UHGV virus genome: UHGV-0125291
Strand: one strand, 5' to 3'
DNA from: a virus
Length of the DNA: 13,212 bases
Part shown: piece after piece, positions 1-13,212 of the stretch
Position numbering within the stretch: position 1 is the first letter of the stretch
Layout of the letters: each line of letters opens with the position of its first letter
Made by a program: the position numbers and the translations under genes
Notes under the pieces: model-generated
Told to the model about the DNA's origin: nothing
Database searches by the model: none
What the model saw: only the letters and a program-made list of their open reading frames with translations

Positions 1-1
1 T

Positions 2-541
2 GAGCGTCGAAATAAGGGGCGGTCCAGGCCAAAAACCAAAAAGGATCCATTCTTATCGCTTGCGCCGGTAAAAGAAATTTCTCCACATGCGAAGGCACTT
101 GCAGCACTGGCAAAGAACCCAGACCTGCGCGACGGAAATTGCGAGCACTTCGAGCAGGTTTTCATTTTTGATTACTTCGAACGCAAGCACCCTGACATCT
201 ATGAGCTGTTGCATGCAACGCCTAACGGAGGGAAACGTTCAAAAGCAACCGCCGGGAAAATGAAGGCTGAAGGGCAGAAAAAAGGTTATCCGGACATGAG
301 TCTCGATAAAGCATGCGGTATTTATCACGGCATGCGAATTGAGCTTAAAGAACCAAATGGTAAAGCCCCGACGAAAGAGCAGATCGCCTGGATGCGCAGG
401 CTTAGAGAGGAAGGTTACTACGTCGTTCTTGCGTATGGTGCAGAACAAGCGATAACCGCCATCCTGGAATACATAAGCCTTAAAAAGGGTGAGGCTATTG
501 AGCATGTATTGAACGGCGACAAGTGGTTGTATGCTGCTTAA
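2..541 (+). CDS. VRR-NUC-like nuclease domain protein, 5' partial (frame open to the window edge)
   Basis: The reading frame is open from position 2 with no in-frame ATG upstream; the only in-window start is TTG at 209, which lacks a convincing SD. The C-terminal part (GYPDMSL...GMRIELKEPNGKAPTKEQIAWMRRLREEGYYVVLAYG) fits a PD-(D/E)xK / VRR-NUC pattern (PD...ELK). The family call is pattern recognition, not a search. Confidence 0.55.
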   Translation, partial: ERRNKGRSRPKTKKDPFLSLAPVKEISPHAKALAALAKNPDLRDGNCEHFEQVFIFDYFERKHPDIYELLHATPNGGKRSKATAGKMKAEGQKKGYPDMSLDKACGIYHGMRIELKEPNGKAPTKEQIAWMRRLREEGYYVVLAYGAEQAITAILEYISLKKGEAIEHVLNGDKWLYAA

Positions 542-607
542 AATAATAAATTAATTAGTGCATATGTGCTCTTTGATATAGCGCACATTAACATCGGGAG
601 AATAATC

Positions 608-763
608 GTGTCATTCAAGGCTAATTATGAATCGCTGGCATCGATCATGCCGCGTAATGAACAGGAAGCAGATGCTGTAGTGGACCCGGTAATCGCTGAA
701 ATGAATGCTCGCCTGGAGGCTGAATTTGCAGCTGAGAATGAACATACCACCCAGGGCGACTAG
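608..763 (+). CDS. small acidic hypothetical protein (about 51 aa)
   Basis: GTG at 608 lies 7 nt after GGGAG (595-599); the ORF track gives 566..763 from an upstream start without an RBS. The 3' end overlaps the next gene and contains its SD. Confidence 0.3.
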   Translation: MSFKANYESLASIMPRNEQEADAVVDPVIAEMNARLEAEFAAENEHTTQGD

Positions 764-1367
764 GACTGTTTTTTGTGTCGGTAGCGGTCCGTCACTCACT
801 CGTGAGGACTGTGCTGCTATAGAAAAAACTGGCTGTTCAATCATCGCGGTTAACAATTCCTGGCAGATGTTCGATGACATTTATGCCTTATACGCCGGTG
901 ATTTGTCATGGTGGAAGCAATACGGATCCACCATACCGGGAGGGAGATTCCGCAAAGTGACAGCCAACCTGGCGGCGGCGAAATCATTTTCGTTGGAGTA
1001 CAGGCGATATTGTGGACCGGCGGAAGGGGTAAATAGCGGCGCGCAGGCTATCAGTCTGGCTGCTGAATCAGGGGCTGAAGTAGTGGTATTAGTCGGCTAT
1101 GACTGTTCTCTGCAAAACGGCCTTCATTGGCATGGCGCGCGCCCTCAAGCACTACGGAATCCAACGCAGGTGTCTATTTCAAAATGGCAACAGCAGTTCC
1201 TGGATACCCGCAAAAAACACGCAGATTTACATATTTTGAATGCAAGTAGGAGCAGTGCAATTCAATGTTTCCCAAGAATAAATTTAGAGGCAGTGATCGC
1301 GTTATTATCGTCGGCAGTGGCCCAAGCGCCGCAAACTTTGTTGCGCCGCGCGGAGTGCCGATTATAG
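726..1367 (+). CDS. hypothetical protein with N-terminal GxGPS motif (VGSGPS...IIAVN...VLVGYD), paralog A
   Basis: ORF track 705..1367. The preferred start is TTG 726, 6 nt after GGAGG (715-719); ATG 705 and ATG 738 are alternatives. It shares motif order and spacing with the next gene. A possible DUF115/MptE-like Rossmann-fold assignment is weak. Confidence 0.6.
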   Translation: MQLRMNIPPRATRTVFCVGSGPSLTREDCAAIEKTGCSIIAVNNSWQMFDDIYALYAGDLSWWKQYGSTIPGGRFRKVTANLAAAKSFSLEYRRYCGPAEGVNSGAQAISLAAESGAEVVVLVGYDCSLQNGLHWHGARPQALRNPTQVSISKWQQQFLDTRKKHADLHILNASRSSAIQCFPRINLEAVIALLSSAVAQAPQTLLRRAECRL

Positions 1368-1891
1368 CGGTCAATGGGGCCATCGACTGGCTTAACCGCG
1401 CTTCTTATTTTTTCACCCTTGATCCATCGCCAGACAATATGCGGCGCGTTGGTCGTGGCCGCCGTCGCCGTGGTGTTTGTTATTGCATGGCGCTACCCGA
1501 TGTTAAAGAACGTGAGGTCAGAGACGGCGTTCTGTGCTTCCGTCGTGTGGCTGAGCGCGGCACGGAGCCAAAAAATACGAATTCTCCCGAGTGGTGGGCG
1601 TGGCGCTGGTCCGCACATTTCGGACTTTGCGAAGATGAGAATGAAATTGCCAGCGGCAATAGTGCATATGGTGCTCTGAACCTGGCTTTCCATATCGGAT
1701 TCAAACATGTAGCCCTGGTGGGCGTTGACGCTACGCAAGAACCACGCGTTCATTCCGGCGGCACGCCAAAAAATCTAAGTCACCTGCCTTTGTTATTCCA
1801 GTCTGCGCGTGAACAGATTGACGTTGTTTCATGCGGGAAAATGGGAGGTATTCCGCAGATGACTCTTAAAGAATGGCTGAAGAATACATGA
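1265..1891 (+). CDS. hypothetical protein with N-terminal GxGPS motif (IVGSGPS...IIAVN...LVGVD), paralog B
   Basis: ATG 1265 is preceded by AGGAG (1248-1252). It is the only in-frame start before the conserved motif, and it forces a 103-nt out-of-frame overlap with paralog A. The stop TGA 1889-1891 overlaps the ATG of the next gene. Confidence 0.65.
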
Positions 1892-2565
1892 TGGCACCAA
1901 CAATTTATCACCGTATCGACGGTACCAAATACAGGAATATCTGGGTTGTTGGTGATCTGCATGGTTGCTACACCAGACTGATGTCCGAACTCCATCGTGT
2001 GGATTTTGACCCTGCGCAGGATTTACTGATATCGGTCGGCGACCTTATCGATCGCGGCACCGAAAATGTTAAATGCTTGGAGCTATTGCAGATGCCATGG
2101 TTCAGAGCGGTTATGGGCAACCATGAGCGGCTGATGATTGATGCGTTAAGTCCTGATGGCAACGTGAATAATTGGCTAATGAATGGCGGTCAATGGTTCT
2201 TCATGCTGGACGCTGATCAGGAAATATTAGCCAGGGCGCTGGTGGAGTTGGTAAGACGACTGCCCTATATCATTGAGTTGAACACCGGGCAAGAAACTAT
2301 CGTTATAGCCCATGCCGACTATCCGGATAATGAATACCAATTCGGTAAGGAGGTGCCGCTTTTCAACGTTGTCTGGGCGCGCGAGCGTATCAGTGATTCG
2401 ATGGATGATATTGGTGGCGAAATTTCGGGCGCAGATCGTTTTATCTTTGGTCACACTCCGGTGAAAAGCCCGAAGACATTCTGGAATCAGCAGTATATCG
2501 ACACTGGTGCCGTATTTTGCGGAAACCTGACATTGATGAAAGTGAAAGGTGATGGTGCAGCATGA
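1888..2565 (+). CDS. Ser/Thr protein phosphatase, lambda PP (NinI / ORF221) family metallophosphatase
   Basis: Metallophosphatase motifs GDLHGC, GDLIDRG and GNHE are present, and the protein is collinear with lambda phosphatase as recalled. The start at ATG 1888 overlaps the upstream stop (ATGA); ATG 1873 and ATG 1891 are alternatives. P1 carries an equivalent gene (ppp) by memory, so the symbol is left blank. Confidence 0.9.
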
Positions 2566-3263
2566 AGATTGCTTTAGTTTTTCGCTCTGGTGGTGACTAT
2601 AACGCTTCCGATGTGCAGTGGCTGGTTAATCAACTGCCAAAAGGCTATGAAATTATTTGCCTGACAGACCTGAAGCGTTTACATGTACCTGGCGTCAAAG
2701 TTGTCCCATTGATCAACCAGTGGCAAAAGTGCCGTGGCTGGTGGGCGAAAATCGAGTTGTTCCGACCGGATATAACCGATGATCTGTTCTATCTGGATTT
2801 GGACACGGTTATTGCCGGTGATATACGCCCAATCCTTGAGAATCCACCAACCAGCTTCACCATGCTTAGGGATTTTTACCATCCACAATATCGTGGCAGC
2901 GGTGCCCTGTGGATACCAAATAGTGTAAAAGCGCATATCTGGAGTTCATTCTGGCAAGATCCGGAAGGTTGGATTTCTCGTTGTGTCACTACTGAGTGCT
3001 GGGGTGATCAGGGGTTCTTACGGAAGGTTATGGGCGATGATACACCAGCATTTCAGGATCTGTATCCAGGATGGTTTGTAAGTTACAAGGCCGATGTTGT
3101 GGAACCTGGTTCAAAATATGCGAGCGCGCGTTACTCCAGGGGGAATGGGGCATTACCAAAGGACTGCCGAATAATCTTTTTCCACGGCAAACCGCGACCT
3201 CGCGAAGTGTCAGAGGATTGGCTTCCCCTTATCAGCTCGTTTTTTGAGCGAGAATCAGAATAA
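2562..3263 (+). CDS. hypothetical protein with DxD motif ([12 protein letters not shown]), possible GT-A-like glycosyltransferase
   Basis: ATG 2562 overlaps the phosphatase stop (ATGA at 2562-2565), with AAGGTGA upstream. The N-terminal beta-alpha start ([12 protein letters not shown]) followed by DLD resembles nucleotide-sugar transferases. The function is inference only. Confidence 0.6.
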
Positions 3264-3264
3264 T

Positions 3265-3281
3265 ATTGCTCTAATAATTCC
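3265..3281 (+). promoter_or_regulatory. P1 C1-repressor operator-like site (ATTGCTCTAATAATTCC), overlapping a possible -35 (TTGCTC)
   Basis: 14 of 17 positions match the asymmetric P1 C1 operator consensus ATTGCTCTAATAAATTT (recalled from literature). It sits 2 nt after the stop of the upstream gene and is followed at a fixed 19-nt offset by ATTTTTAAAAC, as is the copy at 5406. Confidence 0.5.
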
Positions 3282-3289
3282 ATATTTTT

Positions 3290-3319
3290 AAAACGTGATG
3301 TACACTCATCACGTTTTTT
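3290..3319 (+). terminator. Rho-independent terminator
   Basis: An 11-bp stem AAAACGTGATG / CATCACGTTTT with a 6-nt loop (3301-3306) is followed by a T-run ending at 3319. Confidence 0.6.
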
Positions 3320-3330
3320 ATTAGAGCAAT
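3314..3330 (-). promoter_or_regulatory. second C1 operator-like site, inverted orientation
   Basis: The reverse complement of 3314-3330 is ATTGCTCTAATAAAAAA, a 14/17 match to the consensus. With the site at 3265-3281 it forms a 13-bp inverted repeat enclosing the terminator hairpin. Confidence 0.45.
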
Positions 3331-3344
3331 CTACAAGGTGCACT

Positions 3345-3563
3345 ATGTGGCCATTCCGACGGAAATATCACTACTGGCTGATCGCCTTTGTTACGCCGAC
3401 CGGCGGTATCAGGCATGTCATCACCAGGTATCGCAACAAGAGACTCACCTTAGCCAGAATTTTACAGGCTGCCATAGGTGAGGGACTGGATACAAATTGC
3501 GTAGTCCTTCCTCCTTCATACTTAGGAAAAATGACCGAAGCACAAGCTAATACGGAACTTTGA
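3345..3563 (+). CDS. small hypothetical protein (72 aa)
   Basis: ATG 3345 lies 4 nt after AAGGTG (3335-3340). Its stop TGA 3561-3563 is 1 nt from the next ATG, suggesting coupling. No recognisable motifs. Confidence 0.4.
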   Translation: MWPFRRKYHYWLIAFVTPTGGIRHVITRYRNKRLTLARILQAAIGEGLDTNCVVLPPSYLGKMTEAQANTEL

Positions 3564-3564
3564 A

Positions 3565-4827
3565 ATGAGCACTTCAGCACAAAACCAATCAATCGAAAAT
3601 GTATCTATCCCTGACGTCCTGAATGCCGGTATCCCGGCCATTATCCAGAACATCCGGGCCGCGCAACGCCGCGTTAGTTGTGATGACCTCACAGCGCGTT
3701 TTTTTGATAATGCGGTTCAGTCAGCGGAGATGCTTCACGCACAGCTTATTGATGTTTATAACGCAGAAGCTGATAGCCATAACTCCCTGGTAGATGCAGC
3801 TGAAAATATGCAGTTGGATCTCGGTCTGAAGGGTAAAGAAATTGAAGAGCTTCAGCTGGAAATTGAACATTTGAAACGCCAGCAACAGGACGCGATCGAC
3901 GATGCGACGCATGACGCCAACCAGCGTGCTGATAATGCCGAACGTATAAGCATTGAGCTGGAAACAAAACTCAATGAAATGACCGCGATGGTTGAACTGC
4001 GGAACTCACAGATTTCAACGCTAAAATCTCAATATAAAGAGATCATGAAACTTGATCCTTTTAACCTTGAGAAACGCTATAACAAAGCTAAAAGCGAGCG
4101 ACAGGAACTGCGTAAGCAGGTCGCCGACCTTAACCAACAGCTCAAAAAAACTATTAAAGATGCAAGCGAAGCGCGCGTGGCATTTGCTAATAAAAAAGCA
4201 GAGGTTACCGCGCTGGTTAATGAGAATGCCAAATTTGCGACGCTCAAGAAGGAAATGTATGGCATTACTGAGCGCCGTTTCCCTGCAAGCAAACTTCATC
4301 CGACGTTAGGGCAAATCTCCTTCTTCCCGCGCCTCCTGGCTTATGGGATCTCATCGCCTAAAGAGTTCAATAACGAGCGTCCTTATATCGTTTCTAAGCT
4401 GGACTTTGCTTATCAGTTCTGCTGCGACATGGGCTATGCCATTGATATCCGAATCAACGAATGGTTGATGCCAAACTTCCAGCCGTTGGCAATTTTCCGC
4501 GAGTTCCAGCCGGAAGGTTGGGTAGAGTTCTTCCATGAATTGATCTGTAAAGAGATGGAAAGCCGCCGCCCGGAATTGGTCCGTCGAGTTGAGTGGGCGC
4601 AAGAGGTTATGTTGGCAGATGCAGAGCTGCCGTTCGAACCGGAATTCATTGATGATCTGGCAACTAAAGGGCTGCATACCCTGTTTGATGTGGTTACCCG
4701 CCGTCATGAGCAGTTGGTTGTCGAATTGGGTTTAGAGGAAACTGCGGCAAGAAGACTTCTCGATGTTTGCTATGCACGTAGCGATGCATGGGAAAAAGAG
4801 AACGGCGGCACTATTTACGTTCGCTGA
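3565..4827 (+). CDS. coiled-coil protein of unknown function (420 aa) with a C-terminal globular domain
   Basis: Long ORF. Residues about 80-230 are a heptad-rich charged segment (EIEELQLEIEHLKRQQQ..., ELRKQVADLNQQLKK); the C-terminal roughly 190 aa is aromatic and Cys-containing. No catalytic motif is recognised. Confidence 0.8.
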   Translation: MSTSAQNQSIENVSIPDVLNAGIPAIIQNIRAAQRRVSCDDLTARFFDNAVQSAEMLHAQLIDVYNAEADSHNSLVDAAENMQLDLGLKGKEIEELQLEIEHLKRQQQDAIDDATHDANQRADNAERISIELETKLNEMTAMVELRNSQISTLKSQYKEIMKLDPFNLEKRYNKAKSERQELRKQVADLNQQLKKTIKDASEARVAFANKKAEVTALVNENAKFATLKKEMYGITERRFPASKLHPTLGQISFFPRLLAYGISSPKEFNNERPYIVSKLDFAYQFCCDMGYAIDIRINEWLMPNFQPLAIFREFQPEGWVEFFHELICKEMESRRPELVRRVEWAQEVMLADAELPFEPEFIDDLATKGLHTLFDVVTRRHEQLVVELGLEETAARRLLDVCYARSDAWEKENGGTIYVR

Positions 4828-4847
4828 TAGTTACAGTGTCACTTTTA

Positions 4848-4880
4848 ATGCTGGTGGAGTGCGCCCACCAGCATTTTTTT
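4848..4880 (+). terminator. Rho-independent terminator
   Basis: A 10-bp stem ATGCTGGTGG / CCACCAGCAT with a 7-nt loop is followed by a T7 run (4874-4880), 20 nt after the stop of the 420-aa gene. Confidence 0.7.
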
Positions 4881-4899
4881 CGTCCAATGAGGAGGGCAT

Positions 4900-5406
4900 T
4901 TGAGTATTTTCAATAAACACGCACACCAGGAACGTCCGTACATCGTCATAGTAGATATTGATGGGACGATATCAGAGGCAACGGAAGACAGGCTGCATTT
5001 ACTTCCACCACCTGGCAAAGGTGCATTAACAGAGCACTGGAACGAGTTTAACCTTGCCTGTGACACTGATGCTCCCATCACTCCAGTTATTGATATGGTG
5101 CGCCAGTTGTCCGGCATTTACACCCTCTGGTTTGTAACCGGGCGCTGTGAGATCGCAAGGGATAAAACACGAGCCTGGTTGCGTAAGCACGTAACAAATG
5201 GGGCTGAGCCTTTGCTATCTATGCGTCCTGCCACCGATGACAGAAATGACGGCCCAGCAAAGATTGATCTCCTTAAGAAAATTGGTCTAAGCAAAATTGC
5301 GTTCGCGCTGGAAGATAAGATTGAAGTGGCGCGTGTTTTCAGGAGGCACGGCGTGCTTACGTTAATGGTCAGGGAGTATGAAAACGCGCTTCTCCATCAA
5401 CAATAA
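4900..5406 (+). CDS. HAD-superfamily phosphatase-like protein
   Basis: TTG start at 4900 is 4 nt after AGGAGG (4890-4895). HAD motif I DxDGT is present (VIVDIDGTI), with a downstream Thr (FVTGR), Lys and LEDK consistent with motifs II-IV. Confidence 0.75.
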   Translation: MSIFNKHAHQERPYIVIVDIDGTISEATEDRLHLLPPPGKGALTEHWNEFNLACDTDAPITPVIDMVRQLSGIYTLWFVTGRCEIARDKTRAWLRKHVTNGAEPLLSMRPATDDRNDGPAKIDLLKKIGLSKIAFALEDKIEVARVFRRHGVLTLMVREYENALLHQQ

Positions 5407-5422
5407 TTGCTCTAATAAATCA
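5406..5422 (+). promoter_or_regulatory. third C1 operator-like site (ATTGCTCTAATAAATCA), overlapping a possible -35
   Basis: 15 of 17 positions match the C1 operator consensus. It starts at the last base of the HAD gene stop codon and is followed at the same 19-nt offset by ATTTTTAAAAC (5425-5435). Confidence 0.5.
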
Positions 5423-5455
5423 TGATTTTTAAAACAGAGAAAGTGAAAATAAAAA

Positions 5456-5476
5456 CATGCCGCAAGGCGCGGCATG
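5456..5476 (-). terminator. GC-rich hairpin acting as an intrinsic terminator in the minus orientation
   Basis: An 8-bp stem CATGCCGC / GCGGCATG with a 5-nt loop. On the minus strand it is followed by UUUUUAUUUU (complement of 5441-5455); on the plus strand there is no U-tract, so there it would be a 5'-UTR structure. Confidence 0.4.
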
Positions 5477-5504
5477 TATCCAATCAATCACAGGAGCTGA
5501 AGAT

Positions 5505-5591
5505 ATGAACACGGCATTCAAAATCATTATGACCGCGATCTATTTCTGGCTGTTCTTTATCACTTTTGGCAGCATTGTCGCGCATGGGTAA
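5505..5591 (+). CDS. small hydrophobic peptide (28 aa, MNTAFKIIMTAIYFWLFFITFGSIVAHG), one predicted TM helix
   Basis: ATG 5505 is 8 nt after AGGAG (5492-5496) and the stop is TAA 5589-5591. It is below the 60-aa cutoff of the ORF track. It lies downstream of the operator/promoter module at 5406-5435. Confidence 0.35.
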   Translation: MNTAFKIIMTAIYFWLFFITFGSIVAHG

Positions 5592-5626
5592 GGGGAGTAT
5601 ATTAGCCATTTGGAACCCCACGGTCT

Positions 5627-5654
5627 CTTGCGGGTTTAATTAAGAACCCGCAAG
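5627..5654. other. perfect 10-bp stem-loop (CTTGCGGGTT-8 nt-AACCCGCAAG), not a canonical terminator
   Basis: Located 17 nt from the hsdR stop. The A-run is 3' on the plus strand and the U-run is 5' on the minus strand, so neither orientation gives hairpin plus U-tract. Confidence 0.4.
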
Positions 5655-5670
5655 AAAAACACGAATTGGG

Positions 5671-8600
5671 CTATATTTTTCCGCCTACGCCTTTAAACTT
5701 CTCAATAAACGAGACGATTTTCTGGAAAACTGCCTGTTTTTTCGTTTTATATTGCGGATTTAAAGGACTGAGTCTGGGCAGTGTCTCGTTTAATTCCGTG
5801 CCATTTTCGGTGGCGTATTCGCGTTTTAAAGACGTGCGAATATAGCGTTTCGCCGCCTCTTCATTGAGATTTTCTTCTTTTATCAATGCTTCTGCTTCAC
5901 GTTGCTGTTCGCGTTGAGCAAACGTAAAGAATGCGTCAATGATGCTGGCTTTGTCCGGTAAATCATCCAGGTTCGTTTGCTGAATAAAATCGACCACCAG
6001 GCCCTCTTTAGCACGGTTCCCCAGGCTTGAACGAATTAAGCGTTTGACCTCTTCGATCATTTCGCCCTTGCCTTTATTTTGTCTGTTGTGTTCGAAAATC
6101 AGTCCAAGGATATAATCCAGGTTTATTTCCTGAGACTTCAGCAAATCGACCTCAAAAACTACGTCATCCCAGTCAGTGGTTGATTTCTCTTTTTTCTCAG
6201 CTTCTTTCTCACGGCGCTGCCAGTCGCGAATATCGTTATAGGCAGAACGATAATCCTGAATCTTGCGATCAGCAGGGAGACGAATTGTTTGCAATTCAGC
6301 GAACTTTTCATCATCCACATAATGTTCTGCTTTGAATTTTTCTACCGCAACAGGATCGCTAAGATCGATTTGTTGCAGGGCTTTCAGCGTGGCAAATTCA
6401 TCATAGTTTTGCAGGATGTTCTCGGCACGCAGGTATTCACCAAACAGTTTAACGAAGTCTTTCTTCTCTTTTTCACTTTCAATACTGGTAGGGTCAGGGA
6501 ACCGTTGTTCCAGTTCTGAAACTACTGTCATGAAGCCGCGTTTAGCTTCACCAGTGGCAGCATCAGTAAAGCCTTCCATATACTCTGCATAACTCTTTTC
6601 TAAAACCACATTTTTGGTGTTTTTGTCACCAAACAGCGTTATGGCATCAATAGTTGAGCGTTCCAGATCCCGGAAAGTGACGATATTACCGAAGGTTTTA
6701 GTTGCATCATAAATACGGTTGGTGCGGGAAAATGCCTGCATCAGGCCGTGAAAACGCAAGTTTTTATCGACGAATAGCGTGTTCAATGTTGGAGCATCGA
6801 AGCCGGTTAAAAACATCCCCACGACAATTAACAGATCGATATCCTGATTTTTAACCCGTTGGGCTAAATCGCGATAGTAGTTCTGAAAACCGTTACCGTC
6901 GGTGCTGAAGTTAGTTTTAAAATAGCTGTTATACTCACGAATTGCAGCGTCAAGAAACTCTTTAGCACTGCTGTCCATTGCGCTGGTATCAAAAGTTTCA
7001 TCGGAAATTTCACCAATGGCATTTTGTTCTTCATTGGCGGCAAAGGAGAAGATTGTCGCAACACGCAGCGGTTTATAGGTAGCCGATTTATTAGCTGCTT
7101 CCTCTTGTAACCGTTTAAACGTCGCATAATAGGCTTTCGCGGCATCCACGCTGCTCACTGCCAACATAGCATTAAAACCTTTTGAGCCAGGGAAGGTACG
7201 GTGAGTTTTCTGGCGGAAATTATTCAGAATATATTGCGTGATTTCCTGAATACGCATGGGATGAAGAAACGCCTGCTGATTTTCAGCCGCACTTAGTTTT
7301 TTCTCGTCAGTTTCTGTCTCTAAAGACTTAAACTGTGGCCGCACATCGTTGTAGTCCACCTTGAATTTGAGCACTTTTTCGTCACGAATCGCATCGGTAA
7401 TTACATACGAATGCAATTCACGACCAAATACGCTGGCGGTTGTTTCTGAGCCTAAGGCGTTTTCCGGGAAAATAGGGGTGCCGGTAAAACCAAACTGATA
7501 ATAGCGTTTGAATTTCTTCTTCAGGTTTTTCTGCGCTTCTCCAAACTGGCTGCGGTGGCATTCATCAAATATAAACACCACTTGCTGATTGTATACAGGC
7601 AGGTCGCTTTCTGCTTTCATCAGGTTATTGAGTTTCTGAATAGTAGTGACGATAATTTTGTTATCGTCCTTATCCAGATTTCGTTTAAGGCCTGCGGTAT
7701 TTTCCGAGCCGTTGACGCTGTCTGGCGAAAAACGCTGATATTCCTTCATGGTCTGGTAATCGAGGTCTTTCCTGTCGACCACAAAGAAGACTTTATCAAT
7801 AAAGTCCAGCTCTGTTGCCAGACGCGCGGCTTTAAAGCTGGTGAGGGTTTTACCAGAACCGGTAGTGTGCCAGATATACCCACCGCTTTCCGGTTTTGAC
7901 CAGTTCTTCGCTGTAAAGGAACTCTTAATTTTCCACAGAATGCGCTCGGTGGCGGCAATCTGGTACGGTCGCATCACCAGTAGCGTCTGACTACTGTCAA
8001 AAACGCTGTAGTTCACCAGAACATTCAGCAGAGTATGTTTCTGGAAAAAGGTAGCGGTAAAGTCTTTGAGGTCTTTAATCAGCGTGTTGTCTGATTTCGC
8101 CCAGTTCATGGTGAAGTCAAAACTGTTTTTATCGCGCTTTGTCGTGTTGGCAAAATAACGGGTATCGGTGCCGTTAGAAATGACAAACAGTTGCAGATAC
8201 TTAAACAGGGAATTTTCGCTGTTAAAACTCTCTTTACTGTAACGATGTATCTGGTTGAAAGCCTCACGAATCGCCACCCCGCGTTTTTTTAGTTCGATTT
8301 GCACCAGCGGTAAACCATTAACCAGGATCGTGACGTCATAACGGTTAGCATGAGAACCCGTCTGTTCAAACTGCTGGATAATCTGCACCTTATTGCGCAT
8401 GAGATTCTTTTTATCTATCAAATAGATGTTCTCAAGTCGCCCGTCGTCAAAAATAAAGTCGCAGATATAGTCGATATGGATTTTACGGGTCTTATCCAGA
8501 ATGCCATCGCTGGGGTTGTCCAGATACTGCTCCGTGAAGCGCCGCCACTCGCTGTCATTAAACATCACACCATTGAGGCTCTGAAGCTGTTCCCGAACAT

Positions 8601-8787
8601 TAGACAGCATTGCCGACTGTGATTTTACGGAAATAAATTCATAACCCTGATTCCGCAGGTCCTGAATCAGTTCACGTTCCAGGTCCGATTCGCTCTGGTA
8701 GCTGTCGCTTGTTTGCTCAGCTTTGATGTACTTATCAAGGACGATAAAGTTATTGGATTCAGCAATGGTGTGTGTTTGATGAGTCAT
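5671..8787 (-). CDS. hsdR: Type I restriction enzyme R subunit (HsdR), EcoR124 (Type IC) family
   Basis: 1038 aa. Walker A ([11 protein letters not shown]) and a DEAD-box-like motif (FDECH) are present. The N-terminus [24 protein letters not shown] matches EcoR124I HsdR as recalled. RBS AAGGA lies 5 nt before the ATG. Confidence 0.95.
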
Positions 8788-8908
8788 AGCGCATCCTTTG
8801 TGCCGCCTGGCAAGGGCCGGAAAGGCGTTAAGAGTGACTTCCGGCGCGTAAAAAATAGTCTATATACTGACCGGATGTTAAGGAGGCCCGGTCGGTAGCA
8901 ATGGTCAA

Positions 8909-10143
<1,235 letters not shown>

Positions 10144-10147
<4 letters not shown>

Positions 10148-11706
10148 GATTGCGCCTCGTCACCTTCAATCTTTGCCACAATTGCATCAATATCTTTACG
10201 CAACTGGTCGATTTTGCTGACCGTGGTTTTCAGCTCAGCATTCAGCTCACCGATATCGATAATTTCGCGGTTATCTTTCGCTTCCACATAGCTGCTCACC
10301 GACAGGTTATAGTCATTCGCGACAACAGTCTCAAACGTGACAGATTTTGCCAGATGAGCAACATCTTCCTTGCTGGCAAATACCTGCATAATCTGTTCGA
10401 TATGGGCATCGGTCAGGATATTGTTGTTGGTCTCTTTTTTGAACAGTTCGCTGGCGTCAATAAACTGAACGTTGGTATCCGTTTTATGTTTAGACAGAAC
10501 CAGAATGTTTACGGCAATGGTGGTGCCAAAGAACAGGTTCGGTGCCAGTGAAATCACGGTTTCGACATAGTTATTGTCGACCAGATACTGACGGATTTTC
10601 TGCTCCGCGCCGCCACGGTAAAAAATACCCGGGAAGCAGACAATCGCAGCACGACCTTTGGCCGAAAGATAGTTCAGCGCATGTAATACAAACGCAAAGT
10701 CAGCTTTGGATTTGGGGGCCAGAACGCCAGCCGGGGCAAAACGCTCATCGTTAATCAGCGTCGGGTCATCGCTGCCAATCCATTTCACCGAATACGGCGG
10801 GTTAGAAACGATGGCATCAAACGGTTTTTCATCTCTGAAGTGCGGCTCAGTCAGCGTATTGCCCAGCTTGATATCAAACTTGTCGTAGTTGATGTTGTGC
10901 AAAAACATGTTCATACGCGCCAGGTTATAGGTCGTATGGTTGATTTCCTGACCAAAAAAACCTTCTTCGATGATATGGTTATCAAACTGTTTTTTCGCCT
11001 GCAACAACAGTGAGCCGGAACCCGCTGCCGGGTCGTAGATTTTGTTAACGCTGGTCTGCCCGTGCATAGCCAGTTGTGCAATCAGCTTGGAGACGTGCTG
11101 CGGTGTAAAGAACTCGCCGCCTGACTTACCAGCATTCGCCGCATAGTTAGAAATCAGGAACTCATAGGCATCACCGAACAGGTCAATCTGATGTTCGTTG
11201 AAGTCACCAAGTTTTAACCCTTCAACCCCTTTCAGAACCGCAGCCAGGCGGGCATTTTTATCTTTAACGGTGTTACCCAGGCGGTTACTGGTGGTATCGA
11301 AATCAGCAAACAAACCTTTGATGTCAGCTTCTGAAGGGTAACCGTAAGCAGAACTTTCGATAGCAACGAAGATGCTGTTTAAATCTGCATTCAGTCTGTC
11401 ATTGGTATTTGCTTTCGCAGCTACGTTGCAGAAAAGCTGACTGGGGTAGATGAAGTAGCCTTTAGTTTTGATGGCATCGTCTTTAATGTCATCAGTAATT
11501 ACGCTGTCATCCAGTTTCGCATAACAGATACTGTCATCACCGGCTTCAATATAACTGGAAAAATTTTCGCTGATAAAACGGTAGAAAAGCGCGCCCAGAA
11601 CGTATTGCTTAAAATCCCATCCATCGACCGAACCCCTGACATCGTTAGCAATTTGCCAGATTTGACGATGAAGCTCTGCACGTTGTTGAATACTTGTCAT
11701 TTTCAT
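10144..11706 (-). CDS. hsdM: Type I R-M DNA methyltransferase subunit (HsdM), N6-adenine
   Basis: 520 aa. The AdoMet motif ([10 protein letters not shown]) and the catalytic NPPY motif (SNPPYS) are present. A second Met 2 codons in (ATG 11698-11700) is an alternative start. Confidence 0.95.
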
Positions 11707-11845
11707 CCACTTATTTCAGGCTTATGTAATTGGCGGTGATTCTACAGCAACTTGGATGCTTTAGCAGTTCGGACATTAGGCTACGAATGACCTGCCTAGA
11801 GGTTTGTTAAGCCGCAAAGTGCTGGTGCTTTATGCCTGTGAAGTT

Positions 11846-11873
11846 TATAATTGTGTACACATAACGAGTACAC
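11846..11873 (+). promoter_or_regulatory. phd-doc promoter -10 and Phd/Doc operator palindromes
   Basis: Consensus TATAAT (11846-11851) is followed immediately by the perfect palindrome TGTGTACACA (11852-11861) and a second GAGTACAC site (11866-11873), then SD GAGG (11874-11877). This is consistent with the autoregulated P1 phd-doc operator. The -35 is not confidently placed. Confidence 0.6.
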
Positions 11874-11882
11874 GAGGTGTTT

Positions 11883-12104
11883 GTGCAATCCATTAACTTC
11901 CGTACCGCGCGTGGCAACCTTTCTGAAGTGCTCAACAATGTTGAAGCCGGGGAAGAGGTTGAAATCACCCGCAGAGGCCGTGAGCCAGCAGTAATTGTCA
12001 GCAAGGCTACTTTCGAAGCCTACAAAAAAGCGGCGCTGGATGCTGAATTTGCATCCCTGTTTGACACCCTGGACTCCACCAACAAGGAACTGGTTAACCG
12101 ATAA
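11883..12104 (+). CDS. phd: Phd antitoxin (prevent-host-death), P1 type
   Basis: A GTG start at 11883 gives [73 protein letters not shown], 73 aa, matching P1 Phd as recalled. The ORF track starts 2 codons upstream at 11877. The stop TAA overlaps the doc ATG (TAATG). Confidence 0.9.
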
Positions 12105-12484
12105 TGAGGCATATATCACCGGAAGAACTTATTGCGCTTCATGATGCGAATATAAGCCGCTACGGCGGCCTGCCGGGAATGTCAGATCCGGGTAGGGCAG
12201 AGGCCATTATCGGGAGAGTTCAGGCCAGAGTTGCCTACGAAGAGATCACCGACCTTTTCGAAGTCTCCGCCACCTACCTGGTGGCTACAGCGAGAGGGCA
12301 TATATTCAATGATGCCAATAAGCGTACCGCGCTAAACAGTGCGCTGTTATTTCTACGCCGTAACGGGGTGCAGGTATTTGATTCACCTGAACTGGCAGAC
12401 CTTACCGTAGGGGCTGCGACCGGAGAGATATCTGTATCTTCTGTCGCCGACACGTTACGTAGATTGTATGGTTCTGCGGAGTAG
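12104..12484 (+). CDS. doc: Doc toxin (death-on-curing), Fic-fold kinase
   Basis: 126 aa with the Fic/Doc motif HIFNDANKR. It is translationally coupled to phd and the sequence matches P1 Doc as recalled. Confidence 0.9.
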
Positions 12485-12488
12485 ATTA

Positions 12489-12668
12489 ATGGCACGCAAA
12501 TACAACAAATTGTCCCGTGACGCGTTAAAGATGCTTCTTGATGGCGTGAGTCGCCGCAAGGTAAAGCAATACCTGGTTGGTAAGCAAATTGGTGCCAGGA
12601 CAGCTATTGCTGTGTTATGCCGTCAGGAAATGGTTGTGCTTAAACAGATAATGCCGGGCAGCAGATAA
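12489..12668 (+). CDS. small basic hypothetical protein (59 aa), in the position of P1 pdcA
   Basis: ATG 12489 is 7 nt after GGAG (12478-12481) and 4 nt after the doc stop. The ORF track start (12468) overlaps doc and is less likely. The identification with P1 pdcA is positional only. Confidence 0.5.
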   Translation: MARKYNKLSRDALKMLLDGVSRRKVKQYLVGKQIGARTAIAVLCRQEMVVLKQIMPGSR

Positions 12669-12695
12669 AGCCCAATCAGTGATTAAAGGTGTGAT

Positions 12696-13163
12696 GTGAA
12701 AGCCGTAATTACTCCCTTTGTACAGAAAGAGCTTGGCCTCGCCACGTTCAAAGTGGATCAGGAGGTCCGAAAGCTGGTGGAGGCTGGCCGTAAATTTATT
12801 ATGGAGCCGGTGCCGCGTGAGTTAATCGAGCACATGGAAGACGGCCTCGTTGTTACCGAGCAAACCATGGCAACAAATGAGGCGTTGCAGCCGTTTTTTA
12901 ACAGCGATGAACTGTTTCGCCGTATTGGTGGAATTGACGCGCTGGTGGCGTGGTTGCGCAGGAAAGAGGGGCAATGCCAGGCCGCAGATCGTAGCTGGTG
13001 TGACAACCATATTGTCCACGCAGAACGAGACAATAGCGCGGTGTTGTTGTGCTGGCATCACGATAACCATTACCGGATGCGTGGTTTTAATGAGCTGAAA
13101 GAAACGCTGCATAATAATCGCGTTAACTGGATACTGGATGTCGCCCGTCAGGAAATGGGGTAA
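12696..13163 (+). CDS. Cys/His-rich hypothetical protein (155 aa), in the position of P1 pdcB
   Basis: GTG 12696 is preceded by AAAGGTG. The C-terminal half carries C-x7-C-x3-H-x3-H...C-x-H-H, a possible metal-binding cluster. Function unknown. Confidence 0.6.
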
Positions 13164-13212
13164 TGACTCCAACTTACTGATAGTGTTTTATGTTCAGATA
13201 ATGCCCGATGAC

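Follow-up and report, generated by a model that had tools for sequence, protein, structure and literature searches.

Two open reading frames in a 13,212-nucleotide viral sequence (UHGV-0125291; hereafter the window) occupy positions 705-1367 (220 amino acids) and 1265-1891 (208 amino acids) of the plus strand in different frames, and the 103 nt from 1265 to 1367 are open in both. What do these genes encode, are they duplicates of one another, and how does so long an out-of-frame overlap come about? The window belongs to a P1-like phage-plasmid with 97.6-98.3% identity to P1, P7 and RCS47, and this correspondence in sequence identifies the two frames as pmgO and pmgP of the P1 annotation (Table 1). 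The pair and its 103-nt overlap are already known, both genes being in the existing GenBank annotation. E. coli geneticists use P1 as a standard tool, and its 'putative morphogenetic' pmg genes have never been given a function; the literature searched assigns none to pmgO or pmgP and covers them in essentiality and expression tables only. The genes pmgO, pmgP and pmgQ are dispensable for P1 plaque formation (PMC10695390). The original prediction did not recognise the two frames as annotated P1 genes.

Table 1. Coordinates of the features of the pmgO-pmgP locus in the window.
Feature	Position	Strand	Basis or remark
C1 repressor operator Oppp	548-564	-	Homologous position in P1 AF234172; upstream of operon
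pmgN, small upstream gene	608-763	+	P1 annotation mapped to window; ORF list
pmgO putative Shine-Dalgarno GGAGG	715-719	+	Sequence reading; 6 nt upstream of TTG 726
pmgO	726-1367	+	213 aa from TTG 726; GenBank start ATG 705, 220 aa
pmgO VGSGPS loop, V25-S30	777-794	+	After strand beta-1
pmgO NSG...helix...GYD segment, N110-D133	1032-1103	+	Stretch matching the PF01973 profile
pmgO HWHG motif, H141-G144	1125-1136	+	H141, H143 invariant
pmgP putative Shine-Dalgarno AGGAG	1248-1252	+	Inside pmgO Ser181-Arg182 codons (invariant); 12 nt before ATG
pmgP	1265-1891	+	208 aa
Conserved overlap core	1265-1304	+	pmgO C-terminus
A_AAT_TTA heptamer, pmgO frame	1280-1286	+	A -1 slip would lead into the pmgP frame
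P1-specific overlap extension	1305-1367	+	Non-conserved pmgO tail
pmgP VGSGPS loop, V16-S21	1310-1327	+	
pmgP-specific insertion, ~36 aa, residues ~82-117	1508-1615	+	Gap in hhalign alignment
pmgP NSA...helix...GVD segment, N132-D155	1658-1729	+	PF01973 match
ppp, lambda-type Ser/Thr phosphatase	1873-2565	+	PF00149 E 8e-16; phrog_246
pmgQ, GT8/glycogenin-like glycosyltransferase	2562-3263	+	phrog_1962 'glycosyltransferase'; third member of conserved module

The operon is tightly packed on either side of the pair: the 3' end of pmgN shares 38 nt with pmgO, and pmgP and ppp have 19 nt in common. The P1 annotation places a C1 operator 5' of the operon, and this implies that the genes are expressed during lytic growth and not in the lysogen; the window copy has four mismatches to the operator consensus and was therefore missed by an operator scan allowing three. 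The TTG at 726, proposed earlier as the start of pmgO, is the best supported, on its upstream sequence; residue numbers for PmgO are nonetheless counted here from ATG 705. The start proposed for pmgP, ATG 1265, is the sole ATG, GTG or TTG in its frame 5' of the VGSGPS motif.

The original prediction took the two genes for tandem members of a duplicated family, and the family profiles bear this out: those of pmgO and pmgP align over 165 columns, essentially their full length (hhalign probability 97.2%, E 3.9e-11), and the two proteins find one another in PHROG and HMM searches by reciprocal, weak cross-matches. Direct comparison by BLASTP recovers the N-terminal 36 amino acids only (E 0.003). 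On these alignments pmgO and pmgP are true, diverged paralogs. The predicted series of common motifs runs through both proteins, from VGSGPS and IIAVN through a Gly/Ala segment, NSG..Gx(Y/V)D, to a His. Across 42 homologues of PmgO, G28, P29 and S30 are nearly invariant and S111, G112, G131 and D133 invariant; across 92 homologues of PmgP, V16 and P20 are invariant and S18, G19 and S21 nearly so, and G131, N132, S133, G153 and D155 are invariant. The insertion ascribed to PmgP is rich in Arg and Trp as described, but about 36 residues long instead of about 60. It is modelled as a beta-hairpin (strands 84-95) followed by a Trp-rich helix (108-114), and W110, W111, W113, R114 and W115 are nearly invariant in the same 92 homologues.

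Fold searches with the AlphaFold models of both proteins return the Maf flagellin glycosyltransferase as the best match, followed by archaeal MptE and the sialyltransferase Cst-I. The alignments extend over 159-163 of the 632 residues of Maf 5mu5, that is, its central domain only, and over 127-136 residues of MptE. The models give PmgO and PmgP the MptE-like/DUF115 fold, which is the modified form of GT-A seen in Maf and in the GT42 sialyltransferases and is common to the solved PF01973 members, Maf 5mu5 and MptE 8sd5; what had been offered as a guess, a DUF115/MptE-like Rossmann fold, was right at the fold level. In sequence, PmgO and PmgP score 23.3 and 20.9 bits against PF01973, as partial C-terminal matches below the 34.6-bit gathering cut-off, whereas their homologue P0051 scores 44.6 bits and several other homologues carry a precomputed PF01973 label; this marks the family as a divergent offshoot of the superfamily. 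Known structures are linked to it by fold search only, as a PDB sequence search with both family profiles and P0051 returned nothing meaningful, and matches in the viral structure library are to uncharacterised MptE-like proteins only. An apparent 'DUF115' match in a BREX paper came from the first characters of DUF1156. PADLOC defence models gave no matches to PmgO, PmgP, Ppp or PmgQ.

Maf requires two acidic residues and a serine, which in CbMaf are D272, S334 and D357, and the CMP-Kdo that E. coli itself makes can serve Maf enzymes as a substrate (bioRxiv 10.1101/2020.06.03.131540). An invariant Asp/Ser/Asp set is present in PmgO (D66, S111, D133) and in PmgP (D53, S133, D155); the Ser-to-Asp spacing is 22 in both against 23 in CbMaf, a match in motif spacing and not a structural superposition. 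In Maf (PDB 5mu5, with PF01973 as the central domain) a chain of about 600 amino acids includes additional N- and C-terminal flagellin-binding domains, whereas PmgO and PmgP lack this multi-domain architecture, are bare proteins of about 210 amino acids, the size of a catalytic domain, and form a phage-borne paralog pair. No flagellar or Neu/Pse/Leg (nonulosonic-acid) genes lie beside them among the annotated neighbours at more than 12 loci. Neither is the sialyltransferase label to be taken literally, with 12-16% identity to the GT42 enzymes Cst-I and Cst-II (PDB 2p56, 1ro7) and no match to Pfam CST-I in the scan of the window proteins. E. coli K-12 is not known to make CMP-sialic acid.

The fold of PmgO and PmgP also houses pyrophosphokinases (MptE, TPK). 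MptE (PDB 8sd5) and the thiamine pyrophosphokinases perform ATP pyrophosphoryl transfer, and PmgO and PmgP might be enzymes of this kind, acting on a pterin, thiamine or nucleotide-like small molecule and not on sugars. We consider this unlikely, since the best and longest fold match is to Maf and since the two genes show close linkage, in some cases fusion, to GT8-like and other GT-A-like glycosyltransferases and to sugar-type methyltransferases. Pterin-pathway neighbours are absent, folate, thiamine and nucleotide-salvage genes do not recur, and nucleotide-metabolism genes are seen at one locus only (L101).

The genomic company of the pair is consistent with sugar transfer. Prophages of Enterobacteriaceae, Zhongshania, Commensalibacter, Brevundimonas and Sinomicrobium carry O, P and Q together, and the module was found only in LPS-bearing phyla. 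Natural fusions join O to P (P0051, from one metagenomic contig), P to Q (P0228, P0312), a methyltransferase to P (P0177) and O to O in tandem (P0282, P0284). Methyltransferase partners are present at L095, L100 and L101, and P-Q pairs without O exist at L097, L099 and L104, so O is not obligatory. The module resides in late or structural operons, adjoining capsid, connector, terminase or lysis genes, and in lambdoid prophages it takes a moron-like slot 3' of the lysis genes. The annotated neighbours at these and other loci, more than 12 in all, are genes for phage structure, lysis, terminase, glycosyltransferases or methyltransferases, the exceptions being RNR and a MazG-like gene at L101. 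PmgQ carries an invariant D79-x-D81, encoded as DLD at 2796-2804; its family profile matches the Skp1 alpha-galactosyltransferase 6mw5 (E 7.5e-6) and, more weakly, glycogenins, and its Pfam GT8 match is marginal (E 0.31). Judged by these matches PmgQ is a GT8-like glycosyltransferase, and the closest relatives with solved structures have protein-linked glycans as their substrates.

The explanation that best fits the whole, to which we give a probability of roughly 0.55, is that pmgO, pmgP and pmgQ carry out glycosylation in the lytic phase, with a virion acceptor favoured, and that the overlap is a conserved packing arrangement. PmgO and PmgP are most likely both active sugar transferases that act together, probably as a hetero-oligomer. 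With the GT8-like PmgQ as their partner, joined in other phages by a SAM methyltransferase, they would use activated sugars supplied by the host to assemble a small glycan during lytic growth, and among these sugars CMP-Kdo would be the obvious CMP-linked donor in Gram-negative hosts. The acceptor would preferably be a phage protein of the virion; the LPS core is the chief alternative. Mycobacteriophages glycosylate their virions by means of cytoplasmic glycosyltransferase genes that lie beside the capsid gene in late or structural operons and are dispensable for growth. The module at L095, L097 and L104 has a similar genomic position, although the glycosyltransferase families and the hosts differ. 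The searched portion of the P1 virion proteome paper (PMC9024508) makes no mention of virion glycosylation. In a more specific version, O-P-Q, with the methyltransferase where there is one, would be a phage-borne system placing a short Kdo or ulosonic-acid glycan, drawn from the host CMP-Kdo pool, on the virion proteins of phages that infect Gram-negative bacteria, by means of a Maf-like heterodimer. This is a rather speculative proposal; if true, it would represent the first virion-protein glycosylation system in a classical coliphage and an unrecognised modification of the P1 particle. What is added here is a paralog pair of Maf/sialyltransferase fold, its membership with PmgQ in a multi-phylum module, and a testable hypothesis of virion-protein or LPS glycosylation; no major concept is altered, and P1 does not need these genes in the laboratory.

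The same enzymes may instead act on the LPS core of the host, or on some other envelope glycan linked to lipid, in the manner of WaaZ and the GT8 core transferases, and so mask the P1 receptor, which would limit superinfection or prevent the loss of progeny on cell debris. We regard this as a possibility of clearly lower standing. WaaZ (TIGR04437/PF27901), which transfers KdoIII to the LPS core in E. coli and Salmonella, bears weak similarity to the family at the N-terminal GxGPS region, where the motif register in hhalign is plausible, and its donor, CMP-Kdo, is the sole CMP-sugar made by every host of the pmgO-P-Q module. GT8 includes LPS core glucosyltransferases. The restriction of the module to LPS-bearing phyla and its moron-like slot in lambdoid prophages fit an envelope target, and the Arg/Trp-rich insertion of PmgP could anchor the protein at the membrane interface. 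However, membership in the WaaZ family fails: TIGR04437 gives 20.3 bits for P0051 (E 2.9e-4) and 11.8 bits for PmgP (E 0.11), over the N-terminal ~50 residues only, against an equivalog cut-off of 200, and hhalign of the two family profiles against E. coli K-12 WaaZ gives probabilities of 7% and 16%. Lytic expression implied by the C1 operator, the location of the module within head/tail operons in several prophages, and the protein-linked substrates of the solved relatives of PmgQ likewise argue against an LPS acceptor. Glycosylation of DNA was set aside, nucleotide-metabolism neighbours being limited to L101; we know of no hypermodification of P1 DNA.

Turning to the overlap, the same 103-nt arrangement is present in 82 of the 82 P1-like loci fetched, which are near-identical P1 copies from the viral-contig scan; more diverse loci come from the genome scan. 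Wherever O and P are adjacent in homologues, O never stops before the start of P, and the overlaps measure 7-103 nt. In five enterobacterial lineages the pmgP ATG keeps the same place in the conserved Cys-Phe codons of pmgO, and the overlap varies from 40 to 103 nt by movement of the pmgO stop only (40 nt in L088, the shortest, 49 nt in L087, 70 nt in L108 and 94 nt in L003). In L108 this stop is a TGA inside the Ala-Met-Asn codons of pmgP, which in P1 read Ala-Ala-Asn. A purine-rich motif at the position of the pmgP Shine-Dalgarno sequence recurs in L108, L087 and L088. The overlap core encodes the N-terminal leader of pmgP in the second frame, and the extension encodes its conserved beta-1/GSGPS/beta-2 segment, alongside a pmgO tail that is modelled at pLDDT 57-77 and that relatives do not have. 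Dual coding across 1265-1367, as predicted, is real, but on this comparison its conservation is limited to the first ~40 nt, the last ~60 nt being a non-conserved pmgO tail in P1. Of the two irregularities for which a check of pmgO was suggested, an extension is present, as the P1 gene runs past the stops of its relatives, and a frameshift is not, the gene being intact at all 82 loci.

Translation of pmgP would start from its own ribosome-binding site, with the Shine-Dalgarno sequence lying within the invariant Ser-Arg codons of pmgO and the ATG inside its conserved (Gln/Lys/Thr)-Cys-Phe codons. This placement would make ~40 nt encode both the last helix of pmgO and a loosely constrained pmgP leader; with no earlier stop in P1, pmgO would continue as a functionless tail across the GSGPS codons of pmgP, bringing the overlap to 103 nt. 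Programmed -1 frameshifting at A_AAT_TTA would instead yield an O-P fusion resembling the natural in-frame P0051, and the heptamer does follow the canonical X_XXY_YYZ pattern in the pmgO frame within the overlap, with T_TTA_AAC nearby in L087. The site is nevertheless absent from four of seven adjacent O-P loci (L003, L088, L096, L100), chance alone would supply 0.13-0.20 heptamers of this kind per 34 codons, and the RNA downstream folds no better than its shuffles (z = -0.24). The frameshift product would also be without the conserved terminal helix of pmgO that P0051 retains, and pmgP has a Shine-Dalgarno sequence and an ATG of its own. We judge the heptamer a chance occurrence and rejected it as a frameshift site, recoding here being very improbable.

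Conserved packing with independent initiation of pmgP also has to be weighed against the reading that the long overlap is a product of faulty annotation, with PmgP starting later (e.g. at GTG 1355) or pmgO decaying. Gene callers often give a PmgP of 178 amino acids beginning MPIIAVNG (P0054, a cluster of 373 database sequences that lack the nucleotide-binding loop), the C. rodentium protein is called at 176 amino acids (P0162), pmgO is uncalled in L107, and a frameshifted pmgO variant on record (P0002) fits a decaying gene. Such an artefact is hardly credible: the shortened forms are without beta-1 and also without the GSGPS loop, a nearly invariant element that is present in every full-length homologue and modelled at pLDDT 97, the ATG and Shine-Dalgarno sequence are conserved across lineages, and pmgO is uniformly intact in P1-like loci with its last helix conserved. 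The overlap is a small, clean case of a start fixed in the conserved codons of a neighbour whose stop drifts, and gene callers that avoid overlaps systematically shorten or omit pmgO or pmgP.

The observed gene pair is the pmgO/pmgP pair of bacteriophage P1. A megablast search with window positions 560-3300 returned 19 matches spanning its full length, 97.6-98.3% identical and each belonging to P1, P7, RCS47, phi456, SJ46 or a relative of these. The corresponding genes of the curated P1 record AF234172 are pmgN, pmgO, pmgP, ppp and pmgQ, with pmgO at 79592..80254 and pmgP at 80152..80778; their annotated overlap is exactly 103 nt, and that of the P7 counterparts, named hdmB and hdmC, is identical. 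The 103-nt out-of-frame overlap of the original prediction is real and matches both annotations, and, the pair being already annotated in P1, its observation is therefore a rediscovery. Annotation of both genes goes no further than 'putative morphogenetic function', no function assignment for them was found in the literature, and plaque formation does not require pmgO, pmgP, ppp or pmgQ according to CRISPRi and knock-outs (PMC10695390). The present analysis confirms the observation, supports its interpretation, and adds the paralogy, a Maf-like fold, a conserved start-in-codon architecture and a putative glycosylation module, O-P-Q(-MTase), of pmgO-, pmgP- and pmgQ-type genes with or without a methyltransferase. 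Overlaps of 38, 103, 19 and 4 nt pack the entire operon (window 608-3263).

Coordinates of genes, gene overlaps and C1 operator consensus matches in the window
Feature	Position	Strand	Length	Remark
pmgO	705/726..1367			ORF list and P1 annotation
pmgP	1265..1891			ORF list and P1 annotation
pmgN/pmgO overlap	726-763		38 nt	
pmgP/ppp overlap	1873-1891		19 nt	
ppp/pmgQ overlap	2562-2565		4 nt	
C1 operator match	3265-3281	+		annotated OpmgRa
C1 operator match	3314-3330	-		annotated OpmgRb
C1 operator match	5406-5422	+		directly after pap-like gene, at R-M cargo border

The two products belong to one duplicated family, as had been proposed. BLASTP aligns only their N-terminal 36 residues (E 0.003); profile-profile alignment of 21 pmgO-type against 23 pmgP-type homologues spans 165 columns with a probability of 97.2% (E 3.9e-11). 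The insertion in PmgP, put at about 60 amino acids, proved shorter, at ~36 residues (82-117), and is modelled as a beta-hairpin followed by a Trp-rich helix ([11 protein letters not shown]) that is nearly invariant. Both proteins match the Pfam family MptE-like (PF01973) below threshold. PHROGs places pmgO in phrog_4603, labelled 'alpha-2,3-sialyltransferase', and pmgP in phrog_2111, which has no function label; the cross-hits between the two are reciprocal but weak. AlphaFold2 models (pLDDT 85 for PmgO, 95 for PmgP) indicate Maf, a protein glycosylating enzyme, as the closest structural relative, with SteA and thiamine pyrophosphokinases among the lower-ranking matches, so that the initial guess of a DUF115/MptE-like protein was correct at the level of fold. 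At E <= 1e-3 the family comprises 2,133 cluster representatives.

The start codons read from the window hold. ATG 1265 is the sole usable start of pmgP, no other ATG, GTG or TTG lying in frame upstream of VGSGPS, and TTG 726, with GGAGG 6 nt upstream, is better supported as the start of pmgO than the GenBank ATG 705. The overlap was aligned at DNA level for five lineages, namely P1, Pantoea (L087), Chimaeribacter (L088), a P1-like plasmid of Salmonella (L108) and a lambdoid prophage of Citrobacter rodentium (L003). PmgO is 37-68% identical to that of P1 in the three with an aligned product (Salmonella, Pantoea and C. rodentium). The pmgP ATG occupies an identical position in all five, formed by the final base of a pmgO Gln, Lys or Thr codon and the TG of a conserved Cys codon ('A ATG yTT'), and a nearly invariant pmgO Phe follows directly. 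The purine-rich Shine-Dalgarno sequence of pmgP lies within invariant pmgO Ser-Arg codons (AGT AGG AGC in P1). The variable element is the pmgO stop, which lies downstream of the pmgP ATG in every lineage but at different positions, giving overlaps of 40 nt in Chimaeribacter, 49 in Pantoea, 70 in Salmonella, 94 in C. rodentium and 103 in P1. The Salmonella stop is a TGA within pmgP Ala-Met-Asn codons; P1 has Ala-Ala-Asn and thus lacks that TGA, its pmgO ending at a TAG within pmgP Ile-Ile-Ala codons. Past residue ~203 pmgO shows no conservation and low model confidence. The moving stop and this non-conserved end leave about 40 nt as the conserved dual-coding core, which combines the pmgO terminal helix with a loosely constrained pmgP leader (pLDDT 63); the other ~60 nt in P1 are simply a pmgO tail shadowing the constrained GSGPS codons of pmgP. 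Nucleotide identity to four relatives is somewhat higher in the overlap (0.62-0.77) than in upstream pmgO (~0.5-0.6), and the P1-like loci retain intact genes and the 103-nt overlap in 82 of 82 examined. Adjacent O and P genes of distant phages overlap by just 7-13 nt (L095, L096, L100), and the two are non-adjacent in L004, L089-L093 and L101. A -1 frameshift from pmgO into the pmgP frame at A_AAT_TTA (1280-1286) was rejected: although a canonical slippery heptamer, it is missing in most homologous overlaps, occurs at chance-level frequency and has no downstream structure.

The gene overlaps give rise to gene-calling artefacts and inconsistent public annotations. The truncated PmgP and PmgO forms common in databases (P0054, P0162 and P0003) are without conserved core elements and were dismissed as such artefacts. 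Annotations frequently start PmgP at GTG 1355, giving 178 aa without the GSGPS loop (cluster P0054, 373 member sequences), and sometimes PmgO at an internal Met (ATG 867; 166 aa); some assemblies leave pmgO uncalled (L107). The P0002 cluster (48 member sequences) shows the reading expected from one additional A in the A6 run of pmgO (1212-1217), truncating PmgO at TAG 1247-1249, directly before the pmgP Shine-Dalgarno sequence; the cluster is either a genuine variant carrying a frameshift or the result of a sequencing error in the homopolymer.

Across 21 loci scanned by HMM, P- and Q-type genes were neighbours almost always, joined by an O-type gene in about two thirds of cases. The hosts include Gammaproteobacteria (Enterobacteriaceae, Zhongshania), Alphaproteobacteria (Commensalibacter, Brevundimonas), Sinomicrobium (Bacteroidota) and one Longimicrobiales MAG; the named hosts are without exception LPS-bearing. 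Fusions join P to Q (P0228, P0312), methyltransferase to P (P0177) and, in a single contig that retains the internal Shine-Dalgarno sequence and ATG, O to P in frame (P0051); O-type domains also occur in tandem (P0282, P0284) and, judged by eye, with a methyltransferase-like tail (P0212). The module contains or adjoins a SAM methyltransferase gene in L095, L100, L101 and L102; L096 and L103 have an additional GT-A-like gene. The PmgQ profile matches GT8 enzymes, namely Skp1 alpha-galactosyltransferase (E 7.5e-6) and glycogenin; the ppp phosphatase gene stands between P and Q in P1-like phages only. In Serratia plymuthica (L004 8001-10442) two Big_1 Ig-like-domain genes follow the O-type gene, and P0235 fuses an O-type domain to Big_1/Big_13 domains; the O-type enzymes may have such Ig-like proteins as partners or use them as substrates.

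Maf enzymes depend on a pair of acidic residues and one Ser, and can transfer Kdo from endogenous E. coli CMP-Kdo (bioRxiv 10.1101/2020.06.03.131540). Invariant residues are D66, S111 and D133 in PmgO (numbered from ATG 705) and D53, S133 and D155 in PmgP, with a Ser-to-Asp spacing of 22 against 23 in the Maf enzyme CbMaf, a comparison made at motif level without superposition. Partners of the GT8-like, GT-A-like and methyltransferase types, linked or fused, favour glycan synthesis over the pyrophosphokinase chemistry of the same fold. Genes for the synthesis of sugar nucleotides were not seen near the module, so donors must be host-supplied; CMP-Kdo would be the universal CMP-sugar of its hosts.

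The module is always found in phage DNA, usually in late operons: between major capsid and head-tail connector genes (L095), between connector and head-closure genes (L104, L105), ahead of the connector (L097) or tail tube gene (L100), after the large terminase (L096), or adjoining the lysis cassette (L003, L099, L103). In P1 a C1 operator precedes the operon and a late promoter lies upstream (GenBank annotation), which points to expression during the lytic phase and not in lysogeny. Against 0.08 expected by chance, the window contains three sites matching the P1 C1 operator consensus. Only weak similarity to WaaZ and the basic, aromatic insertion of PmgP speak for the main rival acceptor, an LPS core that the module would modify. 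We lean towards phage or virion proteins as the putative acceptor, because the module sits within structural operons and is apparently expressed in lytic growth, and because both Maf, the closest structural relative, and the nearest solved PmgQ relatives act on protein or protein-linked glycans.

The window also carries a complete type I restriction-modification system (5671-11706 on the minus strand and 12104-12484), with hsdR (1038 aa), hsdS (412 aa) and hsdM (520 aa), which adjoins the doc toxin gene and substitutes for the region P1 carries there; the window thus represents not P1 itself but a P1-like phage-plasmid with cargo. Phages phi456 and vB_EcoM-673R5 share this arrangement. Positions 1-541 cover the C-terminal portion of PmgM, a further 'putative morphogenetic' protein, whose listed ORF (209..541) is truncated by the left end of the window. 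This portion matches VRR-NUC (PF08774), scoring just short of the Pfam threshold, and a PHROG family that bears the label Holliday-junction resolvase; PmgM has the look of an enzyme that processes DNA, not of a structural component. The ORF 4900-5406, located where P1 has pap ('acid phosphatase'), matches PF25109 (E 2e-11), the HAD phosphatase domain of polynucleotide kinase-phosphatase.

Follow-up and report, generated by a model that had tools for sequence, protein, structure and literature searches.

Judged by its sequence, the open reading frame at positions 1888-2565 is the phage P1 gene ppp, and the window (the whole stretch of 13,212 nucleotides analysed, from UHGV virus genome UHGV-0125291) is a P1-like phage-plasmid. 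The best explanation, to which we give a probability of about 0.9, is that this P1 ppp encodes a lambda-type phosphatase, is part of a C1-controlled operon and represents an accessory cassette. Over window positions 1-5595, the DNA is 98.2-98.5% identical to RCS47 and phage P1; this region is collinear with P1 and has no indels relative to it. Within ppp, 26 nucleotides differ from P1; 20 of these differences are silent and 6 change an amino acid, none of them at a catalytic residue. Protein alignments showed 97% identity of Ppp with its P1 counterpart, 83% with that of phage D6 and 65% with the lambda phosphatase. Besides the near-identical sequence, the position between pmgP (upstream) and pmgQ (downstream) is conserved, as are the overlaps and the C1 operators, as found for a P1 ppp orthologue. 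The same gene (protein AAQ14060 in P1) is present in P7, RCS47, SJ46, phi456 and many P1-like plasmids. Downstream of pap, the window carries a type IC hsd cassette where P1 has a stretch led by pmgT, pmgU and pmgV, but ppp is untouched by this difference. The P1 GenBank record AF234172 labels ppp as serine/threonine protein phosphatase "by homology", 64% identical to phage lambda; its name and annotation go back to that record, and it is an ordinary lambda-type phosphatase. Its identity is settled by hundreds of almost identical loci and by the crystal structure of a protein with 65% identity. The first-pass annotation had read the gene correctly from its sequence but had missed that P1 has this gene under the name ppp, with an annotation and with experiments showing it to be dispensable.

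The reading frame is open without a break from an ATG at 1873 to the TGA at 2563-2565, and ATG codons at 1888 and 1891 are also in frame, so that all three are candidate starts. The P1 annotation uses the ATG at 1873, which is 15 nucleotides upstream of 1888 and gives a protein of 230 amino acids and an overlap of 19 nucleotides with pmgP. The ATG at 1888, which forms the ATGA overlap, gives 225 amino acids and is the candidate nearest to the N-terminus of the lambda enzyme; depending on the start codon, the N-terminus of Ppp is 3-9 residues longer than that of lambda. Ppp matched Pfam Metallophos (E=8e-16), PHROG 246 'NinI-like serine-threonine phosphatase' (E=1.6e-111) and the structure of the lambda phosphatase (NinI/orf221; PDB 1G5B, E=8.9e-95), the latter with residues 6-224 of the query aligned to residues 3-221 of the chain. 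Hence, PHROG 246 and 1G5B give full-length homology to the single-domain lambda-type enzyme of about 220 amino acids. The protein-serine/threonine phosphatases PrpA and PrpB of E. coli (PphA/PphB) belong to the same subfamily and the corresponding NCBIfam models PRK11439 and PRK09968 matched over the full length (E=3e-82 and E=4e-71), but Ppp is not an orthologue of PrpA or PrpB, because the scores of 275.8 and 239.1 bits are below the equivalog cut-offs of 326 and 332. Symmetrical Ap4A hydrolase (ApaH) was rejected as well, with 68.5 bits versus a cut-off of 176 and only residues 18-84, comprising the N-terminal motifs, aligned. The phosphatase module of bacterial Pnkp was matched weakly (TIGR04075, E=8e-11; PDB 4J6O from Clostridium thermocellum, E=3.5e-5). 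Pnkp and ApaH have the binuclear metallophosphoesterase core and its motifs in common with Ppp, but these hits (E=1e-5 to 1e-10) are weak or cover only part of the protein, they fall far short of the family cut-offs, and Ppp has neither kinase nor ligase modules. The features of ppp and its surroundings are listed in Table 1.

Table 1 Features of ppp and of the operon that contains it. Positions refer to the window; predicted elements transferred from P1 are marked as annotation transfer.
Feature	Position	Strand	Basis and remarks
PpmgN, predicted sigma-70 promoter	-35 TTGAAC 509-514; -10 TATGCT 530-535	+	P1 annotation transfer; hexamers identical to P1
Oppp (former Op83), C1 repressor operator	548-564	-	P1 annotation transfer; 1 of 17 bases differs from P1
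pmgN, first gene of the operon, small protein	608-763	+	P1 annotation; PHROG 2350
pmgO ('paralog A'), MptE-like/sialyltransferase-like, GSGPS motif	705-1367	+	P1 annotation; PHROG 4603 'alpha-2,3-sialyltransferase', E=1.7e-72; Pfam PF01973 sub-threshold
pmgP ('paralog B')	1265-1891 (TGA stop 1889-1891)	+	P1 annotation; 81% identical to JK004 gene_99
ppp, lambda/NinI-type binuclear metallophosphatase	1873-2565	+	Profile, structure, P1-annotation and alignment matches
Motif I, GDxHG (GDLHG 1951-1965)	1954-1962 (D 1954-1956, H 1960-1962)	+	Invariant D28, H30; metal ligands D20, H22 in lambda
Motif II, GDxxDRG (GDLIDRG)	2041-2055 (D 2041-2043, D 2050-2052, R 2053-2055)	+	Invariant D57, D60, R61; lambda bridging Asp D49, D52 and phosphate-binding R53
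Motif III, GNHE (2116-2127)	2119-2127 (N 2119-2121, H 2122-2124)	+	Invariant N83, H84, E85; lambda N75 (metal ligand), H76 (phosphate contact/general acid)
Distal His, metal ligand	2311-2313	+	Invariant H147; lambda H139
Second Arg, phosphate binding	2380-2382	+	Invariant R170; lambda R162
Distal His, metal ligand	2452-2454	+	Invariant H194; lambda H186
Shine-Dalgarno sequence of pmgQ, AGGTGAT, within the 3' end of ppp	2547-2553	+	-10.0 kcal/mol with the 3' end of 16S rRNA
pmgQ ('DxD gene'), glycosyltransferase-like, last gene of the operon	2562-3263	+	PHROG 1962 'glycosyltransferase', E=4.9e-128
Operon end, 11-bp hairpin (3290-3317) followed by a U tract	3265-3330	+	RNA fold -26.9 kcal/mol, z = -10.9
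OpmgRa and OpmgRb, C1 operators	3265-3281 and 3314-3330	OpmgRb: -	Inverted, enclose the hairpin; identical to P1

Ten catalytic and ligand residues were invariant in the alignment with the P1, D6 and lambda proteins. Motifs I-III, the distal histidines and the second arginine, which characterise the NinI subfamily, are all present, and across the domain of about 220 amino acids Ppp has all the same metal ligands and phosphate-binding residues as the lambda phosphatase. The first-pass claim of a lambda-type Ser/Thr phosphatase with unambiguous motifs is thus borne out by the 65% identity and the retained catalytic residues; substitution of metal ligands, which that annotation had itself named as evidence against its reading, was looked for in the alignment and all ligands were found intact. 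As a member of the lambda phosphatase (NinI) subfamily, Ppp would be a phosphoesterase with a single domain and two metals (Mn2+-type); by homology, a metal-bridged water would attack a phosphate gripped by the two arginines and the histidine of the GNHE motif, and the enzyme would remove phosphate from phospho-Ser/Thr/Tyr proteins in vitro, as the lambda enzyme does. From the 65% identity and the intact active site, we infer a Mn2+/Ni2+-dependent phosphomonoesterase activity on phosphoproteins and p-nitrophenyl phosphate (pNPP).

The gene ppp is the fourth of five genes in one transcription unit, pmgN-pmgO-pmgP-ppp-pmgQ, which is headed by PpmgN and Oppp (509-564); both PpmgN and the control by C1 are predictions in the P1 annotation. 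A late promoter further upstream, LPpmgL, could also read into the operon. The hairpin after pmgQ was missed by a consensus terminator scan but is clearly seen on folding, and it probably acts as a terminator; a search of the window for structured RNA gave no Rfam match at gathering thresholds. Since the promoter is C1-repressed and the hairpin is flanked by C1 operators, the operon is expected to stay off in the lysogen and to be expressed in lytic growth.

Both ATGA junctions that the first-pass annotation had described are present: at 1888-1891 the ATG of ppp (1888-1890) overlaps the TGA of pmgP, and at 2562-2565 the ATG of pmgQ (2562-2564) overlaps the TGA of ppp, with the one qualification that the P1 annotation places the start of ppp further upstream. 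Neither junction varied among the related IMG/VR loci of full length (75 of 75). They are real yet not unusual, because such short overlaps are the norm in the window (pmgN/pmgO, pmgO/pmgP, hsdM/hsdS and phd/doc). Shine-Dalgarno pairing at the three candidate starts of ppp amounted to -2.4 to -3.6 kcal/mol versus a background median of -3.6 kcal/mol, whereas the energy of the pmgQ Shine-Dalgarno sequence ranks among the top 5% for positions 30-5600 of the window. Therefore, of the translationally coupled chain of three genes that had been proposed, the first link holds better than the second: coupling of ppp to pmgP is plausible, given the geometry and the lack of a separate ribosome-binding site for ppp, and ribosomes ending on pmgP probably restart at the overlapping ATG and translate ppp, but the case for coupling of pmgQ to ppp is weaker because pmgQ has a strong Shine-Dalgarno sequence of its own.

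An exact 24-nucleotide motif of ppp was found in 77 of 80 P1-like loci. Full-length alignment was obtained for 75 of the 80, all with an intact reading frame and intact catalytic residues; one P1-like locus (L046) has a truncated ppp. In a set of 75 sequences, the window and 74 loci related to it, codon position 3 holds 49 of the 80 polymorphic sites, and the alignment indicates that purifying selection acts on ppp in P1-like elements. When P1 ppp was knocked down by CRISPRi, plating was not reduced (PMC10695390); P1 forms plaques in the laboratory without a need for ppp and the gene is non-essential, as is ninI in lambda. The strong conservation argues that ppp gives some benefit which plaque assays miss. 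That this benefit is a counter-defence role invisible on E. coli K-12, which would account for the near-universal retention of ppp, and that the natural substrate of Ppp/NinI is not a housekeeping phosphoprotein, we consider unlikely.

Outside the P1-like elements with ppp, the gene and its neighbours are found apart from each other. D6 carries ppp among unrelated lambdoid nin-like genes and its 87% DNA identity is confined to window positions 1930-2561. Lambda has ninI in its nin region, immediately ahead of Q, whereas ppp of the window lies between glycosyltransferase-like genes of the P1 operon. Conversely, the P1-like Cronobacter phage JK004 has homologues of PmgN, PmgO, PmgP, PmgQ and Pap (48-81% identity), but Ppp was absent when looked for across the JK004 genome. 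An intergenic mini-ORF of JK004 was considered as a remnant of a deleted ppp, but outside the ATGA and GTGA ends its DNA alignment was too weak to tell a deletion in JK004 from an insertion in the lineage of P1. In Citrobacter phage phiNP, a sialyltransferase-like and a PmgQ-like gene overlap with no phosphatase beside them, and in phage Chlobot a PmgQ-like gene stands by itself. This distribution is consistent with ppp being an accessory, exchangeable cassette that would not be a working partner of its glycosyltransferase-like neighbours.

The substrate may lie elsewhere than the name implies. The lambda phosphatase also hydrolyses bis-pNPP and nucleoside 2',3'-cyclic phosphates, a 2',3'-cyclic phosphodiesterase chemistry that it has in common with the C. 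thermocellum Pnkp, and, according to the same study, the lambda enzyme has no known physiological substrate and might also act on nucleic acids (PMC2190708); the label 'protein' phosphatase for Ppp may, by analogy, be wrong. Pap (4900-5406), encoded 2.3 kb downstream, has a T4 PNKP-type 3'-phosphatase domain (Pfam HAD_PNKP, E=2e-11; PHROG 415 'polynucleotide kinase'), and together with the weaker matches of Ppp to Pnkp and ApaH this would fit a joint action of Ppp and Pap in RNA end-healing or signal degradation. Such a role is distinctly improbable: the matches to Pnkp and ApaH mainly reflect the common metallophosphoesterase core, there is neither an RNA ligase nor a polynucleotide kinase domain in the window, Pap is encoded in a different transcription unit, and JK004 has Pap without Ppp. 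Moreover, Ppp retains lambda Arg53, the equivalent of the arginine which is essential for monoesterase activity in C. thermocellum Pnkp, which fits a phosphomonoesterase.

Very improbable, too, is that Ppp counters protein phosphorylation, either by reversing the phosphorylation of EF-Tu by Doc or by removing marks of host Ser/Thr-kinase defence or stress systems in lytic growth. The chemistry would be suitable, since enzymes of the lambda phosphatase family dephosphorylate phosphoproteins in vitro (according to background cited in PMC2190708) and Doc phosphorylates Thr382 of EF-Tu (PMC5851678); ppp occurs together with phd-doc in P1-like phages and D6, and a function under selection is suggested by how strongly P1-like elements conserve ppp. 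However, ppp is part of a C1-repressed lytic operon, whereas phd-doc is a separate unit that is needed in the lysogen, and Doc already has a dedicated antidote, Phd. NinI-like phosphatases turned up in 1387 phage records, among them those of lambdoid, T5-like, Vibrio and Listeria phages, but Doc homologues in 54, with high-identity Doc limited to the P1 and D6 lineage; the co-occurrence and co-regulation across genomes that would characterise a Doc partner were not observed. The spacing of 9.5 kb between ppp and doc, with which the first-pass annotation had introduced an interplay that it called conceivable but entirely speculative, is secondary, having been made by the inserted type IC restriction-modification cassette, which classical P1 lacks. 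Since regulation, co-occurrence and gene order gave no support, the link to Doc was rejected. As for host defence, literature searches gave no report of a NinI-like phosphatase as defence or anti-defence factor, no PADLOC defence model matched Ppp, PmgO, PmgP, PmgQ or Pap, and the ppp knock-down showed no plating defect on E. coli K-12, though K-12 may lack the relevant defence.

That Ppp works in a glycosylation pathway with its neighbours, for example by dephosphorylating a sugar-phosphate or lipid-linked intermediate with coupling enforcing the stoichiometry, is barely credible: ppp is flanked by the sialyltransferase-like PmgO and PmgP and the glycosyltransferase-like PmgQ genes with invariant 4-nucleotide overlaps on either side, but this functional unit, and with it the unity of three genes implied in the first-pass annotation, is largely refuted by JK004, which retains pmgO, pmgP and pmgQ without ppp, by phiNP and Chlobot, and by D6 and the lambdoid phages, which have the phosphatase without pmg neighbours.

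In sum, Ppp adds little as a discovery: the structure of its nearest relative, the lambda phosphatase that is sold commercially, has been solved, and the gene was dispensable in a genome-wide CRISPRi screen. Across phages, ppp is strongly conserved in P1-like elements, cleanly absent from JK004 and swapped with D6 and lambdoid phages as a cassette of one gene, a pattern that points to a self-contained accessory function and not to a partnership with its neighbours or Doc. The comparative data thereby sharpen, slightly, the old general question of the physiological substrate of lambda/NinI-type phage phosphatases.

The first 5600 nt of the window were covered to at least 80% by 19 phage records at 97.7-98.5% identity (megablast, phage genomes), among them Escherichia phage P1 (AF234172, AF234173, NC_005856), P7, RCS47, SJ46 and phi456. 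The alignment with P1 was collinear over the first 5595 nt, with 102 substitutions and no indels, and many plasmids of E. coli and E. fergusonii hold the entire 13.2-kb window at ~98% identity. Since both P1-type phages and plasmids are matched at ~98%, the window is part of a P1-like phage-plasmid. Gene names were transferred from the P1 GenBank annotation and, because a gene is named there at the place of the phosphatase ORF described in the first-pass annotation, this ORF is P1 ppp; the record describes it as a serine/threonine protein phosphatase by homology, with 64% identity to phage lambda. At the start of the window, the C-terminal part of PmgM (209-541) gave a sub-threshold match to a VRR-NUC nuclease domain (Pfam PF08774, E=1.4e-4), in agreement with the RefSeq label 'VRR-NUC domain-containing protein' in related phages.

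Genes of the window, with positions, strand where noted and source of the assignment
Gene	Position	Strand	Source
pmgM	partial at window start		P1 annotation
pmgN	608-763		P1 annotation
pmgO	705-1367		P1 annotation
pmgP	1265-1891		P1 annotation
ppp	1873-2565		P1 annotation
pmgQ	2562-3263		P1 annotation
pmgR	3345-3563		P1 annotation
pmgS	3565-4827		P1 annotation
pap	4900-5406		P1 annotation
hsdR	5671-8787	-	type I restriction-modification cassette
hsdS	8909-10147	-	type I restriction-modification cassette
hsdM	10144-11706	-	type I restriction-modification cassette
phd	11877-12104		
doc	12104-12484		

The ppp ORF is open from ATG 1873 through TGA 2563-2565, and ATG 1888 and ATG 1891 are also in frame. 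Its product matched Pfam Metallophos (E=8.2e-16), PHROG 246 'NinI-like serine-threonine phosphatase' (E=1.6e-111) and, nearly over the full length, the crystal-structure sequence of the lambda phosphatase NinI (PDB 1G5B, E=8.9e-95). In a four-way alignment, Ppp of the window was 97% identical to Ppp of P1, 83% to Ppp of phage D6 and 65% to the lambda phosphatase, and the lambda catalytic positions D20, H22, D49, D52, R53, N75, H76, H139, R162 and H186 were all invariant; numbered from ATG 1873, these are D28, H30, D57, D60, R61, N83, H84, H147, R170 and H194. The assignment to the lambda-type Ser/Thr phosphatases therefore holds and, since all catalytic positions are kept, closer alignment revealed none of the metal-ligand substitutions that had been named as a possible objection. 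Judged by its sequence, Ppp has every feature that defines PPP-type binuclear metallophosphatases of the lambda/NinI type as a subfamily, and it is orthologous to Ppp of P1. E. coli PrpA and PrpB are relatives but score 276 and 239 bits, under the NCBIfam equivalog cut-offs of 326 and 332, and the partial matches to ApaH and the bacterial Pnkp phosphatase module, far under the cut-off, reflect the common catalytic core.

The ATGA junctions at 1888-1891, spanning the pmgP stop, and at 2562-2565, spanning the pmgQ start, were both found in the window. The start of ppp is annotated in P1 at the ATG equivalent to 1873 and had been placed at 1888 in the first-pass annotation; the N-terminus of the lambda phosphatase aligns closest to 1888/1891, and the Met at 1888 is kept in P1 and D6, position 1891 being Ile in P1. 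Shine-Dalgarno pairing at the three candidate starts amounted to -2.4, -3.6 and -3.6 kcal/mol, none of which beats the background median of -3.6 kcal/mol (all positions of window 30-5600). The lack of a ribosome binding site better than background agrees with a coupled translation of ppp, in which ribosomes ending at the pmgP stop would restart at the overlapping ATG; this slightly favours 1888 as start. The Shine-Dalgarno sequence of pmgQ (AGGTGAT, 2547-2553) is strong (-10.0 kcal/mol), and this gene can therefore also initiate alone. Co-translation of three genes as one unit, as proposed before, is therefore reasonable, though unproven, for the pmgP/ppp junction but was an over-reading for ppp/pmgQ. 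Short gene overlaps are the norm in the window (pmgN/pmgO, pmgO/pmgP, hsdM/hsdS, phd/doc), and ppp of D6 also starts in an ATGA overlap, onto a wholly different upstream gene.

Upstream of pmgN, the P1 annotation holds a predicted sigma-70 promoter, PpmgN, and an operator of the lysogeny repressor C1, Oppp (former Op83), with the late promoter LPpmgL lying upstream of both; two further C1 operators, OpmgRa and OpmgRb, are directly 3' of pmgQ. Compared to P1, the promoter hexamers as well as OpmgRa and OpmgRb are identical in the window, and Oppp has a single difference in 17 bases. From this annotation, pmgN-pmgO-pmgP-ppp-pmgQ would form a single operon that is off in the lysogen and on in lytic development. 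OpmgRa and OpmgRb are the outer arms of a 13-bp inverted repeat (3265-3330) and folding revealed, inside this repeat, an 11-bp hairpin followed directly by a U tract (3290-3317; -26.9 kcal/mol, z=-10.9). Since the operator arms enclose hairpin and U tract, the repressor sites of the next operon (pmgR-pmgS) and a terminator-like structure occupy the same 66 nt.

Variation was analysed in 80 IMG/VR loci, retrieved via the PmgQ homologue. An exact 24-nt ppp motif was present in 77 of them, at a fixed distance upstream of pmgQ in all but one (L023, shifted 6 nt by an indel). The end of pmgP, the entire ppp and the start of pmgQ aligned gap-free and at full length in 75 loci; in each of these, the ppp ORF and the catalytic residues are intact and neither ATGA junction is altered, and the number of distinct Ppp variants is 33. 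Among 75 sequences (the window and 74 of the full-length loci), 49 of 80 variable sites in ppp are at third codon positions, and 41 codons vary synonymously only, compared to 29 with an amino-acid change. The 26 nt differences between ppp of the window and of P1 lead to only 6 amino-acid changes. We regard ppp as a real gene that is expressed as a protein and kept by purifying selection. In one P1-like contig (IMGVR_UViG_2609459856_000007), similarity starts only at window 2163 (contig ~3600), and the 5' 40% of ppp, with motifs I-III, has given way to the end of an unrelated 414-aa ORF; this truncation is due to a rearrangement.

The surroundings of ppp differ between phages. D6 (MF356679, 5947-6639) has 87% DNA identity to the window only across ppp (window 1930-2561), with unrelated, lambdoid-like flanks; the gene has small genes like those of the lambdoid nin region around it and a pdcB-like gene after it, and neither pmgO, pmgP nor pmgQ was found near it. 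Here, a single-gene cassette has clearly been exchanged. In lambdoid phages, the homologue ninI immediately precedes Q. Cronobacter phage JK004 encodes, in the same order as the window, homologues of PmgN (48% over 29 aa), PmgO (70%), PmgP (81%), PmgQ (75%) and Pap (72.5%), and tblastn revealed neither Ppp nor Doc in its entire genome; pmgP and pmgQ are only ~40 nt apart. Citrobacter phage phiNP has an overlapping pair of sialyltransferase-like and PmgQ-like genes without phosphatase and phage Chlobot a PmgQ-like gene alone. An embedding of ppp in a functional unit with its flanking genes was thus rejected, since D6 and lambdoid phages have the phosphatase without these neighbours and JK004, phiNP and Chlobot have neighbours without the phosphatase. 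From these arrangements, the conserved association is the PmgP-like and PmgQ-like pair, and ppp is an exchangeable single-gene cassette lying between them in the P1 lineage by happenstance.

In place of ppp, JK004 (MZ188976; locus positions 3957-4004) has a 15-codon ORF, MSPAYHTFALTGLAQ plus stop, which overlaps the pmgP stop by ATGA and, at its end, the GTG of pmgQ by GTGA, thus keeping the stop/start overlap chain unbroken. This ORF could have remained after a deletion of ppp, represent the ancestral state or be due to chance; at a length of 15 codons, an open frame is expected by chance at ~50%.

PmgO and PmgP are paralogous MptE-like/sialyltransferase-like proteins (PHROG 4603, 2111), whose ORFs (705-1891) share 103 nt, read in different frames, and PmgQ is glycosyltransferase-like (PHROG 1962); the three form a putative glycosylation module. 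The pair found in JK004 and phiNP lies in the latter (locus positions 3463-4648) between lysis and terminase genes, and the solitary Chlobot gene (4001-4720) beside integrase and tail-fibre genes. In P1, pmgO, pmgP and pmgQ were all non-essential in CRISPRi (PMC10695390). Pap, labelled 'acid phosphatase' in P1, matched the HAD-type 3'-phosphatase domain of polynucleotide kinase-phosphatase (Pfam PF25109, E=2e-11) and PHROG 415 'polynucleotide kinase' (E=1e-55) without having the kinase domain. This second phosphoesterase, 2.3 kb from ppp, is present in JK004, which is devoid of ppp.

An interplay of the phosphatase with the toxin Doc, also considered in the first-pass annotation, found no support. 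phd and doc are a unit of their own, separate from the ppp operon, and Phd-Doc acts in plasmid maintenance, i.e. in the lysogen, when C1 should repress the ppp operon. By tblastn, 1387 phage records contain NinI-like phosphatases, phages of Vibrio, Escherichia, Salmonella, Klebsiella and Listeria among them, compared to only 54 with Doc homologues, and high-identity Doc is confined to the P1 and D6 lineage. The spacing of 9.5 kb goes back to the insertion of a type I restriction-modification cassette, which is absent from classical P1 and present in phi456, vB_EcoM-673R5 and many plasmids. This complete type IC system lies between pap and phd-doc (5671-11706, - strand), where classical P1 has a stretch beginning with pmgT/pmgU/pmgV. 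HsdS matched the EcoR124II specificity subunit (PDB 7BST, E=4.5e-74). It contains a perfect 12-nt tandem repeat (9553-9592, 3.3 copies) coding three times for TAEL; in the EcoR124I/II family, the repeat copy number determines how long the spacer of the recognition site is. Just after pap, the P1 record notes homology to what lies downstream of the EcoDXXI and R124/3 hsd loci.

Thus, ppp is an already known gene and nothing unusual in a P1-type genome. Piya et al. 2023 (PMC10695390) used P1 ppp as known non-essential control, and genome-wide CRISPRi scored it non-essential; lambda ninI was non-essential after polarity on Q was complemented. A lambda two-hybrid map contains NinI-N and NinI-Q interactions of low confidence (PMC3224144). 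Literature searches gave no report that links a NinI-like phosphatase to defence or anti-defence, and PADLOC has no model matching Ppp. According to Keppetipola and Shuman 2007 (PMC2190708), the physiological substrates of the lambda phosphatase are unknown; it also cleaves bis-pNPP and nucleoside 2',3'-cyclic phosphates, in the related enzyme CthPnkp the equivalent of its Arg53 is essential for monoesterase activity, and the authors do not exclude an action on nucleic acids. What remains of interest is the in vivo role of lambda-type phage phosphatases, an old general question. The strong conservation in P1-like elements, the clean absence from JK004 and the cassette-like exchange with D6 and lambdoid phages suggest that ppp has a self-contained accessory role, whose benefit would not be visible on laboratory E. 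coli K-12.

Follow-up and report, generated by a model that had tools for sequence, protein, structure and literature searches.

What does the open reading frame at positions 2562–3263 of this viral DNA encode, and on which molecule would its product act? The window, by which we mean the whole stretch of 13,212 nucleotides analyzed here, carries this frame on the plus strand from ATG to TAA (233 aa, by ORF listing and sequence reading). The sequence-only reading had seen in it a possible glycosyltransferase of the GT-A type, on the grounds of a beta-strand with a Gly-rich start and a DLD motif between hydrophobic residues, and had suggested that such an enzyme could modify DNA, a receptor, or a host protein. 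The motif argument is weak alone, as a DxD tripeptide is common by chance.

Identity and Conservation of the Gene

The frame is pmgQ of a P1-like phage-plasmid, a gene named hdmD in P7. It is 98.6% identical at the nucleotide level to P1 pmgQ over 702 bp (AF234172, 81449–82150), and identity stands at 98%–99% in 19 P1-like phage records. The protein matches PHROG 1962 over its full length (residues 1–233 on profile positions 1–230, E = 4.9e-128), and 5,674 representatives of 50%-identity clusters match it at E ≤ 1e-3 in a library of 1.84 billion proteins. This conservation, together with the invariance of the DxD described below, excludes a chance ORF and indicates a real conserved gene and motif. 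The gene order pmgO-pmgP-ppp-pmgQ-pmgR-pmgS-pap also matches the P1 annotation, and between the window gene and P1 pmgQ or P7 hdmD there is no difference of substance: the upstream genes pmgN-pmgO-pmgP-ppp and the downstream genes pmgR-pmgS-pap are the same. Further downstream, the window has a type I restriction-modification system where P1 has pmgT-humD.

The label "glycosyltransferase" is already attached to PmgQ in RefSeq (NC_005856, NC_050152) and in PHROG 1962, which is filed under "moron, auxiliary metabolic gene and host takeover". The enzyme class is known, as a prediction, from public databases, and the finding as written is an ordinary one, a correct guess that agrees with existing annotation. 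Our literature search found no paper that names PmgQ a glycosyltransferase or gives a PmgQ phenotype. The features of the operon to which the gene belongs are as follows.

509–544, plus strand: putative PpmgN promoter region of the pmgN–pmgQ operon; P1 annotates the PpmgN -35/-10 at equivalent positions
548–564, minus strand: C1 repressor operator Oppp (formerly Op83), from the P1 annotation (L001, 3987–4003)
608–763, plus strand: pmgN, the small gene that opens the operon, matched to P1 pmgN by its position
705–1367, plus strand: pmgO, WaaZ/Maf-like (MptE-like fold), putative CMP-ulosonic-acid (Kdo-type) transferase
1265–1891, plus strand: pmgP, second WaaZ/Maf-like paralogue, from Pfam, PHROG, and clustering
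1873–2565, plus strand: ppp, lambda NinI-like Ser/Thr phosphatase between pmgP and pmgQ, from Pfam and PHROG
2562–3263, plus strand: pmgQ (hdmD in P7), predicted GT8-like retaining GT-A glycosyltransferase, from PHROG, homologue, fold, and motif evidence
Motifs within pmgQ: DxD, codons 79–81 (nucleotides 2796–2804); K63; S113-G114; G148-D149-Q150; H208-G-K-P-R-P213
3265–3330: operon end, with two C1 operators (3265–3281, plus strand; 3314–3330, minus strand) and the pmgR promoter

The window is 97% identical to P1 at the PpmgN region, inside which there is a sigma-70-like match at 516–544, and its Oppp differs from that of P1 at one of 17 positions. Three matches to the C1 operator consensus occur in the window, against 0.08 expected by chance. 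At the equivalent of 3265–3330, P1 annotates OpmgRa/OpmgRb and PpmgR; reading of the sequence shows an 11-bp inverted repeat with a T-run at 3290–3319 flanked by the two operators there (AAAACGTGATG/CATCACGTTTT). Going by the P1 annotation, Oppp would imply that the operon is repressed in the lysogen and expressed in lytic growth. The ATG of pmgQ overlaps the TGA of ppp (ATGA, 2562–2565), so the two genes are probably translationally coupled. Three of the five genes from pmgN to pmgQ look like glycosyltransferases.

Fold and Active-Site Motifs of PmgQ

An AlphaFold2 model of PmgQ (pLDDT 94.4, pTM 0.91) was compared with the PDB by Foldseek, and the top 50 matches are all GT8 enzymes of the GT-A fold (E = 1e-8 to 1e-6, probability 1.00), with no unrelated fold among them. 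They include AgtA (6mw5, E = 1e-8), glycogenin, GlyE, LgtC, WbbM, XXYLT1, and LARGE1, and TM scores to GT8 structures range from 0.45 to 0.60. Searched as a single sequence against the PDB, PmgQ gives only a marginal GT8 match (E = 0.08); the Pfam scan finds no family at E ≤ 1, and so no Glyco_transf_8 (PF01501) match at gathering score, the NCBIfam scan finds no match, and none of 41 PmgQ homologues has a precomputed Pfam assignment. A family profile is therefore needed, and by sequence alone it finds 6mw5 (E = 1.9e-6), GlyE (4e-3), and glycogenin (0.02).

In the profile alignment, the DLDT of PmgQ falls on the GT8 DxD, with D79-L-D81 on the DAD of AgtA and glycogenin and the DSD of GlyE, and its GDQ falls on the GDQ of glycogenin and the GD of AgtA. 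The two aspartates are invariant in 27 of 27 and in 101 of 101 nonredundant relatives, down to about 30% identity. D149 and G209 are likewise found in all 101; K63, H208, S174, and K176 are found in 99, and Q150 of the G148-D149-Q150 motif in 98. The S113-G114 motif is conserved as well. The DxD lies in the context F-Y-L-D79-L-D81-T-V-I, among hydrophobic residues as the sequence-only reading had described, at the end of a strand predicted at 75–78; the Gly-rich start of that reading is also borne out by a predicted strand at 2–7 that leads into a Gly loop (G10 in 93 of 101 relatives). Near the C terminus stands H208-G209-x-P211-(R/K)212-P213, in which R212-P213 aligns with the K-P of the GT8 motif HxxGxxKPW and the His lies two residues nearer the Gly than in GT8, according to the HMM alignment. 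In sequence reading, PmgQ has no long hydrophobic segment.

PmgQ is very probably a GT8-like glycosyltransferase; formal membership of the GT8 family is not established, as neither PF01501 nor any NCBIfam model matches it. The sequence-only interpretation as a glycosyltransferase is thus supported.

The Probable Partner Proteins PmgO and PmgP

PmgO matches the Pfam family MptE-like below the cutoff (E = 6e-5) and PHROG 4603, "alpha-2,3-sialyltransferase", at E = 2e-72. Its model, built from a second homologue search (pLDDT 86), has a single fold match at E ≤ 0.001, the Maf flagellin glycosyltransferase 5mu5 (E = 4e-5). PmgP groups with PmgO-like proteins in cluster 1 and matches MptE-like (E = 3e-4), PHROG 2111 (E = 4e-132), and PHROG 4603 (E = 2e-5). 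The PmgO/PmgP family profile aligns with E. coli WaaZ at an hhalign probability of 94.7% (E = 5.6e-8); the match of PmgP to the WaaZ model TIGR04437 is weak (E = 0.11, against a 200-bit cutoff), and neither PmgO nor PmgP reaches the WaaZ equivalog cutoffs. A match of the same profile to BurrH (E = 2e-9) was rejected as an artefact, because many weak matches of the GGNSGxxAL segment to TALE-like repeats add up to the score. The remaining gene, ppp, matches Pfam Metallophos (E = 8e-16) and PHROG 246 (E = 1e-112). It was not recovered beside the cassette in 81 non-P1 viral loci and thus probably lies outside the glycosylation set.

A first scan of viral contigs returned only P1-like loci and was repeated with an alignment of distant homologues. 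ORF calling was crude, especially in high-GC bacterial loci, and the evidence given here is limited to contexts confirmed by Pfam, PHROG, or NCBIfam. At 47 or more of the 81 diverse viral loci, an MptE/WaaZ-like gene or an FkbM methyltransferase gene lies within four genes of the PmgQ homologue, and among the contents of related cassettes are a polysaccharide pyruvyl transferase, sugar O-methyltransferases, domains of the GT9-like type, and additional GT-A genes. Single-chain fusions of a PmgQ domain with an MptE-like domain also exist (P0142, PF01973 at E = 5e-20, and BFVD matches). The pair of a WaaZ-like and a PmgQ-like gene recurs widely, at times fused into one protein. Given the common operon in P1, the recurrent neighbors, and these fusions, it is likely that PmgQ acts together with PmgO and PmgP.

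Genomic Contexts of PmgQ Homologues

Two bacterial genomes place a PmgQ homologue in an LPS-core cluster. The waa cluster of Pectobacterium sp. B1J-3 has it next to a WaaZ-like gene (TIGR04437, E = 3e-22) and also includes genes for a GT4 enzyme, a WaaP-family kinase, a sulfatase-family protein, a GT8 product resembling LPS galactosyltransferases, and a GT25 enzyme; around the pair in an Opitutales MAG are GT4, FkbM, and GT90 genes and genes for WaaP/WaaY-like kinases. Such a location was found for these two homologues; pmgQ of the window is in a phage operon, not a waa cluster. In a crude neighbor-joining tree, made without bootstrap, the sequence from Pectobacterium falls together with those of enterobacterial phages near P1. 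Within the enterobacterial clade that contains P1, the gene occurs alone in chromosomes (Pantoea, Rouxiella) or at accessory-gene ("moron") sites of lambdoid phages. Phage Chlobot has the homologue next to its integrase, and phiNP between Rz and terS.

Elsewhere the cassette keeps company with virion genes. A major capsid gene lies directly upstream of it in at least 33 of 81 environmental phage loci, from four different capsid gene families; a connector or tail gene lies downstream of the PmgQ homologue in 36; and in at least 43 there is a recognized capsid gene within five genes upstream or a connector/tail gene within four downstream. The order in HK97-like phages is TerL-portal-protease-MCP-(small gene)-MptE/MT-Q-connector-Hc1-gp10-terminator, and in T7-like phages portal-scaffold-MCP-c6-MptE2-Q-tubular A-tubular B; other neighbors of the cassette in this position are capsid genes of the Gp13-like and Linocin/DUF6260-like kinds and a gene resembling those of head fibres. 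Ser/Pro/Thr-rich tails occur in the products of small genes that separate the cassette from the capsid gene. No sampled member of the P1-containing clade, as drawn in the crude tree, is capsid-adjacent, and P1 itself is linked to virion genes only by the proximity of pmgQ to pmgR/pmgS and tail genes. All 32 isolated-phage records that have a PmgQ homologue and show a host or name infect Gram-negative bacteria.

Candidate Acceptors of the P1 Enzymes

What we infer from this evidence concerns the donor sugars, the sequence in which the enzymes act, their acceptor, and the benefit to P1. PmgQ would be a cytoplasmic, metal-dependent, retaining GT-A enzyme of the GT8 type (glycogenin/LgtC/WaaJ-like), in which D79 and D81 with H208 would act as ligands of the divalent metal bound to the UDP-hexose diphosphate, K63 and R212 would contact the phosphates, and D149-Q150 would lie over the sugar as in GT8 enzymes. 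The corresponding Asp-Gln pair over the donor sugar is of the D162/Q163 type in glycogenin and is D188/Q189 in LgtC. PmgO and PmgP may first add a Kdo-type ulosonic acid from a CMP-sugar, and PmgQ, from the same C1-repressed, lytically expressed operon, may then add a hexose.

The receptor of P1 is the LPS core. Our tentative preference is that PmgQ of P1 acts on this receptor region, the LPS inner core of the host, since the PmgO/PmgP profile matches WaaZ and the pair occurs in two LPS-core clusters. The acceptor would be the nascent inner core on the cytoplasmic face of the inner membrane; infected cells would shift towards a KdoIII-type, modified, or truncated core, and the altered receptor could bring about superinfection exclusion or reduce the loss of progeny on debris. 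In published work, KdoIII glycoforms made by WaaZ, the KdoIII transferase, accompany outer-core truncation (PMC4651636), P1kc infects K-12 with rough but not smooth LPS (PMC10578602), and the KdoT and GnaT enzymes of A. baumannii are an experimental precedent for a KdoIII transferase acting before a UDP-sugar transferase (PMC12856342). Of the targets that the sequence-only reading had offered, the receptor is the one we favor; DNA is unlikely, and virion proteins have to be added as a rival.

Several points weigh against the LPS inner core. With the operon repressed by C1, this would not be classical lysogenic conversion, and the LPS synthesized within a single lytic cycle renews no more than a part of the cell surface. 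Capsid-adjacent cassettes in four capsid families are easier to explain by a role directed at the virion, and the nearest structural neighbors of the models include enzymes that act on protein glycans (AgtA, glycogenin, GlyE; Maf). The position of PmgO and PmgP below the WaaZ equivalog cutoffs, the lack of bootstrap support for the tree, and the shifted C-terminal His also count on this side. P1 deleted for pmgO, pmgP, or pmgQ shows neither a plaque phenotype nor a change in anti-restriction (PMC9024508), and CRISPRi of these genes likewise gives no plaque phenotype (PMC10695390).

The main rival holds that PmgO/PmgP and PmgQ build a short O-glycan on capsid, tail, or fibre proteins of P1 during morphogenesis, which would shield or stabilize particles and be dispensable in the laboratory, as the absent plaque phenotype would fit. 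Distant homologues with MptE-like and/or FkbM genes, placed between the major capsid gene and connector/tail genes, speak for it, as do the Ser/Pro/Thr-rich tails encoded beside them, although the post-capsid site could be a merely tolerated, highly expressed insertion site. In P1 the neighboring pmgR and pmgS serve head completion, and upstream there is a late promoter, LPpmgL. AgtA, GlyE, XXYLT1, and LARGE1 are enzymes that elongate glycans on proteins, and glycogenin attaches glucose to itself. The GT8 structures to which the PmgQ model is closest would thus point to protein-linked glycans, and the best structural match of the PmgO model, Maf, to a protein, flagellin. A precedent exists in mycobacteriophages Che8, Corndog, and Myrna, whose nonessential glycosyltransferases modify capsid and tail-tube proteins, according to PMC12363180 and PMC11256854. 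Against this, no glycosylation is reported for P1 virion proteins, the main text of the P1 virion proteome paper mentions neither PmgQ nor glycosylation, and in the crude tree the sampled P1-clade members are never capsid-adjacent. The lone chromosomal copies of Pantoea and Rouxiella and the copies in LPS-core clusters cannot glycosylate virions. For P1 we regard virion glycosylation as somewhat improbable.

Another cellular acceptor (ECA, capsule or O-unit intermediates, or a host protein during host takeover) is less probable still. Many acceptors would suit an enzyme of this class in the cytoplasm, the PHROG category names host takeover, and related cassettes carry genes typical of polysaccharide assembly. 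No specific context links the family to ECA, capsule, or O-antigen genes, and both bacterial clusters carry LPS-core kinase (WaaP/WaaY) markers and no O-antigen or capsule export genes. The Ser/Thr phosphatase gene embedded in the P1 operon might hint at such an acceptor, but it was not recovered beside the cassette in the non-P1 viral loci.

That PmgQ is non-enzymatic, its GT-A fold degenerate and its role one in structure or assembly, is very unlikely. The original P1 annotation reads "putative morphogenetic function", and the gene lies near tail and head-completion genes; yet residues of the catalytic type are invariant or nearly so in more than 100 relatives, which argues for a conserved active site, PmgQ is dispensable for plaques, and it is absent from the main text and tables of the virion proteome paper.

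Least probable of all, to the point of being hardly credible, is that PmgQ puts a sugar on phage DNA bases against restriction, like the T-even or 5hmC-glycan enzymes, an option raised by the sequence-only reading and in keeping with the restriction-modification and anti-restriction-related biology nearby in the window: the DNA glucosyltransferases of T4 have a GT-B fold and PmgQ is GT8-like, neither the window nor the surroundings of the homologues examined showed genes of a hydroxymethyl-pyrimidine pathway, and the copies in bacterial LPS loci and alone in chromosomes do not fit. DNA-modifying phage glycosyltransferases do exist (bioRxiv 10.1101/2023.12.21.572611; PMC12619734), but anti-restriction was unchanged in the pmg deletion mutants (PMC9024508).

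Implications for Phage Glycan Biology

Beyond P1, a broader proposal may be made, which we hold to be possible and rather doubtful: that a widespread, uncurated phage cassette, made up of a WaaZ/Maf-like CMP-ulosonic-acid transferase and a PmgQ-type GT8-like hexosyltransferase, puts a Kdo-glycan on virions of phages that infect Gram-negative bacteria or, in P1-like elements, re-routes the LPS inner core in lytic growth and masks the phage's own receptor. Such cassettes often include methyl- or pyruvyl-transferases, and they are found directly after the major capsid gene in at least four capsid gene families. Either outcome, if true, would be a first: virion glycosylation beyond the actinobacteriophages, or remodeling of the LPS core, not the O-antigen, by soluble cytoplasmic transferases of a phage. 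P1 is among the phages most used in genetics. If its operon remodels the LPS core, this would be a new kind of receptor masking, a program of the lytic phase, and would matter for the host range of P1 and for how efficiently it transduces. If its relatives glycosylate their virions, the "glycan shield" of mycobacteriophages would extend to phages of Gram-negative bacteria, with relevance to phage therapy and immune recognition. Given the size of the PmgQ family and its lack of a match to any Pfam or NCBIfam model, many genomes probably carry members without specific annotation.

Comparison with Known Glycan Systems

PmgQ shares its fold with the GT8 enzymes (glycogenin, N. meningitidis LgtC, Dictyostelium AgtA, S. 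pneumoniae GlyE, and E. coli WaaJ/WaaO), and with it a common motif set: the xxKL-helix K, DxD, (N)SG, GDQ, and, with the His register shifted by two, a C-terminal His...Gly..(K/R)-Pro. By analogy, UDP-hexose, a divalent metal, and retention of configuration would be expected. The differences are that identity to solved GT8 structures is only 11%–17%, that most GT8 enzymes are less compact than its roughly 233 aa, and that the PmgQ family has invariants of its own (W60-W61, S174-x-K176, and others); against the GT8 enzyme WaaJ, the PmgQ profile reaches an hhalign probability of only 36%.

WaaZ is probably homologous to PmgO and PmgP by the profile comparison above, and the Pectobacterium waa locus joins a WaaZ-like to a PmgQ-like gene; WaaZ, at 283 aa, is longer than PmgO and PmgP (208–220 aa), which fall below its equivalog cutoffs. 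In KdoT/GnaT, the order of Kdo transfer followed by UDP-sugar transfer matches the logic proposed for the cassette (PMC12856342), while both enzymes have GT-B folds and are unrelated in sequence to those of the cassette. P1 differs from both systems in that no LPS phenotype is known for it.

In mycobacteriophages (Che8 gp110, Corndog gp38, Myrna), phage-encoded glycosyltransferases, dispensable for plaques, act on the phage's own capsid and tail-tube proteins, and the embedding of many PmgQ relatives in capsid/connector modules is a point of likeness. The hosts there are of Gram-positive type; in cluster F1 mycobacteriophages the glycosyltransferase genes are found towards the 3' end of the genome, as PMC11256854 states for Maravista.

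The seroconverting prophages (gtrABC, O-acetyltransferases) resemble the proposed P1 system in that they are carried by phages, modify the LPS of the host, and alter the availability of receptors. The gtr genes typically occupy integrase-proximal accessory-gene sites, and the PmgQ homologue of Chlobot does likewise. Neither a gtrA flippase, a gtrB bactoprenol glucosyltransferase, nor a serotype-specific membrane glycosyltransferase is among the window ORFs or family matches. Gtr systems consist of membrane proteins that are expressed in lysogens and modify the O-antigen in the periplasm; PmgQ, in contrast, is predicted to be soluble and GT8-like, and in P1 its gene is under C1 repression.

Gene identity and operon

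The window belongs to a P1-like phage-plasmid (Punavirus), and the ORF in which the sequence-only reading had noted a DLD motif is its pmgQ gene. The pmgQ DNA is 98.0%–99.4% identical to the counterpart gene in 19 phage records; the P1 counterpart is pmgQ (AF234172, 81449-82150; 98.6%), and the P7 name is hdmD. The gene was originally annotated as 'putative morphogenetic function' and is 'glycosyltransferase' in RefSeq. PHROG 1962 ('glycosyltransferase', category moron/auxiliary/host takeover) covers PmgQ end to end (E 5e-128), while Pfam and NCBIfam gave no match. The glycosyltransferase proposed from the ORF is thus correct, and already known as an enzyme class, since the gene is P1 pmgQ and public resources already predict that class. 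Gene order around pmgQ, judged from ORFs and family matches against the P1 annotation, is that of P1, and the alignment to P1 across the operon shows 97% identity.

Features of the window
209-541, VRR-NUC protein, upstream of pmgN
548-564, C1 operator Oppp, with promoter PpmgN, at the operon start (by alignment to P1)
608-763, pmgN, before pmgO
705-1367, pmgO, between pmgN and pmgP
1265-1891, pmgP, between pmgO and ppp
1873-2565, ppp, lambda-type Ser/Thr phosphatase, directly before pmgQ
2562-3263, + strand, pmgQ, ORF of 233 aa
3265-3281 and 3314-3330, two C1 operators at the operon end
pmgR, pmgS and pap, in that order after pmgQ
5406-5422, C1 operator match after pap (OpmgT in P1)
5671-8787, - strand, hsdR, type I restriction-modification
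8909-10147, - strand, hsdS, type I restriction-modification
10144-11706, - strand, hsdM, type I restriction-modification
11877-12104 and 12104-12484, phd-doc addiction module
12696-13163, gene after phd-doc, at the position of P1 pdcA

The annotated pmgO and pmgP ORFs overlap by 103 nt (1265-1367), and the start codon of pmgQ shares bases with the stop of ppp (ATGA). The P1 consensus operator for C1, the lysogeny repressor, has three matches in the window versus 0.08 expected by chance; two of these, the pair at the operon end, flank an inverted repeat of 11 bp that carries a T-run, directly behind pmgQ. With C1 operators at both ends, the P1 annotation implies that the operon would be off in the lysogen and on in lytic growth. 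A P1 table scored pmgN essential by CRISPRi, though its deletion is viable (PMC10695390). Guide position blocking transcription may explain this, as pmgN overlaps the pmgO start and heads the operon; simple polarity on pmgO-pmgQ is an unlikely cause, because those genes are non-essential.

The complete type I restriction-modification system (5671-11706) takes the place of P1 pmgT-humD, between pap and phd. P1 has only the flanks of the region in common (6% of the query), and according to the P1 record itself they are similar to the surroundings of the EcoDXXI and R124/3 hsd loci. The same insertion occurs in phages phi456 (100% coverage, 98.5% identity) and vB_EcoM-673R5. Central HsdS contains (TAEL)3, encoded by a perfect 12-bp tandem repeat (3.3 copies, 9553-9592); since the copy number of such a repeat sets recognition-site spacer length in EcoR124-family enzymes, the repeat could be a specificity-switching site. 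The gene at 12696-13163 matches the first 154 of 334 positions of the PHROG 96 profile (HNH endonuclease).

Enzyme class of PmgQ

Forty-one PmgQ homologues were found, and 27 were used in a first alignment, where W60, W61, K63, D79, L80, D81, T82, S113, G148, D149, S174, K176, H208, G209, P211, and P213 are invariant. Adding 80 diverse viral loci gave 101 non-redundant sequences, in which D79, D81, D149, and G209 are conserved in all 101 and K63, H208, S174, and K176 in 99. Neither outcome that the sequence-only reading said would refute its glycosyltransferase guess, an unrelated fold or unconserved DxD aspartates, was seen: the two aspartates are invariant, and a confident AlphaFold2 model (pLDDT 94.4, pTM 0.91), with alternating beta/alpha order and the DLD after strand 75-78, matches GT-A enzymes. 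In PDB, the 50 top-ranked Foldseek hits are without exception GT8 enzymes (E 1e-8 to 1e-6, probability 1.00, TM 0.45–0.60), including AgtA, glycogenin-1/2, GlyE, LgtC, WbbM, XXYLT1, LARGE1, and Anaerococcus GT8.

By sequence, too, the family profile reaches GT8 chains (6mw5, E 1.9e-6; GlyE, 4e-3; glycogenin, 0.02). It pairs WaKieLF with ytKLhiF, YlDLDTvi with YIDADAIV or FMDADTLV, laSGvm with FNSGVF, wGDQgf with GGDQGL, and HGkPrP with GQTKPW, the His out of register by two residues. Structures of LgtC and glycogenin define the hallmark GT8 positions as the metal-binding DxD, an Asp-Gln pair over the sugar, a phosphate-binding Lys, and a C-terminal His, and by alignment PmgQ appears to share the first two and to have candidate counterparts of the Lys and the His. 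PmgQ is very probably an active, retaining GT-A transferase that uses a UDP-sugar, predicted to be GT8-like; formal GT8 membership is not implied, as the Pfam model is not matched.

A cassette conserved beyond P1

The paralogues PmgO and PmgP match the Pfam MptE-like family weakly, and PmgO also matches PHROG 4603 ('alpha-2,3-sialyltransferase'). For the PmgO model (pLDDT 86), the flagellin glycosyltransferase Maf (5mu5, E 4e-5) is the sole match at E<=0.001; next in rank comes the sialyltransferase ST6GALNAC2. Their family profile is marginal against MptE and Cst-II (E about 0.003–0.007) and good against E. coli K-12 WaaZ (hhalign probability 94.7%, E 5.6e-8, 185 columns), the transferase that places a third Kdo on the inner core.

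Conservation of the pairing extends well beyond P1: in at least 47 of 81 diverse viral loci, the PmgQ homologue has an MptE/WaaZ-like or FkbM methyltransferase gene no more than four genes away. One protein (P0142) fuses a PmgQ domain to an MptE-like domain (PF01973, E 5e-20); other fusions involve SAM methyltransferases, a rhamnosyl-O-methyltransferase/CmcI domain, and weak GT9-like segments. At E<=1e-3 the PmgQ family counts 5,674 representatives, of which 1,690 pass E<=1e-30. In three jumbo-phage loci (L102, L147, L154) the PmgQ homologue is preceded by two MptE-like genes, which are separated by another GT-A gene (PF03407), and some phages have two PmgQ paralogues per cassette, adjacent in L086 (7300-8657) and one small ORF apart in L087.

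Genomic contexts and the acceptor

A waa-type LPS core cluster of Pectobacterium sp. B1J-3 contains both a WaaZ-like gene (TIGR04437, E 3e-22) and a PmgQ homologue, together with GT4, a WaaP-family kinase, a sulfatase-family protein, a GT8 LPS galactosyltransferase-like gene, and GT25. An Opitutales MAG has the pair amid GT4, FkbM, GT90, and WaaP/WaaY-like kinase genes; Pantoea and Rouxiella have lone copies amid housekeeping genes. Phage Chlobot carries a lone copy between an integrase and tail-fibre/lom genes, and phiNP an MptE-like/PmgQ-like pair flanked by Rz and terS; either location is a classic accessory-gene ('moron') site. Homologues occur in 32 records of isolated phages: Escherichia, Salmonella, Enterobacteria, Cronobacter, Citrobacter, Xanthomonas, Stenotrophomonas, and Pelagibacter phages, and one whose host is not stated. 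All hosts that are named are Gram-negative. A Salmonella enterica chromosomal copy (CP191473; L178, 6350-8684) lies ~0.7 kb from the flagellar master regulator genes flhDC, close to a GH19 endolysin-like gene, and probably represents a prophage remnant. A crude NJ tree without bootstrap groups the lone enterobacterial chromosomal copies with P1-like members; the neighbouring clade holds Chlobot, the Salmonella copy, phiNP, and the Pectobacterium waa-locus member, and capsid-adjacent members fall elsewhere.

We tentatively favor, at somewhat less than even confidence, a role for the P1 operon on the nascent LPS inner core. In this scheme CMP-Kdo, which essentially every LPS-producing Gram-negative host contains, would be the donor from which PmgO/PmgP attach a Kdo-type residue; PmgQ would contribute a hexose taken from a UDP-sugar, and the outcome would be an altered or truncated core, P1's own receptor being the LPS core. 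P1kc plates on K-12 with rough LPS but not on K-12 with smooth LPS (PMC10578602), and outer-core truncation accompanies KdoIII glycoforms (PMC4651636). In A. baumannii, KdoT and then GnaT act as KdoIII transferase and UDP-sugar transferase (PMC12856342), so this succession is real inner-core logic. However, no experiment ties P1 to LPS changes, the operon would be lytic, not lysogenic, deletions of pmgO, pmgP, and pmgQ leave plaque formation and anti-restriction unaffected (PMC9024508; CRISPRi EOP 1.4, PMC10695390), and capsid-adjacent contexts are left unexplained.

Those contexts come from environmental phages, where the cassette directly follows the major capsid gene (MCP) and precedes connector/tail genes, across several capsid families (Q, PmgQ homologue; MptE2, MptE-like gene).

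Capsid contexts of the cassette
HK97-like (PF05065): TerL-portal-protease-MCP-...-Q-connector-Hc1-gp10-terminator
T7-like: portal-scaffold-MCP-c6-MptE2-Q-tubular A-tubular B
Gp13-like (PF20036): cassette after capsid gene
Linocin/DUF6260-like: cassette after capsid gene

In at least 43 of the 81 loci, a recognised capsid gene precedes the PmgQ homologue or a connector/tail gene follows it. This placement resembles what virion glycosylation would predict, and that may well be the true role in capsid-adjacent clades. As an account of the P1 operon it is the main rival and rather unlikely. Only in mycobacteriophages has virion glycosylation been demonstrated so far (PMC12363180, PMC11256854). Small genes (78–99 aa) between MCP and cassette encode a short N-terminal domain and a low-complexity tail, Ser/Pro/Ala/Thr-rich in clusters c47 (L114, L151, L161, L165) and c61 (L107, L109, L125) and Pro/Ala/Gly/Arg-rich in c51 (L117, L118, L140, L141); they are possible O-glycosylation acceptors or decoration proteins. 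In a Zixibacteria MAG (L191, 7372-10875), the pair follows a Linocin/DUF6260-type capsid gene and precedes a radical SAM/SPASM enzyme and a methyltransferase, which suggests a more elaborate modification pathway.

Another cellular acceptor is improbable, a purely structural role very much so, and DNA glycosylation scarcely credible. The three kinds of genomic context disagree on the acceptor. The literature searched has no GT8-type motif assignment for PmgQ, no WaaZ/Maf relationship of PmgO/PmgP, and no description of the conserved, sometimes fused cassette or its contexts; we regard all of these as leads, not results. A phage glycan cassette, serving virions or LPS-core receptor masking, is a doubtful prospect; PmgQ itself would work like a GT8 enzyme.

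Follow-up and report, generated by a model that had tools for sequence, protein, structure and literature searches.

A conserved pmgR-pmgS-pap segment with predicted C1-controlled promoters in a P1-type phage-plasmid genome

Positions 3265-5435 of the virus genome UHGV-0125291 are pmgR-pmgS-pap, a segment annotated in the backbone of phage P1 (the window, throughout, is the whole stretch of DNA that was analysed, 13,212 nucleotides). This is an already known, ordinary segment, since it is annotated in P1 and since the 30-bp repeats found at its two ends are predicted repressor-controlled promoters of successive operons. Taken as a whole, we propose with a probability of roughly 0.85 that it is a native P1-type stretch with C1-repressible promoters, in which PmgS and Pap would be dispensable accessory proteins whose roles we infer below. 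The importance of the finding is limited: the P1 GenBank record has held the operators, promoters and genes since 2004, and the obvious knock-outs have already been published. What is new here is the three-part architecture of PmgS (a coiled-coil hairpin, an alpha/beta domain and a C-terminal (HhH)2 domain) together with the neighbourhoods of its homologues.

The region 3200-5500 of the window is 98.6% identical at the DNA level to P1 (AF234172), where it is homologous to 82087-84387, and 98.1% identical to P7; 19 phage records match it at full coverage. At the matching positions AF234172 carries OpmgRa/Op86a, PpmgR, OpmgRb/Op86b, pmgR, pmgS, pap, OpmgT/Op88 and P1/P2pmgT, and corresponding elements are annotated in the P7 record. 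With P1 (AF234172 / NC_005856; Lobocka et al. 2004) the segment shares genes, order, spacing, operators, promoters and terminators, and within pmgR-pmgS-pap the differences are point substitutions only. P7 (AF503408) likewise has shtA-shtB-pap with three annotated C1 operators, but differs in the gene names, in the roles guessed for the genes ('sheath structure or assembly', 'sheath contraction') and in the downstream operon. At least 633 PLSDB plasmids contain the pmgR-pmgS-pap stretch at 95% identity or more, and the stretch is therefore conserved core rather than cargo. Both pmgR and pmgS belong to a set of 21 genes that are extremely conserved among P1-like phage-plasmids. The first-pass annotation had offered conserved P1 backbone genes as its fallback reading, and this is the reading that proved correct. 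An Rfam scan of the whole window returned no RNA family. The features are as follows.

3265-3281, + strand: C1 operator OpmgRa (formerly Op86a), three mismatches to the consensus; annotated in P1 AF234172
3289-3294, + strand: -10 hexamer TAAAAC of PpmgR (spacer to the -35: 17 nt), corresponding to ATTTTTAAAAC in the repeat; from the P1 record and direct repeat D1
3290-3319, + strand: hairpin AAAACGTGATG/CATCACGTTTT followed by a T-run (inverted repeat I4), dG -13.4 kcal/mol, z -5.0
3314-3330, - strand: C1 operator OpmgRb (formerly Op86b), inverted relative to Op86a; from the consensus match and the P1 record
3345-3563, + strand: pmgR (shtA in P7), 72 aa, product identical (100%) to PmgR of P1 and P7
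3565-4827, + strand: pmgS (shtB in P7), 420 aa, two substitutions relative to P1
4847-4882, + strand: intrinsic terminator in the pmgS/pap gap (inverted repeat I6), from terminator and folding scans
4900-5406, + strand: pap, 168 aa, TTG start, RBS GAGGAGGG, seven substitutions relative to P1
5406-5422, + strand: C1 operator OpmgT (formerly Op88), two mismatches to the consensus; from the P1 record
5430-5435, + strand: -10 hexamer TAAAAC of P2pmgT; from the P1 record and direct repeat D1
5505-5591, + strand: unannotated hydrophobic 28-aa ORF, the first ORF 3' of the Op88 promoter, intact in P1 and P7

The two ends of the segment are marked by a direct repeat (D1, 3265-3294 and 5406-5435) with 26 of 30 positions identical (87%), in both copies of which ATTGCTCTAATAA and ATTTTTAAAAC stand in the same register. 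A scan with the P1 C1 operator consensus ATTGCTCTAATAAATTT, a 17-bp asymmetric site, allowing up to three mismatches, gave three matches in the stretch (3265-3281 +, 3314-3330 - and 5406-5422 +). Shuffled sequences gave a mean of 0.08 matches per whole window, and none of 200 shuffles reached three. The repeat and its operator-like sites, as first described, are thus real; the inverted operator at 3314-3330, which inverted repeat I2 (13-nt arms with 100% complementarity, separated by 40 nt) also supports, had been overlooked. OpmgRa starts 2 nt past the pmgQ stop codon and covers the -35 hexamer TTGCTC (3266-3271) of PpmgR, and OpmgT, whose first base is the last base of the pap stop codon, covers the same hexamer (5407-5412) of P2pmgT. 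TTGCTC, a 17-nt spacer and TAAAAC accordingly recur at 3266-3294 and 5407-5435. The status of PpmgR and P2pmgT as promoters comes from the P1 record, which lists them as 'predicted'; a generic sigma-70 consensus scan called neither, because TAAAAC is a weak -10. The same record cross-references separate earlier deposits of Op88 (M25414, X98146).

The 30-bp module would thus be a C1-repressible sigma-70 promoter, with the -35 held within the 17-bp C1 operator. The left module would comprise PpmgR and Op86a, reinforced by Op86b, which lies inverted 33 nt downstream as a second operator, and would drive the closely spaced and probably translationally coupled pmgR-pmgS pair, while the right module (P2pmgT and Op88) would begin the next rightward operon. 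By analogy with established P1 biology, C1 bound to the operators in a lysogen would shut both promoters, and inactivation of C1 would let these early transcription units fire. The first-pass annotation had regarded the segment as a cassette bracketed by operators. This is not supported: for both modules the P1 record shows a C1 operator that overlaps the -35 hexamer of a promoter reading rightward, and the right-hand module therefore starts a further operon instead of closing pmgR-pap.

Two hairpins stand out. The one at 3290-3319 sits between the inverted operators Op86a and Op86b and probably terminates the pmgN-ppp-pmgQ operon upstream; RNA initiated at PpmgR would begin inside it and so escape termination. 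The other, between pmgS and pap, has an 11-pair stem (4847-4875) and a T-run to 4882 (dG -18.1 kcal/mol, z -3.8), in agreement with the strong internal terminator claimed earlier. Pap, encoded beyond it, has its own RBS. Since a promoter search recognised none for pap, its transcription would depend on read-through past the terminator at 4882.

The three ORFs are as originally called, including the start of pmgS 1 nt past the pmgR stop and the TTG start of pap, whereas their description as uncharacterised can be kept only in part. The first of them, pmgR, is essential in P1 and has a published phenotype: when it is deleted, heads and tails fail to join, tails and incomplete heads being produced, and the defect is complemented in trans (Gonzales 2022, PMC9024508). 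The protein matches phrog_3177, a family of unknown function, over its full length (residues 1-72, E 4.3e-47); sequence comparison with the PDB found no relative, and Pfam, NCBIfam and PADLOC searches with PmgR returned nothing. As for the other two genes, an in-frame deletion of pmgS and a deletion of pap are both viable in P1, with normal plaquing and unchanged restriction by EcoA, EcoB and EcoK, and CRISPRi scoring in P1 found both non-essential.

PmgS matches its own family, phrog_1660, over its full length (residues 1-420, E 2.4e-195). The first-pass description of a coiled coil followed by a C-terminal part was sound and can be refined. In the predicted structure of PmgS, an antiparallel coiled-coil hairpin (residues 41-232, nt 3685-4260) turns back at the conserved P165; it is followed by an alpha/beta domain without structural match (residues 238-347, nt 4276-4605) and by an (HhH)2 domain (residues 359-412, nt 4639-4800), with two helix-hairpin-helix motifs in a five-helix bundle. 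The closest known kin of the last are the (HhH)2 domains of the RAD51/RadA N-terminal domain, NusA AR1/AR2 and the RNA polymerase alpha C-terminal domain. However, none of these proteins has a counterpart of the coiled-coil hairpin and alpha/beta domain, for which no match was found in the PDB or BFVD, and PmgS has no ATPase core. In P1 PmgS the second hairpin reads ELGLEE and the KGIG signature of the family is lost, which makes DNA binding by this protein uncertain. Similarity of PmgS to SMC, Rad50, LmuB and JetC in Pfam, NCBIfam and PADLOC searches was rejected as compositional coiled-coil noise. The tail needle gp26 of P22 was considered as a relative on the basis of a family-profile match (3.5e-6) and set aside as weak; being restricted to the coiled-coil region, the match is no evidence for a role of PmgS in the tail.

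Databases present PmgS as a morphogenetic protein ('putative morphogenetic function' in P1, 'sheath contraction' for ShtB of P7, 'PmgS-like head morphogenesis' in PHROGs), and it might indeed cooperate with PmgR, either in completing heads or in how the tail functions. Its gene starts 1 nt from the stop of a morphogenetic gene, and the PmgR-PmgS pair is kept in three distant P1-type elements (PmgR 29-38% and PmgS about 25-27% identical), which fits a shared, possibly morphogenetic, role; a long coiled coil, with its faint resemblance to gp26, also recalls assembly chaperones and fibres. Nonetheless, we consider this reading unlikely. A morphogenetic role sits poorly with a viable deletion and a non-essential CRISPRi score, and the study of the virion proteome does not mention PmgS anywhere in its main text, virion table included (Gonzales 2022, PMC9024508). 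The pmgR-pmgS operon has C1-controlled promoters only, with no late promoter annotated in the P1 record, and the C-terminal (HhH)2 domain is a nucleic-acid or protein docking module. Moreover, in phages with lambda-like terminases and in other prophages the homologues of PmgS lie in early recombination/methylase regions, far from structural genes and without PmgR. Distant homologues directly follow RecT/exonuclease genes in five loci (L010, L019, L033, L009 and L048) and stand beside DNA methyltransferase genes in five (L004, L008, L009, L048 and L050). Scans for related loci with the single proteins P0039 and P0057 found no loci.

Because of this domain architecture and the RecT/exonuclease and methyltransferase neighbours of distant homologues, the morphogenetic label that has been propagated for PmgS in PHROGs and RefSeq is probably wrong, and structure and neighbourhoods suggest an early DNA-related role. 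PmgS would then dock onto DNA or protein during early DNA transactions rather than being part of the virion. It is tempting to go further and to regard the whole family as a mislabelled, conserved early-phase factor that acts in DNA transactions alongside RecT/exonuclease and DNA-methylation genes, possibly as a recombination or genome-protection accessory or in counter-defence, with Pap as a separate end-healing 3'-phosphatase. This broader version is tentative, and we give it somewhat less than even odds.

As first proposed, Pap is by its sequence a HAD-superfamily phosphatase of the PNKP phosphatase-domain family. It matches Pfam HAD_PNKP (PF25109) at 2e-11 and 44.7 bits, above the cut-off of 27.6, has the DxDGT nucleophile motif as VDIDGT at residues 18-23, and matches the PHROG 'polynucleotide kinase' family (1e-55) and, weakly, the solved Pnkp1 structure 4xrp. 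The P1 record names it 'putative acid phosphatase'. With T4 Pnkp and bacterial Pnkp1 it shares the phosphatase domain family and motif, but it consists of that domain alone, without the kinase domain and with no ligase partner nearby. It may be an end-processing enzyme of the polynucleotide 3'-phosphatase type. A general association between Pap and PmgS was considered and rejected: a Pap-like gene lies near PmgS in close P1 relatives and in only one unrelated phage lineage (L004-L007), and pap was not found beside pmgR-pmgS in the distant P1-type loci L003 and L046, nor in the 36 loci of the P0048 group.

The first-pass annotation had also suggested that the three genes might form one repressor-controlled defence or anti-defence module, guarding the lysogen, or P1 against host defences, beside the restriction-modification/toxin-antitoxin island. 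Several observations would agree with this. Lytic growth needs neither pmgS nor pap, the stretch adjoins variable region 8 of P1-like phage-plasmids (pmgT to humD), where this element has a type IC restriction-modification insertion, and the orphan DNA methyltransferases and recombination genes beside PmgS homologues are typical counter-defence company. The phosphatase family of Pap includes T4 Pnkp, which repairs tRNA after cleavage by the anticodon nuclease PrrC, itself associated with a type IC hsd locus. The suggestion nevertheless fares badly, and we regard it as very unlikely. Against PADLOC-DB 2.0, PmgR, Pap and PmgQ gave no match, and the PmgS coiled coil reached at most 18 bits against the arms of LmuB/JetC. 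Universal core conservation, at 95% identity or more in the plasmids and in the 19 phages, is unlike that of mobile cargo; pmgR is an essential morphogenesis gene; and the C1 sites are, by the P1 record, promoter-operators rather than brackets. Nor are the three genes one unit, as the terminator sets pap apart and distant P1-type loci have the pair without it. Restriction was normal in the pmgS and pap deletions, but since these probed only three type I systems, the idea keeps some room for these two genes. The first-pass interpretation stands as regards the P1 backbone and is unsupported as regards bracketing and defence.

Beyond the segment the element departs from P1. Homology to P1 stops at 5595, 4 nt past the stop of the 28-aa ORF, and what follows in P1, pmgT to humD, is replaced here by a convergent type IC hsdRSM locus, an arrangement present in at least 186 plasmids. 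P1 flanks of type IC hsd loci were reportedly described by Tyndall and colleagues in 1997. The arrangement is also noted in the P1 record, by way of identity to the regions flanking the EcoDXXI hsd locus.

For P1 biology, an early DNA-related role of PmgS would be a concrete hypothesis for a gene that is highly conserved yet dispensable. The segment, in turn, marks the precise left-hand limit of a recombination hot spot: in a large share of P1-like plasmids an operon has given way there to a type IC restriction system, so that a predicted C1-controlled promoter is now convergent with hsdR.

The segment with pmgR (3345-3563), pmgS (3565-4827) and pap (4900-5406) belongs to the backbone of phage P1. 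Window 3200-5500 has full-length matches in 19 phage records (97.7-99.1% identity), with 98.6% identity to P1 and 98.1% to P7, and window 1-5595 is collinear with P1 78888-84482 (98.2%). Every element of this segment is annotated at the homologous position in the P1 GenBank record AF234172, including pmgR, pmgS and pap; in P7 the same operators are annotated, and the genes are named shtA, shtB and pap. P1 and P7 encode a PmgR identical to this one (100%); PmgS and Pap differ from their P1 counterparts by 2 and 7 residues, respectively. At least 633 PLSDB plasmid records carry at least 80% of window 3200-5500, and, with a single exception, the 685 records that match are at least 95% identical, so that we consider the segment to be conserved backbone. 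Among 54 compared P1-like phage-plasmids, pmgR and pmgS were found to be among 21 extremely conserved genes, and pmgT to humD, directly to the right, to be one of eight highly variable regions (PMC9603915). The first-pass annotation had suggested a defence or anti-defence cassette, an idea that such conservation, which it had itself named as speaking against it, largely answers and that is not supported; its alternative, conserved P1 backbone, was correct. The three ORFs are as it described them, but 'uncharacterised' is only partly right for them: everything in the segment is already annotated and partly characterised, with deletion phenotypes published (PMC9024508).

The same annotation saw operators bracketing the cassette. 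A module of about 30 bp is indeed present on both sides, 3265-3294 and 5406-5435 being a direct repeat with 26 of 30 positions identical. Three sites agree with the P1 C1 operator consensus ATTGCTCTAATAAATTT at no more than 3 mismatches (shuffle control: mean 0.08; three matches in 0 of 200 shuffles), listed here with their names at the homologous positions of AF234172.

C1 operator matches (at most 3 mismatches to the consensus)
3265-3281, plus strand: OpmgRa (former Op86a), described in the P1 record as controlling pmgR and pmgS expression
3314-3330, minus strand: OpmgRb (Op86b), on the opposite strand in P1 as well
5406-5422, plus strand: OpmgT (Op88), overlapping the -35 of promoter P2pmgT

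The P1 record also holds a predicted promoter, PpmgR, with its -35 (TTGCTC) within the operator and the TAAAAC of the repeated module as its -10; the -10 of P2pmgT is also TAAAAC. By the P1 annotation, the repeat is one type of predicted C1-repressible promoter used twice, each copy opening a rightward transcription unit; in each case the preceding gene's stop codon lies at the start of the copy or just before it. The copy on the right is part of the next operon rather than the border of a cassette. The inverted operator at 3314-3330, absent from the first-pass annotation, forms a perfect 13-nt inverted repeat with 3265-3277. Enclosed by it is a hairpin (3290-3317; dG -13.4 kcal/mol, z -5.0) followed by a T-run, most simply what terminates the upstream pmgN-ppp-pmgQ operon. 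The PpmgR transcript would start about 7 nt past the -10, inside this hairpin, and for that reason should not be terminated by it. At the position of another P1 operator, Oppp (Op83; 548-564, minus strand), the window reads TATGCACTAATTAATTT, with 4 mismatches to the consensus, presumably a weaker operator than these three. The upstream 'pmg' genes (209-3263, plus strand), all reported to be non-essential in P1, look enzymatic rather than structural: a VRR-NUC nuclease occupies the pmgM position (209-541), PmgO and PmgP have MptE-like, if weak, matches, Ppp is a calcineurin-like phosphoesterase and PmgQ belongs to a PHROG with the label 'glycosyltransferase'.

The pmgS start codon lies 1 nt past the pmgR stop codon, and pap has a TTG start with the ribosome-binding site GAGGAGGG. 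Between pmgS and pap we recovered the strong terminator noted earlier (11-bp stem at 4847-4875, T-run to 4882, dG -18.1 kcal/mol, z -3.8). To the right, P1 homology breaks off at 5595 and is found again from 11807, just ahead of phd-doc; hsdR, hsdS and hsdM (5596-11806, minus strand) stand in place of P1 pmgT to humD, with a GC content of 0.44 versus about 0.48-0.50 in the flanks. Since HsdR has an EcoR124_C domain, the locus is type IC-like. Both junctions (5595/5596 and 11806/11807) fall where the P1 record notes identity to sequences flanking the EcoDXXI hsd locus, and at least 186 PLSDB plasmids share at least 80% of the whole window, hsd arrangement included. Therefore, the restriction-modification 'island' is one of the known alleles of variable region 8, and a common one. 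Through this replacement, hsdR and the C1-controlled Op88 promoter are convergent, and antisense RNA to hsdR might arise on induction. The first ORF past this promoter (5505-5591, plus strand) is unannotated; it is preceded by a CAGGAG ribosome-binding site and encodes a hydrophobic 28-aa product, MNTAFKIIMTAIYFWLFFITFGSIVAHG. Both P1 and P7 retain the intact ORF, its product differing by 3 amino acids, and P1 homology ends 4 nt past its stop codon. Two strong hairpins lie between the promoter and the hsdR end: 5455-5477 (dG -16.3 kcal/mol) resembles a terminator only when read on the minus strand, and 5626-5655 (dG about -20.5 kcal/mol) has a U-tract on neither strand.

In-frame deletions of the three genes were made by Gonzales et al. 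2022 (PMC9024508). Without pmgR there were no plaques, and pmgR in trans restored plaque formation; phage lacking pmgS or pap were still infectious, with 'normal restriction' for EcoA, EcoB and EcoK hosts (Supplementary Table S3). Both genes were non-essential also in a CRISPRi screen (PMC10695390). Pap is a predicted HAD phosphatase of the polynucleotide kinase/phosphatase type, matching PF25109 (2e-11, above cut-off) and the PHROG 'polynucleotide kinase' family (1e-55); it has the DIDGT motif and no kinase domain. Profile and PDB searches with PmgR returned no family with known function and no PDB relative.

No Pfam family is specific to PmgS, and its PADLOC and NCBIfam matches were rejected as coiled-coil noise only. 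Close relatives occur only on contigs that are as large as P1-type elements (about 90-100 kb), and the C-terminal half, searched exhaustively, gave about 30 representatives (380-470 residues, 22-31% identity) with a common architecture. The AlphaFold models are confident both for the full-length protein (pLDDT 84) and for residues 226-420 (pLDDT 90.7, pTM 0.85).

Architecture of PmgS (AlphaFold)
Residues 41-160 and 167-232: helices of an antiparallel coiled-coil hairpin, turning at the nearly invariant proline P165
Residues 238-347: small alpha/beta domain, with no match in PDB or BFVD
Residues 359-412: C-terminal helical bundle

The KGIG hairpin of the family reads ELGLEE in P1 PmgS, making DNA binding by this protein uncertain.

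In three distant P1-type elements (L003 1-5040, L046 1-2019 and L051 2082-2498; sizes about 80-97 kb, with a Pantoea plasmid as one source), the gene immediately before the PmgS homologue encodes a PmgR homologue (29-38% identity), so the pair is old; pap is not beside it in L003 or L046. These elements keep the pmgQ-pmgR-pmgS order and a DarB-like giant methylase-helicase (about 2,255 aa; two of the three), and in L051 an Lpa homologue directly follows the PmgS homologue. PmgS homologues are also present in unrelated temperate phages and prophages, where PmgR is missing and the gene sits in an early region instead of a structural module.

Neighbourhoods of PmgS homologues
L010, L019 and L033 (standing for 36 IMG/VR loci): directly after RecT and a YqaJ or PDDEXK exonuclease
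Aeromonas phage phiARM81mr: after exonuclease VIII, RecT and integrase, before Dam methylase
Aeromonas salmonicida prophage: after DUF3799 and RecT, before MT-A70 methylase and RdgC
Vibrio phage douglas 12A4: directly before a DNA methyltransferase
L004, a phage with lambda-type terminase: directly before a C5 methylase
L050: two genes after a C5 methylase

The tight, conserved pairing of pmgS with pmgR would agree with PmgS being a morphogenetic protein, as its label says. We consider this unlikely, since the neighbourhoods, the (HhH)2 domain (residues 359-412) and the viable deletion favour a role in early DNA transactions, as do the absence of PmgS from the main text of PMC9024508, virion table included, and the annotation of only C1-controlled promoters, and no late promoter, upstream of pmgS. 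An accessory role in early DNA transactions thus seems to fit PmgS better than a 'morphogenetic' one, and this better-founded hypothesis for the PmgS family is the sole new element here.

Follow-up and report, generated by a model that had tools for sequence, protein, structure and literature searches.

Repeats matching catalogued P1 C1 operators enclose a conserved plus-strand RNA hairpin upstream of pmgR in P1-type DNA

Three exact copies of a 13-mer in the window (the whole 13,212-nucleotide stretch of UHGV virus genome UHGV-0125291 analysed here) are, with very high probability, parts of the catalogued P1 C1 operators Op86a, Op86b and Op88, carried on a P1-type phage-plasmid. The inverted pair, Op86a and Op86b, encloses an RNA hairpin with a U-tract that is conserved specifically on the plus strand and is most likely a rightward intrinsic terminator. 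Judged by its sequence, the window is a P1-type phage-plasmid: positions 1-5595 are collinear with phage P1 (AF234172) at 98.2% identity. The C1 gene of P1-type elements (c1) lies outside the 13.2-kb window; C1 shows 99.3% identity in phi456, the closest full-length relative, and 76% amino-acid identity in Cronobacter phage JK004. The operators themselves are already known, the P1/P7 C1 regulon having been catalogued by Lobocka et al. 2004, and their importance beyond correct annotation is low. What the analysis adds to the database record is limited to two points: the hairpin covaries in a strand-specific way, and the module is preserved in lineages about 25% diverged. These could help in dissecting P1 early/late transcription or in engineering P1-based vectors. 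The operators, the genes recorded as being under their control and the elements between them are as follows.

548-564, minus strand: C1 operator Oppp (former Op83), TATGCACTAATTAATTT; AF234172 79435-79451, minus strand
3265-3281, plus strand: C1 operator OpmgRa (former Op86a), ATTGCTCTAATAATTCC; identical to AF234172 82152-82168, a protein_bind feature for 'phage repressor C1'
3284-3294, plus strand: first copy of the 11-mer ATTTTTAAAAC, holding the predicted PpmgR -10, TAAAAC (3289-3294)
3290-3321, plus strand: RNA hairpin and U-tract, assigned from folding and covariation; probable rightward intrinsic terminator
3314-3330, minus strand: C1 operator OpmgRb (former Op86b), ATTGCTCTAATAAAAAA; identical to AF234172 82201-82217, minus strand
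3345-3563, plus strand: pmgR, under Op86a/b control according to the P1 record; named shtA in P7
3565-4827, plus strand: pmgS, under Op86a/b control according to the P1 record; named shtB in P7
5406-5422, plus strand: C1 operator OpmgT (former Op88), ATTGCTCTAATAAATCA; AF234172 84293-84309
5425-5435, plus strand: second copy of ATTTTTAAAAC, holding the predicted P2pmgT -10 (5430-5435)

The first-pass annotation of this DNA had noticed three copies of the 13-mer, two of them as an inverted pair, and had compared the surrounding 17-mers with a C1 operator consensus. The copies of ATTGCTCTAATAA lie exactly where they were reported, at 3265-3277 (plus), 3318-3330 (minus) and 5406-5418 (plus), and 200 dinucleotide-preserving shuffles contained no exact copy (0 mismatches; mean 0.00, maximum 0). 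The 17-mers, claimed to agree with the consensus ATTGCTCTAATAAATTT at 14-15 positions, agree at 14/17 (3265-3281), 14/17 (3314-3330, minus) and 15/17 (5406-5422). That consensus is itself correct: taking the majority base over the 20 C1 operator sites annotated in AF234172 gives an identical sequence, and the same string is quoted verbatim in PMC8546580, which credits Lobocka 2004. The first-pass annotation had also proposed a matrix scan from the published P1 operators. We built the weight matrix from 16 P1 operators of AF234172, leaving out Op83, Op86a, Op86b and Op88. With this matrix Op86a scores 21.0, Op86b 19.9 and Op88 23.2 bits, Op88 being the top site of the window, against 10.4 bits for the next best non-operator site in the window and a mean shuffle maximum of 11.2; all three fall within the 15.1-27.6 bits spanned by accepted monovalent P1 operators. 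The matrix also picked up a fourth operator, Oppp/Op83 (19.3 bits), that was absent from the earlier list.

Because these sites coincide exactly with sites annotated in the P1 record, their identity as operators is known P1 biology. The P1 sites OpmgRa, OpmgRb and OpmgT (AF234172 / NC_005856) share position, orientation, sequence and flanking genes (pmgQ / pmgR-pmgS; pap) with those of the window. Op86a and Op86b are identical to their P1 counterparts, Op88 matches at 16/17 through a single T to A change at position 17, and Op83 differs at position 1. In phage P7 (AF503408) the same operator pair is recorded as Op(sht[a]) / Op(sht[b]), controlling shtA-shtB; its 111-bp module is identical to that of the window, and only the gene names differ. 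The name Op88 goes back to Citron et al. 1989, as cited in PMC1934351. Op86b lies inverted relative to Op86a, 4 bp upstream of the pmgR ribosome-binding site, and Op88 overlaps the pap stop codon by a single base, its first A. The note attached to OpmgRa in AF234172 reads 'controls expression of pmgR and pmgS'. The earlier proposal that the downstream genes sit in operator-promoter units under immunity control agrees base for base with this curated annotation, in which the promoters are predicted. By the same annotation, the four C1 operators Op83, Op86a, Op86b and Op88 are taken to organise the rightward morphogenesis operons of the window. Neither pmgR nor pmgS matched a Pfam family; pmgR is essential according to a deletion survey, as cited in PMC10695390.

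Inverted C1 sites occur elsewhere in P1, in the bivalent operators Op72ab (ban) and Op99ab (c1), which likewise comprise two oppositely oriented C1 sites and in which the TTGCTC of Op72a serves as a -35. In these, however, the 17-mers overlap by 6 bp within 28 bp in total, whereas Op86a and Op86b are 32 bp apart, with centres 49 bp apart, and enclose the hairpin. A bivalent operator was therefore rejected for Op86a/b, the spacing being wrong for the 6-bp overlap; the P1 record annotates them as two monovalent operators.

The 11-mer that the first-pass annotation described at equal offset from both plus-strand operators is indeed shared, ATTTTTAAAAC beginning at +19 from each. It is explained by the predicted promoters of the P1 record, PpmgR and P2pmgT, since the -10 TAAAAC forms its 3' end; the -35 of both, TTGCTC, lies within the operator (3266-3271 for PpmgR, in Op86a). 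The layout of TTGCTC, 17 bp and TAAAAC thus seen at Op86a recurs at Op88, and TTGCTC is also the -35 of P1ban, which is recorded as a sigma-70 promoter with no 'predicted' qualifier. The predicted promoters overlap the operators, but their -10 is a weak one that JK004 and Salmonella conserve poorly: TAAAAC has no conserved final T, and it becomes TGAAGC in JK004 and TAGGTA at the Salmonella Op88 unit. Because of this missing T, a generic promoter scan called neither PpmgR nor P2pmgT. The last five bases of the first ATTTTTAAAAC copy form the start of the hairpin's 5' arm, and an alternative -10-like hexamer, TAATAT (3261-3266), also kept in JK004, overlaps Op86a at its 5' edge. We found no mapping of P1 transcription start sites or terminators, and no 3'-end or Term-seq data, in the accessible literature, and a P1vir RNA-seq paper reports nothing on pmgR or pmgS.

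Between the two inverted operators, positions 3290-3317 fold into an 11-bp stem with a 6-nt loop (3301-3306) at -13.4 kcal/mol (z = -5.0). None of 200 shuffles was as stable, and the hairpin proposed for this interval in the first-pass annotation is accordingly real. Its 7-bp core containing G+C accounts for -8.5 kcal/mol of about -13 for the full stem, which is followed by UUUUUUAUU; if the A.U pairs are discounted, the tract after the hairpin reads TTTTTTATT. Read on the other strand, this U-tract supplies the atypical AAAAA at the 3' end of Op86b. Since the A-tract of the hairpin base-pairs with some of the T-run, a simple terminator scan overlooked 3290-3317, and an Rfam scan of the whole window returned zero families.

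Comparison of five sequences from three lineages indicates on which strand this structure has been kept. All 11 stem pairs are paired in 100% of cells, against 42-57% in slid controls. Six pairs are invariant, two carry double changes, one from G-C to A-U and the other from A-U to G-C, and three have changed on one side, to G.U only. A covariation score as high or higher arose in 11/500 shuffles, a figure to be read in the light of only three independent lineages. The stem holds five G.U wobbles that are workable only in plus-strand RNA. The plus-strand hairpin keeps a free energy of -12.3 to -13.5 kcal/mol in every variant; the minus-strand version reaches only -4.4 kcal/mol in Escherichia albertii and -5.8 kcal/mol in JK004, since each plus-strand G.U is an A.C mismatch on the opposite strand. 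This asymmetry implies that the selected object is the plus-strand RNA hairpin, neither a DNA cruciform nor a leftward terminator; both a cruciform and a minus-strand hairpin were ruled out as candidates by the wobbles. Two features expected of an intrinsic terminator are thus present, a stable hairpin with a U-rich tract on the transcribed strand and compensatory change on the sense strand (in only three independent lineages). As modelled, the hairpin is most likely a rightward intrinsic terminator that would close the pmgN-pmgO-pmgP-ppp-pmgQ unit.

The module of Op86a, hairpin and Op86b is present in 20 phage and 687 plasmid records, nearly all at 95% identity or above, and the informative diverged sources number three: Escherichia albertii p2RM9974 (94%), Cronobacter phage JK004 (73%) and Salmonella plasmids (about 75% to JK004). 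All three keep both operator cores whole and have no indel between the operators, while the flanks fall to 60-64% identity. Even in the lineages that are only about 73-75% identical (JK004 and the Salmonella plasmids), the cores are nearly invariant and the spacing between the operators is kept; in JK004, Op86a is conserved at 15/17 positions and Op86b at 16/17, against about 64% in the flank. Repressor and operators are conserved together, since JK004 encodes the C1 homologue noted above. An operator of Op88 type also follows directly after the pap homologue in JK004. In Salmonella an Op88-type operator unit lies 66 bp after the pmgS homologue, and no pap CDS is annotated there.

These elements suggest a mechanism in which, in the lysogen, monomeric C1, aided by its corepressor Lxc, would occupy each asymmetric 17-bp site. 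At Op86a it would cover the PpmgR -35 (TTGCTC) and so keep RNA polymerase off the pmgR-pmgS morphogenesis operon. Op86b, about 13-29 bp downstream of the expected start and 4 bp before the pmgR ribosome-binding site, may act as a second lock or roadblock against initiation or read-through, and Op88 would play the part of Op86a for the next rightward unit. The plus-strand hairpin and its U-tract would end transcripts arriving from ppp-pmgQ, the operon upstream. Should the predicted -10 (3289-3294) be used, transcription would start near 3301, inside the hairpin loop, so that the pmgR-pmgS transcript would carry no 5' arm and would escape the terminator. C1 binding at these copies, the exact start, the efficiency of termination and the roadblock role of Op86b are points that we infer. 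We put forward, tentatively, the possibility that the module is a compact insulator, a promoter nested in a terminator: within 66 bp it would end the upstream operon and start the next transcript in the loop, with a repressor site on each side, an arrangement that would be conserved in P1-like phages of Escherichia, Salmonella and Cronobacter.

The position of the start is what separates this nested arrangement from a second, unlikely reading, in which the sites are C1 operators and the hairpin is an attenuator in the pmgR-pmgS leader. Transcription would then begin upstream of 3290, for instance from TAATAT, with the whole hairpin in every pmgR transcript, whose continuation would depend on read-through or antitermination. 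Of the conserved -10 bases TAATAT has T1, A2 and T6, and it persists in JK004, in which the annotated TAAAAC, already weak, has become TGAAGC, and every lineage keeps the hairpin and its U-tract. However, the stretch 16-18 bp upstream of TAATAT offers no acceptable -35. TTGCTC is the -35 of P1ban, a sigma-70 promoter listed without the 'predicted' label, and the TTGCTC-17 bp-TAAAAC arrangement is repeated at Op88. A constitutive leader terminator also fits poorly with pmgR being essential, as cited in PMC10695390.

It is considerably less probable that the inverted pair is itself structural, whether as a long RNA stem that might serve as, say, an RNase III site or anti-terminator, as a DNA cruciform, or as anchors of a DNA loop held by C1-C1 contacts. 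An 86-nt RNA does form an extended stem (-26.9 kcal/mol, z = -7.7), but any inverted pair of identical operators is necessarily self-complementary. The first-pass annotation had suggested such an alternative operator-operator stem, and this part of it finds no support: in the outer 13-bp stem 12 of the 13 pairs are invariant, and the only deviations in the thirteenth are unpaired cells; covariation that would indicate structure is therefore absent, and the invariance is already explained by C1 binding. A long RNA stem is further opposed by the order of events, as termination would precede transcription of the 3' operator. Selection for a cruciform or a minus-strand structure is excluded by the G.U-only substitutions in the inner stem. 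Looping by C1 at the c1 operators was reportedly described by Heinzel et al. in 1994, which would favour a loop; a centre-to-centre spacing of 49 bp (about 4.7 helical turns) is nevertheless short for one mediated by protein.

That the matches are chance similarity or the leftover inverted repeats of a small mobile element is scarcely credible: the region is AT-rich, and with 2 mismatches permitted 2/200 shuffles reach at least three ATTGCTCTAATAA matches, but exact matches are absent from all 200, the sites are identical to curated operators, they recur at the same gene junctions in three diverged lineages that retain C1, and neither target-site duplications nor variable presence or absence is seen, so that the shuffles and the conservation effectively refute both ideas.

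To the right of Op88 the window departs from P1, at 5596. A minus-strand type IC hsdR-hsdS-hsdM locus (5596-11800) stands in place of the P1 pmgT-humD block, which is a known variable region of P1-like phage-plasmids (PMC9603915), and phd-doc follows. The features of this region are given below.

5455-5591, plus strand: leader hairpin (5455-5477), invariant CAATCAATCA (5480-5489), ribosome-binding site and 28-aa ORF (5505-5591)
5671-8787, minus strand: HsdR, with an EcoR124_C domain
8909-10147, minus strand: HsdS, type I restriction-modification locus
10144-11706, minus strand: HsdM, type I restriction-modification locus

Compared with P1, the unit downstream of Op88 is therefore truncated, pmgT-pmgU-pmgV...humD having been exchanged for the opposite-strand hsd genes, and transcription from the Op88 promoter would cover only the leader of hairpin, CAATCAATCA and ORF (5455-5591) before running into the 3' end of hsdR. 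The P1-hsd junction occurs in 258 plasmid records. Other type IC hsd loci, EcoR124 and EcoDXXI, are flanked by P1 DNA, and the hsd locus of the window likewise lies between the Op88 leader and phd-doc, precisely the place for which the P1 record remarks on homology with the flanks of EcoDXXI and R124/3. A P1-flanked type IC hsd arrangement of this kind is previously described, and ours matches that of Tyndall et al. 1997 (Mol Microbiol 23:729), as cited.

Several features of this leader deserve mention. A GC-rich hairpin, at 5455-5477 in the window, precedes the small ORF in each of the three lineages, and its stem sequence differs completely from one lineage to the next. In the P1 lineage the leader hairpin with TTTTATTTTC also reads as a minus-strand terminator and could end leftward hsdR transcripts. 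The ORF, 5505-5591 (plus), encodes the 28-aa hydrophobic peptide MNTAFKIIMTAIYFWLFFITFGSIVAHG behind a GGAG ribosome-binding site, directly downstream of the Op88 promoter, and is unannotated in AF234172; in the comparison loci it lies at 6006-6092 in L001 and begins at 4476 in L009 and at 5401 in L006. The Salmonella and Cronobacter lineages preserve roughly its first 22 residues, so the ORF is probably a genuine gene for a small membrane protein and the first of the Op88 unit. The C1-controlled Op88 promoter faces the 3' end of hsdR in convergent orientation, and no canonical plus-strand terminator lies between them; prophage induction might therefore yield RNA antisense to hsdR.

Further observations concern the operators more generally. 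The region around Oppp/Op83 (537-564) is identical at 22/28 positions to the bivalent c1 operator Op99ab; a weak second half-site at 537-553 (plus; 10.4 bits) overlaps Op83 by 6 bp, which is the P1 bivalent geometry, and the record calls Oppp monovalent. C1 operators start 0-4 bp from the preceding stop codon at pmgQ/Op86a and pap/Op88 (window 3261-3265 and 5404-5406) and at repL/Op55 and pdcB/Op94 (AF234172 51571/51575 and 89902/89904). This repeated placement suggests a recurrent layout in P1, with the operator at the operon boundary. Omat (Op2b; AF234172 2628-2645) is annotated as 18 nt and opposite to the strand that matches the consensus; in operator sense it is the reverse complement, CATGCACTAATAAATAT.

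Between pmgS and pap a strong intrinsic terminator at 4847-4875 (plus strand), with an 11-bp stem, 6 G-C pairs and TTTTTT, separates pap from the Op86-controlled operon. The window ends, at 13159-13212, in what we take to be an IS1 terminal inverted repeat (GGTAATGACTCCAACTTACTGATAGTG...). This element cuts pdcB to 155 codons, and the same 54 bp occur twice in the phi456 locus, in opposite orientations, one copy lying at the edge of an annotated InsB gene.

Follow-up and report, generated by a model that had tools for sequence, protein, structure and literature searches.

The 13,212-nt stretch of the UHGV virus genome UHGV-0125291 analysed here (hereafter the window) contains, between a gene for a HAD-type phosphatase and hsdR, a short open reading frame coding for 28 hydrophobic residues, and the question raised by this locus is whether the reading frame is a gene and, if so, what its product might do. 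An earlier note, prepared from the letters of the sequence, had described an unannotated hydrophobic ORF with a strong ribosome binding site, flanked by two hairpins and lying downstream of an operator/promoter-like module, and had likened the arrangement to type I toxins, holin-like peptides or small regulators. The elements it listed are all present, with small corrections of the coordinates. The ORF (MNTAFKIIMTAIYFWLFFITFGSIVAHG), taken from the ORF list, lies on the plus strand, with its ATG at 5505 and its TAA at 5589-5591, and encodes a single transmembrane (TM) helix.

The window is collinear with phage P1 over the pmgP-ppp-pmgQ-pmgR-pmgS-pap block and again over the phd-doc-pdcA-pdcB block, and it is a P1-like phage-plasmid. 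The 301 bp round the small ORF match E. coli records, 920 in number with 928 matching places, of which 898 are plasmid-borne, and 869 PLSDB plasmids at 90-99% identity; phages P1 and P7 and the P1-like phages also match this region. The final backbone gene ahead of the module is pap (4900-5406, plus strand, from the ORF list), which specifies the HAD-type 3'-phosphatase Pap and whose product is 95-99% identical to Pap of P1 and P1-like elements. Beyond the small ORF, the P1 genes pmgT-pmgU-pmgV-upfM/N/O-hot-lxr-humD are substituted by a type IC (EcoR124-family) hsdRSM cassette on the minus strand (5671-11706), consisting of hsdR (5671-8787), hsdS (8909-10147) and hsdM (10144-11706), which were assigned from the ORFs, RefSeq names and a comparison with P1 and phi456. 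At the left junction between P1 backbone and cassette (5592-5600), TAAGGGG passes into AGTATATT, where the P1 counterpart is TAAGGGGGATGCATG, the Shine-Dalgarno (SD) sequence and start of pmgT. Homology between the window and P1 ends at 5595, 4 nt past the stop codon of the small ORF.

The segment from pmgT to humD is "variable region 8" in a survey of P1-like phage-plasmids (PMC9603915), and restriction-modification systems rank among the genes most often swapped between phage-plasmids and plasmids (PMC10879196). Since pmgT-humD has been replaced by hsdRSM, the small ORF in the window is left as an orphan that borders a known variable region and converges on hsdR. Only two downstream contexts were seen among the 85 loci that were fetched, pmgT (about 57 loci) and the hsd cassette (about 26). 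Cassette replacement that orphans the ORF is of a kind known since the 1990s. The convergent arrangement of ORF and hsdR is itself a by-product of this replacement.

According to notes in the P1 GenBank record, both flanks are 96-98% identical to DNA bordering the R124/3 and EcoDXXI hsd loci. The type IC loci of EcoR124/R124-3 and EcoDXXI have the same junctions as the window, with P1 DNA whose end, downstream of hsdR, is at the small ORF, and with the 3' part of P1 humD and phd-doc upstream of hsdM. Tyndall and coworkers are said to have reported in Mol Microbiol in 1997 that type IC hsd loci are flanked by P1 DNA. On the IncF conjugative plasmids pYDC107_184 and p33673_IncF, IS1 abuts codon 4 of the small ORF; the insertion removes the start codon, SD, leader hairpin and operator and leaves hsdR with its hairpin intact, and the P1 flank that is left amounts to codons 4-28. 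The type IC restriction cassette thus took a piece of the small gene along into IncF plasmids, and because these plasmids keep the cassette next to an IS1-cut ORF, the cassette is independent of the ORF. Apart from the cassette, the P1-type backbone segment of the window is complete, whereas the IncF flank is cut by IS1.

The operator/promoter-like module upstream of the ORF could be matched to a site already annotated in P1. By this homology it is the C1 repressor operator Op88/OpmgT (ATTGCTCTAATAAATCA; 5406-5422, plus strand) together with the predicted pmgT promoters. The operator, formerly named Op88, is called OpmgT in the present P1 record. It overlaps pap by one base, the last of the stop codon, and has two mismatches to the 17-bp asymmetric C1 consensus ATTGCTCTAATAAATTT. 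Searching the window with this consensus returned three operator-like sites, where 0.08 are expected, the other two being the Op86 sites before pmgR (3265-3281 and 3314-3330). Two putative sigma-70 promoters on the plus strand were transferred from the P1 annotation: P2pmgT, with a -35 box TTGCTC at 5407-5412 and a -10 box TAAAAC at 5430-5435, and P1pmgT, with its -35 at 5422-5427 and a -10 box GAAAAT at 5445-5450. The -35 of P1pmgT is weakened in the window, reading ATGATT (T>A) against TTGATT in P1, and neither promoter was called by a simple, crude promoter scan of the window. From the -10 box at 5445-5450, the predicted transcription start falls near 5457, at the foot of the leader hairpin. 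Compared with the Op88/OpmgT-pmgT operon of P1 (Lobocka et al. 2004, NC_005856), the operator, the predicted promoters and the DNA through the stop of the ORF are alike, being about 96% identical; the window differs in carrying hsdRSM in place of pmgT-humD and in the T>A change in the main -35. The P1 record lists pmgT, pmgU and pmgV as putative only.

Lineage comparison revealed a conserved leader, CAATCAATCACAGGAGC (5481-5497, plus strand), that contains the SD AGGAG at 5492-5496, 8 nt ahead of the ATG at 5505. Across the lineages the spacing between SD and ATG is 5-8 nt, and the leader motif CAATCAyxGGAGC is almost invariant in all of them. Beyond the leader hairpin, pairing of the SD is at most weak (about -3.6 kcal/mol). 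The 28-aa peptide has a GRAVY of 1.33, and its top 19-residue Kyte-Doolittle window reaches 2.14, the corresponding mean being 2.0-2.1 in every lineage. For a 53-aa homologue, AlphaFold2 gave a helix over residues 2-23 with a pLDDT of 84-90, followed by a low-confidence tail. On these predictions the peptide is essentially one TM helix, as had been proposed, and it would be expected to insert into the membrane. Such a reading frame is not readily produced by chance: when the 264-nt intergenic region was put through 5000 dinucleotide shuffles, an ORF of at least 28 aa with SD and ATG appeared in 1.5%, and an equally hydrophobic one in none.

The counterpart in P1 is MNTAFKIIMAAIYFWLFSITFGGIVAHG; its TAA is followed by GGGGGATGC and then by the ATG of pmgT, so that the ORF stops 8 nt from the start of pmgT (TAA-N8-ATG), with the pmgT SD abutting the stop. 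It follows from this spacing that the ORF is the unannotated first cistron of the pmgT operon, and by its geometry it is positioned in P1 for translational coupling to pmgT. In the window itself this geometry is absent, the downstream gene having gone. The description of the ORF as unannotated holds for the P1 reference annotation (NC_005856), in which the space from the promoters to pmgT is empty of genes, but not for other records, in which a 44-aa form beginning at the ATG at 5457 is annotated as "hypothetical" or "membrane protein". Examples are the "membrane protein" of SJ46, Orf75 of phi456 and WP_001426503.1, and one sequence variant of this longer form is found on at least 1000 contigs. 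The ATG at 5457 lies within the leader hairpin, 11 of the 41 unique haplotypes carry a frameshift or a stop in the 44-aa frame, and the relatives described below have no such ATG. Because the longer frame is so often broken and the relatives lack its start, we take 5505 to be the conserved start codon; the gene has been called many times, usually from the wrong one. Of 82 P1-type loci, about 81 have the 28-codon ORF intact whichever gene follows it, and the exception (L051) reads through into a rearrangement. No paper in the searchable literature discusses or mentions it.

Conservation of the ORF extends well beyond these loci. The module is found entire in four diverged relatives of P1: operator, -35 and -10 boxes, a hairpin that begins about 7 nt past the -10, SD, ATG, TM helix, and a stop codon directly against the next gene. 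The operator is near-invariant among them, and all four (phage JK004 and the loci L169, L170 and L172) keep a -35 box TTGATT, 17 nt and a -10 box of the form xAxAAT. In Cronobacter phage JK004, whose Pap is 72.5% identical, the module directly follows pap and is composed of the operator ATTGCTCTAATAAATAT, a -35/-10 pair, a hairpin of other sequence, the leader CCAATCAATCACcGGAGC and an ORF of 53 codons (MHLIFKLAITAFYAWMLTVVITSFKPDANMKAS...), the stop of which overlaps the ATG of the next gene. L169 and L170/171 have further 53-aa variants, 66-71% identical to that of JK004, in an equal module. L172 has a 48-aa variant (MNTAFKLAMAAFYFWIFCIAFNGLVKAAPTLQ...); pap is absent there, and the module lies behind pmgS. 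The stop/start overlap is ATGA in JK004, L169 and L170 and TGATG in L172. Database names put these variants in Enterobacter, Salmonella and Citrobacter.

Residues M1, K6, A11 and W15 are invariant across the lineages and the helix remains hydrophobic throughout; K6, A11 and W15 are retained where synonymous sites are saturated. From one lineage to another the C-terminal tail is either unrelated or missing (total lengths 28, 48 and 53 aa), and the TM segments of the P1 and JK004 types share only about 25-30% identity. With tails so variable and TM identity so low, the 28-aa form of P1 could be a truncated remnant. The gene downstream of the ORF in the relatives encodes a winged-helix-like protein of 104-105 aa (55% identity between JK004 and L172) that has no counterpart in P1 or the window, and none of the JK004 downstream genes was found to be homologous to the pmgT-lxr region of P1 or to the window. 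What is conserved as a unit, then, is the operator, the promoter, the hairpin, the SD and, of the ORF, the part that codes for the TM helix, and between the major lineages the variable region starts inside or just past the ORF. IMG/VR and PLSDB yielded no further elements like JK004. A wider search for homologues, combining a word-indexed search with an exhaustive HMM search of 1.84 billion representatives, returned only P1-group variants (11 matches).

Among the 53-aa variants, Nei-Gojobori dN/dS ratios are 0.22-0.39 (Fisher p values of 0.03, 0.0013 and 0.0002); in the other two frames pS is about equal to pN and the excess of synonymous change is gone. For comparison, pap has a dN/dS of 0.20 between P1 and the window. 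Within the P1 clade we counted 9 distinct synonymous and 11 non-synonymous changes in the ORF, where 21% synonymous changes are expected (binomial p=0.014, in a test that ignores transition bias), and pN/pS is about 0.33. In elements of the hsd type, synonymous and non-synonymous changes number 8 each, to be compared with 4 and 3, and all 12 of their distinct ORF alleles are intact; relaxed selection on the ORF is thus not evident in these elements. The statistics come from a very short ORF and only four to five lineages, and limited as they are they point one way: the ORF is under purifying selection as a protein.

The leader hairpin has a 9-bp stem (5455-5463/5469-5477, plus strand) and the loop AAGGC, begins about 7 nt past the -10 box and has a predicted stability of -16.3 kcal/mol (z = -5.0). 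The downstream hairpin, of 11 bp (5626-5636/5645-5655), lies between the convergent small ORF and hsdR and was found by folding; its stability is about -22 kcal/mol, with z = -5.4 on the plus strand and -3.9 on the minus strand, and it is followed by no T-run or U-tract on either strand. It belongs to the hsd cassette and is also present beside hsdR in the IncF plasmids. The leader hairpin had been regarded as a stable structure that in the opposite orientation is a good intrinsic terminator. Its stability is borne out, and on the minus strand of the window it is indeed followed by TTTTTATTTT, the sole terminator-like site in a scan of 5300-5800. The terminator likeness is confined to the P1 clade: the minus-strand T-run is the A-rich -10/discriminator region of that clade, and it is absent in the relatives, which nevertheless keep the hairpin.

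The stem is kept by covariation. It reads ACATGCCGC/GCGGCATGT in P1, GGCCGC/GCGGCC in JK004, GGCAGTCAC/GTGACTGCC in L169 and AAGGCCAC/GTGGCCTT in L172, that is, four different stem sequences, with two or three types of Watson-Crick pair at six of the nine pair positions; the pairs were counted with a hand-registered script, the MAFFT alignment having mis-registered the arms. In three of four cases a single-sided change in the stem leaves a G.U pair on the plus-strand RNA where the minus strand has A.C, namely C5463T (18 loci), C5456T (L162) and a G.U pair in L170/171; a stem variant in L030 is the reverse case and favours the minus strand. Termination on the minus strand was accordingly rejected as the conserved or primary role of the hairpin, the T-run being limited to the P1 clade and the wobble pairs fitting mostly the plus strand. 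For the same two reasons the conserved leader element is best read as a 5'-terminal mRNA stem-loop, which, by analogy with stabilisers of the ompA type, probably protects the transcript. Antisense read-through from hsdR across the ORF as far as 5455, also suggested by the earlier note, is plausible and compatible with the sequence, and the hairpin at 5455-5477 may stop such hsdR read-through in the window by accident.

The ORF might serve as a coupling leader only, translated into a functionless peptide so that ribosomes are handed to the downstream cargo, in which case it would be a leftover in the window. In every lineage the stop lies against the next start or overlaps it, though the downstream genes differ (pmgT in P1, the gene for the 104-105-aa winged-helix-like protein elsewhere), the tails are highly variable, and IncF plasmids tolerate truncation by IS1, all of which would suit such a leader. 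We nevertheless consider this unlikely: it is in the coding frame alone that dN/dS falls clearly below 1, both among the 53-aa variants and within the P1 clade, the hydrophobic helix with its three invariant internal residues has outlasted the saturation of synonymous sites, and the ORF is intact in every hsd-type allele, where nothing is left to couple. That the ORF is no gene at all, and merely a chance reading frame in the 5' untranslated region of the pmgT operon that has been kept by constraint on RNA or DNA, is very unlikely. SD, ATG and frame are preserved across a heavily diverged nucleotide sequence, the synonymous excess is specific to the frame, and no shuffled sequence matched the hydrophobic ORF with its SD; these findings have to be set against its absence from the P1 reference annotation, a nucleotide variability (about 19% of sites) like that of the surroundings, and the many non-synonymous polymorphisms within the P1 clade.

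The two more specific roles proposed for the peptide in the earlier note are not supported. In a type I toxin-antitoxin system, a membrane toxin would be checked by an antisense RNA ending at the minus-strand terminator at 5477-5455. The peptide is of suitable size and hydrophobicity, in the P1 clade the hairpin and T-run on the minus strand are good, and the same strand has a weak -10-like CATAAT (5531-5526) that could yield an RNA of about 70 nt over the SD and ATG. That box, however, has no -35 and is not conserved in the relatives, which also lack the T-run while keeping the hairpin; the wobble pairs favour the plus-strand RNA by 3 to 1; and control is exerted through a protein repressor on a gene in operon position. 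The crude promoter scan found no minus-strand promoter in 5300-5800, the only match in Rfam, to GcvB, scored 18.9 bits where the gathering score is 42 and is a chance match, and Pfam, NCBIfam, PHROG and PADLOC gave no match at a meaningful E-value, toxin families included. We regard this system as highly improbable here. A holin-like lysis peptide, for which one TM helix and phage origin would speak, is hardly tenable: the promoter belongs to the early, C1-controlled ones and not to the Lpa-dependent late class, the ORF lies between pap and either pmgT or hsdR with no endolysin or lysis genes adjacent, the P1-type peptide of 28 aa ends in ...IVAHG and has no charged C-terminal tail, and neither PHROG nor Pfam gave a holin match. 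The third of the earlier suggestions, a small membrane protein or regulator, is viable.

The ORF is therefore probably a genuine gene of the P1 backbone, encoding a 28-aa single-pass membrane peptide as the first cistron of a unit under C1 control at Op88/OpmgT. In the lysogen, C1 bound at 5406-5422 would occlude the overlapping -35 boxes and keep the unit off. Upon infection or induction, transcription would start about 7 nt past the -10, near 5457, and for that reason the mRNA would begin with the conserved stem-loop, most likely a 5'-terminal stabiliser. The strong, conserved SD would drive translation of the peptide, which would then enter the inner membrane, and in P1 and its relatives ribosomes ending on the ORF could pass straight to the start of the next gene. 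Early in lytic development the peptide probably acts on a host target from within the membrane. It is without homology to any characterised protein, so that any activity ascribed to it is a guess. Its function is likely to be accessory and non-essential, with which the CRISPRi result that the neighbouring pap and pmgT are non-essential for plaque formation is in keeping (PMC10695390).

The small ORF is not a new kind of system; it adds to P1 a gene with a conserved regulatory head. In size, extreme hydrophobicity and structured 5' leader it is like the type I toxins (Hok/Gef, Ldr, Ibs, TisB, ShoB and Zor), from which it differs in having no detectable antisense RNA gene or family similarity, a protein repressor, and the position of a first cistron. 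MgrB, AcrZ, MgtS and KdpF are small inner-membrane regulatory proteins of enterobacteria. The ORF product resembles them as a single-helix peptide of fewer than 50 aa with likely intramembrane contacts, and in the conserved positions of its aromatic-rich helix (Y/F13 and W15); unlike them, it is phage-encoded and repressor-controlled, and it has no sequence similarity to them. Stem-loops at the 5' terminus of the ompA type reportedly stabilise mRNA, as described by Emory, Bouvet and Belasco in 1992. The leader shares with these stabilisers a stable hairpin at the predicted first nucleotides of the transcript, kept by covariation, and differs in that the leader DNA of the P1 clade could also terminate transcription of the minus strand.

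Few phages have been studied as well as P1, and phage-plasmids like it are abundant and carry genes for resistance and defence. The conserved gene overlooked by the reference annotation is a concrete and easily testable addition to the P1 gene map, and it sits directly behind a classical C1 operator whose targets are functionally uncharacterised. The left border of variable region 8 is fixed as well, lying just past the stop of the ORF in the P1 clade. A bolder proposal, speculative and in our estimate unlikely, is that the peptide is a conserved early effector of the whole P1 group, made once C1 repression is lifted and binding or perturbing a host machine of the inner membrane, with its promoter, stabiliser hairpin, SD and ORF serving also as a fixed "expression head" for whatever cargo enters variable region 8 by recombination. 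Example targets of such an effector would be a transporter, a sensor kinase, or a division or defence component, the aim being to prepare the cell for lytic growth.

One of the P1-like elements retrieved (L172, a diverged P1 relative) lacks pap entirely. In it the module that follows pap in P1, consisting of the C1 operator, promoter, leader hairpin, Shine-Dalgarno sequence and small ORF, is located directly after pmgS (L172 positions 2834-3001), and the module is therefore independent of pap. The L172 peptide, a variant of the one encoded in the window by the 28-codon orphan ORF between pap and hsdR (5505-5591, plus strand), is also present in Citrobacter and Salmonella records. In the Cronobacter phage JK004 (L088) the GenBank annotation gives only a 38-residue ORF beginning at an internal ATG (3632); when the conserved Shine-Dalgarno sequence and start are used, the protein is 53 residues long, beginning at 3587 (3587-3748).

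Part of the ORF is also found in IncF conjugative plasmids, where an IS1 end adjoins codon 4 beside the same hsdR cassette (pYDC107_184, L086 positions 3950-4090; also p33673_IncF, L087). A tblastn survey revealed many 27-residue matches of this kind in conjugative or mobilisable plasmids, and from these two observations we conclude that a fragment of this P1 small gene travels with the type IC cassette.

The predicted main promoter of the ORF, P1pmgT, possesses a -35 box of ATGATT rather than TTGATT in the window. The base responsible (5422) is rare, being found in only three of the 59 unique haplotypes among the fetched loci, and in these loci it shows no general association with the elements in which the hsdRSM cassette replaces pmgT-humD. 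With this box, the orphan ORF would be transcribed less strongly in the direction of hsdR. A further promoter-like site, TTGTCG-17-TATATT (5575-5603, plus strand), spans the P1/hsd junction and is directed into the 3′-end of hsdR in the antisense orientation; it is probably a chance occurrence, two such sites having been found in the region where 0.9 are expected. Two more C1 operator-like sites precede pmgR (3265-3281, plus strand; 3314-3330, minus strand) and correspond to Op86a/b (OpmgRa/b) of P1.

Read on the hsdR strand, the hairpin at 5626-5655 has a U-run before its stem and none after it, and thus does not have the canonical form of an intrinsic terminator with respect to either convergent transcript. 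It may serve as a 3′-end stabiliser or as a weak bidirectional barrier.

Phage phi456 (L003) is 98.7% identical to the window across 98% of its length. Its hsdS region (12530-14967) is recorded as three separate ORFs, one named "baseplate hub protein"; the counterpart in the window (8909-10147) is a single hsdS of 412 residues. The three-ORF region may represent a specificity gene that is variable or has been rearranged, or it may be mis-annotated.

Follow-up and report, generated by a model that had tools for sequence, protein, structure and literature searches.

A P1-type phd-doc addiction operon with a GTG antitoxin start codon, predicted to be functional, next to a type IC hsd island

The locus considered here lies near the right end of a window of 13,212 nucleotides from the virus genome UHGV-0125291, where the window means the whole stretch of DNA that was analysed. 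The original prediction placed an intact phd-doc addiction module with its operator at 11846-12484, and the question that it raises is whether the proteins, their coupling and the control region are those of phage P1, and whether such a module would stabilise its replicon together with the adjacent hsd genes. It is highly probable that the region is the phage P1 phd-doc type II toxin-antitoxin operon on a P1-like phage-plasmid, that it is functional, and that the effect of a GTG start codon in phd is compensated. The features of the locus, for which 11600-13212 was read directly, are as follows.

11823-11828, plus strand: -35 hexamer of Pphd, TGGTGC, weak; same bases in P1, whose record NC_005856 annotates them as minus_35_signal of 'sigma 70 promoter Pphd'
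11846-11851, plus strand: -10 hexamer of Pphd, TATAAT, consensus; read directly, and mapping to the P1 minus_10_signal of Pphd
11852-11861, plus strand: left operator site TGTGTACACA, a perfect 10-bp palindrome directly 3' of the -10; same as P1
11853-11860, plus strand: 8-bp core of the left operator site, GTGTACAC, from a motif scan; same as P1
11866-11873, plus strand: right operator site GAGTACAC, an imperfect palindrome, from a motif scan; same as P1
11874-11877, plus strand: putative Shine-Dalgarno (SD) GAGG, 5 nt 5' of the phd start codon, read directly; same in P1 and phi456
11883-12104, plus strand: phd antitoxin gene, 73 codons and stop, GTG start at 11883-11885, from protein identity to P1 Phd and family models
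12104-12484, plus strand: doc toxin gene, 126 codons and stop, from protein identity to P1 Doc and family models
12468-12668, plus strand: pdcA, 66 aa, overlapping the 3' end of doc; annotated as pdcA in P1 and phi456
12696-13163: pdcB, 155 codons against 347 aa in P1, cut by an IS1 end, from comparison with P1

The 73-aa product of phd is identical to P1 Phd at 100% of residues over its full length (PDB 3HRY/3K33/4ZM0, E = 2e-42), including residues 51-73, which were crystallised as a peptide together with Doc in 3DD7, while the 126-aa product of doc is identical to P1 Doc at 100% of residues, also full length (PDB 3K33 chain A, E = 3e-78). The claim that both proteins match those of P1 is thereby borne out against the PDB chains. 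Phd passes the cut-offs of Pfam PF02604 PhdYeFM_antitox and NCBIfam TIGR01552 phd_fam, and Doc passes those of Pfam PF02661 Fic/DOC (38 bits, cut-off 24) and NCBIfam TIGR01550 DOC_P1 (133 bits, cut-off 38.65). The catalytic motif of Doc, HIFNDANKR at residues 66-74, fits HxFx(D/N)(A/G)NKR and is unchanged across 85 distinct related sequences among the matches listed; the alignment check proposed for it showed no disabling substitution, and it returned the operator of P1. As to gene order, the antitoxin comes first and the toxin overlaps it, the same arrangement as in the P1 annotation, and the predicted TAATG coupling overlap is present at 12102-12106, where the last base of the phd stop TAA (12102-12104) is also the first of the doc ATG (12104-12106).

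At the nucleotide level, the locus differs from P1 phd-doc (NC_005856 88046-88647; PDB 3K33, 3HRY, 3DD7, 4ZM0), whose Phd and Doc amino acids are identical to those encoded here, by the phd start codon, which is ATG in P1 and GTG in the window, and by seven further silent differences within phd and doc. Common to both are the -35 and -10, the two palindromes set 13 bp apart, the SD, the TAATG overlap and, further downstream, pdcA. The closest sequences over the 701-bp module region, among the matches listed, are phi456 and an IMG/VR contig, with three differences: the start codon, Doc S18N and one silent site. Doc residue 18 is N in phi456 and in the IMG/VR locus L005 and S in the window. Among the relatives, third codon positions account for 25 of the 35 polymorphic sites of phd and for 51 of the 82 of doc, an excess which indicates that both genes are under purifying selection. 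Of the 122 matched loci, 108 were compared over the full 701 bases. Identical Phd is encoded by 96 of all 108 compared loci, which include loci with a mosaic Doc; in at least nine of the 108 IMG/VR relatives (L003-L122), the C-terminal ~40 residues of Doc, codons ~87-126, are very different, which suggests that recombination may have occurred inside doc.

The control region follows P1 closely. In an alignment with P1 NC_005856 and phi456, positions 11810-11882 equal the P1 Pphd region except for one base, 11813, which lies upstream of the -35. The palindrome TGTGTACACA stands at 11852-11861, directly after the consensus TATAAT at 11846-11851, as had been predicted, and the P1-type operator was matched; however, the second site GAGTACAC at 11866-11873 had been left unmentioned. 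Likewise, the -10 is where it had been placed, but the annotated -35 at 11823-11828 is weak and lies outside the span first given for the promoter. The span 11846-11880, proposed earlier for an electrophoretic mobility shift assay (EMSA), takes in both operator sites, which have the -10 on one side and the ribosome-binding site on the other. The 10-bp palindrome by itself is not rare, since ~13 would be expected in 13 kb; the motif GWGTACAC, expected 0.35 times in the whole 13.2-kb window, occurs solely at 11853-11860 and 11866-11873. The palindrome centres are at 11856.5 and 11869.5, giving a spacing of 13 bp. PMC1802561 describes the Phd operator as a pair of 8-bp palindromes with GTAC cores, their centres 13 bp apart, each bound by a Phd dimer, with Doc promoting cooperativity. 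The operator of the window, made up of two predicted sites at the matching 13-bp spacing, thus appears to be this published two-palindrome phd-doc operator.

A sigma-70 consensus scan of 11650-12750 called no promoter. This null result was not counted against Pphd, given a -35 already known to be weak and a sequence identical to the annotated promoter of P1; the poor -35 also accounts for Pphd going uncalled in a simple consensus scan. The status of Pphd as a putative promoter comes from its match to the annotated promoter of P1. In the 5' leader of phd (11865-11907), a hairpin is predicted in which phd codons 6-8 pair with the SD GAGG and with a portion of the right operator half-site; its minimum free energy is -8.5 kcal/mol for 11865-11915, the same in the ATG and GTG alleles.

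More distant relatives share parts of this design. YefM-YoeB and other Phd/YefM-family operons share the Phd/YefM N-terminal DNA-binding fold with Phd of the window (Pfam PF02604), and YefM-YoeB-type operons, as described in PMC1802561, share the paired GTAC-core palindromes and the antitoxin-first autoregulated operon. The toxin of the window is a Fic/Doc kinase, in contrast to the RelE-type RNase of YefM-YoeB, and its two proteins are P1 Phd and Doc, not distant homologues.

As the window proteins are 100% identical to the P1 proteins that have been studied, the mechanism described for P1 can be applied to the window. Pphd, with its weak -35 and consensus -10, would transcribe phd, doc and probably pdcA. 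Phd dimers on the palindromes at 11853-11860 and 11866-11873 would repress the promoter; Doc would bridge the Phd dimers as co-repressor, and excess Doc would break the complex (conditional cooperativity). Doc, a Fic-fold kinase, would phosphorylate EF-Tu at Thr382 so that translation stops, unless neutralised by the C-terminal tail of Phd. Labile Phd, degraded by ClpXP, would run out after replicon loss, and the segregant would be arrested or killed; such post-segregational killing would favour keeping the plasmid prophage and its cargo, including the adjacent type IC hsd genes. Conditional cooperativity, the phosphorylation of EF-Tu Thr382 and the ClpXP lability of Phd have been reported (PMC3920265; PMC4803016), the last being attributed in PMC4803016 to Lehnherr and Yarmolinsky 1995. 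It has also been reported that Doc is neutralised when the disordered C-terminus of Phd folds onto it, and that Phd binds the operator through its N-terminal domain (PMC4803016). A labile antitoxin, a stable toxin, EF-Tu Thr382 phosphorylation and post-segregational killing may accordingly be presumed for this locus by identity with P1.

The one feature that does not follow P1 is the start codon of phd. In the alignment of the start-codon region, the window reads GAGGTGTTTGTGCAA, against GAGGTGTTTATGCAA in P1 and phi456, so that phd begins with GTG at 11883. The module had been called intact, which holds for the proteins, the Doc motif and the promoter and operator, all as in P1, but the GTG start of phd had been missed. 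An in-frame GTG at 11877, two codons upstream, was considered as the phd start and rejected: it partly coincides with the SD GAGG, lacks an SD to serve it, and is found in P1 too, where translation begins at the ATG. The SD and its 5-nt spacing before the phd start are the same as in P1 and phi456.

The rarity of this GTG was examined in several collections. An IMG/VR scan with R at the start position returned at least 120 loci, and the base at the phd start position is A in 122 of 122 matched loci (the IMG/VR loci among the matches listed, together with P1 and phi456). A 41-mer centred on the GTG, which megablast seeds only when the G is present, gave 0 matches in 20,395 records of complete E. 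coli genomes and 0 in the 72,556 records of a plasmid collection; the control ATG 41-mer, in the complete E. coli genomes, matched 1105 records (1047 genomes). The exact GTG 32-mer is absent from GTDB genome contigs, from JGI metagenome contigs and from IMG/VR. All relatives examined have the canonical ATG start, from which the window departs; an ATG start does not define the family, but the GTG start is the sole departure of the locus from the P1-type family. That no GTG was met among more than 1000 relatives suggests that ATG is strongly favoured at this position. The GTG start could be mildly deleterious, or an error; the choice lies between a base-call error and a rare polymorphism that is tolerated or tunes expression.

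Several considerations bear on how a real GTG start would act. GUG begins ~14% of E. coli genes, initiates with fMet, and does so at 10-100% of the AUG level (bioRxiv 10.1101/063800). No properly spaced SD of its own was found for doc on direct reading, the nearest AAGGA (12084-12088) ending 15 nt before the ATG, and doc translation is therefore most likely coupled to that of phd through TAATG. Weaker initiation at GTG would consequently lower Phd and Doc together; since the negative autoregulation of the operon responds to the Phd:Doc ratio, the loop should compensate the weak start by de-repression. Read in this way from the sequence, the module is almost certainly functional despite its GTG start.

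An alternative is that the module is fully canonical, the G at 11883 being a base-call, assembly or cloning error over a true ATG start. The complete absence of GTG from the collections searched, set against the ATG control (1105 E. coli records) and the 122 of 122 matched loci, fits this reading, and the bases private to the window within the well-covered interval 11000-13212 are two, 11883 and 12521 (in pdcA), a number which fits sporadic errors as well as rare SNPs. However, 174 substitutions and no gaps separate the window from its closest whole-length relative, and all long ORFs of the window are open, which points to a distinct sequence of good quality, and GTG is a legitimate start codon, so such a variant would survive selection. 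A-to-G transitions, moreover, are the commonest class of natural mutation. An error is regarded as unlikely, if still a serious contender.

It may also be supposed that the GTG is real and alters the behaviour of the module, either by giving less Phd relative to Doc, that is, a hair-trigger or leaky toxin with slower growth or more persisters, or by lowering both proteins so that addiction is weakened. GUG initiation can be as low as ~10% of that at AUG (bioRxiv 10.1101/063800), the universal ATG among relatives suggests that the expression level matters, and in E. coli a GTG versus ATG start in lacI measurably changes regulation and fitness (PMC11445065). Against this, doc has no compensating or inactivating change; there is no independent, well-spaced SD before doc, so coupling should hold the ratio; negative autoregulation and ratio sensing should buffer a translation defect; and the A-to-G change leaves the predicted structure of the 5' mRNA as it was (-11.0 vs -10.7 kcal/mol). 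Altered behaviour of this kind is considered distinctly unlikely. A related reading, in which a selected or tolerated GTG re-sets the operon through less antitoxin translation, chronic partial de-repression of Pphd and a changed Phd:Doc reserve, with altered timing or stringency of killing or altered persister formation, is likewise improbable.

The remaining part of the question concerns the replicon and the hsd genes, whose features in the window are given below.

about 700-5406: pmgP-ppp-pmgQ-pmgR-pmgS-pap, in P1-like gene order
5671-11706, minus strand: type IC hsd island hsdR-hsdS-hsdM, a neighbour outside the phd-doc operon
5671-8787, minus strand: hsdR, 2280 bits over all 1038 aa against EcoR124I HsdR (PDB 2W00), nearly identical
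8909-10147, minus strand: hsdS, aligning end to end with EcoR124 HsdS
10144-11706, minus strand: hsdM, passing TIGR00497

The window is collinear with P1, phi456 and P1-like plasmids such as pHFQ1, and the replicon is, by this gene order, taken to be a segment of a P1-like phage-plasmid. The closest whole-window relative is the plasmid pHFQ1, at 98.66% identity over 228-13212, with 174 mismatches and 0 gaps. Common to the window, phi456 (OR339795) and pHFQ1 (NZ_AP023428) are pap, hsdR-hsdS-hsdM on the reverse strand, phd, doc, pdcA and the IS1-truncated pdcB; phd of both phi456 and pHFQ1 starts with ATG, unlike that of the window, and phi456 has a different, longer hsdS region. The closest kin also include the flanks of the pDXX1 (EcoDXXI) and R124 hsd loci. 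In P1, by contrast, the upstream neighbour of phd is humD rather than hsdM, and pdcB is not cut by IS1 as it is in the window. P1 homology is lost between about 5595 and 11801-11807, an interval that in P1 holds pmgT through humD. The right breakpoint of the island coincides with the humD stop codon (P1 87973 = window 11810); the Pphd -35 follows 13 nt downstream, so the Pphd promoter is untouched by the island.

The island itself encodes an EcoR124-type (type IC) type I restriction-modification system. HsdS has the EcoR124-type N-terminal, central and C-terminal conserved regions, with three TAEL repeats against two in the aligned EcoR124 HsdS chain, and both of its target-recognition domains are unrelated to those of EcoR124. 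Background on the TAEL repeats is given in PMC3874165. Three repeats and divergent domains predict an N7-type spacer and a recognition sequence differing from those of EcoR124I/II.

The association of phd-doc with hsd genes is not new. The P1 record notes that its phd-doc stretch is 98% identical to the sequence upstream of the EcoDXXI hsd locus, and in 111 informative IMG/VR loci, among the matches listed, the neighbour of phd is hsdM in 14 and humD, the P1 arrangement, in 97. Type IC hsd loci flanked by P1 DNA were reportedly described by Tyndall et al. in 1997 (pmid 9157244, listed in PMC12707154), and the phd-doc/hsd linkage has thus been known since that year. The module is present in 1233 of 5426 complete E. 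coli genomes (~23%), and 1245 of its 1331 copies there are on plasmids. With proteins identical to those of P1, a matching promoter and operator, and relatives mostly on plasmids (1245/1331), the original expectation of a replicon-stabilising module is supported. The further claim that the adjacent hsd island is stabilised by position stands in part: the linkage is real, the whole replicon would be stabilised and deletions that remove phd-doc would be penalised, but the evidence shows no separate local effect on the island.

The position of the module also admits the view that its main selected role is phage defence (abortive infection) or competition among P1-like plasmids, within a small defence island that includes the restriction system, rather than maintenance. 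The module directly adjoins a type I restriction-modification system, hsdM-phd linkage recurs in those 14 of 111 related IMG/VR loci among the matches listed, and toxin-antitoxin systems have generally been implicated in phage resistance (PMC3920265). In the other 97 of the 111 loci listed, however, the module lies beside humD, which is not a defence gene, and the literature covered here yielded no evidence of anti-phage activity of P1 Phd-Doc. P1 phd-doc is, moreover, said to have been established experimentally as an addiction system by Lehnherr et al. in 1993 (listed in PMC4803016), and a primary role in defence is very improbable. The possibility that the window is degraded or artificially mutated can be rejected, as every long ORF is open and the alignment with pHFQ1 has 0 gaps.

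For discovery, the locus is of little use: it is the standard P1 addiction module, its genomic surroundings were described in 1997, and the GTG start of phd alone is unrecorded in the collections searched. Its value lies in annotation: phd-doc marks the replicon as a P1-like phage-plasmid, explains why that replicon, type IC restriction genes included, would not easily be lost, and flags the GTG start of phd as an unusual base. If the GTG is true, the variant would be a natural allele for the antitoxin translation rate in a ratio-sensing toxin-antitoxin circuit, and a natural test of start-codon strength feeding into conditional cooperativity.

Downstream of doc, pdcA is probably on the same transcript as phd-doc. 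A terminator scan found no terminator above chance between doc and pdcA; a single hairpin within doc (12328-12343) was considered as a terminator and rejected, being at chance level (1 found, 0.9 expected). The pdcA product has no Pfam or NCBIfam family match. At 12521, pdcA codon 18, the window has C against A in 94 of 94 covering relatives among the matches listed, changing GAA (Glu) to GAC (Asp). The last ~53 bases of the window (13160-13212), beginning GGTAATGACTCCAACTTACTGATAGTG, are the IS1 terminal repeat; alignments to P1 end at 13159/13160, and phi456 and pHFQ1 carry IS1 there (InsB / IS1 family transposase).

At the left end of the window, phi456, pHFQ1 and other best-matching relatives align from position 228 on, while P1 and several plasmids align from position 1, which marks a further mosaic junction at ~228; phi456 has an IS1 upstream of pmgM. 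Between pap and the hsd island, the P1 C1-repressor operator OpmgT, ATTGCTCTAATAAATCA, is kept at 5407-5423, together with the PpmgT promoter region (5424-5600), although pmgT itself has been replaced. Any transcription from PpmgT would cross a 44-codon ORF at 5457-5591, which relatives annotate as hypothetical, and meet the 3' end of hsdR head-on.
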